Part shown: piece by piece, positions 1 through 64,000 of the stretch | Layout: the number at the start of each line of letters is the position of its first letter | How positions within the stretch are numbered: the stretch's first letter is position 1 | Assembly: GCA_010909165.1 (NCBI GenBank) | Contig: VJWM01000126.1 | Span: forward strand, 248,001 to 312,000 | Direction: 5' to 3' | Source of the DNA: Anthoceros angustus | Lineage: Eukaryota > Plantae > Anthocerotophyta | Length of the DNA: 64,000 bases | Translations under genes and position numbers: made by a program | The notes under the pieces: model-generated | Seen by the model: only the letters and a program-made list of their open reading frames with translations | Told to the model about the DNA's origin: nothing | The model's database searches: none

Positions 1-363
1 CACTCACCACCATGCCCATTGAGTTTGAAGTGCCAAAGAGTCCAAGAGCATAAGAGGATGACGTGGAGGAGAGCCGCTTGGAGAGGCTCATAGGCTTTGT
101 TCAGACATGGAGGACAGGAACAAGCCTTGGCGCCCCCTGTAACGCCCAAGAGAAGAGGAAGGAATGGCATGACCTAAGTCGCAAAACAAGAGTACGTTGT
201 TCCGGGACTTTGCTGTGATGACAGTACATGCACTTCGAAGCTGCATCTTAGATGGATGGGTCCCTACAGTGCCGTAAGTGTTCGACAATGGATCCATACA
301 GCAACTTGATGGATTCTGCTACAACTGTGGTCAATGGTTGGCGTGAAGAAGTATTACCAATAA
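1..363 (+). mobile_element. 3' end of Ty3/gypsy (Athila-like) pol: integrase C-terminal region, frameshifted
   Basis: Broken reading across frames gives ..PIEFEVP..KRKEWHD..LRWMGPY..VFDNGS..LDG..VVNGWR.KKYYQ*, the typical gypsy integrase tail. It is followed by a purine tract GAGAAGGGAG (385-394) and TG at 397. Confidence 0.85.
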
Positions 364-396
364 GTTGGCGGGACGCCAACAAATGAGAAGGGAGTA

Positions 397-2439
397 TGTG
401 GTGACCACATGGGTACGACCCCCGAAAGGAGTGTTTTTTTGTTTTGTGTTTAAGTTGCGAGAATCGTGTGGAGTTGGAATGTGAAGTAGGTTAGGAAATA
501 AAGAAAAGTCTACTAGAGCCTAGTAGGAGGAAGAGAGTCTAGTCCCGATCCCGATGTAACCTGAGGGTTGGTCGCCGTGTTAACGCGGTTGGGGCCGCTA
601 CAGGTCTATATGACCACAACCGACGGAGCCTGCTATGGTAGCAACCAAGTTGGAGTTTCTTTTCGATGACTTCGGAAAATCCAATCGATGGAATCACAAG
701 GAATACCCAAACGGAAGTAACGGGGTCCTATTGGCAATTAAGTCCAGTGGGAAGAGTATTTGCATCGAATCCAGCGGATCGAAGACGGCGCTACCGAATT
801 CGAGCGAATGGGTGGAGGCCGGAGCGAACGCCGGACGGATGCAAGGCGAGGTGTCGCAGTCGATCGGGAAGCCGCCAGCAACGATCAGAGAGACCAAACC
901 GGTTTGGCGGGATTGAGAGCCGTGGAGGAAGCGGAGCGCGCAAACCGGAGGCACACCTTCTGGTGAATGAAGGTCTCAGGAGAACTCAGTGCGGCCCAAT
1001 GGGAGGTAAGGTTCAAGAAATGCTCACCGAGTGGGGAGTAATCGTGCAACTCTGAGAAGGCTAGGCGGCAGCAGAAAGAGAGGAGGAGTCCAGCCGAGGA
1101 GGTGGAGATTTTGTGGAGAGATTGCCCAACCAGCCAAGAGGGGAAGCAAGAGGAGAACATGGGCTAAGGGCCTAGGAGGCCTGTGAGGGATAATAGGGTA
1201 AGTGGCTCAATAGATGAAGGCCCATGTGTTATAGACTTATCTTCCTCATAGTGGATAGAATTAAGAGATAGGCCTCTAGGACCGGTAGGCTAAGACCGAT
1301 TGGTATTTTGGCAAGCCAAGCTACTTTTGTGGGCTGATCTTGGGTATAAGAGGCAGCCCTCTTGATGAAATGTAAGCAATGTTGGTTTAAAGTCTCAGTT
1401 TGAGCACGGGGTTTGGGGGTACTGCATCCAAAGGTTGAGTCTAGAATCGCTCACATGTGAGGAGCCGAGAAGACTACTGTTGCCTAGATCTGTGACCGAT
1501 CCGCAAGAGTGGTGGAAAGCAAGGGAGGGAGCCTGAGGTCTCCTTGGAGGAGTTCCCAAGGATAAGAGGAAGGGGCTGTAGCCGGGAGGCTGTCCATTCC
1601 TCATCATCTCTTCAACTAGTCTAGTACTCACCTTGTGTTTGAGTTTTTCAGGTGTCGGAGGTCATGTGGGAAAAGGAGAAGGCGGGAGCCCGTGTGGGTG
1701 GAAGAGAAGTCAAGTGAGACGGAACCGTGGGGTTTGTATGCTTGGAAAATGTGGAGGAAGAACTGTGAGAGGAGTGGGGAATGTCGATGGAGAGTTGCCG
1801 GATTACGTGGGGAGAGAAGTAAGAGGGATTGAGAAGACGGTGATGTTTCGAAAAAGTGAGATTGAATGAGGCCGTGAGGTGTGAGAACAAGGAGAGGAAG
1901 GTGTGAGGAAACTTGGGGAGTATGGAGAGAGAGGCAAGAGGTACCTGTGGAGCCGTGAGAGCCTGACCAGATGAAGCTTGGGAGGAAAGTCAAAGGTTGG
2001 AGGAAGAAGAGAGATCTGGGAAGCGCACTGCAGTAAGGAGGTGGGTGTGATCGGTAACCCCTGATTGGTGGATCTGAGGGATAGATAAGAGAGGTGTCCA
2101 ATTATCCACTTGGACCCCAAGTGGGTCCCACCTTCTATTAATAACCAGCTCAACCCGAGATGGGCCCCGCCACTGAAAATAGAGGGTGGTTGCTAAGATA
2201 GCAACCGGCCGCTGCTAAGGTAGCAATGCGTGGCTAAGATAGCCATGTGTCCGAGTGTTGTTAGGATAGTAGCCTGTCCAGCTCGCTAGATGTTTTGTAT
2301 GTCCGTGTTTGGTTGGATTGGCTATGTTTTGGTTGTCTTGACATCAAATCACCCCTTGGGTACGAATCTCAAGTCTACAACGATAAAGAGGGTAAATGTG
2401 GCCTCTTTGTGACCACTTGGTTTAGAAAATCACTCCACA
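397..2439 (+). mobile_element. 3' LTR (~2.0 kb) of the Athila-like element
   Basis: Starts TGTGG directly after the PPT and ends CCACA. The last ~110 bp (ttgacatcaaatcaccccttggg...agagggtaaatgtggcctct...ccaca) match the reverse complement of the LTR end at 11716-11860 and 24367-24500. No PBS follows, as expected for a 3' LTR. Confidence 0.75.
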
Positions 2440-2499
2440 GCCTCCTCCACCTTACGATTTGCAGCCTCAATCCTCCTCTTCTCTTTTTCTCCGCCAAAT

Positions 2500-3700
2500 G
2501 CATTCATTTATCCCGCCTTTGTTCAAAGGTGCCCTTCTGTTGTGTAGCAATTTCCCTAGCTTGTTGAGTCGCCATGTACTCTTCACTTGTGAGGACCACA
2601 GGATGTTGGAATGCAACTCTCTCCTGGTTTTGTCCTGGTACCACTACATCTGGTGGACAAGAGTCCATCGCTTGCACAAAACGGTCTCGCGAGGTATTTA
2701 ACAAAGAATTTCAATGCCTCGCTGCTCATAGCCCATATCGCACACTGCTTTTCGCTTCCAAAGAATTCGCACATTATCCGCACGCATGCAATCCAAATTT
2801 AATACATTCCAATCCTGGTTGTGTGTTCCTGTATGTGGATGCACACCTACTATTTCCTGCTCTTGGAGTGACAACTGGACTTGCAAGTTATGCTCATTCA
2901 GTCCTTTCCATGTTTCACACTCCTCCTCAAGAGGTAAATTCGCATCTTCAGATGCAGACAAGCTCACAAGAAGATCTGCAACTTCATCCTCTGACTCCAA
3001 GATTAGAACAACTTCATCCTCTAACTCCACAATTGGAATTGTCTGTGTCCCTGCCCGCAGTAATCGTGAATAGACCCGAGCGCATGTGTATCCGGGGCCC
3101 ATTCTTGCCTGTGAGGAAGAGAAGGTCTATGCTATCCATGGCGCTTGACTAAAAGGCCATATGCCGGTCAAACCCTGACGATATTTTTGCCATGGAAAGA
3201 GTCTGCGACGGCCTTTGACACAAGGTTTCCCAAAATCTCAGGTGGCATCCTGCCTCTGTTCCCATGAGCAGCAGCAAGGTACTCCTCCTTCCTCCTTCGT
3301 AAAGCTTGCTTGAAGGGCTTAAAGACAGCAACATCAAAAGGCTGAAGTGCATGGCTTGTGTGGCTAGGCATGCAAAGTATAATGATTCCCCATTCACGGC
3401 ATAATAGCTAGTACCATCCAGGATAAGGGCCGCAATTCATCTATGAGCAGCAGAAGTTTTGGCCCTGGACCCATTCTCCCTACATGCATTGAAAGTGTTG
3501 CGCCACCAAGAATATTCATGGAGTTATGAAAGCATTCTGTTGTTCCAACTCATGACCCATTCTCGCATATTACGCCGCATGAGGTTTGTGGTTGACAACC
3601 TATTTGTGACTCCTTTGAAAATGTACATTCCTGGCAGGTACGCTCCATGGGCATTTCCACATGCTACATATGTCAAGGATTGCTTTACATCACCGAAGTA
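2500..3700 (-). mobile_element. pogo/Fot1-type (Tc1-mariner superfamily, DDE_1-like) transposase remnant
   Basis: Minus-strand fragments MYIFKG..., LILDG.S, MPSHTSHALQPFDVAVFKPFK (ORF 3168-3371) and a later VLTSEEY. These match the DDE_1 'LP.HTSH.LQP.DV.VF.P.K' motif. Truncated on both sides. Confidence 0.8.
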
Positions 3701-6700
3701 ACCCAGACATCATGACTACCACGAAGCCCAAGCACGATAAGTGCCCCACCGGAGCAGCCAGCGACGGGAGGCCAGGATCGGAGTTGGCGCTCCGCATCTG
3801 GCCAGCTGCCAGCCCAACAACAACGACGGGTCGCACCGACGGGACCCGCCGAACCAAAGAGGCAAAAGACGGCGCATCATTAACGCAAGACTTTGCTAGC
3901 ACTCCGTGGCCTTGCCCCGCACGGAGTGGCAAGAAGCGGAGGAGGCAGTACGAAGGGCAGAACGGGACGTTGCCCAAGGAGTGGGAGGTCACTGGCAGCA
4001 GCTCACCCGAGTCTGCCCCTGCCTCCCGCTGTGGAAGGGGCAAAGGGCTGAAGCCCGACTCCTTCACCACCTCCAAGCCCTGTGGAGGAAAAGTGAGGAA
4101 GGGAGCAAAGTGGCCAAGAGGGCTAAGGAAGGTGAGGCTCCCGGACTGACGGCTTTTCAGGACCTAAGGGTCCTCTGGATTAGGTTCAGAGAGCTCAACC
4201 CGGGTGGGACTCGGCCTCGGGACGCTGTGATATGGAAGATCCTTCGACGGACTGGAGATGCCCTGCGCCCATGTGTGAGACTTCTGGCATCTCCCCGGTG
4301 GCCCGTGGAAGAACAAGGCTGAAGCCTCGCCACAAATGGCCATGGATCAGATGCTTTGGGGTCTCTACGAACAAATAAGAAGACCCAAGAAGTGGAAAGG
4401 CCACCCTTTGTGAGGAACTAATGGTGGAGCCTGGGGCAATGTGTAAAAGCGCCCGTGATCAGAAGGCGCAGAGACCCTCGCCGGATCGAGGAAGCGGAAA
4501 CGCTTGTCCAGGCGGGATGCGTGAGGTCCTGGACGGTCAAAGCCGAGCCGGACCTCAAGGGCCCTTCAGCCAAGGAATAGCCGGTGCATGTGCAGAGGAG
4601 GCCCAAGCAGACCTGCTGAAGACCTCCCGTGGAGGAGGAGGGTAGCGCTTGAGGCGGAGGAGGGCCCAGCTGCAGCGCAGAAGGCCCGCGACCGGGCCGA
4701 GGCGGCCCTTGTACCGGACTGCCACTCGTCATGAGGCTCAAAAGCGGTGAGGGAGGCGGTTAGCTGTGCGCTTAAAGTCCGGACCGGGATCACTATCAGC
4801 GCTGTTGAAATCGATTGGAGGAGATTTACGCAGTAATAGACCGCGCAACCTGAAGGCGGAGTGAGGCGGTGCAGAGCAAGCAGTGCGTGAGCAGTCTGGG
4901 CCAGCAAGGGAGGAAGGAGACCCGCTTGATAAGTAGGATGGAGGACTCTCCTCAGGGCCACGGCGCGAGGCAGCAACGGTAGCCGGGAGATCGGAAGACC
5001 GCAGGAGATTTTGGAGCCGCAGCCCAAGTTACAATTAGCGGAGCTTTTAACGGATGCTCAGGGCGTGATCGCCGGATCACAGGCGGTGAGATAGAGCGCT
5101 CACCGGCTCACTGGCAGACGAGAGAGGAGGTGAGGCGATGGAACAATGAGCAGGCCGGGCGTCTCACTTGAAATGGAGAAGGACCCCGATCAGGCACGAA
5201 GCCATGGCAAAGCAGGTTAAAGGTTCGACCTGCCTGTCTGAGAGGGAGATCGTATGGCTGAACAAGGCCGTGATGAGCAAGGGAGGCTGGAAGAAAAGCA
5301 CTGGACGCCAGTAGCTTCGGGCCGTCCACGGCGAAGCGGAAGGGGAGGCAGCTGCTATGGTAGAGTAAAACATTTGTGCATGAGCGAAACGACGTGAGCC
5401 GGAGTGCGGTGAGCAACAGCCGGTTCTGGGTTGCAGGAGGTGAAAGCACCGTGAGGGCTTCCTTTATGCTAACCTCGCCGAGATTCGGGCCCTGGCCCAC
5501 CACAAACTCGGGCAGATGGTCCAAAGAATCAGTTTGACTGACGCACGCTCAAATTTCCTGAGCACCTATGGCCCGAAAGGAGACGGTGCCCGCATTATGC
5601 GGAAGAGGTAATCCATGTGGAAGGGGCAATCGACCGATTATTTCGGATTTTGCCCATTACTTACGCACTTTACTCCTTAAGGCATTGGAAGCCAATACCA
5701 GCTATAAGCGGACCCCGAGGCTCGGACTCCCTAAGGTCTGAGGGAGTGGAGGGGACAAAGTACATAGGGGGATGCCACGGGACCTTGGCATGGCTGCTTT
5801 GTTTGACGATGCGGGGAAGAAGAGCCCTTTCAGAGGGCGGAGTGTGACGCTACAATACAAGCGGACCTCGGGGTAAGCCAACTGCAACCCGCCTTTGTCA
5901 GGAGGATAGAGATGGGGCCTGGAAGGGGCGAGGAAGGAGGAAACCAACCCGACCCAAGACAAGGGCCGATGGCGGTGAGGATGAGGCCCAGCAAAGAGGT
6001 GGTTTCCATGGAATACAAGGGTCAGTCCCGAGCTTGGGGACCGGACCACAGTAATAAGTATGGACCCCGAGGTGGGACCGAACCCCGTCAGATGAGACCG
6101 AGACCTGCTGAGACCTGAGGACCACTGGAAATAAGGCCGACTCACGTTCAGACTTCGGGAGGTCGAGTCGAGCCGGACCCCGAGGTCCGGACTCAGAAGC
6201 GAGGAGGAGTCCCTCCAACTTACGCCGGGGAGGCAACAATGGGTGGTGACCCTACCTGAGGAGGACCCACTCGGGGCAGCTGTGGAGGAAGATGTTGTAG
6301 TAACCCGCGGCCGCCGTGAATCACGGCCGAGCTCCAACCCGATGCGGATTCCTTTGTGAAGGAAGAGAGGGGCCTCTACTTCTCGCGATCATCCGATTAG
6401 ATGCGCCCTTAATCGCTGTGATTTGGGATTGGGGCCACAGCCAGAGAAACCAACCTTCCGTAGGACCTCCCCGCGCGGTGCCTGGCATCACGTCACGCAC
6501 TGAGATAGTGAGGAAGGAATAGGGGGCGGTGGCGGCCGATAGGGCATCTCGAAATGGGCCACCGGCTCGGAATAAGGAGTGTAATAAGGCCACTTGGGCG
6601 TGAGTAAGAGGGCCGAGGCTACTCCTAAGTAAAGCATCTTTCCTTGGTGTTGAAGTCAAGGCCTTTCCTTTGTGCTCTTTGTCTTCTTGCTAACGTGAGT

Positions 6701-7613
6701 CCCACAGTCAACTGAGCGGGGCACGACAACCGGAGGGATCGATCGAGGTCTGGTGTGAGCACTTAATTCTAATGTGTGGTGGTGTGTGTGGGGAAGAGCG
6801 ACCAAGGGACCTGTTTGCGTCGGGCGGTGACCCGGTGCCCCAGCTGGCCGAACGGTGGACCGGACGTGGAGGGCCTGGGAGGAACTCCGGAGGCGGAAGT
6901 GAGTCTCCGGACCGGGGAGAGGCCTCGTGCTTGAGCGATTTGAGTGAGGGTCCCGGACTGCAGCCACCCGCTTTTTTCAAGGTTGATATGTAGTGGGAGT
7001 GGTGGAGAGGAACGAACTAGCGGAATGAGTGACGAAAGCAGTGGCGATACTTGACGCCAGACGGACGTCCTTAAACGCGTTACACCGGCCACAGGAATTT
7101 GTGAACAGTGGGGTCAAGAAGGAAATGATGAAATGTGTGTGTGAAGGCTGAAACGCCACTAAGTACCTTCGGTGTGAGAAGCAGTGATTGAAAATCGCGG
7201 GCAAACGGAGCCTCATCATTCCTCTTGGGAACTACCTTACTACATACGGCGACGGATGTGTGGACAGGGGGATTGTTACCGGCCCGGGCCGCGTCGAAAG
7301 TCGCGCCACAAAAGGCATAAGGATCCGGGTGGCGAGCTGGCGTGAGCCCCGGCGTGAGCTGCAGACTGGACCGAACTCCCGAGTAGGCGCTGGGAGTCGG
7401 GCCGACCGAACTCGAGGAGTAAGGCGGGGTGAGTCCGGGCCCAGACCGACAAACTGTGAGTAGGCCATGCGAGCTAAGTCCACCGGAAAAGAGAACTTCG
7501 GAAAGGGGTGGAGCGCGATTACAAAGGGGGCCACGTGAGTCTTGCGGCCGAAGGAGAATTCGGCATGCAGCGATGCAGACCCGAGACTTAGAGGTTATCG
7601 ATGGTCATATTAC
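3700..7613 (+). mobile_element. Unclassified repeat-family copy with degenerate charged/coiled-coil ORF pieces and a possible PPT plus short LTR (~7252-7613)
   Basis: 6540-7250 is homologous to 37480-38110 (shared aaagcatcttt, gctaacg.gagt, cactgagcggg, gtccttaaacg, atcattcctc). acagggggat followed by tgttacc resembles a PPT/LTR junction. No RT or integrase motif seen. Confidence 0.45.
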
Positions 7614-9859
7614 AGGGTGGGCGAGTAAAAAAATTACGACCCAAGTACATGGCGCCTGTAGCGGTGACGTAAGTGACTAAATGTGATACTAGAGACTAAG
7701 CGGCGCAGTTATCGCGCTGGTGGCATGAAAGAAGGACGCCTCCCGCCTCTGCCATTTCCACTTCAACCCTGTTGGACGCCTGAGAAGGCCATTCTCTCAC
7801 CGGTTTCAGCTTCTCGGCAGTTTAGTTTCACGGCACACTGGCGCGCAGCATCCCGCTCTCTAGCGCTTATCTCTTCCACGGCGCTCAACAAGGCTAATAC
7901 GAGCGGCCATCTCCCCGGCCCGGCCCACGCCTCAATGCAGCGGAGCGAGCGGAGAGCATTATTGCCCACCACCTCCCGCAACATACCAACCGGCTGCAAG
8001 TAGTATGGGACCAAGAAGGAGGTGCGGAGGGAGTCCTGGCCCGCGCCTAGTGGAAAGAATATCATTATCCTTGGCGCTACTCTAAATTCTGGACCTTGGG
8101 TTTGGAGGAGGCGGGCTGAGCTGCGGGGCCCGGCACACAGACATCTTCGGTGTGGACTTTTGGCCAGTAACGGCGGGTCGGGAATGCGCCCGGAAGATGC
8201 CGGGCGGCGCACCAACCAAAACCGTCGCTGGCCCGGGTCATGAGCGGGGAGGACCCGAGGAGATGAGCCCGTGGAAGTCCTGCCGTGATCTAAAATGTCG
8301 GCCCGGTGGAAGAGAGATTGGGGCCGTAATTGACTGCCTTAAGCGTAAAAGTGGAAGGTGGAAACCCCAGGCGTACCTAAGCGGGCGCTTTTGAGCCGAG
8401 GGGCCTTGACGGTCCTCAAGCGGATAACTGATCGGGCGTTGGGACCCTAATTGGACCCGGCGGGTGAGAAGCTGATGCGGGCGAGAATCAGCCGTGCCTT
8501 TGGAACATACTCACCCATGTGGGCCACCTTGGTGTGATTTCAACATAATTCTCTCCCACGTACCTGCCCAGAGAGAGAAGAGAGCGGACTAGGGAAGGAT
8601 CATCTTCTCCCGGATTAGCCGGAGGCCGTGAGCCGCTATGAGCCGCCGCCTCAAGTCATTGTCTCCATTTATTGTCCACGTTTGGGGACACCTCAACCTC
8701 CTGAAGGAAGGAGAGGAAGAGCGAGCACTCCGGAAAGGGTTGGTTACCACTCTTGAGATTTTAGCCGGAGGCGAGGCTTGGGCCTGTGAGGCCAGGAAGG
8801 ATGCCCACAGCCAGGCGGAGCCGGGGAAGGCAGAAGATTGGGAAGGCATTAGGACGATCCATCAGTGGCGGACCCCCACTTGTAGGGGAAGTATGGGAAG
8901 GAATTCCCGCTTCCCCCTCCTTTTAGTCCCTCCACCACAATACCCCTATCCGCACGAGGAGAACCATGTGACAGTGAGTCGCCGCTACTGCACTGGAAAT
9001 GGCACGCCGCGGACCGGCCCGTGTTGAAAGTCTCACAGGCCTGGGACTCAGGAGGAGGCAAAGAAGGCAGCCCCACCATACCGCCTCATAACCGCTCCAA
9101 GGTCGTCTCGGTGCCCTGCCTTGCAACTGGAGGAGTGGCAGAGGTCAAGCCGAAGCGTGTGTAGAAGCGCCCAGGCGAGGCTTGGGATCATCGGCAACCG
9201 AGGCGGGGAGGTCTTCCGAGCAGCTGGTATCTATCAAGGCAGACTTCCCTATGCACCCAGGCCGAGCGAGGCGAGCTTGACTCGGACCTCCTTCACATAC
9301 TCAGGACCCCATGCGTGAGTGTGTTGTGACTTTGTTCACGATGGCGGTAGGCAGCACCACAATCCTGTGTCGTTATGGAAGGAAAGTCTGGTTCCCAAAG
9401 GGAATGGTCCTTTCGCATGTAATACTGCTGAGCTCCTGACTGCTCCTTTGAAACGGACTTTATCATGGGGTTGGGTCCGTGACTCCACAACCCTAAGTGT
9501 GTGCCCTCCACTGACTAAATCCTCTAGTCGGACCGGTGGCCTTGACGCGTGCCGGACCTTCACAAACCCCAGCCGGATTTCTGCCTAAGAGTGAGTTTTA
9601 ACGACGCGTTCCTTCGATCTCATTACTCTAGCGCCCTGGTAGCTCCTCCCTCACACCTGTCCATTACAACTCCACCCTCTGTAACACACACTGCAGTAAC
9701 CGACCCTTCTCCCTTATCCATTTCCGACTATTAGTCACTGACACCAACACGCCGATGTATTCACACCGGAGGGCCGCCTTTGCCCCTTCCAGGGCCGCTT
9801 CCGCGTTCATGCCCGAGAATGGCAGCTTTCCGTAGCTACAACGCTACAACCATTGCCGT

Positions 9860-11170
9860 TTCCAATGATGACCTCCAAGGGTGGCTTTCCATGACAGTCC
9901 ACCCCAAGCGCCTCTAATCCCCTCCCGGTGCTTCACTGCGGAGAAGGCTAGCTTCAGCGGCTGCATCCCGGCCACAGCCTCGTTCAGTTCGGCCTCAAGG
10001 ATGGCTTCCGTGTAGACAGTCACCCCCAAAGCGCCTCTAATCCCCTCAGGGCTGCCCGCTTCCATTACCCGGAGAGCTCGGCGCATCTCACCAGCACGCA
10101 TCTCCAGTTCAAACTGGCCTCCAAGGATTCCGGCTTACACTTGTGATCGCCCCAACCTTGTGAGTGCCTTTAAGCGCCTCCTAATCCCCTCTCGGCTTCC
10201 ACTTCACTGTTCATGGAGGTGACAGCGACTACATCCCACGACCTCAGTTTCAGTGACCTCCAAGGCCTCAAGTTAGTCTCGCACAGAGAAATCACCCGCG
10301 AGCACCTCCCGGGCTCAGGGTCCAGGCCAAGTCTGCACCATCAAGCGTGTTAGGCAGAACTCGTCACTTGAGCTCCCAAACACATCCTCTACCACCAATT
10401 AATCACGGCTGCCGCGGTGGCCGGGGAGACTCACTCCGCTCTCCCGAACCACGGAAGGCAAGAGCACAGGCTGTGAATGTCGCCAAGATGGTGCAAGGAT
10501 AAGGGCGCGTCTTGGGCGCGAGGCCTTCCCCTACTCCCATACCCCCATACCTAACTAACCCGCTATGTATGTATCCTAACCGCCACCACTATGTATATAT
10601 ACCCCTAACCACAGAGTGCATGGTAATGCTTAGCGGGCGTAGCTCATCGCTACTTGGCGGACTTCTTACCAGCTGCTTCCCATGTATTAAGATCCAGTAG
10701 ATCCAGCGATGCCCACCGGCCCTAACCACCCGGAGCGGACCACTCAGCCGGGACGGACCTCAAGCGACCACTCTCAGCCGGACCTCTCAGGGCAGACCCT
10801 CCTCCCATCGGACCTCGCCCGGCAGACCACTCCTCGGACCACGCCAGTTCACGACCACTCCGGCCAGACCCCTCGCGCCCAGACGGACTACTCCACTCGG
10901 ACCTACACAGCCCTATGGAGCGAGACCACCCGTCAGACCCCTCGCCTAGCAGAGACAGACCACACTCCGTCGGACTCGCCCGGACGGGCCAGACCCCTCG
11001 ATGGCATCCTCCAGCGGACCAGGGTCTAGGATTGCCCCTTAAAGGTACAATACGGCCGAAATAGCCTTATTGGCTAACTCCTCCTATCCCTCTCTTAAAC
11101 GATTCTTGACCCAAAAAAAGCAAAAACAAAGCAGCCAGAATGCGGACGCGGACGGAGCGGTTTGGCACTC
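9860..11170 (-). mobile_element. Inverted copy of the unclassified repeat family, with a ~125-bp x3 repeat and a degenerate ~29-bp minisatellite
   Basis: The reverse complement matches 35600-36510 (ggagttagccaataaggc.att; gagctca.gtgacgag; gaggtgctcg.gggtgatttc; ggaagccatcct). Unit cctctaatcccct recurs at ~9911, ~10035 and ~10180. Confidence 0.6.
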
Positions 11171-11715
11171 CAGTGGGCGGATGGTGGCGAGCTACTACAG
11201 CCAAGAGGCCAAGGAGGTGAGAGGCTCCGGACGGAATAGGATAGTTGACCTAAGGGTCACAGTTAGGTCAAGGAGCTTCTAGTGCAGGTAGACCCAGGCA
11301 AATAATAGTGCAGCGGTCCCATGAACCGGGGAGATGCCTGCATGTACTCGGCGGACTTCTGGGTACCTCTCCCGAGGAGCCATTGGAAGAAACATGGCGC
11401 GGTTCTCGTGACTGTTCACAAATGGGGCTCTGCAGGGGGGCGAGAAGACCCGGGGCTGAGAGGTGGAGGCCATACGGAGAAGGCGGATGGTGGAGCTTCA
11501 AGGCCCGGTGGAGGCTGGCCAGCGCTAAAGGAAGGCGGAGTCCTTGCCGGGGGTCGAGCCAGGCGCCGAGCAGCGGTAGAATCGGGAGGCAGTCGGCCAG
11601 TAGCAGGACCCGGGCTAACTGAGTGCTCCAGCTATGTGAGCAATTGCGGTGAAGCACTTACGAGGGAGGTGTAAGCGAGGCGGATATGACGCAAAGATGG
11701 GTTTTCGAAGATTAA

Positions 11716-13100
11716 TGTGGAATGGGTTTTTGCATTGATGCGACGCAAGAGGCCATATTTACCCTCTATGTCGTTACAGTCCTAGGATTGATCCCAAGGG
11801 AATGGTTTTGTGTCAAGATGTTCCAAACTATGGATTTAGTCCTCCTACAATCGGGTTCCTACCCGACCATAATCAACTATCGTGTCGGAGTCCTACGCGA
11901 CGCAGGGTTCGGCCACCGCGGTGGATTCCGCCACGCGTGGTGATTCGCCACCGCCGTCAGGATTCCGCCACCGCTGTGGTGGATTCCCACACGTGGTGGA
12001 TTCCGCCACCGCCGCGGTGGACCCGCCACCGCCGTGGTGGATTCTGCCACCGCTGCAGGGATTCCGCCACCGCTGGTGGATTCCGCCACCGGTGGCTGAT
12101 CAACCCTGTGGTGGGACCCACCCGACCAGACGGCATGCGCCGCTACCGCGATCATTTTGGCACTTGCCCTCGCTACGCTCGTTAAGGGCTATGGTCCTAT
12201 GCACACACACGTACACCAAGTCACACTCATGTAGATTCACACCCAGCTCATCGGTGGATGCACACACCATGGCCACGCCGCGGCACCTCACTCCGTCGGC
12301 GGTCACCGATTTCCTCCGACCCACAATTTATTCCCAACCTTCCTCGATTCGCGTTCCGACTCTCGCGCCACCACTTCCTAGACTCTCCTTCACACAACCA
12401 CTCACTCACCCCCACAGGACCCCTCCTTGGGTCACCACAGACCTCCTCACCACACAGGACCTCCTTGGGCCACATGGACCCCTCCTTGGGCCACACAGGA
12501 CCCCTCCTTGGGCCACAGACCCCTCCTTGGGCCACACAGACCCCTCCTTGGGCCACACAGACCTCCTTGGGATTAGACACAATCTGGTTAGACAGTTGCG
12601 GGTTGAAAGGAAAACAGTCGGTTGGCTCCATGCGATTCGCACACCAGCGATCTCACCCGGTCCCTAGCAGAATTTCTCCTCCGGCATGCATTGAGACACC
12701 CTTCACCACTAGTCACCCCCGCGAGCTTGGTCACTCACCGACCATCCAGGATCTCCCGGCCCTCTTGTGAGACAAGATAATCAATCACCGCCATCGACCC
12801 ATTACGTGTCCAACCAACCACGCTACACTCAAATTGTCTACGAGAGAGGCCTTGAAGGGGTCTCTTATTGTACATGCAGCATGCGCTCATAGCTCACTTT
12901 CCCGGTCTAAAGATGACTAACCTACCTCCGGTGTCTAAAGATGGCTAACCTACACGAGCGCCTACCAAGGTCGGGTATCTACAGTTCCTGTGCCTCCTAG
13001 CACCTTATCCTCTAATCCAAGTGAAAGCCACGACCTGTGATGCCACTCCTCCTAAAAATCGCGCCCCGCCTTTGCCCCTAACCTCGGACCCATGGGTGTT
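11716..13100 (-). repeat. 3' LTR of the nested Athila-like element
   Basis: Aligns with 24367-25500 plus 32355-32777 (tgtggaatgggtttttgcat ... caccc ttcaccactagtcacccc ... cccatgggtgtt). Contains ccgccaccgccgtggtggatt and gggccacacagacccctcctt minisatellites. Confidence 0.85.
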
Positions 13101-13104
13101 TGTT

Positions 13105-14522
13105 GGCGTCTCGCCAACTTATTGATAATTGCTTTTAACGCCAACCAACTACACGGTTGGCAGGCATCCCATTCAAGCAAGCACTTTGGATGTAACCATT
13201 GTCGAAAACCTCCAGGGACTGAGCGGACCCATCCACGCTGTCGTCACCCATAACCGTTGGTTCGACCCCATTCGATACTCTTGGTCTTGTGTCTTACGAG
13301 CGGTGGTGAGTAATGAATGACGAACTGTCACATACCTTAGAGAGGTTCTCAGGGATTTGGCCAGTGCCCAGATACTCATAAATTTCCATATACGTCGGTT
13401 TCGTGAAGCTCTTTCTCCCCTTCTCATTCGAGGCCATCTCGCCTCCGTTACCCCTCTTCGAATTGGGTTTGGCCCTCTCGTCCTCTACTTCTACTGCAAA
13501 CAGGGTCTCATCGGAAAAGTCATCCTCCTGGTCTCGTTCTTCCGTTGTAAAGGCTGTCAGCGGCCAGTCACTCTCCCTGAGATGCAGCTGGTTGTAACCG
13601 GAGTACCCATCCCAGAAGGAATAAGCCATCCTGCCTGCGACCAGATCTAAAATGTTGTCGATGAAGGGCAACGGAAAATGATCCTTCTTGGTGACTTTAT
13701 CCAACCTTCGCCAATCCGGAATTGCTCCCGGTTCCAGGTTGACTTCATCCGCCTGTACCCATTCCCTCTCTACTGGTGCGGAGCTGACCCCAAATCCCTC
13801 TTCTGGCTCTCGCGGTTCCTCTTCTCGCATGCCCCATTCTCTAAACAGATCTTCCGAGGTGAAACGCGTGATGCCCATTCCATTTTCCTCATCCGGTTGT
13901 TCCTGCACTTCGCCCCCTCCTCCTTCCATCAAAATCCTAGTGCAGTCGACAGTTACACCATAACAGCCCACCAGATTAATCGTGTGTGGGATATCTCTCC
14001 AATAATCGTGTTCCTCATCAGACCATGAGATGTGCGCGAAAGGGAATCTATCTTCTTCATCCGTTTCCCCCGATGTGTCCACTTTCTTGCCACCTCCTTC
14101 CTGCTTCCTTGCTCCGTGCATCTTTTTTCGTGACACAACGCCTCTTGTTTCGCCCTTGCCAACTCTTTGTTCTCCCGCATACGACCCTTCTTTCCTTCCA
14201 CCTCACCCCTTGATTTCTTCTTTTTCCTTCTGGCGCGCTCCTCATCTGACGACTCTTTCTCCGAGCTGTCATTCGTTTCTTCCGCCGTGGAATCCTCTGT
14301 GGAATCTTCTGAGGAGCTCTCCTCACCTGAAGAACTTTCTTCCGAGGAGGATGAGGAATCCCCTTTCTTTTTCCCCGTTTTGGACTTCTTTCTGTCCTTC
14401 TTAGCCTTCTTCTCCTCCTTCCTTAGCTTCTTCATCTCCTGCGGGTTAGATACCTCGTAGTTCAATACCGCCTGGATAGCTTTGCCCAAACTCTTCTCCG
14501 CTTGCAACCTTACGTGTCTCCC
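13105..14522 (-). pseudogene. gag 3' part and deleted pol (RT N-terminal fragment, connection, integrase pieces)
   Basis: ORF 13294-14136 contains DWRRLDKVTKKDHFPLPFIDNILDLVAG..YSFWDGYSGYNQ..TAFTT (gypsy RT N-terminus) and IYEYLGTGQIP. The integrase tail WMGP..VVGWR lies at ~13110-13260. A K/S/E-rich gag tail is in ORF 13953-14525. Confidence 0.85.
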
Positions 14523-15449
14523 CACTACTACACATCGGGTGTTTTTATCACGAGAAAAAAAACGTGGTTATATCGTTTAGGGTGAACTTATCACGTGGGG
14601 TTTCTATGTGATGGCGTTATTTTACCCGACATATCCAACACGACATAAAGATAAGTAAGGGGGTTGCTGGTTCCGGTCCCAGCGTGAACGGTTGCGGCGA
14701 ACGAGGTCACCGCATGTGCATCCCACGGAAATAGAAACGAAACGCAAACTCGCCGCCGTCCTGCTTGTCCTAAGAACTGCTCGATTATGGAAGTCCGTGG
14801 TCGGTCTCGCGTTACCGGACGGTGAAGTGAGTCCGACCGGACGGTGATGGAAACCCGTCCGGGTGGTCGATTTTGCCATACCCAACCGGCGATGCGCTAA
14901 GACGCGACTGCGGCACGCATTGTCCGCGTATCATCACAATGTGTCGACTATGGCGACGTCAGACGCAGTAGATGAACTCGCCACTCACTCGGCTGTCCAT
15001 TTCAAAATTCAAAAAGCGATCGTGTAATGTACTTGAGTGGAAATACTTATTTTACTATTAAGGTAAGCGGTTTTAGTCCTCTTTTTCTCCCGCTGAAAGT
15101 GGTTTTCCCAACAATTATAACATTACTTGGAATTTAATTATCGGCTTCCCATCACGGTAATAGTGAATTGGGTTATTGAGTCACCAAAAACAAAATCATT
15201 CGATACCAAATTAGGGTCCTTGATGTTCAACTCCTTACCTAGTTACACGACTCCAAACGGCACCCCATCTGGGGCAACCATGGCTAACATGGCCTCAACC
15301 AATCGCAAATCATTGTCTAGGCTGCCCAACGCCAAAAGCCACATTGTCTATAATGGTCCTCAAGATTCACCCGCTGCACTGCTCACCGAGATCGGAGGAT
15401 CTTTGGTTTTCGCCGCCCGTTTTCTGAGCAACCCTCGCTCGCTCATCCC

Positions 15450-17210
15450 CAGACGAGGTCCATTCAACAACCTCCTCCTTAGGAGGAGCCTTGGTTTACC
15501 CCGCATCCATGGATGAATCAATGGTCCCTCCCATAAATTGCATCATTCCTCCACAAATCCACGACATATTGGGATGATGCTGCACTGCAGCCCATGTGTG
15601 CTACATCCGGTTCCTCGCCGTGAAAGTCACAGAGAATGTCCCATCCGTGCCATTCGCAAAAAGGCGTTTGTTAGTTCCCAATGACTATAGATGGGACCAT
15701 GTCATTGGTTGGTAGCAGTATCTGCATGCAATTTCACTCAACCGACCGCCGAGCCAGCTCCGGGTCACTTCTGCTTGATGTTGCAGTTGAGGTGAAGGTG
15801 TGCCTGCCGGGCACGAGCAAGGCTCCAAGCCGGAGGTCATGTGCACTCTTCGCCCACGGTGTTGCACCGCGCCATAAGTCCATCATCCGTCTCCGCACCT
15901 ACACAACTACCATCATGCACTCGGTCAAGTCTATCTCTTGAGCTTGTGGGCGTGACGACACCCAATGGGTTGGCCTAACATCACTGCGGCCATCTCCGCA
16001 TGTCCATTGCCACCTTTTCGTTTCAGCCGTGTAGGCATCTCCTCGACCTCATGTCATGAGCCGCCTTTCTGCACGAGTGGGGATCCGACCCCACTTCATG
16101 TGAAAAGCCTTGGGAGGCCTCTTGCTCCACCACGCCCAAAAGGGTTGCATCCTGCACTTATACTTATCCATCCGCTTGTGGCCGGCCGTGGGCGAGGCCA
16201 CACCTCCACCCCTTGCAAGCTCTCGCACTCCAAACTCCACCGCCTCCCGCCACGATCGATACCCTGCACCCTAGTCCGACATCGTGTCCAACACCTTCCC
16301 ATACTCGCATTGAGCGGCCGCCACCTTCACGCGCAAAACGGAAATTCCACGCGAAGAGACAGAGAACTGGTTGATGAAGTCTCGGTTCGTGACACTTGGA
16401 CAAGTCCTGCACAAGATCCACAAGTTCCAAACTCGCGGTGCTTGACCATGGCTTCAAGATAGTGCACCTTGAGTGAATCCTGATCCGCTTGTGGAAGGTG
16501 CTCTTTGTGTCCCCTCCAACACCTCCAAATATGGCTTCCTCGCCCACATGATCGCTACCAAGTAGATTTGGCCTCGCAGTTGCCTCGTGTAGCCAGTGAC
16601 TCCATGCACCCTAGCAACCGCCTTCAACACATCCGTTAGTGCAATTGTGGGCAAAATATTGTACAAAGCTTGAACAAGAGGCGGACGGTTTGGATGTCTC
16701 CCCGCCTCGCAAACCGCCTCAAGTGCTTCCTCCGTCTTCGCCAAAATCATCCTCGTAGTATCCCTCCCCGTCCACGCCGTAATCGCCATCGACCTCAATC
16801 GGATACAAACCGCCTGTCCTACATGTCCTCCGGACAATAATTCATCAACAATGGTCCCCTTCGCTCGACCATTGTCTCGGGCGTCGACACCACGAGTGCC
16901 CTTGCAATTAAACAAGAGCGGGCCACCAAATATGAACAGGGACACCGGCAAGGGGCGTAAAGTGGGTGGATGATGCGCCATCTTGTCGTCATCATCAACG
17001 CCCCGCTGTCCTTTGCTCGCCATGGCGTAATCTCCTCCTCCTCCTCCAAGGAGCCTTCTATGGGAACCCTTGTAAGGTTGCGGCCCTAACCGGCTTGTAA
17101 ATTTGCCGCCTCCCGAGGGCTCCATCTTGGTCACGGTTGCCGAGATGGCTCCACGTTTCCTCGCATGCACACCGTCCAAAAGAATTTTGAACACATCCAC
17201 TATCACTTAC
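15450..17210 (-). pseudogene. CACTA TnpA-like second ORF, frameshifted
   Basis: Position downstream of TnpD within the TIRs, plus residual minus-strand ORFs (16454-17206). Sequence similarity is only weakly recognisable. Confidence 0.45.
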
Positions 17211-17449
17211 GTCGACAAAGGCGTGATGCCTGGCCGGTCCACACTAATGCACGCAGTGGAGCATTTCATCGCCGTGCTCCGCCTTTGCTCTGCCGCTCCA
17301 GCCCTCTTCTCACGGTGACAACAATTGCTTGCCACCGTCCCCGGGCACCCAATGGTGTAATTCCTCGCGACACCATCGTACAAGCTAAGCTGCAATGCAA
17401 GCTCCAACTCGGTCCCATCGACGTCCCACTCCGCCATTCCTAGAGGACC

Positions 17450-20400
17450 AAAGTGCCTACTAGAATCGACTCGAAGCCCAATTGTGGTCTTTATTCAAGG
17501 ACTCAAGTGTTTTGGCGTAAATTGCATACCAAATTGCTTCCGATTCTGCTTTCGCATGGGATGATGGTCCCGGCTTCTAAACTCGGACTCCGTAGATACT
17601 ACTTCTATCCAAACGTGGCAAGGAGAGACTTACCGGAGCAAGCGTTAACAACGAGCTAACGGTGAGTGGTCAAAATGGTATACACTCACATATGCCATTT
17701 CCATCATCATTGTTTGATCGAGACCTTACACACACCGCAGCGTGTCATAATGGATGTTAGAGCATGGTAATTTCGCCTAAGGGCCCGCGAGTCCCACCGC
17801 AATACAAGCCGCATATATCCTCCACGCCTGTTAGAACATCAAAGTTTATGCTTCTAGGGCTCACACGAGCGGTCCCACCGGCGTACTGTGCATATCATCC
17901 ACGCCTGCTTGCATTACATCCCGATGAGCAAACACTTGAGTTACATGCGCGGAAAGTGTAGGGCCTGTTTGATGGTTCCGATTATACCGACGGTACCGTG
18001 TCAACTCCCGAAATCAAAATCACGCACCATGGATGGTGGCTCTTTCGTCACCGAACATTGGTACCAATGCACATTCAATATGATTGTCCGAAAGTCTCCT
18101 CCTTCACACTCCACTTCAAGGATCTCCAATATCCGGCCGAAGAACTCAGCTGTTTCACTGGCACCTACCATCTCAAATGACCCGTAAACCCAGCTATCCT
18201 GAGTGGATGTCCGACCTTCATCACCGTCCAGTGATCTAAAATGGTATCCCCTTGTATTCAAGCCTCGATAACTGTTCACCACAGTCCTTGGGCCCCACGA
18301 TGTAGCTATGACGCGTCTCGCTCCGGTGGTCAGCCCATCCACCCACCGCAAGGACTCCCGCAACCACATCATGAAATCCACGCCATCCGAGCCCTCCATA
18401 GCGTGTCTACTTCTCATTGGCGAGGACTTGAATGCGAGTAGGTACTGAAGGCGCTTGCGGCCGGGTGGAGTGTCTTTTTTTTTGCCCAACCAACAACTCC
18501 TCTTTGTGCAAATGGCAATTTCTACGATATAGTGTGGCATGCTCAGAAGGATGTCCGATATTCACCGGCATAATGCATGGCCTCCATGGCCACATACCCG
18601 GGCCATGCTCCCTCCGGTCTTGCTCTTTGAACATGACTTTTAGGACCGCATGTACCGCTGTTGTGGTACATCCGGTGCAATGAACTGCTCCATGCTTCCA
18701 CTTCCACAAGGTGTATAATAAGATGTCGCATGCTATTCCGTAAAGTTGATGGCATGTGCATTTCCAAGGACACCATGATGTCTATGACCTCCAACTTCAT
18801 CCATGGAATATCGGCAAATCTCCTTGGAGCACAACCATCTATACATCCCGAGGCGCCACAACTTGGAACTCGCGAGGTGGCAAACGGCCCCGCAAAGGCA
18901 ATGGGCGATAGTACCGCAATGCATAATGCCAATCATGGCTTTTCATGCTGACTTTCGGGCCAAGAAACATGCCTTCAAATTTGCACTGAAACCTGGCGGC
19001 CTCATATCTCTATTTCGTTGATCGCTGGAAATCACACGCAATAGGACATACGAGGCATCGTGCGATAGCATCCTCATCCTCCATTGCCCATAGCCGTGGC
19101 TTTGAGTCAATTTCTTCCAACCGCCTGCAGCCAATGGTGTCACTTTTGCCACTTAAGGTGGACCATATGCTTGTTATTTACCTCCACATGCATAATATCC
19201 TTTATCCATAATTTGTGTGTAAAACACAAGTAAGGCAAAGCACGCAGGATTAGACCATTCCTAGTCACCCCCATACGCCATGTCGCATTCGGGCACTGCA
19301 TTGCTCCAACGCTCCATTTCCGCAATTACGTCCGCACGGCGAATTGGGCGCATACCACCTCCGGCTTGTTGTTGAAAGCCTCGCGGTTTCGACTGCGTGG
19401 TCATCCATGCCCGGACCCCACTGCGATGCCCCTCAAACAAACATTTGTCGAGATCCGACCACCTCGCACCAAGACCTGCACTACTCAATACAAGCCGCTT
19501 TTCGACCAAGACCCAAACAACGTCCCTAGTCCCGGGTAGTCACATGTGGCCATAATAAGTGCTCCCCGAGAGTGAAATGCGGGTTGATCGGGCTTCTGTA
19601 ATCCTCGCAAGGGATGCCATGCCATAATTGTAATCAAATCAATGGCTCGAGGTAAACATCAAAGTTTGGGACTGGCGTGGCTCAGGATAATCAAAGATAA
19701 GAGTATCCTCTCCTTCGCCGACACCCAAGGAGGAAGGTTATGAATGATCAACATAACAGGCCGATTGATTTTGCATTTGATCGATGCACCGGGTTCACCC
19801 CATCCGCTGCAATCTTGAGACGAAGGTTTCTATGGTCATTGCCAAAATCATCCACGCCATCAAGTACTCTCCACGCCGTGTATTCGCTAAACTTCCCATC
19901 CGATCCGGCGTTCTTTGCCCACCATGTCATTTCACTTGCGAGGTTCGGACACTTGAAAAGCCGTTGGAGCCACCAGAGAAGTGGGAAGTGAAAGAATGTC
20001 TTAAAAGGCACTCGGTTGTTCCGCCTACTCGTCCGTCAAAGTCCGCATCGGTGGCGCGGTTGCGACGCCTCTGTCACCCAAGATATACTACAATCGCGCT
20101 GCACGCTGTACAAACACTTTGAGATAGACAGCAGATCTTATGTGCTTCCGCTCGCTACTTGGAAGCGTTCGGGCTTGGGCAAAAGCAATGTGTATCACAT
20201 AGAAAATCTTGTTCATCGTGTCCGAGATGTTGAACGACTCTTGGACATGAAGCGTAGCCACGTAATCCGACTTTGATCACTTGCACCGCCACAATGTCAA
20301 AAGAGGCTGCAATTCATCTTCATGCATGCCTTGGCGCTTGCGCCATGTGTCCACCAAGTCTCATTGTCGCCGCCCCTCCTCTTGTTCACGAGCATCCAAC

Positions 20401-22050
20401 TTCCATGATCGGGCGGGTGAAGCGACCTCACGGACTCACCGTGATAGCACCCCATGTCCCGGCCTGCTTCACCTCCATCGACCGTAGCCTGCGAGGATCT
20501 CGGGGGCGTACTGACCACGCCTCGCCACTGTCCATGGTAGCACGGGTGGAGCAACATCAACCAGGCGAACCTTGCATAACTCCCATTCCAACGCCAAATG
20601 CCCCGCATCGTGGCCATTGCCGGAGCGACTCTCCTGTTGATCTATTTGCCTTCCCCAGTCGACCCCGCAAGGACCATGAAAAGTGAGCACACGGTGCTTG
20701 GCATGGACACGGATAAGTTGGCTTGAGCTAACCCACGAATTGACGTAACAACGATGGTGACGCGTGGCGTATAGCAATGTCGCCCGGACCCTCCTACTCG
20801 TTGGAGTGCAATCGGGCACAATAAACTGCTGAATTTCACGATTCCTCATTGGGTGAACTGAGGCGTCGGCCGCAAATGGGTGGGCGAAATCACTCCCCAA
20901 GTGGAGCGGGGTTGGGGGAGGTGTGGTTTGCTTGCAACCGTAATCCGGATTGTTCTTAGCATTTTGAGGAATATTCCATACATGCCTAGGTACTTGGGTA
21001 CTTGGAGGTACACCATGTACCATGTGCCGCCACTCCCACTGTTCCAAATAGTTACGCTTGGAATGGGGCATATAAGGAAGCCCCTACTACGTTGTCCTCA
21101 TTCGCATTCCTCGAGCCGGCGAGGAGAGTCCTTGCTTGCATCCGAAGCCGTGGTGTCGTAAACATGGCTGGCATAGTCGAGGAGCACTGAATGAAGAAAA
21201 CGTGTGTGGCCGCGGAGGCACGAACTCCACCGGACACTAGCGAAATGACTCTGCGCCTGGAACCCGAGCGCATGTGAGACGCAGCGCAGCGGTTGGCAGC
21301 CCAAGAGGTGTGGATTTGGGAACATGCTCCGCCGTGATCGGGATTATGTTTGCGCCAAGGCATACCGAATCGCAGAGGTCGATGTTCCGACATTTGGACT
21401 CGGGCTCGACGATGGGTGATGCAAGGCGTAGCACCGGAGCTTGAATGCTTTGGAGAGGATTACGATCGCCGTCTTGTGCACGATGGAGGCCCTTTACCAT
21501 TGAGACGGAACTCCATGAATGGGACGTAAGAATTGGTGGGTTGCGCGCGAACCGGTGGGCCTGCATGTCACGCGCTAAGGAGCCGGGTGCGCATGTGGTT
21601 GACATTGTGGAGGAGATGAGGACTGCCACATTTTGCCGAACCCCTCGGTTGTGGAGATTGGAACTGCGACACGCTTTTTGTCCCAGCCGCCTCCGGGAAG
21701 TTCGACGTACTCGTGTGGAGCGGGAACCGCGTTGATCCACCTCCAAGCACACAAGGCGCATGAGTGAACACCCCTTCCTACTCGAGAGATGACATCAAGG
21801 TAGTTCGACAACCCGAGGAATTAATGGGGCCGGCTTGTTCAAACGCTACCGGTGGGACCTCCGTGGGACAAGAAGCGGCTCACGCTGTGGATCGGACTGG
21901 CGGCGCCATGCGCCTGCTTTATGTGTCACTTGCAAGCCCATCGCGCAGTGAAGATCATGAAGAAGGCCATGGATGTTTTGGTTTGCTGGGCATCGAGAGG
22001 CTGCCTTTTCACCTACAGATGAGCACCTAGTGTGCTATTCCACGGTGGGC
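17450..22050 (-). pseudogene. CACTA TnpD-type transposase (Transposase_21 / DUF4218 / DUF4216-like), heavily frameshifted as assembled
   Basis: Fragments EWRHM..VP..PRHVW..LHLGSDFAHPF (20469-21071) and KLEVIDIMVSLEMHMPSTLRNSMRHLIIHLVEVE (18543-18932) match TnpD motifs. Boundaries are approximate. Confidence 0.75.
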
Positions 22051-23480
22051 TGAATGATGAAGCAAAGCACCGTGTTCTTGATGCTTGCGACTTGATCGCC
22101 CGCATTGTATTGGTGGACGCAGGGTCTGCAATGTGGCCGGAATGCATTTGCATTTAAGTTCGCCCGCATGCCCGCACGCCCGATTGATGTTGAGGTTACG
22201 CCGATAGTGGACATCAATACTAGCGGTGTGATGTGCCACAATCGGATAGGAATGGCGTAAAGGCCACCCTACATGGCTGTTTTGAGCGTGGGATAGCAGT
22301 TATGCACCTAGTCGGCATTTTAGTTTACCCGACTTGTGGGTATGTGGCCTCGTTAAATATGCATTGGCTTCTCACTTTTTTTGAATGTGGATTGTTGCCA
22401 TGTAAGTGGTTGCGGCGTTGTTAATCAATGTATAATTGTATGGTAAGCGTTGGAGACACATTGTTGGAACAATGCCTCTGTCGTTTTCATTCGGGCACCG
22501 CGTTTCAACCACATGTCCGTGACCCTACTGGGTGCAATTAGATTAGCGGTGATCGAGATGGGTGCAATTAGACTAGCGCGATGGCCGGTAATCTAATCGC
22601 ACCCATCTCGGCCACAAGCTACCCTGCCGACGTCGGGCGAAAGGCCGTGGGAGTGGGATCGTGTCCAATCGTGAAGACTCGGATGGATAGACCCAACCCC
22701 AAGGGATTTTTGGACGATTGTCCTCATGTACAATGATCGACAATCGGCAGCCATGCTGAACCCATCACGCCTCGGTATCGCATGGTCGACATCCATGTCC
22801 GGAGGCACATAATCGAACTGACATGACGGGTTTAGCTTTGGCGCCTCTCCGTCCATGGTATGATATCGGGATTTAATTCCGATCGTCCTTGGTTCGTACA
22901 TGGCTGGACTTTGTATCGCACCGTTTCTCATCGCGGCCAGCAGTGGGCTGTTTGTGCAACCCATTGATTCCGAACACATGCAGATAGTGCAGCACAGTCA
23001 TCTTTGTTCTCGGATTGCCTTTTCATCAAAGTTAGATCGAACATACTTGAGACCACCACGCCCAACTGGCTCCCAGCACTTGTGTAGGACAAACTCCAAA
23101 CCCAAAAACTTGAATGCAATCTGCGGGCCGAAGCCTCCTCCGCGCAAGCACGCCACCGACACCGACCTTCTCGGCCCGCCATTGTCCGACCGCCAATGGA
23201 ACCGTGCACATCGCACAAGAACCGAGCCCCAACATGGAACCCTAATCGATGGCTCATCCCGGTAAGTCCGGTAGAGATTCGCGTTCACCGGTCGGTGGGA
23301 AAGTTTTCCCGGAGGTATGTCAACTAAATGACGTTTTTGCTTCGCGTTGTACTTTGAGTATTTTAAAGGCCACCCAAGATGAGTCGGGGAACCCATCATA
23401 TGCCATATGACGCGAGTTATAACGCAAAGCACCCAACGTTGTAATGCTCTCGTCATAAAAACACCCGATGTGTAGTAGTG

Positions 23481-24270
23481 CCCCATCTTAGAACCCAGGC
23501 CCTTAGCGAACCACCGTATTGCCTGCAGCTCCGAATGAGGACCACTACGATCACGCAAGCTGTGAAACCTCTCAACATACGCTTGCAAGGTTTCCTTCCT
23601 TTCTCTTTGCAACCTCTCAAGTTTGGACAACACATAACCCTCCACGTCAATTCCCCTAAACCTCTCACAGAAGGCGTTTTTCAATTCTTCAAAGGTGGCT
23701 GGGGGTGTGGCTGACTTGAGGTACTCACGCCTGTACCACTTTGCTGGACCTCCCAAGAACTCCATAGAAACGATTGAATCTTGTGCATCGCCACTCGGTT
23801 TGCAAATGTCATGCTCAAAACGCTCAACAAAGGATCCTCATACCTTCCCTCTCCATACAATGGGTAAGGTTGCTTGGTGGTGACCGCCACCGCCGCGTGT
23901 GGACATGACTATCGTGGTGATTCGGTAACCATGGTGGATTGAACGTGTCTGCGGAAGTTGATTTTGATACAGCGCACACACGGAAGAGAGGTCAGAAGAC
24001 AAGATTGGTCCAAGGTCCCTTGGCCGTGGTACCTCGTCCAAAACCAGAGATTGGGGATCTTGCTCCAACAGGATCGGACCCCCGCTCCCTGGTTGATTCC
24101 GTGCCTCCTTTCCTCCTCCAGCAAGTACGTCCTCCAATTGGACCCTCCTCAACTCCCGGTTCGCAACCCTCTTCAATCTTTCCAGTGCTTGGCGCTGTTG
24201 CTTCGCTTGAGCCTTTCCTTCCCGACTTGACTCTGGACCCTCCCGCTCAACCCGTGGCATCCATCTACCA
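23481..24270 (-). pseudogene. gag 5' part (Retrotrans_gag-like) of the Athila-like element
   Basis: GPAKWYRREYLKSATPPATFEELKNAFCERF..LERLQRERKETLQAYVERFHSL..WFAKGL, lying just inside the PBS. Confidence 0.85.
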
Positions 24271-27200
24271 AACTAGTTTCACTCAAAAGAACTAGGTGCC
24301 TAAGCTATGGTTAGTCCTTCTTATAATCTTGACTGCAGTTTCATTCCCCGGCAACGGCGCCAAAATGTGGAATGGGTTTTTGCATCCGATGACGCAAAGA
24401 GGCCACATTTACCCTCTATGTCGTTATAGTCCTAGGATTCGATCCCAAGGGAATGGTTTTGTGTCAAGATGTTCCAAAACTATGGATTCTAGTCCTCCTA
24501 CAATCGCCTACCTACCATAATCAACTACGTGTCCGATCCCATGACTGGTGGGTTCGGCCACCCCGTGGATTCCGCCACCGCCGTGGTGATTCGCCACCGC
24601 TGCGTGGTGGATTCCGCCACCGCCGTGGTGGATTCCGCGCCCGCCGTGGTGGATTCCGCCACGCTGGTGGATTCCGCCACGTGGTGGATTCGCCACCGCC
24701 GTGGTGGATTCCGCCACGTGGTGGATTCCGCCACCGCCGTGGTGATTCCGCCACCGCCGTGGGATTCGCCACCGCCGTGGTGGATTCCGCCACCGCCGTG
24801 GTGATTCCGCCACCGCCGTGGATTCCGCCACGCCGCGGGATTCTCACCACCGTGGTGGGTTCGGCCACCGCGGTGGCGATCCAACCTGTGGTGGACCCAC
24901 CCGACCGGGCGCATGCGATCGACTATTTGGCACCCGGTTCCCCTGCTACGCTCGTTAAGGGCTATGGTCCTATGCACACAGATTCACATGTACACCAAGT
25001 CACACTCATGTAGATTCACACCCAGAGCTCACTGGTGGATGCACACCATGGCCACGCACGCCGCGGCACCTCACTCCGTCGCTAATTCCCTCCGACCCCA
25101 CAATTTATTCCCAACCTTCCTCAGCGCTGCTTTTCTGGACGCGCCACCACTTCCACTCTCTCCTTCACACAACGACTCACTCACCCCCACAGACCCCTCC
25201 TTGGTCACAGACCCCTCCTTGGGCCACAGACCCCTCCCACACAGACCCTCCTTGGGTCACAGACCCCTCCTTAGGCCACCACAGACCCTCCTTGGGCCAC
25301 AGACCTCCTTGGGCCACAGACCCTCCTTGGGCCACACAGACCCCTCCTTGGGCTGACCCTCCTTGGGCCACACAGACCCCTCCTTGGGATTAGACACATC
25401 TGGTTAGGCAGTGGGTTGGGAAAGGAAAAAATTTGGTTGGCTCACAGCGATTCGCACCATGATCTCACTCCGGTCCCTAAAATTTCCGGCATGCATTGAA
25501 CACCACGATGGATGGTGGCAAAGACATGATGGTGGAAAGAGGAGAGGAGAGAGGAGGAGGCAAGTGTAGCTCTCTCACATTGAGATGAGGCTTGGAGGTA
25601 TTTATACCTCCAATAGGCTCCTAGGAAGCTCCACAAGAAGCCCTAGGAAGGAGCACAAGAAGCTTCCTAGTGATTAGCTTAAGCTAAACTAATGATACTT
25701 AATCGACACCTAACTTAGACTAAGTGTATTAGTCTAAGTACATTGGGCTTTAATACCCTTACAACCTCCCACTTAAAGGCCAATTTACCTTCAGAAGAAT
25801 GGACTATCTCATGCCCATCGTTGTCCGAGCTTGTGCAAATTGCTCGTAGAGAGTCCCTTGGTAAGAATATCTCAGGGTTCGCCGGTGTGAACCTTGACAA
25901 GTTGTACCCTCTTGTCGTCCAACACCTCTCGAATGAAGTGATACTCACATCCACATGTTTAGTCTTCGCATGAAACATCGGATTCTTTGCCAATTGATAG
26001 CACTGCTATCACAATGCAACACCGCGCTCAACCTTGATCCCCAAGTCTCCCACTAAACGAGCAAGCCATATGGCTTCCTTGCAAGCCTCGTCGCAACATA
26101 CTCGGCCTCTGTGGTAGATAGCGTAATGCACGATCGCAAACGAGATCGCCATGAGATCGCACATGAAGACATAACGATGTGGACCTCCTTTTGTCCATAT
26201 CCTGATAATCAGATCTGTACCCAACCACACATGCATCTTCACTACCAAAACATATGCACAAAGCTTTTGTACCATTCAGATACCTCATAACTCCTTTTAT
26301 CGCCTCCCAATGCTTCTTGCCGTGGTTTGACATAAACTCGCTAACCACTCCCACCGCAAAGGCAATGTCGACGGTAGCAATCATTGCATACATCAAACTC
26401 CCTACTGATGAGTATGGGACCTTCTCCATTTCAGCTTTTGTCCTCCTCGTAGCTTGGGCAATCGCTTGAAAGTTTCACATATGGAGGCAATGGAGTACCC
26501 AATGGCTTCCCTTCTCCATGTTGAAACGTTGAAGCACTATTCCGTCGAGACAAATAAAGCGGGCTTATACATTCCGACGCATGCCAAGTATATGGCTCGC
26601 CTCCCAAGTCTCCATTTCAAAGTGAGCATTCAACTTTGACTTCAACAAATCTCATCAAGAAGAATTAGCATATCATCCACATAGAGGATCAAAATGAGCA
26701 AGCTTTGATCCTTAGCTTGCTTCAGATAGAGGCAATGATCCTCATCGCCACGCTTTGTAGCCTTGAGAAAGCATAAATGAGTGGAACTTGTGATACCACT
26801 GGTGCCTGCTTCAAACCATAAAGGCTCTTCCTCAACCCGCACACCGATGCTCTTTGCCCTTCTCAACAAAACCTTCGGTGCATGTAGACGTCCTCTTGAA
26901 GGTCACCATGCAAGAATGCCGCCTTGACATCCATCCGCATAAGTTCCATATCATCCGCAACCAAAGCAAGAACACATCGCAAAGTTGTCATTTTGACTCG
27001 GTGAGAAAATCTCATCAAAGTCAATGCCTTGTTGCTTGAAACCCTTAGCAACCAATCGTGCCTTGTACTTTGGTTTGCCATCAAGGTATGACCTTCATCT
27101 TGTACACCATTTGCAGTAGTGCCTTCTTATCCTTAGGCAACGAACCAACTCCCAAGTTTGGTTCTTATGCGGTAATTCATTTCGATCGCATGGCCTTCTC

Positions 27201-29673
27201 CCACTTCTTTGTTACTCGTTGACATGGCCTCTTTGTAAGAAGAGGGTTCCCCACAACTGTCGATAACATAATCCAGATGGATCATACCGCCGAGGTCGTG
27301 TAATCGCCTCGACCACGAAGTGCACCTCTATAGGTGCTTGTTCGACTCTTGGTTCATCTATCGGTGGAGGAATGTGCTCGCACATTACCACGTATCAACC
27401 CGCCCATGATGATCATGTCCATCTTCTTGGAAGATCACCCTTCGCACCTCCAGCTTGGAGTAGGCTTCCGTGCATCTTGTTCTCATTGAAGAACACGCCG
27501 TTAGTACGAACAACCTTTCTAGCCTCGGATCCCACAAACGGTATCCCATCTCACCGAATCACCATAGCCAAGAAAAATACATTTCTTGGACTTAGGTGCC
27601 AACTTGTCCCGAAACTCTTTTGGAACATGGCAGTATGCCTCACAGCCAAACACTCGCAGATGCTTGTAGGATGGTTTCTTTCCGCACTATAGCTCCTCCG
27701 AACTCGCTCATCAATTTTATTAGGAGATCCGTTAATAAGATGAATCGCAGAGACATCGCTCGCCCAAAACCCATTAGGCAATCCGAGTTTGACAACAAAC
27801 TACGCATCCTCTCCGAATGGTTCTGCTCATCCGCCGCCCACACCATTTTGTGGAGGAGTATACGCGCAAATCTTTTGATTCCTTGGAATCACGAATGACC
27901 GAAAGCTGAAACATACTCGCCACCATTATCCGCCCTTAGACACTTCAATCGGTGGCCGATCGATTCTCTACAAGGGTGACAAATTTCAAACACCGCCGTA
28001 ACTTCATCCTTTTTCCTCAAAGGATAAACCCACACCTTGCGTGAGAAATCATCTATGAAAGTGACAAAATAGGATAATTTAATGATGCAGAGGCATAGGT
28101 CCACATACATCACTGTGAACCAACTCAAGAGGTTTACTCCTACCTTTACCTCTTGTTCGATGTGATGATTTTGTCTGTTTCCCATATAAACAGTGCTCAC
28201 ACATCGAGAGATCAGAGAAGTTAAGAACAGGGATATAACCAGAACGAGATAAAACCTTCATTCCCTTCTGAGACATATGTCCTAACCGGCAATGCCACAA
28301 GGAAACATTTGGCTGCTCTGTTACACAGATCACATGATCTTTGACAGTGTTTACCTGAAGTGAGTACAAAGTGCCACACTTCGATCCACGAGCTAACACA
28401 AGAGAACCTTTGGAGATCTTCCAAGAGTGATCCCCAAACCAGCAGTGGTAACCAGCATCATCCAACTGTCCTGCGCTAATCATGCTCTTTGTCAACTTCG
28501 GAACATGCCTAACGCCCTTCAAAGATGAATGAAGATCCGTTGTCAAACTTGAGTTGCACATCACCTCGCTGCGATCCGCATGCATAGTTATTTCCAAGCC
28601 TAACGCATCCTTTCCTTGTAGCATCATACGTGCTAAACCACTCTATGCGGAGTAACATGGAAAGATGCACCGTCAATCAATTATCCAATTGCGTAATAAA
28701 TGACTATCCACATTAATTGTGCAAGATTCAAGTAAGAAGAGATAAGGACATCTCCGTCCTCAATGTAGTTTAACTCTTCCAACTCGATGCATTTAAGTCG
28801 CCTTCTGTCCCCGCTTCTCTTTTCCTTGGTCCTTTTGAACTTCGCACTCTTTTGAAGTGACCCCTTTGTGACAATAGTGACACTCCACATTCTTGTTACG
28901 ACTACGAGATTTGCTACGAGAGAAGCTTCGTCCGCTGTTTCCCTTCGCAGGACCTCCCTCTCACTATGAGGGCACCGGAACCTTTGAAGGTTCCATGTTT
29001 TCCTGCTCACCTCCTCGCCAATGTGCTACCTTCTACATTTACAATGGTAAGACCACTAGCGCGTTACTCGTAGCCGCATTTAAAGGTGTCCCAACCTCCG
29101 TAATGTGACCAATGAAACATAGCTCTCACTAACTGGGAACGTGATACCTTGAGATGAGAGTCGGCTGAAAATGGTATTGAAATCATTCGATGATCGGACA
29201 TCCTCGTCCCTTCCTTCATCTTCAAGTCCACCATTGCTTCAACCAATACACCGAGAAGCCGCACTTTGCTTCTCATACAGTCACATGCCTTCCCGCCACA
29301 GTAACTCGTGGTCTTATCTTTCACATTGAAGTACACTGCTTTTGACAATGTTAGCATGATAGTAGATCTAGCAAGCTCATCCAGTCCGCCACTCATCCCG
29401 TGTCATACTATCCGGTTTGACGCCTAACAACTTTATGGGCTTGATCCGCTTTTTCGCACTAGAACATTATACACTTGTTCTTTCCAACGGAAGTTAGTAC
29501 CATCTAACTTCTCGATATTGAACATGACGCTCGACGATGAAGACATCATGACTCAAAAATCGCGATTAAACACTCAACTCGCCTTGTTAGAAAAGTCAAA
29601 GAAGAAAACACAGCGGTGTATCCGTTGATTATTCCACCGAGTAATTTCGAATTTTCTCCGCTCCCGCAATTTG

Positions 29674-30213
29674 CTGCGCCGCGGCCCCGCCGCGCCGCCG
29701 CACCGCACCGCCGCGCCTGCGCGCGCCGGCCTGCACCCCGCGCCACGGCCTGCGCCGCGGCTGCCGCGCGCGGCGCCGCGCCACCGCCCGCCGCCGCCGC
29801 GCCACGGCCGCCGCGCGGCCGGCTGCGCGCGCACCGCCGCGCCTGCGCGGCTCGCGCGCGCTGCGCGCCGCACCGCCGCGCGCGCGCTGCCGCGCGCGGC
29901 CGCTGCGCGCGCCGCGCCGCCGCGCCGGCGCGCGGCTGGGCGGGGGCGGGCGGCCGGCTGCGGCGCGCCCGCGCTCGGCGGCGCGCGCTGGCCGCGGCCG
30001 CGCGGCCGCGCGCGGCTCGCGGCCGCGGCCTGCAAGGCCCGGCGCGCCGCGCTGCCGGGCGGCGCGCGCGCGCGCGCTGCCCCGCCGCTCGCGCGCGGCC
30101 GCGCTGCGCGGCTCGCGGCCGCGCTGCTGGCGGGCCCACGCGCTCGCGCCGCGCCCGGGCTCGCCACGGCTCGCGCGCGCGGCCGCGCCCGCCGCCGCCG
30201 CCGCGCGCCCGCC
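29674..30213. other. ~540-bp almost pure G/C low-complexity tract
   Basis: Directly visible: cgccgcgcgc-type sequence with very few A/T. Lies in the copia 5'UTR position. Confidence 0.95.
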
Positions 30214-31493
30214 ACATCCGGATCACCTGCACTCCACGATCACCGCAGCTAGAAAATTCTAGCATCACAACACAACCAAACCAAGTAACCAAAGATCATC
30301 CAACCGTCTCCGCGCTAATCATGCTCTTTGTCAACTTGAACATGCCTAACGCCCTTCAAAGATGAATGAAGATCCGTTGTCAAACTTGAGTTGCACATCA
30401 CCCACGCGCGATCCGCATGCATAGTTATTTCCAACGATCCTTTCCTTGTAGCATCATACGTGCTAAACCACTCTCTATGAGTAACATGGAAAGATGCACC
30501 GAGTCAATTATCCAATTGCGTAATAAATGACTATCCACATTAAGCAAGATTCAAGTAAGAAGAGATAAGGACATCTCCGTCCTCAACAGTAGTTTAACTC
30601 TTCCAACTCGATTAAGTCGCCTTCGCCCGCTTCTCTTTTCCTTGGTCCTTTTGAACTTCTCGCACTCTCTTGAAGTGACCCCTTTGTGACAATAGTGACA
30701 CTCCACATTCTTGTTACGACTACGAGATTTGCTACGAGAGAAGCCCGTCCGGTTGCTTCCCTTCGCAGTGGACCTCCCTCTCACTATGAGGGCACCGGAA
30801 CCTTTGGAAGGTTCCATGTTTTCCTGCTCACCTCCTCCTTAATGTGCTACCTTCTACATTTACAATGGTAAGACCACAAAGCACTGAGTGCACAAAGGTG
30901 TCCCAACTCTCGTAATGTGACCAATGAAACATAGCTCTCACTAACTGGGAACGTGATACCTTGAGATGAGAGCCTGAAAATGGTATTGAAATCATTCGAT
31001 GATCGGACATCCTCCCTTCCTTCATCTTCAAGTCCACCACCGTTTCAACCAATACACCGAGCCGCACTTTGCTTCTCACAGTCACATGCCCGCCACATCC
31101 GTAACTCGTGGTCTTATCTTTCACATTGAAGTACACTGCTTTTGACAATGTTAGCATGATAGTAGATCTAGCAAGCTCATCCAGTCCCGCCACTCATCCC
31201 GTGTCATACTATCCGGTTTGACGCCTAACAACTTTATGGGCTTGATCCGCTTTTTCTCGCACTAGAACATTATACACTTGTTCTTTCCAACGGAAGTTAG
31301 TACCATCTAACTTCTCGATATTGAACATGACGCTCGACGATGAAGACATCATGACTCAAAAATCGATACTGATAAAACACTCAACTCGCCTTGAAAAGTC
31401 AAAGAAGAAAACAACTGCGACCGTATTTTGTCGCTGATTTATTCCACCGAGTATTCCGCGAATCGCTCGACTTTCTCACCGCGCTCAGATATT

Positions 31494-32016
31494 TCGCGCG
31501 CCGGCGCCCGCCGCCGCGCCGCGCCACGCCGCGCGCCGCGGCTGCCGCGCCCGCACCCCGCGGCCGCCGCCGCCGCCGCCACGCCGCGCGGCTGCGCCCG
31601 CACGGCCAGCACCGCCCGCGGCCGCCGCGCTGCGCGCCGCGGCCGCCGGCTGCGCGGCTCGCGGCCGGCGGCCCCGCTGCGCGCCGGCGGCCTGCGCTGG
31701 CGCGCTGCCGCGCGCGCGCGCGCTGGGCGGGCGCGCGCGCGCCGGCGCGCCCGCCGCGCTGCGGCCATACCCGCGCGCCGCGCCGCGCGCGCCGCGCTCG
31801 CGCGCGGCCGCGGCGGGCGCCGCGGCGCGCTCGGCGGCGCAAGGCTGGGCGGCTGCGCGCCGCGCCGCGCCGCGCGCGCTCGCGGCCGCCGCGCCACGGC
31901 CGCGCTGCCCCGCGCCCGCTGCGCGCCGCGCCACCGGCGCGGCTCGCCGCCTCGCGCCGCTCGCGCGCGCCGCCGCGCCGCCGCGCGCGCCGCGCTCGCG
32001 GCCTCGCGCCGCCGCG
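31494..32016. other. ~520-bp almost pure G/C low-complexity tract (second copy position)
   Basis: Same flanks as the 29674-30213 tract, but the internal sequence does not align. Confidence 0.95.
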
Positions 32017-35000
32017 ATCTCGATCACCTGCAATTCCACGAGTCCGCAGCCTAGAAAATTCTAGCATCACAACACAACCAAACCATGGCTCGATACCGCT
32101 TGAAGGATCGTGGGCAGCCATGGGTGGAAAGAGGAGAGGAGAGGAGGAGGCAAGTGTAGCTCTCTCACATTGAGATGAGGCTTGAGGGTATTTATACCTC
32201 CAATAGGCTCCTAGGAAGCTCCACAAGAAGCTCCTAGGAAGGAGCACAAGAAGCTTCCTAGTGATTAGCTTAAGCTAAACTAATGATACTTAACTGACAC
32301 CTAACTTAGACTAAGTGTATTAGTCTAAGTACATTGGGCTTTAATACCCTTACACACCCTTCACCACTAGTCACCCCAGTCGCGGAGCTTGGTCACTCAG
32401 CTCTCGACCATCCAGGGATCTCCCGCCCTTGACGAGAGGACGAAACGAATCGCCCCATCGATCGGATGTCTCCAACCAACCACGCCGCACAAATTCGACA
32501 CACGGAGCTCACACCGAAATTGTCTAACGAGAGACGCTAAGGGTCTCTTATACATCCGTCAGCCGCCATAGCTCACTTTCCCAAAGGTCTAAAGATGGCT
32601 AACCTACCTCAAAGGTTCAAAGATGGCTAACCTACCACGAGCGCCTACCACCTATCTTGTTCACAAGCTTCCTAGCACCTTATCCTCTAATCCAAGTGAA
32701 AGCCTCGACCTATGATGCCACTCTAAAATCGCGCCCGCCTCCGCTGTGGCCGCCTAACCCGCGGCCCATGGGTGTTCCCCGCCTCCTACCACGCCCGATC
32801 CGAAGATCCTCCTTAATATCTCCACCTCACTCCCGCTTATCCGAGGTCCCTTCACTCCTCCTAGGAGGCGCCTGTCTGCCGCTCGCCTCGCACGCTTTCT
32901 CGCCTCCTCATCGCTGGACAGCCAAACCGGCGCTTCCTCCATCCATGCTCTAGCCTCCGCCTTGCTCATTTCCTCGAGCACAACCTGTGAAGGTGCGCCC
33001 GGCTCACATGGACAATCCAGTTGCTTCTGAAAGAGGGTTGCATCCCTCCTGGCACTGTGGCTTCCCCCCACGGGTCCTTCTTCCGCGGTGGCTAGCTCCA
33101 CCACTGGTGGCCGCTTGACCACCCCGCGGTGGGCCTTCTGCCCTTCTTGGCACCGTCTCTTTCTTGACCACAGCCCTAGCCTCATCTCTCTCCGCTTATA
33201 CCTCTCCGCTAGCTTCTTGAACTTCTCCATAGGTGCGTCTCCAGTTCCACAGGCCCCTGTTCTTGAATGAAGGATCCCCACCTTACATAGACAATTTTTA
33301 TTCCTAAAATCCCAAGGTCCAAGGACCTTCTAGCACGGCCGATATTCACAGTGTTCGAGGCCAAGGACTAGTGTTGTAAAATTAATATTGTCATGGCCAA
33401 GGACCACTTTTACAATATAAAAGGCCTTGCCTCGGACATTTCCTAAGCACTCCATCATACAAAACATAAGAAAAACAAAAAAAAACATTCAAACCAACAC
33501 TCCAGGGGAGGGTTAGTGTACATGTGGTCTTCCACACCAGGGTCGAGGAGGAGGAGGAGAGGAGGCAGTGTTGCCAGGCCCCGCTAGGTGCTCGGCTATG
33601 TGAACAATCGAACACCTTGAGGAGGTGTAAGCAAGGGCAGATGACCTTTGCAGGAGGAGAGGAGCGGCCCAAGAAGAGGCTGAGGAGGCACGCAGGCAGG
33701 CGGAGAGGGCCAAGGACTTGGCCTTGACCCGAGCGAGGCAGAACCAAGCACAGGAGGCTCGAGGTGAAGGGGCGCGGGAGGCGGAGGCCCCAGTGCCAAG
33801 GCAGCCGAGGATCACTACGTGGGGCAATCGGTGGAGTAGCCACAGCCAACTTGAAGGCGGAGGCGGGCGGTAGAGCAACAAGCACTGTGTGAGGAGAGAG
33901 GAGGCCGGCACCAAGGAGCTAGGGGACCTCGGATACATGTGCAGCAGGAGAGGAGCGGCCCAAGAAGAGGCTGAGGAGGCACGCAGCAGGAGAGGGCCAA
34001 GGACAACAACAAACTGGACAGGAGGCAACCAAGCCCGGGAGGCCTGTGTGAAGGGGCGGAGGCGGAGGCCCGTGCCAAGACGGCCGAGGATCACCTACCG
34101 GTAGGACAGAAATCGGTGGAGTAGCCACGGCCAACTTGAAGGCGAGCAAATATGGAGCAAGCACGGTGTAATCCGTGAGGAGGAGAGGGAGGCCAGCACC
34201 AAGGAGCTAGGGGACCTCCAGATACAGCTGCAGGACACGGAAGAACGGCGCCAGGAGTTGGAGGCCTAAGGGAGACCTTGGAGCTGTACGGAGGAGCGGA
34301 ATGGAATTCTCAAGGAGAATCGAGGATCACGAGCCCGGGAGATAGAGCGCTGCAGCCTGTTGGAGGGTGTAGGCAAGTCATCCAAGTCGGAGGCAGGGAT
34401 ACGCGAGTTGGAGAGGGACTTGGAGGAAGCCAGGAGCGGCTGCCGAACGCCTGGAAAGGGATATGGTGGCCCTACGGTAAGGATGAACGGAGGAGAGGAG
34501 GCCCGGCACCAAGGAGCTAGGGGACCTCGTGATACACCGTAGGACACGAAGAACGGGCGCTGTGGAGTTGGAGGCCGGACCTTGGGAGCCAGAAACGGAG
34601 GAGCTGGAATGGAATTCTCAAGGAGAATCGAGGATCACGAGCCCGGGAGATAGAGCGGCTGTTGGAGGGTGTAGGCAAGTCATCGGGCCAAGTCGAGCAG
34701 ATATCGCCGAGTTGGAGAGGGACTTGAGGAAGCCAGAGCGGGCAGCTGCCTAACGCCTGGAAAGGGATATGGTGGCCCTCCGGTAAGGATGAACGGAGGA
34801 GAGAGCTCGAGGAAGAGCAAAAGTTGGCCGGTCCGCTTATGAGGGCGTAAGGAGAATCGAGGATCACGAGCCCGGGAGATAGAGCGGCTGTTGGAGGGTG
34901 TAGGCAAGTCATCGGGCCAAGTCGAGGGATATCGGAGTTGGAGAGGGACTTGAGGAAGCCAGAGCGGGCAGCTGCCTAACGCCTGGAAAGGGATATGGTG

Positions 35001-35749
35001 GCCCTCCGGTAAGGATGAACGGAGGAGAGAGCTCGAGGAAGAGCAAAAGTTCGGGTCCGCTTATGAGGAGGCGGAGGAGAGGAGGCCGCTGAGGCAGCCG
35101 AGAGGAGGAAGCGGGCGGAGCGAGGATTCAGGAAGTGGCGGAGGCGGCCTTGGCAACCTCAAGGGATTCCTGCATTTCCGGATGACCTCATGTGAGCGAA
35201 AACTCCGACACGCCAGCTTGCTGCAGAACCTCCTCGGGAGGCATGAGTATCGGGTGCTCGCGCCCATGTGGAGAGGAGCCAAAGGGTTGACTCGACTTCC
35301 GCATATTATCATGCGGAGCTCCTCAAGGCGGTGGAGGTAGTGCCCCACACAGGGCAAATTGAAGGGCCGCCAGAAGAGTCAGAAAGAGGGTGGAGAGACG
35401 AGGGCCTGGGGGATAGTGCCGCCACAGGAACCCTGGGGGCGCTGTTCGGGGACGAGAGCAGCAGCGGGGAAGGAGAGCACCCGGACGAGAGGGATACGGC
35501 AGACACCACAAGATAAGAGGTAAGTCCGTCGCACACCACAAGGGAAGAAAGAGAGGGGGTCCCCGAGCGGGTCAGGGGAGGAGAAGTGTGGAGTGCCAAT
35601 CCGGTGTTCATGACCCCGGCGGCTTGTTTTGGGCTGGATTTGTTTTTTTGGGTTGTTACTTCTTAGCAGGGATAGGGCGGAGTTAGCCAATAAGGCCATT
35701 TTTGGCCAGATTGCACTTAGTGCGCAATCCCTAGACCTTAGGTCCGTCC

Positions 35750-36020
35750 GGGCGGGGTCCAACGGAGTGGTCCGTCCGGGCAGAGGTCCAACGAAGTAAG
35801 TCCGTCCGGGCGGGGTCCGACGGAGTGGTCCGTCGGGGCAGAGGTCCGACGGAGTAAGTCCGTCCGGGCGGGGTCTGACGGAGTGGTCCGTCAGGCGGAG
35901 GTCCGGCCAGGAAAAGTCCGTCGGGCGGGGTCCAACGGAGTGGTCCGTCCGGGCGGCGTTCGACGGAGTAAGTCCGGCCGGGCGGCTTAGTCCGGAGTAA
36001 GTCCGGCCGGGCGTCTTAGT
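35750..36020. repeat. ~28-30-bp minisatellite (gtccgtccgggcggggtcc.acggagt), about 9 units
   Basis: Direct tandem units with no unique spacers. Confidence 0.9.
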
Positions 36021-37060
36021 CCGAATGGCATAGTCTGAATGACCGCTGCTGCGGGGAAGTACTGGAAGCAGCCGATCTGGAATGATGAGCTACGCCCAAT
36101 GCTACTACGACCTGTGGTTAGGGTACACATGTAGGGGGTTAGACTAGTGAGGGGGGAGTAAGGAGGCCTAGGCGCCCTAGACCGGGAGACTATCCTGTGG
36201 TACCATCTTCAAGGCCCGTGGGCTCGCCTCCCGTGCTCGAGGAGCGACTGTGTTCCTGCCACCTGCGTGATTACCTGGTAAAGGGATGTGTGAGAGCTCA
36301 GTGACGAGCCCGCCAACACGCTGATGGGTGCGCACGGGTCGGACCTAAGCTGGAGGTGCTCGGGGTGATTTCCTGCGTGACTAACCTTGGAGGCTGGAAC
36401 GGAGGTCGGGGTTGCAGGTCGCGAAGCCACTTCTCCGCCAACGCAGTACCCGGGGATAAGGAGGCGCTTGGGGTGACCACTGGGCGGAAGCCATCCTCGG
36501 AGGTCAAAGTGAGGTTGTGGGGTTGCGGTGAAGACAATACCCCACTCGAACGCCAAGCCTGGAGGAAAGGCGGCCCGGTGTGAATACACCGCGTGTTGGT
36601 GTTGCGACTACTATGGGGTGGATAAGGGAGGAGGGCCGCATGCGGCGCGGTGTGTTGCTTGTGGAGCCGACGTAGAGACGAGGAGCGCAGAGTACGAGGG
36701 TCGACGGAGGAACGCGTCGCTAAACCTCGCTCCGCGTTGGAGAAACCCGAGCGAGTTTGTGGAAGGTCCTGGTCGCGTGGCTGGTCCGTCAGTTGAGGGC
36801 ACACGCTAGGGTTGCGGTTCGCCGACCCAACATGATGAAGTCCGCTCAGCGATAGGGGTTGTAGAGCTCGCATAATAATAAGCAGTCTATTCCTGGAACG
36901 AACCGTACTACATCGACATTGGGTTAGTGTGCGCCCGGCTAGTCCACTAGCAAAAGTTGCTCCACAAGAAGTCGAGTGGGGACGGGGAGTGAAGGGGTCC
37001 GGTGGGTGAACACGGACCCCCGGTGAATGCTCTGGGCGAGGATGTCCAGAACCCGCGAGG

Positions 37061-37132
37061 CCGGACTCGAGGTCCGGACTCGAGGTCCGGACTCGAGGTC
37101 CGGACTCGAGGTCCGGACTCGAGGTCCGGACT
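37061..37132. repeat. 13-bp tandem repeat ccggactcgaggt x5.5
   Basis: Perfect tandem copies. Confidence 0.95.
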
Positions 37133-38558
37133 GACAGGGGGCCGGACCCCGAGGTCCGGACTGAGGGGAAGGTGGGTGATGATCGGGCCTCAACCCCACC
37201 TGTGAGAACGGACCCCGAGTGGACCCACGTTGTGGACTCACCAAGAGACGGCGAGGAGGAGGACTTGGTGGTCATCGCAGCTGTCGCCGCCGCCGAGCGC
37301 AGGCCCCGGCGTCTCGGCAAAGGAGAGCCTCGCGCTGGATCATCCGATTGGGTGCGCCTGCAATTACCGTAGCCGGGATTGGGCCGCCGCACAAGAAGGA
37401 ATCTTGGTTAGCCATTGCCCCACCGGGCGTAGATAGGAAAGCTAGGAAGATAGGGGTTGCGTGCATAGGGCAGTTGAGCTGGACATCACCGGAAAAGTGT
37501 AATAAAGGCGCCTCGACGTAGTATAAGAGGCGGACGCCTCCCAGAAAGCATCTTTCTTTTGGGGTTGATACCGCGTTATCTTGCAGGCCCTTGTGTGTCC
37601 TTTGCTAACGCGAGTTCCGAGTCACTGAGCGGGCAAGACTACTCCGGAGAGACTGATCCAGGTCCTGGTGACGGACCCTAACGCATGGTGGTGTGTGTGT
37701 ACAAAAGGGATGACTGTGATCCCGCTCCTCTAGAGCAGGGACCGACGTCGACGCCGGGCATGAGACTAGCGGAACTCCGAGAGGGTGTGCAGAGCCCGGA
37801 CGGAGGGACTTGGTTGAACGATCATGGAGGTCCCACCTTGAGCCCACCCGCGATTTCAACCGTAATGTGTAGTGAGCGGTGTAGAGGCGGACTAGAAGAG
37901 TCGTAAGACGGACTGGTAGGAAACGGAGGTAAACGAGTCCTTAAACGTTTGGCCACGCCGGGCCTGTCCGGTGGACGCTTAGGAGTAATTAGGAAGTGAA
38001 AACGATCGCGTTGGGGTCTCGGATAGAACCCTTCCCAACGACGGGGCGAGAATCGAGCCACGAACGTGCAAAACGGAACAAATCATTCCTCAATGTACAT
38101 CGTAACGACAGGGATTAGTGGCGGCTTACCGCCGTCGAGCCACGTATGATGGTCATAGAGACAAGGGTGCCAAATGATCAAGGCTAAAGTTTTGCTCTTT
38201 GAAACACAGAAAAAATGCATCGCTTTGAAAAAAAAGAAAGGAGCTATACGCAACATGGCGCAATGCCCAAAATAAAAGGCGGCAGCAGCACCTCAAGCCA
38301 CGGCTTACTGTGGGCCTAAGCTTTAGCATGACGCAGAGTACATATTAGCATCCAGGTAGAAATGCGGTTCTCCACATTAGAGGGGTTATGATGAGCTAAA
38401 TGTAATATTTTTTTGAGCAAAAATGCATCAAATTTGCCATTTTTTTTCAGGTTTCTTGAGGCGATTTTCTAACTTAAATGTAGTGTTGGCAAGCGCAATA
38501 CCCAATCTTGCATGTCCACTTAGCTCTCATGAGTCGCATCCATAGGGCCACAGCCATT

Positions 38559-38619
38559 TTGAAGGGGTAGGGATGTTCGGAAGCAACAGAGTTGCTTCTG
38601 AACATCCCTACCCCTTCAA
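38559..38619. repeat. Near-perfect inverted repeat: 29-bp stem, 3-nt loop
   Basis: ttgaaggggtagggatgttcggaagcaac-aga-gttgcttctgaacatccctaccccttcaa, with one G-T pair. Confidence 0.95.
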
Positions 38620-39269
38620 TGTAAGAGTCTCTTACAAGTTAATTTTGCATGTTTGCCGCTCCTCTCATACATGCGTTTCTATTTGAAAATAGACAAATTG
38701 TCCTAAGTGCGCAAACAAGTTTTCACACCAAGCATGTGTGTGTGTGTGCGCGCACTCAAGACAGTTATGCATCTCAAATGCTTGAATTTTGTAAATGATG
38801 CCACTTTATAAGGTTTCAGGGTTTGCAAAAACTCTTGTTTTGGGTATAGCCAGCGACAGTGTACGTACTCTGCTCTCGATGGACCTAGTCGAGGGACAGC
38901 AGAGGCCCCCTTCAGGATTTATTCAGCTCTAGCCAGGAGAGTGAGCCGTACGAGCTTCCCATACGCTTCGCTACTTGGCACATGTAACTTTGTAGGGAGG
39001 CTGTAGGTTTGGCAAGGCTGACGGTGCACTCTATTCGTTTCTTCATCTCGAAGTGCCTTTTACATACCATGGGACGATCAATTTAGGGTCGAATCCTTCA
39101 TATGTTCGATCCTAAGCTCCGCCGTCAGCTGGTCTTTTCTTTTTTAAATCATTTTGTGATAAATCCAAGAATGAGTAAGCACTTTTGCGTAGAGCCATCT
39201 TGAGAAGATGCCATTACTATGGAATGGCTGGCTTAGCCAATAGTTCCACAACCTGATGAATAAAATAGT

Positions 39270-40030
39270 TCACTTTGCTTGTTTGAAACAAACTCGGTCT
39301 TTCCAACTCGAAACAATATAGAGAGTGCACACAAAAGCAAAGCAGCACTTCCAATTGGAAGACTAACCAGAAATACACTGATAGTGCCTTCAAGGCACAC
39401 TAAGGAACAAGAACAATCAAAGGACTTGTAAACCATTGAGCAAATCCAGTCTAAATTCTTTTCTATTTCCTTTCCCTAGTTATGGATATACTACTTCACT
39501 TATAAGCACGATTGAAACCACGAGAAGTACCCTCACCTAGACGATTTAGATTCCAAGCGTAAGTTACGTGTTACTTTCTCCATTTTCGGCAAGAATAGAT
39601 AATGCAAGCCATGTAGGTTGTTGAGTTAGAATCTTCTTTTCCTTCTGCTTGTTTGAAACAAACTCGGTCTTTCCAACTCGAAACAATATAGAGAGTGCAC
39701 ACAAAAGCAAAGCAGCACTTCCAATTGGAAGACTAACCAGAGAAATACAATTCTGGATAGTGCCTTCAAGGCACACAGCTAAGGAACAAGAACAATCAAA
39801 GGACTTGTAAACCATTGAGCAAATCCAGTCTAAATTCTTTTCTATTTCCTTTCCCTAGTTATGGATATACTACTTCACTTATAAGCACGATTGACGAACT
39901 ACGAGAAGTACCCTCACCTAGACGACGAGATTCCAGCTGCGTAAGTTCTGTGTTACTTTCTCCATTTTCGGCAAGAATAGATAATGCAAGCCACGCCGTA
40001 GGCTGTTGAGTTAGAATCTTCTTTTCCTTT
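39270..40030. repeat. Direct tandem duplication, ~370-bp unit x2
   Basis: gcttgtttgaaacaaactcggtctttccaactcg...gagaagtaccctcacctagacga occurs at ~39277 and ~39648. Confidence 0.9.
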
Positions 40031-40254
40031 ACTGTTTGTTTCTTTTCAATAATACACAAGAATAAATAATTGTGAAGGTCTTAAGAGTGGATGGTATGAT
40101 CCGAGAGAAAAGAAAAGAAACCGATGCTCTAAAACTTATATAAAACTATGTGTCTATATTACAAACGCGAGAATAGCACTTAGTCCTCTTCTGTCCTCAG
40201 GGCATGGCAAGCAATTTTAGCACATGTCTAGACTCACCGTCTACAACTCATAAG

Positions 40255-40585
40255 GGTATTAACTCCATGACTGTGTTTTACGTGTGGCCTTTGTGGAGGG
40301 ATGTGGTCACCAGCATGGTTATGAAGATTCCGTTTTTCTTATCAACTCATTCGTTTTTCAAAACGTAAAGAATGTCACCCGTCCATAACAACTCGCCTTT
40401 TACCTATGGCCTGGGTGGAAGGGAATGTGGTCACCAGACCCCCGTCGGTAACAACTCTATGACTGCCTTTTAACCTAAGGCCTGGGTGGAGGGGATGTGG
40501 TCACCAGCATCACCCGTAGGTAACAACTCCATAATTGCCTTTTACCCAGGGCCTGGGTGAAGATGGATGTGGTCACCAGCGTCAC
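40255..40585. repeat. ~72-bp degenerate tandem repeat, 4 units
   Basis: aacaactc..tgactgccttt.acc..ggcctgggtgga.gggatgtggtcaccagc is repeated. Confidence 0.85.
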
Positions 40586-40940
40586 GACTCGTGCAGACCT
40601 GACTTGCGGAAGGTATCTCACATTTAAAATTCGTGGCTTACATGGAGTTCGACAAGTTGCAACTTTGTCCCTTGCATTATCGCTAAACATAAAACTTTGT
40701 CCCATGGGCCCAACTATATACCTCCATCTGGAATATGGAATAATTTATGGAACCTTCACAGATAGTGGAATGAGAGTTTACAAATAATTATTTGTCGAAA
40801 ATGAGTCTTGGCAAGCATAATTAGCCTCTACCTCTACCAGTATAGGTACTATGTTCTTCTCCTTCTAGGTGCTTCTACATACATAGCCAGGTTTTGACAT
40901 GCACAATCGGATGGTCAATGCCAGCTTCCAGACGAGCTTT

Positions 40941-42628
40941 TCAGTGAGCTGTTACTTTTTCATTGATGAGCTTTTCCGTGAAGTCCCAGAGCTTCTTGGC
41001 CACATCCGTGTTCTGTGCCAACTTGCTAGGTACTTTTTCATTACAGTTGTCATAATACTTCCCGCTCACTCCATTGAGACTCGGGTGGAGAGCAACATAA
41101 ACAGTCGTTGATGCCCCCTGCACAAAGTGACCATAATATTGTCAACAGCCTCAGATAGAAATCCTACGTTTGCTGAGAAGGAAACTTGCCACCCCGTTAC
41201 CAACCTGCGGAATGCTCTTCCATAAATAGAATGACATCCACCTCAGAACCTCTGCATTTCTCAATAGCGTCTGTTAGCAATAATTTCCATCTGTAAATCA
41301 GAGACAGGTTTTCGAGTCCAGGACAGATGCGTACCTAGTGTTGTGCGCTTATGTCTGTCAAGGTTTGTTTTGATAAATCCAGGGTGAACAGAATTGGCCG
41401 TTACATTGGCTCCTTCTTCCTGCCATCACAGCCTCGCTTTTAGCCATATGCAGGGGAATACAGTATCTTATTTTGATCCGACAAACTGTTTATTCAGCTG
41501 CACCTTCAAACGTCTGGCCAGCTCGTTGGCATGGAGCACGTTTGCTAATTTCGATTGCCCGTAAGCTCCGGTAGGGTCATATCTGCCGAAAAATAGAGGA
41601 AACGGTCAAGTGGAAAGTGCAGGGCAAAGAGAAGCACAACTTCTGCTGACAAGATTATCCGTACCCATTCTTTTCATTGAGTTTGTCGAATTTGATTCCC
41701 TTTTTGTATACAAGATTGTGACCGAACGAGGCCAAGATCACAATTCGCCCCTCTATGCCAGTATCCTTTGCAGTTGACTTCACCTTCTCCAACAGAAGTT
41801 TTGTAAGATAGAAATGCCCTGGACAGTAAACGCGCATGAGAAAATCCTGACATGGGAAACCAGACATATTTCCCGAGTCTCTTTCCGCGAATTCAGAAAC
41901 AGACTTACCAACATGGTTGGTTGCAAATTGCAGCTCAATCCCGTCCGCTGACAGCTGGTATGGGCACATCATAACACCCGCATTGTTTCTACAAAAAAAA
42001 AGCCGAGATATCAGCAATCCTGTCAACAGCGGCAACATACTGTCTATATCACTCCATACTCACATCAGCAGATTTATCGGATATCCTGTGGCCAGGAATT
42101 CATCCGCAAACTTTTTGACGGACGCCAAGGAGCTGAGATCAAGCTCCATGCATTCCACTGCTCCATCTGGAATGCTCTTCTTGATACTCTCCTTTGCGCT
42201 CTCAGCCGCCTTCAAATTCCTCGCTGCAATAATGACTCGAGCTCCGCGCAAAACAAGAACCCGCGCGGTTTCGGCTCCAATGCCACTGGCTCCGCCTGAA
42301 ACAAAACAGAGTCTCAATCGAATTTTTTCCTCCACAAACACTCCATATGGAGTCTCCTCCACTCCAATTCCACAAAAACTCCACATGGCCGCCAACTCCA
42401 ATTCAAACGAATCCGCTCTATTCCAATTCGAACTAGCGTTTTGACACACCACCACTTCAGGCCAGGACAGCAATCTCTTGAATAACAAGCAGTAGCAAAC
42501 AAACCGGTTACAATTGCAGTCCGGCCTCTGAGATCAATGCCGTCTGAAACCTCCTCTGCTGTGGATGCAGATCCGAACCCGCTTTTCCCCTTCTTGCCAG
42601 TAAGCAAGTCATAAAATCCGACAGACAT
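40941..42628 (-). CDS. Short-chain dehydrogenase/reductase, TIC32/retinol-dehydrogenase-like, 8 exons
   Basis: Exons 42628-42505, 42295-42064, 41988-41909, 41818-41665, 41582-41504, 41419-41335, 41251-41205, 41117-40941, with GT-AG introns. Motifs [57 protein letters not shown]. Confidence 0.92.
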
Positions 42629-43084
42629 GACTGCCTGCAGAGAACTGCACAAATCCAAACGGGTTTTCGCGAGCTGGTGCTTCTGAACTGGTTTCCGCGA
42701 GCCGAACTGCACGTCTGGGCAGCTCGTGGTGAATCCGAATTTATAGGAAGAGCCGACGTAGGGCGCGTCACAGAATCCCCCTAACTATGACGCAGGGTAA
42801 TCTCGAAAATCGAAGCAGGCTAGTGATGCTCCCGCGGGGTTCCCCGGAAGGAAGGACGAAACTACCTCAAATAAATTTTAAAAAGAAGTGCCGGACGGCA
42901 CGTGCGGCAGGTATTTCCTGGGCTCGGGATGTCCTGAGCTGCAAAGTCTGGAATTCGGCAAGGAAGATGACAAAATGACGAGAGGAATTTTGGTTCCCAG
43001 CTGCACAAAGAGTTTGAACCCGCGTAACATTGAACTGATTGGGGCCAGTAAATTCTAAACTTACAGCACTTAGTAAATTTTAGA

Positions 43085-46000
43085 CTAACAGTACTTGAGA
43101 TGGTAAGTGCGGAGCTGCTCATGCCCTCTTTCTTCGTATTCAGCTTTGGAGATGGCCTGTTCGCGGAACAGGGCGGTGGAGGCAAACCTGGCTGCACCTC
43201 GCCAGGCATCAAGAAGAGGGTCTGATGCTTTTACTACCTTGATCTTGGCACCCAGAGGTCTGGATTTCCGGACCTCGGCAAGCATTCGGGCATCGAAACC
43301 ACGGAAGAGAGCATTACCCCCTGTGAGGAAGACACAGCCTTCCGTCACAGGTTGGAGCAAAGCTTCGGGCAACCTACGAGCACATACAGACACTGCCTCC
43401 CCAATGCCTGCTTGATCCAAACCAATCATACAGGGCTGGAAAAGGATCTCTGGACATCGGAACAACTCGACGCCCAGAAGTATTCGGTAGTCGGCTTCAG
43501 TGAGCTGCCGTTGTTGGAGGTCTTGGGAAGCTGGATGGCTGCCCTGGTCGTTCTCTTCGATCGACGAAAATGAGGGATCTAGTTCCTGCTCACAGAAACA
43601 GGATTCAGAGCTACCAGTTAGATGCCTGCAACATGGTTAAGTGTTGCATAAGTCACAGGACGACGGTGGTCTTATGGGGGAGGAGGTCGGTGCCCTGCCG
43701 GCCCTCACCTTCAATCTTGCAGTCAGTCTGTTGTACTCTATCTCATCTTCTTCGAGCTCGTTGTCGTCCTTCCCAATCTGTTTGTAGAGCTGCCAGTCCT
43801 CATCTTTCATTCCAAATGTATCTTCCTCTTTACCTCGGTCAAATGCTGCACTGGTGAGCATCTTCATCCTTGCCCTTTGAGCAGCAGTCAACCTTTCCCC
43901 ACGGCCACCGGCTCCAGTTGTCAAGGCAGTTGAATTAGCTGAAGATCCTGTCTTCTGCCGTTTACGCTGTTGAACCCGTGTTCCCAATTCTGCATGCTTC
44001 GTTCGCAGTTTCTCCAAATATTCTTCTGGATTTGCTCTGTTCACGAGACCAGTAGCATCAGTGACAAGCCCCTGGCTGGTAACACTAAAGTACTGAGGGC
44101 AGGTAGTTTCAAGTTGCACCTGAGCAAACAAAAGAACTTACAAGCGGCGCTCTTCTTCTAGCTGTTGTTCGAACTCCTTCTGCAACTCTTCCTCCTCTCG
44201 CTTCTGCTTTGCCTTTGCCCGCCCATCAGCCGTTTGTTTCAGAAACTTTTGTTTCTTTTTCTCCTTCAACTGCAACATTATCCGGACACGAGTGAGGGTT
44301 GTCTAGGGAGCATCACTTCCAGGTACAAAGTACTCAGAACTACTGGGCACAACCTAATGTATACCTGCTCTTCCGTAAGTTCCCTATCAGGAATATCCAG
44401 CAGTGGATATTTTTCAGAGATGGGCACCTCTGCCTGGTCTTTTGGAGCATCGACCTGCTCGCCCTTCATCTTCTTCAAGGAGGCAGACACCTTTGTAAGC
44501 CTGCCTAAGACTTCCTGTTTGGAACTGTAATCTGTCTGTTCAAGGATGGCCTCCACTTCTTCTACCTCAGCCCCATCGATCTCCTCCAAAAGCCTCTCCA
44601 GTTCCTGTTGTTCAGCTTCTAGGTTTGCTATCTTAGCTGAACGTTTGGAAGCAGCCATGTCTCGCAGACGCTGGCCCTGCTTCTCCTTGATAGCAGCCTT
44701 TCGCGCTAGTTCTTCCTCATCCACTTGCTCCTTCTCCTTGTTCTGTGGAGTGGGAGCCCAAGGAACTTCCCATAACTTCGTCTTCTCAGATGCTTGTTCA
44801 CTACCTTTCTGCAACCACAATCCATACGAACCAGGCAGGTAAAGACGCCTGCAGGTTCTCAATATTCTTGAAATAGCACGTAAATCTCCACCAAGAAACT
44901 GTCAATAATTCAACCGCGTTCAGATATCCGAGGGAAAGGAAAGATACCTGGAACAATTGAAGTTCATCATTGTAGTCTTCAGCAACATAGCAATACTCTT
45001 GTTTCAAGGCTTCTATGTTCTCCCACATAACACTGGCACTGCTTGACAACCTGAAAGTTAAAGCCTCGTGGTAAAGCACTCCAATCTCTAGTACAGTGAT
45101 CGAACCCCAACCCCACAAGAGCGAGCGTATGATGCAGGAGCCAGCAGGAAAGTTTGTGGAAGCAGCACTTACGCGTGAAAAGGATGTTGAAGACAGAACA
45201 TCTGCTTCAGGTAGTCCGTAACATGATATCCACCCACTCCAGTCCTACAACAGGACTCTATGATAGGTTCACCTTGATACATCTGTTAGAAAATACGTAT
45301 TGAAGTAAGAACATACAAAGATCAGAAGATGATGCTCCAGCAAACAGAAGAGATCAAAACGTTAAGGGGAGCCATCAAACCGGAATACAATGTGTTGCCA
45401 TGTGAGCAGAACAAACAAGCATTCCGTTGGGTTCACAATTTCCAAGCCTCTGATTGTGCTTGTAGCTGAACACTCCACCGATGCCAAAAGCTGAGAGATG
45501 GGCCATCACCAACTATCAGCGATCACATAAAGCAGGCAGCTCATAAAAAATGAAGCCTTGATTCAGACAACTTTCATTACCAACAGAGGAGACCCCATAT
45601 CCCTCAAACAAAAGCTCGGCAACTTTGCTCCGGGAGTATGCTGGATTACAAGGACATTCTGTCATCAAGACAGGGTGGTCAACCTGTTCTGCACATAATA
45701 CTGACCACCTTTTAACACAACAAGTGGCAAACACCAAATGGGAGACAAATGGAATACCCTTACAGAAGCGGGATGCTAGGTGACCACCTTGGATTCATTC
45801 ACCCCTATTCTCTCAAAAGAATAGTCCAAAATCTGCACAGCACAAAACCCATTTCAAGACTTTACAAAAACCCCACCTTCCCTCCAAAAGGCATGACTTC
45901 AAAACTCCATACAATGGAGCAACAACAGCCTGCAGGAAGCGAAACCTACAGTCTCCATCATGTCGAAGTGGTACACAACATTGGCATCGAAAGGGGTACG

Positions 46001-46395
46001 CAATGACGCCCTTGTGAAGTCAAATAACTTAACCAGCTCCGGATCATAGTTGCCTACAATAGTCACAATCTCTCCTACAGAGCACCACGAACACATGAGT
46101 AATTAGGTTCGGAAAACATCACTGGACAGCAAGATGCTCGGTAGCTCAGACAGTACCAGTGGCCCTATGCCGAGGCTTGTTCAGGACATTCCGAAACGAG
46201 AATCTGGGATTGGACTCGCCTGCCCACCTGCAATCAAGCACAATTCCATCATCCTACGATTCAGAGAAGAGAAGATTGCAAGGTCAGGAGATAAAAATGA
46301 TACCCGACGCGGCACGCAAAGGCTCCGTTGTCCACAACCAGGCTCCTCTCCGCAGGAATGCTGCTGTAGTCCGACTGTCGCTGAGGCCTCAACAT
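43085..46395 (-). CDS. ARP5: Actin-related protein 5 (INO80 complex subunit), multi-exon
   Basis: N-terminus MLRPQRQSDY..LVVDNGAFACRVG|WAGESNPRFSFRNVLNKPRHRAT|GEIVTIVG..FDFTRASLRTPFDANVVYHFDMME. Then DHPVLMTECPCNPAYSRSKVAELLFEGYGV, the ARP5 coiled-coil insert, and C-terminal CPEILFQP..GLDQAGI..FLTGGNALF..DAWRGAA..ISKAEYEERG. Confidence 0.93.
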
Positions 46396-46409
46396 GGTAT
46401 CAAAATCGT

Positions 46410-47200
46410 GTTGGCAGGGGTTTCGATCAGCAACGAATACAGTCTTCGATGTAGAAGCATACGAAGAAGGCCTGAAAAACGCAGCAGGAACTTTCGTCTA
46501 TCAAGGCAGTGGATGGGCAACTGGTGTATGTCGCGAGATGTGTTAGGGTTGACGTGCAGGTTCTTTGTCACCAGCTCTGAACTGGACTTGGCACTCGTGT
46601 GCTGCGAAGAGGAGACGGCAGATATTACTCTTCTGAATAGGGACACGAACAAAGCACCTGGTTCGTCCTACCAAACGGGGCACAAGTACACATTCTTGGT
46701 CATCCGAGAAGCCATCAGCAAGAAGTACCTGCACCTGTTTGGCGAGGCCTGGTTTCCGGAGCTTCTTATCAAAAAGTTATCAAAATCGCGATGACAGAAA
46801 GGATGTTCTGGGAGCCAGGTTCAGCTGGGTTTGACGCAACTTCGCCTTTCTGGTAGGCACAGCGGGCAACTAAAGTTGTCATCCCTTCAGGATGATGATG
46901 CAGCCGAAGGTCTAACAGGTGTTCCGGCCACTTCAGGATGATGATGCAGCCGAAGGTCTAACAGGTGTTCCGGCCACGACTGTAAAGCCGAATTTGCAAC
47001 CCCTTCAAGAATTGGTACAAGCCCACAAACTGGCGGCAGCTTCGAAGCAGCAGAAGGCTGCCGATGCATCCTCCGCGAGGATCTTCAGTGGACCTGGCAG
47101 CAAGCAGGGCAGCAAGCAGAGCGGCAAGCAAGGCAGTGAGCAGAGCACCGAGCGGGCTTCCTGGCCACTGGCTCATCACTCCAGTGCCGTCCCGGGCCGG
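46410..47200 (+). pseudogene. Degenerate trypsin-like (Trypsin_2) peptidase-domain gene, head-to-head with ARP5
   Basis: Colinear pieces in changing frames: TNTVFDVEA..AAGTFVYQ; RFFVTSSELDLALV; VHILGHP; KVIKIAMTERMFWEPGSAGFD; NFAFLV. These recall the plant family with RFFITSSVLDLTIV..VYLLGY..LIKLSTD..WSPGSAGFD..NLAFM. At least two frameshifts and a 46-bp duplication (46885-46976). Confidence 0.55.
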
Positions 47201-47748
47201 ATACTCATTTGCAACGAAAGCTTGTTTCGCATAAATAGTAGACACCTACACATGGATCGCGCAGGGGACTTTTCCGTGATATGTAGCATTCGTCCAGCGA
47301 CCGGGCTGAAAGTAATTTTGCCTTGCCTATCTGCTACCCTGGTGATTACCCTTCTTGTAAGAGTTTGCAGATGGGCTATTTGGTATCCAATGAGGAGTTA
47401 TTATGATCAAGATCTTCTGTTCCAATTATAATCTCATGCATCTTGAGAGTCTCTCTCAAACCAGGAAGGAATTTTATTGTCTCTTGTTGCTGCTTGCATA
47501 ACAAGCATTTTCATATCATAATGTAGTATTTATTTCATATAATACAAATTTTTATTGTAAGCCAAAACATGAAGTTTTGTAATGACAGCAGTGTTTGCAG
47601 TATTTGACAGGCATGTTATTTCATTTCTTTCTCAGCAAAAGATATACATATAGATAATCTTTTAGAAAGTCGGAATATGTAGGAGCTGCCAATAGTTAGT
47701 TTGTACTTAGAAAACATACTGGCCTTGAGTCTAATTCTCTCGGTGGCT

Positions 47749-47986
47749 ATCTTAGGAGTGTGAAGTTCTCTTGCCTTTTGTGTTTTCAATCTGGCAGCTG
47801 CAATGATCCATCTTAGGAGTGTGAAGTTCTCTTGCCTTTTGTGTTTTCCAGCTGCAATGATCCCATCTTAGGAGTGTGAAGTTCTCTTGCCTTTTGTGTT
47901 TTCAACCTAGCAGCTGCAATGACCCATCTTAGGAGTGTGAAATTCTCTTGCCTTTTGTGTTTTCAACCTAGGAGCTGTAATGACCC
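47749..47986. repeat. ~54-62-bp tandem repeat x4
   Basis: atcttaggagtgtgaagttctcttgccttttgtgttttc...cagctgcaatga.cc is repeated. Confidence 0.92.
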
Positions 47987-48741
47987 AGGAAGAAGATGCT
48001 GTCTAGAGATGTTTGTAGAAAGATGATTGCTGACCCACCCTTGGATTTGTGTGATTTTGGAAACTCGTTGCCGCTTCGCGGACTAGAGCTCATGTGCTGG
48101 CAACATACATGCATGGTTGCCATCTTAGGTCTTTGTGGATACTATCATTGTAACATGTGTGTGCCCTGCATCAGTGACCCAGGCATCTGACCTAGACCCT
48201 AAGGCCAGGGGCTTGCCTATCACGTTAAGGAAGAGGAGGACGATGGAAATGGAAGTAGACTTGGAATGTAGGTCATGGAGTGAAGGGCGGTTGAAATAGA
48301 AGGGATGTGGAAAAGGAAGGGAGTGGTAGCGGAGGTGGGCTATTCGGGGATATCAGCGTTCGATAAATAAGTCCCCTTGAAGATCTTGAGGCAGCCCAGC
48401 CCAGCCCAGCCCAGCATTCTCAGTCACACACCACGCGTCTGACAGAGGTTGGCCCGGGGGTTTGCCTTGTGCGCTGTCCCTCCTGGACGTACATTCAATC
48501 AACAAGGAAGAAGGTGGTGCTGGCTTGGCTCCCTCCTGCCCCCGGAATGGCATGGTCACGGCGGGTGTAATGCTGGTGGGTGGGTGCCCACTCTGAGGCT
48601 GAGACGCATCCTCCGATGGCCGACCCCGGCGGCCAAGGCAACAGCAGCAGCAGTAGCAGCAGCACCAGGAGCAGCAGCAGAGAGGCCGCCATGACCCAGC
48701 CCCTGGCCGGCAGGTAGCCAGGCCCGCATTGGGAACGCTTG

Positions 48742-50988
48742 ATGGAGGCGCCGGTGCACGATGCCGTGCTCTCGTGGCCGCGCCCGGCTTCCAAGCTCGC
48801 CCTCCGCGGCCCCGCCCGCATGCTCGCCTTCGACTCCAGACTGGGCGTGGGGGTGGCCGTGGGGAAGAAGGTGAAATGGCGCATGGTGTGGTCCTGCGAC
48901 GTCCGCGCCTCGCCCCACAGCAATGGGTTGTGCGGGAATTGCAGGAAAGGGCACCAGCAGCAGCAGTGCGGGAGATCGCGCCTTGTGGGTCGTCCGGGGA
49001 ATGGCTGGATCGTGTGTGCGGCAGCGGCTGGGGACTGCGATGGTGCGGCAAACGGCGCCCTGGGGGGGCACAGGCATGGGGTTAGGGGAGGGCATGGCCA
49101 TGGGGACGGCAAGGGTTTGGTGGGTCACGTGACGGCGTGGTGGGGCGTGGCCAGCGGCGTGCTCCCGTACGGAGTGTGGTGGAAGGTGGGGGAGCTCGGG
49201 GGGGAGAGGGATGAGGAGGCGGAGCGGAAGCGGATCAGCCTGGGGCTGGCCATGAAGAGGTTGTGGGTTTTCATCGCCCCGGACAAGGTGCTGATTGCAA
49301 CCGCGTTTGCGTCTCTCGTGGTGGCGGCGTTGTCGGAGATCTCCATCCCGCACTTCGTGGCGGCCACCATCTTCTCGGCCCAGAGCGGGTCGGGGGCGCA
49401 GTTCAGGAGGAACGCGCAGCTGCTGGCTCTGCTGAGCTGCACCTACGGGCTCTTCAGCGGGCTGCGGGGGGCGTGCTTCGGGATTGCGAACCAGATCCTG
49501 GTGAGGAGGATTCGGGAGAGGCTGTACAGCACGCTCTTCAGCCAGGAGATTGCGTTCTTCGACACGGAGGCCGTGGGGTCGCTCACCAGCCGGCTGGGGT
49601 CCGACTGCCAGCAGGTGTCGAGGATCATCGGGAACGACCTTAACATTATGTTCAGGAACGCGCTTCAGGGGATCGGGTCGCTGGTGTACCTCACCAGCCT
49701 GTCGTGGCAGCTGGCGCTGTCCACCTTCAGCATCTGTCTGCTCATGTGGTCTTTCATGATGTTCTACGGGCATTACCAGAGGAATGCGGCCAAGGCGGCC
49801 CAGGACACCATGGCTTCCGCCAACGAGGTTGCAGAGGAGGCCTTGTCTCTGGCTAGGGTTGTGAGGACGTTCGGGACGGAGCGGGAGGAGCTGGAGAGGT
49901 ACAGCAAGTGGTCGCAGAAGCTGGAGGATATTAATCTGCGGCAGAACGTGGCTTATGGGCTGTGGACGTGGAGCTCCAACACCTTGTACAATGCCACGCA
50001 GGTGGTGGCGTTGGTGCTGGGAGGAGGGTTTGTGATGAAGGGGTTCATCAATGCTGAGCAGCTGACGAAGTTCATTTTGTATTCGGAATGGGTGGTGCAT
50101 TCGACTTGGTGGGTGGGGAATCACTGGGCTTCGTTGATGCAGGCTATTGGTTCTAGTGAGAAGGTTTTTCAGCTCATGGATTTGCCTCCTTGTAAGGAGC
50201 AGAGCAATGCTGGGGAGCGGCTGCCGGATATGAAGGGGTGCATTCAGTTCAAGGATGTGTCGTTCAGGTATCCTGCTCGGCCTCAGGTGCCTGTCCTGAG
50301 GAATGTGAACTTCACCATATATCCTGGGGAGCTGGTGGCGGTTGTGGGCCTGAGTGGGAGCGGGAAGAGCACCCTGATTGGGCTGCTGCTGCATCACTAC
50401 GAGCCGCACAACGGGCAGATTCTCATCGACGGGGTGCCTCTCAGTGCTCTGGACGTCAAGTGGTTTAGGAAGCAGCTGGGGGTGGTTAGTCAGGAGCCTC
50501 GGCTGTTCAGCATGGACATCGCTAACAACATAACTTATGGGTGTGACAGAGCTGCTGTCACGCAAGTAGATATCGAGAGAGCTGCGAAGCTGGCAAACGC
50601 CCATGATTTTATACAGGCATTGCCGGATGGATATAGGACTGTAGTGGACAACGTCCGGTTGAGTGGCGGACAGAAGCAGCGGATCGCTATTGCCAGGGCT
50701 CTGATTCGGGAGCCTACAATTTTGATTCTGGATGAAGCCACCAGCGCCCTCGACTCCGAGAGCGAGCACCTCGTCCAGAAAGCCCTAGATGTGGCCATGA
50801 GAGGGAGCGGGAAGCGCAAGCGGACGGTGCTTGTCATCGCCCACAGGCTCTCCACCATCAGAGCTGCCGATCGGATCATCGTCATGCACCAGGGCCAGGT
50901 GGTGGAGATGGGCAGCCACGATGACCTCATCTCCTTGGATGGCCAGTATGCCAGACTCACGCAGAGGCAGCTCACTTCCCTGCCTTAG
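48742..50988 (+). CDS. ABCB26: Half-size ABC transporter B family member 26 (TAP1-like, probably chloroplastic); single exon
   Basis: Uninterrupted ORF with a transit-peptide-like N-terminus. TMD LSEISIPHF..SRLGSDCQQVSRIIGNDLN..AEQLTKFILYSEW. Walker A GLSGSGKST, signature LSGGQKQR, Walker B LILDEATSALD, H-loop IAHRL. First ATG at 48742. Confidence 0.92.
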   Translation: MEAPVHDAVLSWPRPASKLALRGPARMLAFDSRLGVGVAVGKKVKWRMVWSCDVRASPHSNGLCGNCRKGHQQQQCGRSRLVGRPGNGWIVCAAAAGDCDGAANGALGGHRHGVRGGHGHGDGKGLVGHVTAWWGVASGVLPYGVWWKVGELGGERDEEAERKRISLGLAMKRLWVFIAPDKVLIATAFASLVVAALSEISIPHFVAATIFSAQSGSGAQFRRNAQLLALLSCTYGLFSGLRGACFGIANQILVRRIRERLYSTLFSQEIAFFDTEAVGSLTSRLGSDCQQVSRIIGNDLNIMFRNALQGIGSLVYLTSLSWQLALSTFSICLLMWSFMMFYGHYQRNAAKAAQDTMASANEVAEEALSLARVVRTFGTEREELERYSKWSQKLEDINLRQNVAYGLWTWSSNTLYNATQVVALVLGGGFVMKGFINAEQLTKFILYSEWVVHSTWWVGNHWASLMQAIGSSEKVFQLMDLPPCKEQSNAGERLPDMKGCIQFKDVSFRYPARPQVPVLRNVNFTIYPGELVAVVGLSGSGKSTLIGLLLHHYEPHNGQILIDGVPLSALDVKWFRKQLGVVSQEPRLFSMDIANNITYGCDRAAVTQVDIERAAKLANAHDFIQALPDGYRTVVDNVRLSGGQKQRIAIARALIREPTILILDEATSALDSESEHLVQKALDVAMRGSGKRKRTVLVIAHRLSTIRAADRIIVMHQGQVVEMGSHDDLISLDGQYARLTQRQLTSLP

Positions 50989-51336
50989 AGTAATTCTTCT
51001 ACGAAAATTACTTTTATGTACATGTGTACTTGATATTGTTGCCTAACATGTCCCGCAAGGGAACAAACAGGCCAACATGCCATCAGGCTTACAGGCTTGG
51101 CTTGTGCTGCCCACCACATTCAATGCGGGAAGCATTCTTTTCCCCTCCCCTAGTCCGTTGAAACGTTTGCCAATCGCAGAATGACGAGGCGGGTTTCGGG
51201 ATTCTCCAGGCAGCATACTCTTCGACCGATTGTAAACCATGGAAAATCGAAATGTGCACGACTATTCCTCAGAGTCTTGCTCAAGCGTCATCAAAGTTAG
51301 CCAACTTTCTTCCACACAATCAAAACTTGGTCTTAC

Positions 51337-51428
51337 AAAGACCTACATATCAAAGTTGATAAAAATGTAAGACCAACATATCAAAGTTGATAAAAATGTA
51401 AGACCAACATATCAAAGTTGATAAAAAA
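51337..51428. repeat. 31-bp tandem repeat x3 downstream of tRNA-Glu
   Basis: agacc.acatatcaaagttgataaaaatgta is repeated. The last copy supplies the T6 run on the minus strand. Confidence 0.9.
51423..51428 (-). terminator. Probable Pol III oligo-dT terminator of tRNA-Glu
   Basis: TTTTTT on the minus strand about 20 nt after the tRNA 3' end. Confidence 0.6.
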
Positions 51429-51447
51429 GGATCGCGTCTCATGAAAG

Positions 51448-51519
51448 TTCCGTAACCGGGGCTCGAACCCGGGTCGCCTGGGTGAAAGCCAGGTATCCTA
51501 ACCACTAGACTATTACGGA
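51448..51519 (-). tRNA. tRNA-Glu (anticodon UUC), cytosolic type, 72 nt
   Basis: TCCGTAATAGTCTAGTGGTTAGGATACCTGGCTTTCACCCAGGCGACCCGGGTTCGAGCCCCGGTTACGGAA. Acceptor stem TCCGTAA/TTACGGA, anticodon stem CCTGG/CCAGG around CTTTCAC, T-loop GTTCGAG. No encoded CCA. Confidence 0.96.
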
Positions 51520-51589
51520 TTTCCTGGCAATTACCGTGTCTTGCAAAATAATTGTTTGTTAAAACATTTTATCTGCGTTCTATCCTTCC

Positions 51590-52480
51590 TAGGTGACACT
51601 CTCTGGCACTCTCTATGGCCCAACACTCCAGTGGAAGCTCTCTGTCTCTGCTTGCATTGTCAAGGGGGTGACATCTACATGTGAGGTTCGGAGGAGGTTC
51701 AAACATCCTTTCTTCGGCCCCACATTGCATATAAGAAGTCCGTCCCCCTTGCCATCTTTCTTGCAGAGTTTACCACTTTCCTGCTTGAACTTGAGGGCCT
51801 ATTTCGGCTAACCAACTTCCTATACCGCCTCTACTCTTTAGAAGAAGCCCAGTCTAACCACCCCACCTCCGCTCCCTCATACCTCCTTCTTGCATTTCAA
51901 TCATCCCGGAAGTTAGCCTCCTTAGGAAACAAGACCTGTTGGTATGCCCAGTCTTCTTCCTGGCTGGAGAAGTTTGGATTCTGTCCCAAGAGTCTTCCTG
52001 CCCACCCCCTCTTTCAATTCCTTCCCCCTCCTCTGAATAAGTCCATCCGTCTTGAGCTGCAAACCACCTATTTGTCTTATACCTGGTCTCCTATCTCTCC
52101 CTTACCCACTAAGCTAGAAACTTACAAACAACTTTTTTGTATTCTCTCCGACTCTGGGAAACCAATGCTTCCTCTCTATCTCCGCAGCCATGTGTCCTTC
52201 AAGCTTAGGATGATTATGGGTCATCTTCGGGTAGGGTCCCACCACCTTAGGGTTGAGACTGATAGATGGCTGCGCCCAAAGCCACCTAAGGAGACCCGAA
52301 TATGCAGGTTATGCAACAGGGATGTTGAGACTGAGGAACACTTTGTTTTCCTCTATCCCATATATGAAGATATCAGGCATACATTTATCAATCTATTTAC
52401 AACATCGATCTTCACTCGGGGTTTTCAATTTTCCTGACCCTATTATTGCAGGAGTTTGCTTGAAACAAATGTGGGAAATG
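51590..52480 (+). mobile_element. 5'-truncated LINE (non-LTR retrotransposon) 3' fragment
   Basis: LRVGSHHLRVETDRWLR..TRICRLCNRDVETEEHFVFLYPIYEDIR is the typical C-terminal zinc-finger region downstream of LINE RT. Upstream sequence is a degraded RT thumb. Confidence 0.75.
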
Positions 52481-53569
52481 AGGACCAACCAAATTCAACT
52501 TCTCAACTTGTCGGATATTTGATTATGCCTCACAGCACTAATCTCAATGCCTAACTCAGAATAGCAGTTAAATTTCATTATAGTCTCTATGTATATTTAT
52601 CATATCAACGGAAATCCGTCCTTAGTGGACTTAAATAAAATTCTTCTTCTTCTCTTCTTCTTTTCCTCCTTCTACTTCGATGCCTGTGTCGTCCTATTTC
52701 ATCTCGTTAGGCAGCCCCTCTTCCCATTTCATGTCCTCCCCATTCACGATTCACTAGGGGTGAAGCATTCCTTTTCTTTTGAAAGGAGAAACTCCATATC
52801 GGAAAGGCCCGAAGAGTATGACCTCCGAATCCCGTCTTTGGAAACTTGCAATTGCAAATTCTCACCGATGTAAGTACATGAAGAGGCAGGCAGTCATATT
52901 ACCCATAGCCAACAGGCGACATTCATGTCGTCTGAAGTTGGAAAGCATGGCGCACCCTCAAGCCAGATACGAAATCTGTCATTGTTGTTGTTTGAAAATC
53001 GAAACCATCAAAGGCTCTGCAGTCTGCATTGGCATTCAATCGAGTGTCCGGCGGACGTACTGTACACACATACTCTATCCCCATTCGTACACAACTGAAT
53101 TCTGGTAAGCGGCGGCAGGGAATTAAGTGCACTCTTAACGGCGTTAAGCCAGTCTCGGAGACAGTCACAAGAAGGAACACGAGCCGGTCCACCCAGTTTC
53201 GTAATTCTGTCATGGGCTGTGGACATTGACGTCATGCAGGATGTCATCATGCCTCTTGTATAATCGGTGAAGTTGGCCTGAAGGCACCTCCTGCCTGTGG
53301 AGCCAGTGGACCAGTCTTCGGACGCTTTGATTCGTCTGTTTCCAGAGAAACAGACAATGCATGGTCGTTACTGGGAGTCTCATACAGCAAGGCTCGTTTG
53401 TAGTCTGAATTCGGCTGTTGTTAGCGAGTAAACTGTTTGCAACTCGGAACATGCTCGACGTTTGGTGTGTTTATCAGGTCGGGGGAGGTGAACGTTGAAG
53501 ATTGAATGCAAATTTGTTCAAGTTTCTTGACTCTGGAAGAGCTTTCTTCCACCCACGAGACGAATCAGC

Positions 53570-56500
53570 ATGGTGTCCTTGGAGGAGAAGTGGAACTCGC
53601 CGGAATGGAGAAGCGGTAGGACTCTACGGAGTGAGAATGTGCAGGAAAATACTAGAGGGAAGGGGAGAAAGAAGGGAGCAGAACAGCACCAGAGGCTACC
53701 AATTGACGACCACCGGGTGAAGATTTTGGACCATATCTGCAGGCATCGAGTTACGTTTATCCAGGTACATTTGTGAGTATGCGGTGCATTGTGCATTGTG
53801 CATTGGTTTGCATCACTTTGTTTCAGTTCCTGTGTCGCATCAATTACAGCACTTGAGTGGGCAATGCTCCTCTTTGTGTGGCTGCAGGGAGACCCTGGGT
53901 GCGGGAAGAGCACGGCTGTGCCACAATTTCTACTGGATGATACTCGCCGTCGTGTGGGAGAAGTGAAGGTTGTGGTTACTCAACCACGGCGTATTGCAGC
54001 CATATCCTTGGCCAAACGGGTTGCCCAAATGAGAAATCAGAATGTAGGAGGTGAAGTTGGGTACTGTGTTTCCAACGATCACGTAACAGGTGGAGAGCAC
54101 ACCAGGCTTTTGTACGTGACTAGTGGGTATTTGCTGGAGGTAAGTGCCCTTTTGGACCTGTATGCTGGGCTGCTGTGGACTCGGTCTACAGCTTGCAGAC
54201 TCCATTAATATTGTTCTCCCAAACAAACGTCAGAAGAGGAATCTGTATTGTAGCAGCAGCTAGAACTGGCAGCTGGTGGCTGAATGCCAGCCTTGTTGGT
54301 CATGTGCAGTGGCTTAGTTGTCAGTGGGACAAGACGAGGCCTTTACAAGAATGCATGTCTCATCTGATACTGGATGAGGTGCATGAGGGAACCCCTCAGC
54401 AGGATTTGCTGATGCTCCTTGTGAAAAAACTCTTACAGTACGGCCAAGGAGCCTCCTACAATGGCTTCCCCAAGATCATCATAATGTCAGCGACACTGCA
54501 AGTGAAGCCTTTCCGTGACTACTTCGCTGCCCTCTCTCAGCAGTTCAGCATCAGCAAGAGAGGCTCCGATGGACCAACCATCCCGGCTTGCATGGACGAC
54601 ACCTTGCATGTTGGAGCGAATAGATTTTCTGTGGACATAGTTTTTCTGGAGGAGATTTTGCAAGCCATCCCGACCCTTAGTACTGGAGGGAAGGAGATTG
54701 TACGAAGGCTCCTCAAATTCCCAGCCAACGGTGAGTCCTTTCCCAATTTTGCATACCCTCTTGTGGTGCACCTTGTGAGCCAGACTGCAAAGGTGGGGGA
54801 TGCAGTGCTAGTGTTTGTGCCTGGCCTGGTCGACATTGTTCGGCTGCAAGAGGAATTCAGACGCCAGTCAAGTGGAGCAGGAGAAAAACGTTTGGAAACG
54901 TTCTTGTTGCATTCCCTGCTTGAGAAAGAAGAGCAGGCGGCGGTGCTGCAGCCACCGTCTCCAGGTATTACCAGAGTATCATGTCACTAGACACACTTCT
55001 TCTCAAACGAGGGAGTGGTAAGCATCTGACCAAGGCTTTGGAACGGAACCTCTTGCAGGAGCTGCCAAAGTAGTGATTGCCACAGACATTGCTGAGAGCA
55101 GCATCACCATCCCAGGAGTCAGATTCGTGATTGACATGGGAATGCAGAAGACCATGTCTTTCGACAGGTCTGTCGGGGTTGAGAGGCTGTCCTGCTCCTG
55201 GTGCACAAAAGCTTCTGCAACGCAAAGGGCTGGGAGGGTTGGTCGTCTCTACCCAGGCACAGTGATTCGCCTGTACACCCGAGAAAAGTATGATCATTTC
55301 CAGGCAAGCTGCTTTTCCTATAACCACCTGATTGTAAGTGCTGAAGGTGGTGACACGAGGGACTCTGGTCTTTCCATATCTACCTTGAACTGGTCCTTGC
55401 AAGCATGTTTTTGTTTTCCTATCTGACACCAGTTTCCAGGACTATGCTGTGTCCAAAATTCGAGAAGAAGAGGTTGAATACGCCTTGCTCAAGCTCTTGA
55501 GCAACTTTACCGCGTTTGGCCCACCTACACAGCTTATTCAAGAAACGATAAACCCTCCTGAGCCAACGCTGGTAGTCGATGCTATGAGAGCTCTGAGAAG
55601 TGCAGGAGCCTTGATTTATTCCGATCAGAACAACTTCTATGATGCTAAGCTTACAACAATTGGACGCTTGGCCAAATGCCTGGCAGGCGATGTGAAGGTG
55701 GCCAAGCTTGTGATGAATGGTCTGGTCCTGAAATGCTCACCTGACTGTATTGTAATGGCAGCAACATCGGAAACTGAGAAGGAGGACATATTCAATCGCT
55801 ATCAGATCCACCAGAGCCAAAGGTAACACTCATATTGAATCCGACCTGAAACCAGCTCACAGTCCTATGACAACCGTAGATCAATCTTACATTTAAGGCA
55901 CTGTTTTACTGTGCACAGTGATCCCCTGAAGCACCAACAAAATGTGTGTGACTCCTTCAAGATTAGAAAGAGGTTTGACAAGGGCCATTATAGTGAGCTC
56001 CTAATGTACCGCCAAGTATATATCGAGGGTCAGCGAAATCAATTCAGCAGAAAATGGATGGAGCAGAACCACCTAAGCTTTGCTCGCTTCCAACTATTCA
56101 CTTGGAGGATTGCAAAATATGCCAGAAACGTTTCAGAATTCCTTCAGGGCCACAATTTGTCAGAAGGAATGAGTTTCGAGCTACAGAAGCTCAGACTCCT
56201 TGCGCAACATGGGAAGGGCTACACGTTGGATTCATTTATATTCCGAGAGGACTTGACAATGGTTAAGCTTGCCATTACTGCAGCATTTATAGACTGCCTG
56301 GTTATCGGGGATGTTGCTAACAGTAGGCAAGCAGTGAATGAGCTGAAAGAACTAGAGAAAGCAGGACTTCCTCCCTCCTCCTCATTCAGGTTGAATGGAC
56401 TCGATTCAACTCCGGTGAATGTTGAGGAGCTAGGCAAAGTGCTTCAGGTATGCTATGTCAGATCCAAGCCACAGAGTGTTAGAGCGTAGTCACCTGCCAC

Positions 56501-59500
56501 CAAAGTACTGGACATGATGATGTATCACCTGCTTGACTCGCACGAAAATGACTGTGTTGTTGGACCTGTTCAGGTGATAGGACCCGTTGCTAAGATTGTA
56601 CGAAGTCCAACTCAAAATGGAGCAGCTCTAATCCAATGTTACGACACAGGAAGTCACAGAAACTGTGCTGAGTTTGTCGTCAAAGACCTTCCCGAAAGTG
56701 GCCTGTTATTGTTTCATATGCCGAGAGCAGTCACCTCCAAACGCACAACGATAGTGCATCTTGCTGGGCAAGACGGATGCAGCGAAAGACACATAGGCCG
56801 ACCCTCTAAAAGCAGGCAAATTAGGTGGTCTACCACACTCAATGGACACACCGTCAAGGTGAAGTTTGACAGCAGCAGCATACAGGAGCCAGCGTTCGAG
56901 ATGAGGACAAGGGGAGAGGTAAACTTTCATCTTGGTGTGGCTCGCCAACTCTTCGGGACAACTCTAAAGGACAAAGTAATCGCACACTATGTAACCATCT
57001 TGCCATCTCAAAACCTGTTCTCAGTCCTGGCTATATTGCTATGTTGGCCTCCAGGGGAACATGGTTTAGAGCTTCGAATGGATACCCGTAGCCAGAGGGT
57101 CTACTGTGTCCGGATAGGGCCAAGACTGAACCTTTCCCTGGCACCTAGGTACCTCATCTTAAAGCAACTTGATCTTATTGAAGAAGCTCGCATCAAAATG
57201 CAGAGAGTGATGGCGGGTGCACCGGTAGAGGGAAATCTTGAGATGGACATAATGAAGATCCTCATGTCTGATTCAAATCAGAAGCATCAACCCGTAATGG
57301 CCCCACAACTAGGGCCTTGGGTTGGGTATCTCTTTGTGAGAAGTTCCCAAGAATGCAAGGTGAAGATTTCAATGGACGGTGCAAAGCACTTCAACAGTGT
57401 CCACCAAGGAAAAGCGGGTAAAGCTGCCCAGCAATCAGTAAAATCGGTAGCACCCCTACATGTGCCTTCTGTGGAGAGTATGTCAACCAAATCCAAGAAG
57501 AACACTTTTGAACAGAAAAGGGTTTATATTCCTAAGGGCACTGGGGCAGGAACCAACCGATTGCAGCAAAACGTTAAGGAGATACTTGCTGACATATCTT
57601 CAGACGAAGTAGTCCAGAGTTCTGGACAGTCCGTGACTGGAGCACAAAGTCCTCTGCTTATCCTTTGTATAGATGAATCAAACTACGATGCAACCCAGAA
57701 AAAAGTCCCAGTCCTTGACTCACTACCCACGGAAGACATGGCTAGCATGCCCCATGAGTGTTCTAGTGCAGCAACTGACCGACTGCAGCAAGGAGTTAAG
57801 GAAGCACTTGCTGATGTGTCTTTAGATGAAGTAGTCGAAAGTTCTGAACATTCCGTTAGTGAAGCATGTAAACCACTTCTGCCCGTGGAAGACAAGGCCA
57901 TCATACCCAATGAGTCATGGGACAAGGCTACCATATCGAATGACCTACGCGAGATTCTAAATACAGTTACACCCGACATTCAGACCCTGCACACTGCTTT
58001 CCAGCTGGTTGATCCAAGTCTCGGCCTGCAGATGGTGCATAATTGGACTTCAGGGGAGCGGTCGCATAATCAAAAGTTTTTCTCTCTATTAAGGGAGTTG
58101 GTCCTGATGTACCAATCAAGACAGGGGAAATCATTGGACTGCGATGTTCCGTCTGTTGTAGAGATCGTGCATAAGGAGAAACGAAAGCTTGTCAACAACA
58201 AACAGCAGGTACAGAATCGTTCATCATGATGTCTGTGAATGACCAGCCCTGGTATGCAAACTGTCCAGCTGACTAACATTGTTTGAAAGTGCAGATGCAA
58301 GTCGAAACATGGTACCACTCACTATGCAATCCGGACAAATCAGAGATGATGCCATTGACCACTTGGGGCACCGCTCCAGGTGAAACAGTGCAAGTTGACA
58401 AGCAAGAAGCTCAGTCATTCATCAGGCAACCAAATGCCACTACAATCAGCAAACAGCTTTCACTCACTCTACATCAGAGAAGCTTTCTTCTGAAGAGGTT
58501 GAAAAGTCAGCCTGTTCCTCAGGTGGACATTTCTGTTCCTAATGTGGCATCCAAAAGCAGCTTAGTGATGGTGTTCGGACCACCCTTGCAAGTGGAGAAG
58601 GCTTTGCAGTGGATCAGGTCTACGGTTCTTGAGCACAAGCCAGGAAAATGGGCAAGTAACAAGACATATTTGGACTCCCAAGACAGGCACCAGAGGATTC
58701 ATTTTGTGGCGATAAGTCCCTCTCGAGACAGGCTGACTGCATTAAAAGAATATTCAGAGTGTGTTCTACAGCTGGCTCAAGGAGCTAGTTGCCCTTTGGA
58801 TGTCAAAGCTCCATCCCTGTACCTTCCTGAAATCTCAAGGGACTTTGATGATGCTCTGCAGAAGGTGAACCCGGGGACAAAAGTGGAGATGCAGGGGAGG
58901 CTCGGAAGGATAATTTTCAGCCATAGGGAAAGGGAGAAGGACTCTTTACCATATGACTTCAGTCAGCCACCAGACATCTTCATCCGTCTTTTGTCAGAAA
59001 GAAAAGTGAACAAGCAGCGGTTTGATGACACAATCGAAAGTCAGGAGTTTGGCTACCTAAGGGCAGCCCTCTCCGTTTGTCGCCCAAAAAGAATCTTCAG
59101 ACAACGGTCCGTCGTTCTGCTGGTGTCCAGTTTGCAGAGGCAATCCGAAGACGAAGGGGTGAGAAAGCTTACCATAGTTGAGTCTGACAGCCAACCAGGG
59201 AAACATATTTTGCAGTTTGTGCAACAAAGAGAAAGACTTGCAACAGCAGACATCGTTCGACTACATGCAGGAGCAGTACATGCAGACATACGAGTTTCTA
59301 TGACGGTACGTACTTACAGAAAGATTTCTCCAGTTTCCAGAAACGAGAGACTGCTTGTCCCTGCTTGATATAAACTCTGTTCCTTGATGTTGCAGACCAC
59401 AGTGCAGAAAGGAATGACGAAGGAAGACCAAGAATTTGTGAATGGTATCGAGAGAAGAGGTGCTGTGCTGTGGTTTCCACCTCTACCCTATGTAGTGCAC

Positions 59501-62500
59501 ACCCAAAGGCTAAAGGAAACGGAGGTATTTTTGTTTAATGAGTTGAAGGTCACTTTGGCTGTAGTCACCCAGGCACGTGGTGGAGGAGACTCATGGATCA
59601 AGAATGAGGTGGAGTTTGAGGCCGTGGATCCCAATGGAGATGGCTCCACTTTGTTTGTGTCACGTGGAAGTGTGGGAGAAAGAATGGAATTCCTCCTGAG
59701 AGATATCCAAAGCATGTGTACCGAGTTCTGCTTGAAATTTGATGAAACAATTACCAAAGACTTTGCTGGGAAACTGCTGTTGCACTGGAAGATGCAGTAT
59801 GGAAATATCCCACGGCTCCGCAAGCTGCTTGAACTTGGGTTGTCAAACCCAGAGGACAAGGGTGGTGACTCTGCTCATCAATTACCTGCACCACCGGTCA
59901 GTCAGGGTTATGAGCGCAACACTAACAATAGTAAGCTAGTTTGTGACCTTGTGGAGCACCTGCATCACTTTGATGATTGCATCACGGCCAGAGATGATGT
60001 TGCTACAACTGAATTGCTTATTGCAGTACTTCAAACACTTCATTCTATGAAATTCTTGCTTGCCAAGGGTGTACAGGAGAGGGCTTGGTTGTTGATAACA
60101 AGTAGTGAACTGCAACCAAAAGTTGCCCTCCGGTACGCCTGTCTCGTTCCAAGAGATTGCTATTCCAAACATTATTGGGAGGAGGTTCTGTGTCCTTACC
60201 TGTGGCAAATGGAGCTTGAGCAGCAGCATGAGGAAGCTGACGAGCTAATCTCATTTCTTGGCCTTCAGAAAAAGACGATGAAAGCAGTTCTGAATGACCT
60301 GGCACTTGGCCCCAGCTTGAATAACATTTTCTGCTCCCTCCGACGGTTGATACACACTAACAATGCTCATCAGTTCATGGTAGTTTTCACACACACTATA
60401 GAACAACAGGTGGCAATCCCTCCACGGCATTTGGAGGGAAATATAAAAAAGGTTCTCTGTCATCATGAAGCAAGAGCTGCTGAATTTGTTCTACTATGCT
60501 CAGAGTGGTTTCTGCAAACTTCAGAAGGCAAAGGAGACATACATCACAAGTCAACTCTTGTGTGGTTGATTGAAGTGATCAAAACGCTGAACGTCCCAAT
60601 CAGTGAGGAGTGCCGTTTGCTTGCATTGTCGCAACTGATGAAATTCGCACCAGTGGGGATGGAAGCTCAAGAAATTGAGGACAAGATATTCAGTACATAT
60701 CAAGTGGACGAAGTTCTATACAGAAACGAGCATTATCAAAGAATTCTGAAGAGCCTTCCACTCTGTCATACACATAAAGAGGTATATTAAGAAACACATC
60801 AAGTAGCACATGAGGTCAATATTTCAGGGACCAAATCCCTCACTAAGACTTGCCTTGTTGTACACACTGTAGGAGTTGGTACGCAGGGGCCTTGCACAGA
60901 GACAATGCCATATGTTCAAGACTTTACATCCTGGACATCGAGTCAAAGCAAGCTGCCTTATTCCTGGTGTAAATAGAGGTGGAGACCGATTGATAGGAAG
61001 CCCTGGAATCCTGATTCCTGCTCGAGACCCTACAGGTCAAATAACTGGTGCCCAGATCAAAGTTGACAAAGTCAATAGTGGGAAGTATATTTGGTGGAGC
61101 AGTAAGAACGAAGGAGGGAGGGGGCCCCGAGTGCGTGAAAGTTTGCCTTTGTTCTGCTGCATTCCAGAAGGACATGATTGTGCAGTTATTGGACTTTGTG
61201 AAGGTAAAACATCGTTGTCTCTATTGACAGTGAGCTGTCCCTGCCCAACCTTTGGTTAGTCGTCGAAGATCTTTGAGAGACAACTGTTGAACAGAGGCTG
61301 CACCTCAGTAAAATCAGTATTGGGGGTTTACCTGGATTCTTTTCGCTGCTCCCAACCAAGCTTAGTAACACACCTGCTACATGCAATGCAGGAGGCCTTA
61401 AAGCACATGTTGCTGCAGCCTTGAGTGGACTGCCGATGATTGGAGCTTCTGGAGCTGCATTCCCACAATCAAGGAGCTTACTTGAGACATACCTGGCAAT
61501 GCTAAATCCCACACAGATACTCTTCTTTCCAGATGCAGGCTCAACAAACAATGACCAGGCAAGTTCCAATGCCCTTCATCTCTATCGTATATTGCTTTTC
61601 AGTGTGAGCTTGTAAGAAGAATGTGCCTTTCGTTCACAGGTAACACGGAGCTACTTCCACACATTTCGACTACTTCGTGAATGGAATTATGATTTTCTTG
61701 TTGCATGGTGGGGCCAAGTGAACAAGGAAGATCACCTTGATATCGATGACTTTCTCTGCACAAGTGAGTCTGCAGAGGAAATTCCTTTATTGTCAGAGCG
61801 CCAATTTTGGCAGCTCATCAATCCAGACGTCAAAACCAAGTTAGACGAAGAATTTTCTGAGTTGAGCAAGCCTTGGGAAGTTCATGTTCAGCCCCAAGCT
61901 ATAAATCTGGAGGAAACATTCACAGACACTGATGACATAAAAATCACAAGAAACCCGGCCTCGGTAGGGTGCGTGCATACTCAGAAGTTCTTGATATCAA
62001 TCCCCAAAGCCAGGATGATGAGGATGCCAAACTCACCAAATGGATATGTAACACCTTCTTCTGTGAAAACTTTCTCCATAGAGGCCTTTATGGTGTTTGT
62101 GAACGATTTGCAAGAAACAGATCTACTGATAGAGTGGTTGGTGCAAGAGGAGAAGGATGACAACGCTATCATAGGGCTGGACTGTGAGCATGACCCTGAT
62201 GGTGCACTCAGACTCATACAGTTATCTGTTCACAGTCGATGTCTGCTTATTCGCATACCTTGCTTGACATCTAGGCACCTGTTCCAAGCTCCTATCAGGT
62301 ACACAATGGGGACATGTTCTGCCAGGTTCCATGTTGGATTAGGTTGCTGCAAATGACGTACCTACTTCTGGAAGTGGCTTGCAGGCTCTCAAGACTCCTT
62401 GCATCTGTAACGTACATCAAAACTGGAGCGGAAGTCCACAAGGATGCCCTGGCTATCTTCCACACCCTGGGACTTGTGGTCAATGGATGCAAGAACGTAT

Positions 62501-64000
62501 CCCATGTGTATCGTAGTAACAATCTTACGAGTAGCATGTCAAAGATATTCAGGTGAGCAGCTAGCTTGTCGAGTACTTTCTCATTTTTCCCTGAATCCCC
62601 GCACGGTCACGTTGGGATGTAGAAAAGGGCAATCTCTGTCAAGTTTCTGCATATTGCTCTGTCCTGGACTTCAATGTTACGAGGAGAGGGACATTGAATA
62701 AACCTAACACAGCTTGAGGCAGGGACTTGTATGGCTGGGACTGGAAAAAGGAAAAGTCTGTAAGCTGCAGTCGTTGGGGCAGTGACTACCTATCACTAGA
62801 ACAGGTTTGTCCCAAGAACCTGGTGACCTGGTTTGGGCTCAAAGGGGTGGTCTACGTTAGCAAAAGCAACCTGCATGGGGCTGCTGCAACCGGTACTGGA
62901 TTAACTAGTGGAAAGTGCCTTGTCCAGATAAAGTACGCAGTCATTGATGCCTGGGCATCTCGCATGATATCACTTGAAGGAAGAGCTTCAGAGGAGGGTG
63001 CCATTCCTTTGGTATCCTTGCAAGATGTTCCCATGGAGGTGCTCGACATTTTTACAAGATCAATATCACACTCTGATGCTCTTAAGAAGGAAGAAACAGT
63101 AATCGAGGTCAGAGGGCAACATATTTTACTGGAAAGCATAACAGCATCAAGAAGTTTTTATCTGCTAGGCTTTCAGCTCCCTTCTGATTTAATCTATCAG
63201 AATTTGCTTGCTCAACACTCCTGCCAACTGTCTGCATGTGAGAATCCTCATACCCATGACTGAGGTGCTTGTGTGTAAACTGTGCATATCAGGGGGAGGG
63301 AAATATCATGGCGATTAGCTGTGGGACACTCCGACTGCAACAAACTAAGTTCCGGTCTAGAGTTCTTGGGATAAAGTCTTCAGTTGAGATTAATTTTAAA
63401 GATGGCCAGGAACCAGAAAAATATGCTGCCACAGCACGGACAGGGAAGACAGTCACCTTGCACCGAATATCAACTTCAGCACCTACTTCTGAAGCTGACA
63501 CAAAAAAATCAGGTACATGTCATTGAAACAAGCATTTTTACCTGCCTCGATGTTACAAGGGTGATAATACTAACAGTGGTTTACACGTTCACCCAGCAGG
63601 ACAGTTCCTGGATGTTGCTTCAATCAGCAGCATTGTTATCGACAACCGAAAACACGCTAACATGCAGAAAAAGAAATTGGACGAAGCTCTTTATGGCGTA
63701 CTTTGTGCACCAGCGAAGTGCCCAGCCCTCTTACTCCGTGCACTACAGTGTAGTAACATCCAGGCAGACAACGTCGTGCCCAATGAATGGCCCTCGAGGT
63801 TGATGGCACTACAGTACATCTCTGGTGCTCTGAACAACTCTCAATGTAAGGCTTGGGAACAGATCTTGACATCTCATGTCTCAGCTACTATTGGCCCACC
63901 AGGGACCGGAAAAACAAGGCTCATTGCAGCAGTCACCAAAGCATGGGATGAATTAGCGGATGAGGGGCAGGTTTTACTTTGCACCGCTTACCAAAATGTG
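53570..64000 (+). CDS. Giant multidomain nucleic-acid enzyme: DEAH helicase - RRM-like - KH-like - CYTH-like - helical - TOPRIM (CyRepA1-like) - DEDDy exonuclease - UPF1-like SF1 helicase; 3'-incomplete at window edge
   Basis: Phase-consistent exon model: 53570-53764, 53888-54139, 54310-54964, 55059-55303, 55440-55822, 55919-56447, 56574-58208, 58295-59305, 59396-60781, 60873-61203, 61392-61558, 61640-62298, 62385-62552, 62723-62804, 62928-63107, 63293-63512, 63600-64000 (8499 nt, no stops). Motifs: GDPGCGKST, TQPRRIAA, DEVHE, MSAT, ATDIAESSIT, QRAGRVGR; LDCE, KDA, YAVID; LNNSQ, GPPGTGKT, CTAYQNV. Confidence 0.85.

Follow-up and report, generated by a model that had tools for sequence, protein, structure and literature searches.

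A spliced gene of Anthoceros angustus predicted to join DEAH and UPF1-like helicases with a DnaG-type primase-like domain and a WRN-type exonuclease

Large fusions of helicases and nucleases, such as WRN, DNA2, HELZ2, ZNFX1, and RecBCD, hold a central place in both genome maintenance and nucleic-acid immunity. DEAH helicases move 3'-5' along a strand and UPF1-like SF1B helicases 5'-3'. DnaG-type primase domains are, to our knowledge, otherwise met in eukaryotes mainly in organellar Twinkle; in bacterial primases, a zinc-binding domain serves template recognition. Cyanobacterial plasmid Rep proteins join a DUF3854 domain to a helicase (PMC10079941).

Here, we describe a single nuclear, spliced, expressed gene of Anthoceros angustus that belongs to a small uncharacterised family in non-seed land plants. 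Against the literature that was searched its architecture is new: the same chain carries two motors that run in opposite directions, one SF2 and one SF1B, and they flank a WRN-type exonuclease and a DnaG-type primase domain, predicted to be complete and of the type seen in prokaryotic mobile elements.

The window that was analysed is a stretch of 64,000 nucleotides (contig VJWM01000126.1, positions 248,001 to 312,000, assembly GCA_010909165.1). Exon borders were taken from joints in contigs of RNA runs and then set on the splice dinucleotides (Table 1). The joined exons come to 8,499 nt, or 2,833 codons with no stop, where the initial annotation had counted about 2,830 running off the window; the ATG at 53570 is preceded by an in-frame stop, and the frame stays open past 64000. 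Homologues suggest about 400 more residues there, which would bring the protein to ~3,200 residues in all.

All 16 junctions are present in RNA-derived contigs, 15 of them from the same organism and the first (53764/53888) only from X2, a close relative at 90-95% identity. The five junctions that had been marked for particular scrutiny (58208/58295, 59305/59396, 60781/60873, 63107/63293, and 63512/63600) are each found in 100%-identical contigs of the RNA run X1. The 17 exons in phase thus stand as annotated, but the splice sites are not all of the canonical kind, the introns following 55303 and 61558 being GC-AG rather than GT-AG. No single RNA contig, among those of X1 and its relatives, covers the whole gene; the gaps between X1 contigs (54965-55113, 57619-57679, and 60064/60065) are spanned by contigs from the related organisms B or C. 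The neighbour of the gene is an ordinary ABC-transporter gene, and retrotransposon remains are present within the 64-kb window.

Table 1. Position of the gene, its exons, and its domains within the window
Feature	Position	Strand	Residues (aa)	Basis or remark
Whole gene	53570..64000	+		17 exons, 2,833 codons within the window; RNA joints and frame
Exons 1-6	53570-53764, 53888-54139, 54310-54964, 55059-55303, 55440-55822, 55919-56447	+
Exons 7-12	56574-58208, 58295-59305, 59396-60781, 60873-61203, 61392-61558, 61640-62298	+
Exons 13-17	62385-62552, 62723-62804, 62928-63107, 63293-63512, 63600-64000+	+
DEAH/RHA helicase core	53702..55442	+	~45-450	Profile match and motifs
Winged-helix/ratchet (HA2-type) continuation	55443..56108	+		Profile aligned to Spindle-E and DHX36
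Family-conserved domain (earlier "RRM-like")	56574..57329	+	754-1005	24 invariant columns
Repeat linker, poorly conserved	57541..57866	+		A 104-nt (~35 aa) repeat, present twice
KH type I-like fold	58439..58639	+	~1347-1413	Fold match on the liverwort homologue's model
Beta-rich domain	58838..59665	+	~1480-1725	Conserved strands; Atlas features as a lead
Alpha-solenoid (HEAT/ARM-like)	59750..60739	+		All-helical model, pLDDT 70-88
Predicted DnaG-type primase catalytic core/TOPRIM, DUF3854 kind	60894..61867	+	~2105-2339	Atlas features and fold
DEDDy 3'-5' exonuclease, WRN/EXD2/RNase D type	61958..62996	+	~2370-2589	Profile, fold, and motifs
Beta-barrel, N-terminal barrel of UPF1/Sen1-type cores	63090..63466	+		Structure alignment
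Start of UPF1-like SF1B helicase, Walker A GPPGTGKT	63809..64000	+		Rest lies past the window

The only collinear full-length relatives found bear the label "hypothetical protein" and come from a liverwort, Calypogeia, and two ferns, Ceratopteris and Adiantum, so that the architecture is conserved yet undescribed. These orthologues are CAM6098963.1 of Calypogeia fissa, together with a 3,343-aa paralogue, KAH7281971.1 of Ceratopteris richardii (UniRef A0A8T2QFL9), and L7F22_062755 and GOP47_0030144 of Adiantum; their annotation goes no further than hypothetical or "DNA2/NAM7 helicase-like". Identity over essentially the whole protein is 35-37% with the liverwort and 25-32% with the ferns, in the same domain order, and a genomic contig about 50% identical keeps the exon order and all motifs. 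In seed plants, the family was not found as far as the searches reached. The literature on these accessions, on DUF7903, and on the domain combination yielded nothing relevant, and the initial statement that no characterised protein has this combination stands.

Conservation is uneven along the chain. The DnaG-like domain is the most conserved segment (59% identity between ferns and liverwort, vs 31% over the middle and C-terminal part of the protein), whereas the ferns have degenerate DEAH motifs I, II, and VI and degenerate DEDDy ExoI and ExoIII residues that are intact in the window protein. Three Calypogeia paralogues share a contig, the shortest having only TOPRIM-DEDDy-SF1B, and a close relative carries a clean in-frame deletion of aa 1729-2399, the solenoid plus the primase-like module. 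Roughly estimated from 80 listed differences, a partial list that may compare paralogues, dN/dS is about 0.6. The primase-like domain and the SF1B helicase form the invariant core of the family, with the DEAH and exonuclease sites varying by lineage. In Anthoceros angustus, to judge from the sequence, none of the four enzymatic modules has lost its catalytic motifs as far as the window reaches.

Few of these domains come to light from the frames as they stand. Because introns split the domains (TOPRIM by two, the beta-rich domain by the intron 59306-59395), Pfam searches of stop-to-stop frames and of exact exons return only Helicase_C and AAA_11/AAA_30. Single exons searched against PDB sequences gave no match, or a marginal one, for the TOPRIM, TTM, and DEDDy parts. 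Structure prediction was carried out on a 37%-identical liverwort homologue rather than on the window protein, at a low mean pLDDT of 53-55.

The N-terminal DEAH/RHA helicase is as first described, with motifs I-VI intact in the spliced product (GDPGCGKS, DEVH, SAT, TDIAESS, and QRAGRVGR among them). Its profile finds Spindle-E at 9.5e-97 as the nearest solved relative and DHX36 at 4e-80. These alignments, for Spindle-E from profile position 8, reach position ~584 of 706 and take in RecA1, RecA2, and the winged-helix/ratchet, which accounts for the HA2-type region; they stop ahead of where a C-terminal OB-fold would lie. The next domain, aa 754-1005, has 24 columns that are invariant across the liverwort, the ferns, and the window protein, and its profile has no match in the PDB, so we have dropped the earlier name "RRM-like". 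The repeat linker was rightly called: its two copies, 57541-57644 and 57763-57866, are 77% identical, and a tandem array was looked for in the linker and not found.

Behind the linker, the KH-like call holds as to fold. The liverwort homologue's model has the beta-alpha-alpha-beta-beta-alpha fold and matches KH3 of PCBP2 (Z 8.7, rmsd 1.7 A over 67 residues) and the KH of BICC1 (TM 0.68), but the GXXG loop between the first two KH helices is absent from the alignment in the window protein and in every relative; Pfam KH_1 on the window's exons gives an E of only 0.25. The ~270-aa helical region further on is an alpha-solenoid in the same model, with generic repeat matches only (Z ~8.5).

The beta-rich domain between them had been taken for a CYTH-like triphosphatase, an assignment that we could not confirm. 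An N-terminal ExExK is the hallmark of CYTH and triphosphate tunnel metalloenzymes (PMC8233210), whereas the conserved strand here is E-x-Q-x-[RK]-L-G (Q-x-Q in the liverwort; VEMQGRLG in the window) and the other K-x-E-V-E (KNEVEFE); the window's EREK at aa 1510-1513 is not kept in relatives. A PDB profile search, Pfam scans, and a large-database search gave no link to the CYTH or Cet1 families, and the liverwort model falls below pLDDT 50 across the domain. Atlas features tie it to mRNA_triPase at 0.70, which serves as a lead only, and it is possibly derived from the triphosphate-tunnel (TTM) fold.

The TOPRIM of the initial annotation can be extended to what is predicted to be a full DnaG-type primase catalytic core of the DUF3854 kind, with relatives on prokaryotic mobile elements. 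The homology rests on embedding, fold, and one metagenomic relative. Atlas features (0.97) share 185 with DUF3854, Toprim_2, and DNAG_N. On the homologue's model, the top Foldseek matches are DnaG RNA-polymerase domains (probability 1.0 at the top and 0.95-1.0 over the DnaG matches, E only 5e-3), VIA gives Z 8.8 and 8.2 to the DnaG core, and an Atlas shape search agrees. The metagenomic relative, P0016, is prokaryotic and matches at 2.6e-12 with every motif in common (GILIPARDPTG, KYIWWSS, CEGGLKA, FFPDAGS, and DIDD in the window); its contig carries mobile-element-type genes of the HTH and Gp49 families. Since its one relative, 86% identical, lies in a Beijerinckiaceae MAG, a specifically cyanobacterial origin is not supported.

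The TOPRIM glutamate is present (CEGG), PDAG stands in place of the classical DxD, and further downstream comes a DIDD that is invariant, the same pattern as in P0016. As the DxD site is non-canonical, catalysis by this domain is putative. At E up to 10, the primase-like segment of each member has no match to Pfam Toprim or DUF3854, and the family profile has no true one among PDB sequences; Pfam detects Zn_ribbon_DnaG in no family member, the segment upstream being the alpha-solenoid; PHROGs searched with this part, and bacterial genomes scanned with the plant TOPRIM alignment, returned nothing. "Bagel" matches of the TOPRIM profile in the PDB were set aside as a beta-propeller repeat artefact.

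The exonuclease keeps not just the four acidic residues reported earlier but all catalytic residues (D2444, E2446, D2503, Y2569, and D2573), and its GLDCEH, HKDALAI, and YAVIDAW line up with the corresponding EXD2 and WRN motifs. The family profile finds EXD2 at 1.2e-12 and WRN at 2.4e-12 in the PDB, Pfam PF01612 matches the liverwort homologue at 1e-9, and the fold agrees with the WRN exonuclease at Z 12.3; the window's single exons alone reach an E of only 0.52. The beta-barrel that follows belongs to the helicase behind it: alignments to Sen1, UPF1, and ZNFX1 begin at model residue 276-282 and include it. That this helicase is UPF1-like, as proposed, is shown within the window by exon 17 (AAA_30 2.9e-8, AAA_11 1.1e-6) with its Walker A and N-terminal motifs, and on the homologue's model by matches of the SF1B part to UPF1-like helicases (Foldseek 7e-15, Z 15-17). 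Motifs II-VI and RecA2 lie past 64000; in homologues, they read DE[CS]SQ and GDPxQLPP, with AAA_12 at 7e-30. Reviewed structures among its best matches include two DNA helicases, ZGRF1 and DNA2. PADLOC matched nothing but the SF1B part, to the Mokosh anti-phage helicase MkoA (1.4e-51), a match that is generic to UPF1-like helicases.

What might such a protein do? Our leading interpretation, to which we would give a little less than an even chance, is a processive nucleic-acid surveillance or processing machine; we favour genome defence or quality control over housekeeping because the family is patchily distributed, has tandem paralogues, loses modules, and evolves fast at the protein level. 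The DEAH and SF1B motors would jointly engage a structured or duplex substrate and pass its strands on, both to the 3'-5' exonuclease and to the TOPRIM centre, which binds metal and may either cleave or prime; substrate would be held on a scaffold made of the KH-like, beta-rich, and solenoid parts. The targets could be transposons, viruses, or aberrant nucleic acids. This two-motor and exonuclease scheme is not a family-wide mechanism, as the ferns are without the DEAH and exonuclease catalytic residues.

The substrate may be RNA or DNA. The closest exonuclease relatives, WRN and EXD2, and the DnaG fold are DNA-associated, which counts against surveillance, and the conservation pattern would fit an anti-virus or anti-transposon sensor/degrader loosely while allowing a DNA-level primase-helicase equally. 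The latter is a serious rival, although we consider it unlikely. It holds that the core came from a plasmid or phage replication protein, a DnaG-like and an SF1B part with the WRN-like fold between, to which the DEAH/KH part was added as a targeting module, and that it acts in replication restart, repair, or recombination. The rank of the DnaG-like domain in conservation, the short Calypogeia paralogue that consists of TOPRIM-DEDDy-SF1B alone, the make-up of the plasmid Rep proteins, and the ZGRF1, DNA2, WRN, and EXD2 matches are all in its favour. Yet a zinc-binding primase domain was looked for and not found, the DxD motif departs from the canonical form, and the N-terminal helicase is nearest to the RNA helicases Spindle-E, DHX36, DHX29, and DHX9; absence from seed plants, in the range searched, and loss of the primase-like module in a close relative would be unexpected for an essential replication factor.

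It is decidedly improbable that a large mobile element or a virus-like replicon owns the gene, or gave it up to recent domestication, with a product that serves the element and not the host. The kind of primase domain, the patchy taxonomic distribution, the tandem paralogues, and the retrotransposon remains would suit such an origin, but the 16 introns are spliceosomal, exon order is kept in the ~50% identical relative, the gene is collinear from bryophyte-grade plants to ferns and adjoins an ordinary ABC-transporter gene, and the searches made showed no second copy within the window. Least credible of all is that two or more adjacent genes were merged or that the gene is a decaying, functionless chimera: no single RNA contig spans the model and one Calypogeia gene model (P0002) ends after the barrel, but every junction is supported, the contig gaps are spanned in relatives, Calypogeia (3,343 aa), Ceratopteris (2,994 aa), and Adiantum (3,025 aa) each have a single model of full length, and the frame is free of stops with catalytic motifs intact.

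Within the surveillance interpretation, we also entertain, as a long shot, that the DnaG-type domain actively polymerises RNA on a template, making RNAs that seed silencing, in company with the helicases, the exonuclease, and an end-reading domain. Foreign or aberrant nucleic acid would be opened into single strands by the two helicases, the primase-like centre would make short complementary RNAs, these would seed silencing without canonical RNA-dependent RNA polymerases, the exonuclease would trim the products, and 5' triphosphate ends would be recognised by the degenerate tunnel-like domain. If true, eukaryotes would have an immune enzyme of a new kind, acting on nucleic acids and centred on a domain taken over from a prokaryotic plasmid or phage.

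The family offers natural experiments for each module, in the dead fern DEAH and exonuclease sites, the short core-only liverwort paralogue, and the in-frame primase-like excision of the sister species. Ceratopteris richardii, which has a member, is genetically tractable, and the function of the family is therefore directly testable there.

Set beside the known systems, the protein resembles each in one part. Spindle-E/TDRD9, DHX36, DHX29, and DHX9 match its N-terminal ~600 residues at 1e-97 to 1e-71, winged-helix/ratchet included, but here no Tudor, dsRBD, or G4-specific motif is seen, and ~2,600 more residues of other enzymes follow the DEAH part. With DnaG primase, Twinkle/T7 gp4, and the DUF3854 plasmid Rep (CyRepA), it appears to share the whole DnaG RNA-polymerase fold, the EG glutamate, the acidic clusters, and physical linkage to a helicase; unlike them, it shows no zinc-binding domain, reads EGGLK for EGxxD and PDAG for DxD, has an SF1B partner rather than DnaB or SF3, and lies inside a nuclear gene with introns. 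WRN and EXD2 have the same class of exonuclease (profile E about 1e-12), and WRN is likewise fused to a helicase, although a RecQ-type SF2 one, whereas here it is joined by two helicases, a DEAH SF2 and a UPF1-like SF1B one, plus the primase-like domain. UPF1, Sen1/SETX, ZNFX1, MOV10/SDE3, ZGRF1, DNA2, and MkoA have the C-terminal helicase core with its barrel in common with it, but none has DEAH, DnaG-like, or DEDDy domains, and HELZ2 combines two SF1 helicases with an RNB nuclease where this protein has a DEDDy one. The likeness to RecBCD/AddAB/AdnAB, with two opposite-polarity motors and a nuclease, is an analogy of mechanism only: these are multi-subunit bacterial DNA-end processors with PD-(D/E)XK nucleases, and no homology to them goes beyond the generic SF1 fold.

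On the forward strand, from 53570 to the end of the window, long open frames follow one another with short gaps between them. Public sequencing runs were searched with the 10 kb stretch holding the gene; 75% of sampled words were present in the RNA-labelled run X1, from an organism (A) whose contigs are 100% identical to the window, and only 5-7% in runs of two related organisms (B, runs X2 and X7; C, run X12). Contigs from these four runs were aligned to the region, taken as two halves. This yielded 16 skip-type joints, each of which, moved within the tolerance reported by the tool, sits on GT-AG or, in two cases, on GC-AG. The 17 joined exons make 8,499 nt, that is, 2,833 codons with zero stops, and the ATG at 53570 has an in-frame stop upstream.

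The initial annotation, made from the sequence alone, was therefore correct in its count of 17 exons, in their stop-free joining in phase, and in all five junctions it singled out (58208/58295, 59305/59396, 60781/60873, 63107/63293, and 63512/63600). Its canonical splice sites apply to most introns (GT-AG), but two are of the GC-AG type (see table). Support for the first junction comes solely from a relative that is 90-95% identical. No single contig covers the gene end to end; the contigs of organism A have three breaks, all of which are bridged by contigs of B or C. The C-terminal quarter of the second helicase falls outside the window and, by analogy, the protein would extend some 400 residues past 64000.

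Features with coordinates in the window
Feature	Position	Strand	Evidence
ORF with retrotransposon gag / Ty3 capsid domain	22998-23765	-	8.7e-10
ABC transporter ORF, 749 codons, uninterrupted	48739-50988	+	ABC_membrane 1.7e-40, ABC_tran 7e-34
GC-AG intron (after 55303)	55304-55439	+	RNA contigs; 1 of 2 among 16 introns
GC-AG intron (after 61558)	61559-61639	+	RNA contigs; 1 of 2 among 16 introns

Two observations concern the reads themselves. A 5.8 kb contig of X12 (a run labelled "RNA?") over 58001-59454 keeps the intron at 58209-58294 and is genomic DNA or unspliced RNA, so that X12 is unusable as splicing evidence. In intron 15, at 63266-63310, the depth of X1 spikes to ~60, and the contig matches over only ~45 nt with unrelated sequence on both sides; this is probably a short repeat common to a more abundant transcript.

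Relatives of the protein are found in other plants. Exon 9 (462 aa), run in a full HMMER scan against 1.84 billion cluster representatives, returned only seven matches, two of them very long, unnamed or hypothetical proteins from the liverwort Calypogeia fissa and the fern Ceratopteris richardii. By BLASTP, the spliced model is collinear with the liverwort protein over aa 44-2731 (35-37% identity) and with the 2,994 aa fern protein over aa 1-2833 (25-32% identity). Two Adiantum proteins (2,879 and 3,025 aa) and two Calypogeia paralogues, one full length (3,343 aa) and one short (1,697 aa), came from a search restricted by region. In addition, a gene at ~50% identity, with its exons in the same order and every catalytic motif present, lies on an 18.5 kb genomic contig from a Logan assembly. 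Together, these collinear proteins and this gene indicate that bryophyte-grade plants and ferns share the predicted architecture.

Most of the domains originally proposed stand, as judged by family profiles and by structure models made on the liverwort homologue (mean pLDDT 53-55). The DEAH/RHA helicase has motifs I-VI intact, and its family profile matches Spindle-E (9.5e-97), DHX36 (4e-80), then DHX29 and DHX9, in alignments that extend through the winged-helix/ratchet part and so bear out the HA2-type region. For the DEDDy exonuclease, the profile matches EXD2 (1.2e-12) and the WRN exonuclease (2.4e-12), Pfam PF01612 hits the liverwort protein at 1e-9, and the liverwort model aligns with WRN at Z 12.3; GLDCEH, HKDALAI, and YAVIDAW in the window align in register with the catalytic residues. 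Exon 17 of the UPF1-like SF1B helicase has a Walker A site with AAA_30 and AAA_11 matches, and the liverwort model matches Upf1, Dna2, Sen1, SETX, ZNFX1, and Ighmbp2 (E ~1e-14, Z 15-17). Since these structural alignments start at the barrel, the proposed beta-barrel corresponds to the barrel at the N-terminus of the UPF1-like core. The helical region is confidently modelled as an alpha-solenoid, matched only by generic repeat proteins, and the repeat linker holds two 104-nt copies that are 77% identical. The KH-like call survives as a fold (Z 8.7, rmsd 1.7 A, liverwort model), but it lacks the GXXG loop.

Two calls found no confirmation. One is the RRM fold proposed for aa 754-1005, a region that is a well-conserved family domain. 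For the other, the CYTH-like domain, three observations speak in favor: the secondary structure is predicted to be rich in beta-strands, two strands are conserved (E-x-Q-x-[RK]-L-G and K-x-E-V-E), and Atlas features reach 0.70 to mRNA triphosphatase clusters, a score that by the tool's own rating is no more than a lead; the liverwort model is unreliable here. No link to CYTH or triphosphatases emerged from Pfam, a PDB profile search, or a profile search of 5.8 billion proteins. The hallmark of CYTH proteins is an N-terminal ExExK with a role in metal coordination (PMC8233210). In this family a conserved glutamine stands in place of the second glutamate, and in the liverwort protein the first is missing too; the EREK found in the window a few residues downstream of the E-x-Q strand is not kept in relatives. 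Even with a tunnel fold, the domain would probably not be a classical triphosphatase.

The TOPRIM call, by contrast, was correct but too narrow. In its language-model features, the liverwort segment resembles the DUF3854, Toprim_2, and DNAG_N clusters (0.95-0.97; up to 191 features in common). Foldseek against the PDB gives DnaG RNA-polymerase domains as best matches (probability 0.95-1.0, but with an E of just 5e-3), and VIA aligns the model over DnaG residues 115-400 (Z 8.8 and 8.2), with Twinkle, T7 primase, and RecR next in rank; the Atlas shape search points the same way. A 372-aa metagenomic protein (P0016) is a direct relative (2.6e-12) and has KYxWLSS, CEG, PxIGASG, PDAGS, and DID[DE] in common with the plant domain. 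On this evidence the domain is a whole DnaG-type catalytic core, beyond a minimal TOPRIM. Its metal site is non-canonical and the zinc-binding domain is absent.

The contig of P0016 also carries mobile-element-type genes (HTH and Gp49 families). The closest prokaryotic relatives of the plant domain lie on short contigs (L001 4804-5922 and L005 4001-5101), adjoining HTH and Gp49-family (PF05973) genes; since one of the two contigs falls in a Beijerinckiaceae MAG bin, these relatives are not evidently cyanobacterial. DUF3854-like ORFs are reported among the ORFs inserted in a fern plastome, with a liverwort (Treubia) ORF in the hit list (PMC6220310), and are a possible route of such domains into plant genomes.

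The family varies around its core. The three fern proteins (P0008, P0009, and P0010) keep the full architecture with degenerate DEAH motifs I, II, and VI (against window aa 66-430): at the DEVH position Ceratopteris reads LDRAD and Adiantum LDDVD, and Ceratopteris is also missing the lysine context of Walker A. Their ExoI and ExoIII catalytic residues (against window aa 2440-2575) are replaced as well, while the primase-like domain and all SF1B motifs are still conserved. The primase-like segment is the best-conserved part of the protein, at 59% identity between ferns and liverwort. In Calypogeia, three paralogues (P0011, P0002, and P0012) lie on one 15.85 Mb contig; the two long forms are 82-92% identical across aligned parts, and the short one is exactly TOPRIM-DEDDy-SF1B behind a low-complexity N-terminus. 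The N-terminal segment of P0011 is duplicated, which may be an annotation merge.

Organism B differs from A in another way. Its transcript contigs (X2 and X7; 90-95% identical) jump from 59674 to 62050 with eight inserted bases, and the interval has zero coverage from B. Three codons replace aa 1729-2399 (solenoid and primase-like domain) at domain boundaries. Because the jump keeps the reading frame, lacks splice sites at its ends, and carries the inserted bases, it resembles a clean deletion of a module from the genome. The 80 substitutions listed between A and B divide into 25 synonymous and 55 nonsynonymous ones (random synonymous share 0.225); the rough dN/dS of ~0.6 comes from this partial list and assumes orthology.

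Judged by its sequence, organism A carries this set of parts with catalytic motifs intact as far as the window reaches. DEAH/RHA helicases translocate 3'-5' and UPF1-like SF1B helicases 5'-3', and DEDDy enzymes take nucleotides off 3' ends. We tentatively favor a processive nucleic-acid surveillance or processing enzyme, in which structured or duplex substrates would be opened by the two motors and the opened strands would reach the exonuclease and the metal-binding TOPRIM center. Several traits of the family suggest a role in genome defence or quality control: it is patchily distributed, has tandem paralogues, evolves fast, and has lost a module in one relative and catalytic residues in the ferns.

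The main rival, which we hold to be unlikely, is a DNA-acting primase-helicase of plasmid or phage descent. It takes the invariant core at face value, cyanobacterial plasmid Rep proteins join DUF3854 to a helicase (PMC10079941), and DNA enzymes account for the closest exonuclease relative and for several of the closest helicase relatives. A mobile-element gene is distinctly improbable. The gag / Ty3 capsid ORF, further upstream at ~30 kb from the gene, fits the transposon sequence mentioned in the initial annotation; the intron-rich structure is conserved, however, the frames are intact, and the neighbors are ordinary (the ABC transporter ORF lies 2.6 kb upstream, in a GC-rich stretch of 62% GC). 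For the same reasons, a mis-joined or decaying gene is highly improbable.

In the literature searched, we found no description of this domain combination, no paper on any family member, and no description of a DUF3854/DnaG-type domain in a gene with introns from a plant genome assembly. The earlier claim that no characterised protein has the combination holds to that extent, but orthologues are already in public databases as hypothetical proteins. Each single domain is already known, and helicase-nuclease fusions are a known kind of protein.

Follow-up and report, generated by a model that had tools for sequence, protein, structure and literature searches.

A cyanobacterial-type primase core within a giant nuclear helicase and exonuclease gene of hornworts, liverworts and ferns

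In the stretch of Anthoceros angustus DNA analysed here (64,000 nucleotides, hereafter the window), we identified a domain of about 250 amino acids that is encoded by four exons on the + strand (60722-61813) and is an internal part of a nuclear protein of more than 3000 amino acids. The explanation that we consider probable is that this domain is a cyanobacterial-type primase core, acquired by a single ancient capture and now serving as a putative nucleotidyl-transfer module in a giant plant protein. The reading frame is open from 59384 across the three introns that interrupt the domain, without a stop. The end of the long upstream exon lies at 60704-60781, and the domain starts at about 60722 (RNEHY...), where the alignment to an Acaryochloris protein begins and where the first helix of the helical hairpin preceding the primase core lies. 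Intron 1 (60782-60872, 91 nt, GT..AG) is in phase 0 after ...HKE. Exon 2 (60873-61203) encodes the RRGL helix followed by the N-terminal subdomain of the primase core and reaches as far as the TOPRIM Glu, with the DnaG-like motifs GILIPARDPTGQITGAQIK and GKYIWWSS (Lys at 61083-61085, Tyr at 61086-61088) and with the Glu of CEG at 61200-61202. Intron 2 (61204-61391, 188 nt, GT..AG) is in phase 1, within the Gly codon that follows CEG. The alignments assign the centre of the TOPRIM domain to exon 3 (61392-61558), which holds the invariant Lys (61400-61402), the Asp of PDAG (61532-61534) and the Asn (61550-61552). Intron 3 (61559-61639, 81 nt, phase 0 after ...NDQ) has GC..AG borders (cag/GCAAGT), and the first part of exon 4 (61640-61813), delimited by the alignments and the liverwort model, encodes the last TOPRIM strands together with the closing strand and helix, including WWGQ (Trp at 61709-61711) and DID (61739-61747). 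Removal of all three introns was seen in RNA contigs of run X1 without mismatches (joints 60779>60871, 61201>61390 and 61555>61637), and the joint of intron 3 was present in both X1 and X2 RNA. An earlier, sequence-only reading of this DNA had proposed three spliceosomal introns in the domain and an intact TOPRIM Glu (CEG) and Asp (PDAG, DIDD); the RNA joints, the open frame and the codon positions given above bear out both proposals. That reading had not mentioned the GC donor of intron 3. The base composition of the domain matches that of the host gene, with no anomaly.

The host gene occupies 53678-64000 on the + strand and runs off the end of the window, as delimited by tblastn of the Calypogeia orthologue P0112 (3343 aa) against the window, by Pfam matches on P0112 and by the open spliced frame. 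It is collinear with residues 47-2975 of P0112 (tblastn), and the collinear order is an SF2 helicase, a long middle part, the primase-like core, a DEDDy exonuclease and a UPF1-like SF1 helicase. The part from 58283 to 64000, with nine RNA-supported introns, is open without a stop and encodes 1539 aa. The DEDDy 3'-5' exonuclease domain (62140-62804, +, three exons, DCEHD... motif) was located by PF01612 at residues 2547-2673 of P0112, by collinearity and by splice joints, and the start of the UPF1-like SF1 helicase (63870-64000, +, GPPGTGKT P-loop), which is cut by the window end, by AAA_11/AAA_12 in P0112. A single RNA contig of 2968 nt connects the primase-like domain, the exonuclease and the helicase start. 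Pfam and NCBIfam searches with separate exon translations and upstream ORFs gave no matches, and the exonuclease-linker part of P0112 as a query matched only Calypogeia and two metagenomic proteins. Across the modelled 1539 aa, identity to the liverwort and fern proteins is 52-68% in the domain vs. 15-35% in its flanks; judged by these identities, the domain is the best-conserved stretch of the modelled part and appears to be more strongly constrained than the remainder of the protein.

Comparison with bacterial sequences points to cyanobacterial plasmids. Exon 2 alone matched such plasmids by tblastn with E-values from 2e-9 (best) to 1e-5, several of the matches being annotated as 'CyRepA1 family'. 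The spliced domain is 36% identical over 237 aa (106-122 bits) to the N-terminal domain of a 'CyRepA1 family' protein of Acaryochloris plasmid pREB2, in an alignment that spans all three splice junctions unbroken, so the CyRepA1-like similarity proposed in the sequence-only reading is real. The highest-scoring bacterial relative of the spliced domain is P0005, a Leptolyngbyaceae-type protein (158 bits). Among 1.84 billion proteins, exon 2 found 95 matches at E<1e-3, with plant orthologues at 1e-24 and bacterial proteins at 8e-15 and weaker; the latter are proteins of about 1100-1400 aa, aligned near residues 120-290. All 56 GTDB loci with a named taxon are cyanobacterial (six others are labelled only 'uncultured bacterium'), as is every named match of the profile search; Nostocales plasmids also gave good matches in tblastn. 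Bacillus plasmids were considered as relatives on the basis of 269 records at E up to 10 and rejected: at E<=1e-5 the whole domain matched 84 plasmid records, whose ten commonest genera, including Synechocystis, are all cyanobacterial. A phage origin was dropped because the phage collection gave only one weak match (26% identity).

The similarity is confined to the one domain. In the Acaryochloris protein, the NCBIfam model for CyRepA1 (NF042913) covers residues 416-1004, that is, the CyRepA1/helicase part of about 590 aa downstream of the common domain; the earlier assignment to CyRepA1 thus stands for the homologous N-terminal domain and not for the part that the CyRepA1 model describes. For this helicase part, we obtained no NCBIfam match on the plant exons, and when the complete Calypogeia orthologue was compared with full-length bacterial proteins by blastp, only the N-terminal domain of the latter was aligned. 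Because the liverwort orthologue shows no bacterial likeness outside the domain, the CyRepA helicase is missing from the plant protein, in agreement with the earlier suggestion that a mobile-element domain was captured. Among the bacterial relatives, P0109 carries a DnaG CHC2 zinc ribbon directly ahead of the domain, and others carry a CyRepA1 or UL9-like helicase after it. Pfam PF12965 matched neither the plant domains nor their closest cyanobacterial relatives at E<=1 and is carried only by remote members from the A3 profile search, a miss that we read as a gap in the model, not as exclusion from the DUF3854 family; Pfam searches with the entire domain, as present in the orthologues and in the closest bacterial relatives, gave just a sub-threshold SAM_SMF match. 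On sequence similarity, membership of the domain in the cyanobacterial branch of the DUF3854 / CyRepA N-terminal family is supported. To our knowledge, no DUF3854 domain has a known biochemical activity.

The structure was predicted with AF2 for the Calypogeia orthologue, which is about 60% identical, and the structural results apply to the liverwort domain, not to the window protein. The model (pLDDT 94, pTM 0.92) matched the RNA-polymerase domain of Bacillus subtilis DnaG with Z 17.2 over 241 of 271 residues (Foldseek E 2e-8) and DnaG RNA-polymerase domains generally with Z 16-17 over the same extent, vs. Z 8-9 for other TOPRIM proteins (topoisomerase, RecR), which matched only residues ~134-263. 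AFDB models labelled 'DUF3854' matched with TM 0.87. Since the whole DnaG RNA-polymerase domain is matched, the domain is more than TOPRIM: according to the model, it is a complete DnaG-type primase core, with N-terminal subdomain and TOPRIM, so that the TOPRIM domain named in the earlier reading is present but understated what is there. Alignment of profiles (hhalign) to Escherichia coli DnaG (E 9e-5) covered motifs II-IV only, including Glu265; the match to DnaG residues beyond Glu265 rests on the aligned ranges only. The sequence profile matched only small TOPRIM proteins in the PDB (E 0.17), with CEG aligned to their vEG and DAG to their DAD.

Of 29 alignment columns that are at least 85% conserved in 36 bacterial homologues, the window sequence keeps 28, the exception being a Gly to Asn change in a loop. 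The family residues that were tested and found to be kept are R, KY.W.SS, P, EG.LK, DAG..N, WWGQ and D.D, and the near-invariant polar residues of the bacterial family are all kept in 5 of 5 plant sequences. Of the metal-binding acidic set of DnaG (Glu, Asp at +4, DxD and DxD), the domain has the Glu and the last DxD, its central motif being D-A-G with a single Asp; position +4 is an invariant Lys, which, by a DnaG numbering that we partly assume, presumably stands where DnaG has its second acidic residue after the Glu. DnaG-type primases need a zinc-binding domain for de novo initiation. In the 466 aa preceding the domain in the window, no Pfam match of any kind, a zinc ribbon included, was found at E<=1, and PF01807 is absent among the best 25 of 33 Pfam families with a match in P0112.

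Orthologues that contain the domain were identified in the liverwort Calypogeia, in the ferns Ceratopteris and two Adiantum, and in two further plant contigs from public read archives (Logan; the fern-like contig is L061), a range that represents a lower bound. Introns 1 and 3 interrupt the gene at the same site and in the same phase in all three of the window, Calypogeia and the fern contig; intron 2 is missing from Calypogeia, L060 and L061. Because the hornwort, liverwort and fern sequences share these two introns, we conclude from the comparison of their genes that the domain appears to have been captured once, long ago, before hornworts, liverworts and ferns diverged. In the tree, the plant sequences form one clade (support 98/91) outside Nostocales, within a 54-row clade (100/100) that joins them to all named cyanobacterial loci and separates them from other bacterial rows. 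The plants thus group with cyanobacteria, and a topology with the plants as sister to all cyanobacterial rows was not rejected by the AU test (p 0.49).

Under the single-capture explanation, the source would have been a cyanobacterial-type replicon, in which the domain opens CyRepA-type plasmid primase-helicase replication proteins, and the primase core alone would have entered the plant gene, leaving behind any zinc ribbon and the CyRepA helicase. Spliceosomal introns would have been gained after the capture, two of them still common to the hornwort, liverwort and fern lineages. The domain appears to retain the active site of the family (Glu of CEG, Lys, Asp of PDAG, Asn, DxD and the N-terminal KY motif) and may act as a metal-dependent nucleotidyl-transfer module; it could make primer-like RNA on single strands that the SF2 and UPF1-like helicases on either side expose, and the neighbouring DEDDy exonuclease would perhaps trim 3' ends. 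More tentatively, and as a possibility that we do not rate as probable, hornworts, liverworts and ferns might keep an active, nuclear-encoded DnaG-type RNA-priming module of cyanobacterial-plasmid origin, joined to two helicases and an exonuclease in one protein of about 3300 aa, and seed plants would have lost it. If so, this protein would amount to a nucleic-acid machine of a kind not yet described, which might, for example, re-prime or copy single strands in genome or organelle maintenance; defence against mobile elements would be an alternative role.

The possibility that the domain is no longer an enzyme and persists as a single-strand nucleic-acid-binding or scaffolding module is credible, if doubtful. 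Such cases exist in the primase-like domain of metazoan Twinkle and in the DnaG of the archaeal exosome, and the lack of a zinc ribbon match, an acidic constellation smaller than that of DnaG and the location next to an exonuclease and RNA-type helicases would all fit. However, inert derivatives usually lose near-invariant polar residues, whereas the plant sequences keep the full bacterial set, and the region is nowhere better conserved than in this domain.

An older or less direct origin is unlikely but deserves consideration, either as endosymbiotic transfer from the plastid ancestor or by way of organelle-resident mobile ORFs such as morffo2. Since a tree in which the plants branch as sister to every sampled cyanobacterial row was not rejected, the plasmid capture could be older or indirect, and two AFDB matches, A0A7S2SH99 (38% identity) and A0A4D9CI33, may be eukaryotic, as we assume from their accession prefixes. 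Against this, both variants require many later losses; neither exhaustive nor word-based searches found the domain in algal, moss, lycophyte or seed-plant proteins, and no organellar ORFs are among the named matches. The matches of morffo2 include 'P4-family primase C-terminal' proteins, and for this reason morffo2 may match the helicase half rather than the domain.

That the domain is a TOPRIM nuclease (compare OLD, Gabija GajA and RNase M5-type proteins) rather than a polymerase seems improbable. The preserved TOPRIM Glu and acidic residues, the weak profile match to small TOPRIM proteins and a gene context of nuclease and helicases would be consistent with it, but TOPRIM nucleases are without the N-terminal primase subdomain, which is complete here, with conserved DnaG-like motifs II and III, and non-primase TOPRIM structures match only half of the domain. 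Still less can be said for recent horizontal transfer to the hornwort from its Nostoc symbiont, the donor route that the sequence-only reading had suggested for a hornwort host: although Nostocales plasmids score well, Calypogeia and ferns carry the domain within the same giant gene, two introns agree in position and phase, the plant clade is monophyletic and lies outside Nostocales, the best-scoring bacterial relative is Leptolyngbyaceae-type, and the base composition is that of the host gene, all of which make this route very improbable. Bacterial contamination, already doubted in that reading on account of the introns, and a chimeric assembly join, which it had allowed for, can be dismissed with near certainty, as splicing removes all three introns from the RNA of this expressed gene, a single transcript contig carries the domain together with exonuclease and helicase exons of eukaryotic type, and orthologues occur in three other plant genomes and in the two plant-derived read-archive contigs.

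The single-capture explanation would make the window gene an unusually clean case of one domain of a bacterial mobile-element protein taken up by a eukaryotic gene, dated by common intron positions to before the split of the bryophyte and fern lineages, and a cyanobacterial-type acquisition that spore plants have retained and seed plants have apparently lost. It would also add a second DnaG-type primase core, besides Twinkle, to plant nuclear genomes, and it gives the uncharacterised DUF3854 domain a mutable set of residues conserved from cyanobacteria to plants. Literature searches on primase or Toprim domains and horizontal transfer in land plants or hornworts returned only Twinkle and P4-type viral primases, and we found the combination of a primase core with SF2 and UPF1-like helicases and a DEDDy exonuclease described nowhere.

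The nearest known systems are CyRepA1 and CyRepA2, exemplified by Slr7037 of pSYSA and ORF B of pCC5.2, whose role in replication is known from genetics only (PMC10079941). Their homology to the plant domain extends over its full length of about 240 aa, at 31-40% identity and up to 158 bits, and almost every invariant residue is common to both. The plant domain, in contrast, is split by introns, is not accompanied by the CyRepA1 (NF042913) or UL9-like helicase and lies in the interior of a eukaryotic protein that exceeds 3000 aa and has different helicases plus an exonuclease. With bacterial DnaG (for example PDB 5guj, 4edg and 1dd9), the Calypogeia model shares the two-subdomain fold (241 of 271 residues, Z 17), and motifs II-IV, including the TOPRIM Glu, are alignable by profile; in contrast, identity is only 13-16%, a single Asp replaces the DxD of DnaG, a Lys stands four residues after the Glu, and the plant protein is without the zinc-binding domain and the DnaB-binding C-terminal domain. 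T7 gp4 and Twinkle likewise combine a DnaG-like core with a helicase in one polypeptide, in plants as well (Z ~12-13), with no detectable sequence relation beyond the fold; plant Twinkle (AT1G30680) is listed as bacterial-derived (PMC3493653). Twinkle pairs its core with an SF4 ring helicase, whereas the gene described here pairs it with SF2 and SF1 helicases and a DEDDy exonuclease. Finally, morffo2, of the MORFFO elements in fern organelles, has as its best BLAST matches outside plants cyanobacterial proteins labelled 'DUF3854 domain-containing' (PMC6220310, PMC10823028), which raises the question of a link to these elements. MORFFO are intronless mobile ORFs with a patchy distribution in organelle and nuclear DNA, whereas the window gene is fixed, spliced, orthologous among plants and nuclear.

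The reading frame that opens at 59384 crosses the three introns of the primase-like core (60782-60872, 61204-61391 and 61559-61639) without a stop codon. Assembled contigs of the RNA run X1 match the window with zero mismatches and show joints exactly at these three introns, all of which had been proposed in a sequence-only reading of the window; the proposed positions stood, with the addition that the third intron is GC..AG rather than GT..AG. The first two introns have GT..AG boundaries, and the third, which carries the usual strong donor (cag/GCAAGT), is removed in RNA contigs of two species (runs X1 and X2). Six further joints are present in X1 RNA (59306-59395, 62299-62384, 62553-62722, 62805-62927, 63108-63292 and 63513-63599), a single 2968-nt X1 contig spans 60064 to the window end, and removal of the nine RNA-supported introns leaves 1539 codons open in 58283-64000. 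Given the RNA joints and this open frame, the domain is carried by a nuclear mRNA that is expressed and spliced and that codes, further downstream, for the exonuclease and helicase. The gene also appears among the RNA contigs of X2 and X3, which come from two related species and are ~90-95% identical. One X2 contig (contig 6; 60545-61555, ~91% identical) retains introns 1 and 2 and has intron 3 spliced out, and none of its listed indels lies outside the two retained introns.

From 53678 to its end, the window is collinear with residues 47-2975 of P0112, the 3343-aa orthologue from the liverwort Calypogeia fissa, which contains DEAD/Helicase_C domains (224-610), the primase-like core (2162-2422), a 3'-5' exonuclease (2547-2673) and a UPF1-like SF1 helicase, AAA_11/AAA_12 (2919-3298), all but the core being Pfam assignments. 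Long proteins with the same domain were identified in Ceratopteris richardii and two Adiantum species, and it is also present on two more contigs of plant origin in public read archives, one liverwort-like (L060) and one fern-like (L061). Between the core and the N-terminal helicase region, a stretch of ~780 aa (58283-60700) has no Pfam match and is just 15-40% identical among the window, liverwort and ferns. Two metagenomic proteins, P0218 (1839 aa) and P0219 (2004 aa), combine a 3'-5' exonuclease, an AAA_11/AAA_12 helicase and PF24851. Their weak similarity (E = 3e-11) is to the exonuclease-linker region of the Calypogeia protein, no trace of the primase-like core is seen in them, and they could be related to the ancestral host module.

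Compared by blastp with all bacterial full-length relatives, the Calypogeia protein has only the primase-like domain in common with them. Exon 2 alone (110 aa), searched by tblastn against 72,556 plasmids, matches cyanobacterial plasmids (best E = 2e-9, down to 1e-5), where several of the underlying CDSs are annotated 'plasmid replication protein, CyRepA1 family'. The spliced domain aligns with residues 122-356 of a 1248-aa Acaryochloris pREB2 protein (36% of 237 aa, 122 bits) in one piece that crosses all three splice junctions. A HMMER search of 1.84 billion proteins with exon 2 gave 95 matches at E < 1e-3, including two long plant proteins; the others are mainly bacterial-type proteins of ~1000-1400 aa, matched near residues 120-290, or fragments thereof. 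The whole domain scores 287-306 bits against plant proteins and at best 158 bits against a bacterial protein (P0005, whose cluster includes a Leptolyngbyaceae protein). The cyanobacterial kinship that the sequence-only reading had drawn from motifs was thus borne out by strong bacterial matches, cyanobacterial plasmid proteins included, and every motif block named in that reading is found in the 44-sequence alignment.

An AlphaFold2 model of the Calypogeia domain, built on a 44-row alignment (pLDDT 94.1, pTM 0.92), has as its best solved matches the RNA-polymerase domains of bacterial DnaG primases (Foldseek E = 2e-8; VIA Z 16-17 over ~240 of 271 residues), followed by T7 gp4, T4 gp61 and Twinkle (Z 11-13), and matches topoisomerase and RecR TOPRIM domains over its second half only (Z 8-9). 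The best AlphaFold DB clusters are named 'DUF3854 domain-containing protein' (TM 0.87), and a language-model search is consistent with this assignment. In a profile-sequence alignment to E. coli DnaG (E = 9e-5), the enzyme's RGL helix, '(M)FPIRD..G.(V)IGFGGR', 'KYLNS' and TOPRIM 'VEG' pair with 'IFIPARDPSGKITGGQIK', 'KYVWLSS' and 'CEG' in the domain. A TOPRIM is therefore present, as originally read, but not alone: the plant domain is predicted to be a complete primase core of the bacterial family.

Among bacterial members, P0109 has a canonical DnaG CHC2 zinc ribbon immediately ahead of the core; P0006, P0050, P0028 and P0009 have a CyRepA1 domain (NF042913) after it, which in P0028 also matches Herpes_ori_bp; and P0005 has neither by these models and ends in a LacI-type helix-turn-helix. 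The cyanobacterial family is modular. CyRepA1 and CyRepA2 have been described as an N-terminal DUF3854 (Toprim-related) plus a C-terminal DEXDc domain (PMC10079941), and this description, the zinc ribbon and helicase layouts and the DnaG fold together identify the bacterial family as primase-helicase replication proteins. In a Sphaerospermopsis plasmid protein (L001:5563-9744) and in P0017, a second, weak and partial TOPRIM-half match (residues ~368-421) follows the first domain, so that some cyanobacterial proteins may contain a degenerate tandem copy.

The domain goes undetected by Pfam and NCBIfam, both in plants and in their closest cyanobacterial relatives. PF12965 (DUF3854) gave no match at E <= 1 to P0112:2157-2427, P0005:132-422 or the bacterial P0003:83-365, and NF042913, which assigns the name 'CyRepA1 family' from the helicase part only, spans Acaryochloris residues 416-1004, downstream of the common domain; the core of the plant and closest cyanobacterial branch therefore lies outside every curated model. 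Full-text literature searches on DUF3854, CyRepA1 and primase/Toprim with land-plant horizontal transfer turned up no description of the gene or domain in plants, the sole plant 'Toprim' acquisition listed there being Twinkle.

In a survey of one genome per GTDB species, the 56 loci are cyanobacterial wherever a taxon is named (Nostocales, Coleofasciculaceae, Leptolyngbyaceae, Microcoleaceae and others; six are 'uncultured bacterium' only). The whole domain matches 84 plasmid records at E <= 1e-5, the ten commonest genera all being cyanobacterial, Synechocystis among them; a phage collection gave one weak match. A maximum-likelihood tree of 66 rows places the five plant sequences in a single clade (98/91; window, then Calypogeia, then ferns) within a 100/100 clade that holds all named cyanobacterial rows and is set apart from other bacterial rows by a long branch. 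The expected grouping with cyanobacteria was recovered; within it the backbone is poorly determined, and plants as sister to all cyanobacterial rows are not rejected (AU test, p = 0.49). Introns 1 (after ...HKE) and 3 (after ...NDQ), both phase 0, interrupt the window, the Calypogeia genomic sequence (L062) and the fern-like contig at the same place and in the same phase; intron 2 is present in the window alone, Calypogeia, L060 and the fern-like contig lacking it. Base composition of the domain is no different from the rest of the gene. Taken together, taxon range, tree, common introns and composition argue that the domain was captured once, before the window, liverwort and fern lineages split, and was then inherited vertically, with losses elsewhere. 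A recent transfer from a hornwort's Nostoc symbiont, the donor first suggested, is contradicted by the liverwort and fern copies, introns 1 and 3 and the single plant clade. Possible sources of the early capture are a crown-cyanobacterium plasmid, an organelle-borne mobile element and the ancestor of the plastid. Cyanobacterial proteins annotated 'DUF3854 domain-containing' are the best matches of ORF531 (morffo2), an ORF of the fern plastome with a scattered presence in the organelle DNA of many non-flowering plants and algae (PMC6220310, PMC10823028, PMC13000998); because its matches also take in P4-type primase C-terminal domains, it may be a counterpart of the helicase half. In the 860-nt Calypogeia counterpart of intron 3, a 24-aa stretch (L062:11986-12057), 70% identical to the exon-junction surroundings, could represent an alternative exon or a micro-exon that has been duplicated.

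Of 29 columns in which 36 bacterial homologues agree to 85% or more, the window retains 28. Counted here, all on the plus strand, are the N-terminal subdomain's Lys-Tyr (61083-61088), an invariant Lys (61400-61402) and a conserved Asn (61550-61552), together with the acidic residues whose retention had been noted from the sequence: the TOPRIM Glu (61200-61202), the Asp of PDAG (61532-61534) and the DID motif (61739-61747). Along the 1539-aa window part, the domain ranks first in conservation, above the exonuclease region; its identity with the liverwort and fern sequences is 52-68% (40-58% of positions invariant in all four), compared with 15-35% for its flanks, which speaks for purifying selection acting on the domain itself.

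Fold, as modelled for Calypogeia, motif set and conservation are the established part of the mechanism. The plant domain would still perform the chemistry of the bacterial family, most likely metal-dependent short-RNA synthesis on a single-stranded template, because of the DnaG relationship and the zinc-ribbon-bearing bacterial members. The SF2 and UPF1-like helicases of the plant protein would provide the single strands, with the adjoining DEDDy exonuclease processing 3' ends. Two features call for caution on the polymerase role: the lack of a zinc ribbon (Pfam finds none in the 466 aa upstream of the domain in the window) and an acidic set that is reduced relative to DnaG. The domain may instead serve as a binding or scaffold module, or be a TOPRIM nuclease. 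Set against DnaG, with its residues numbered in the usual way, the family appears to have a single Asp in place of the DxD and a Lys four residues past the TOPRIM Glu.
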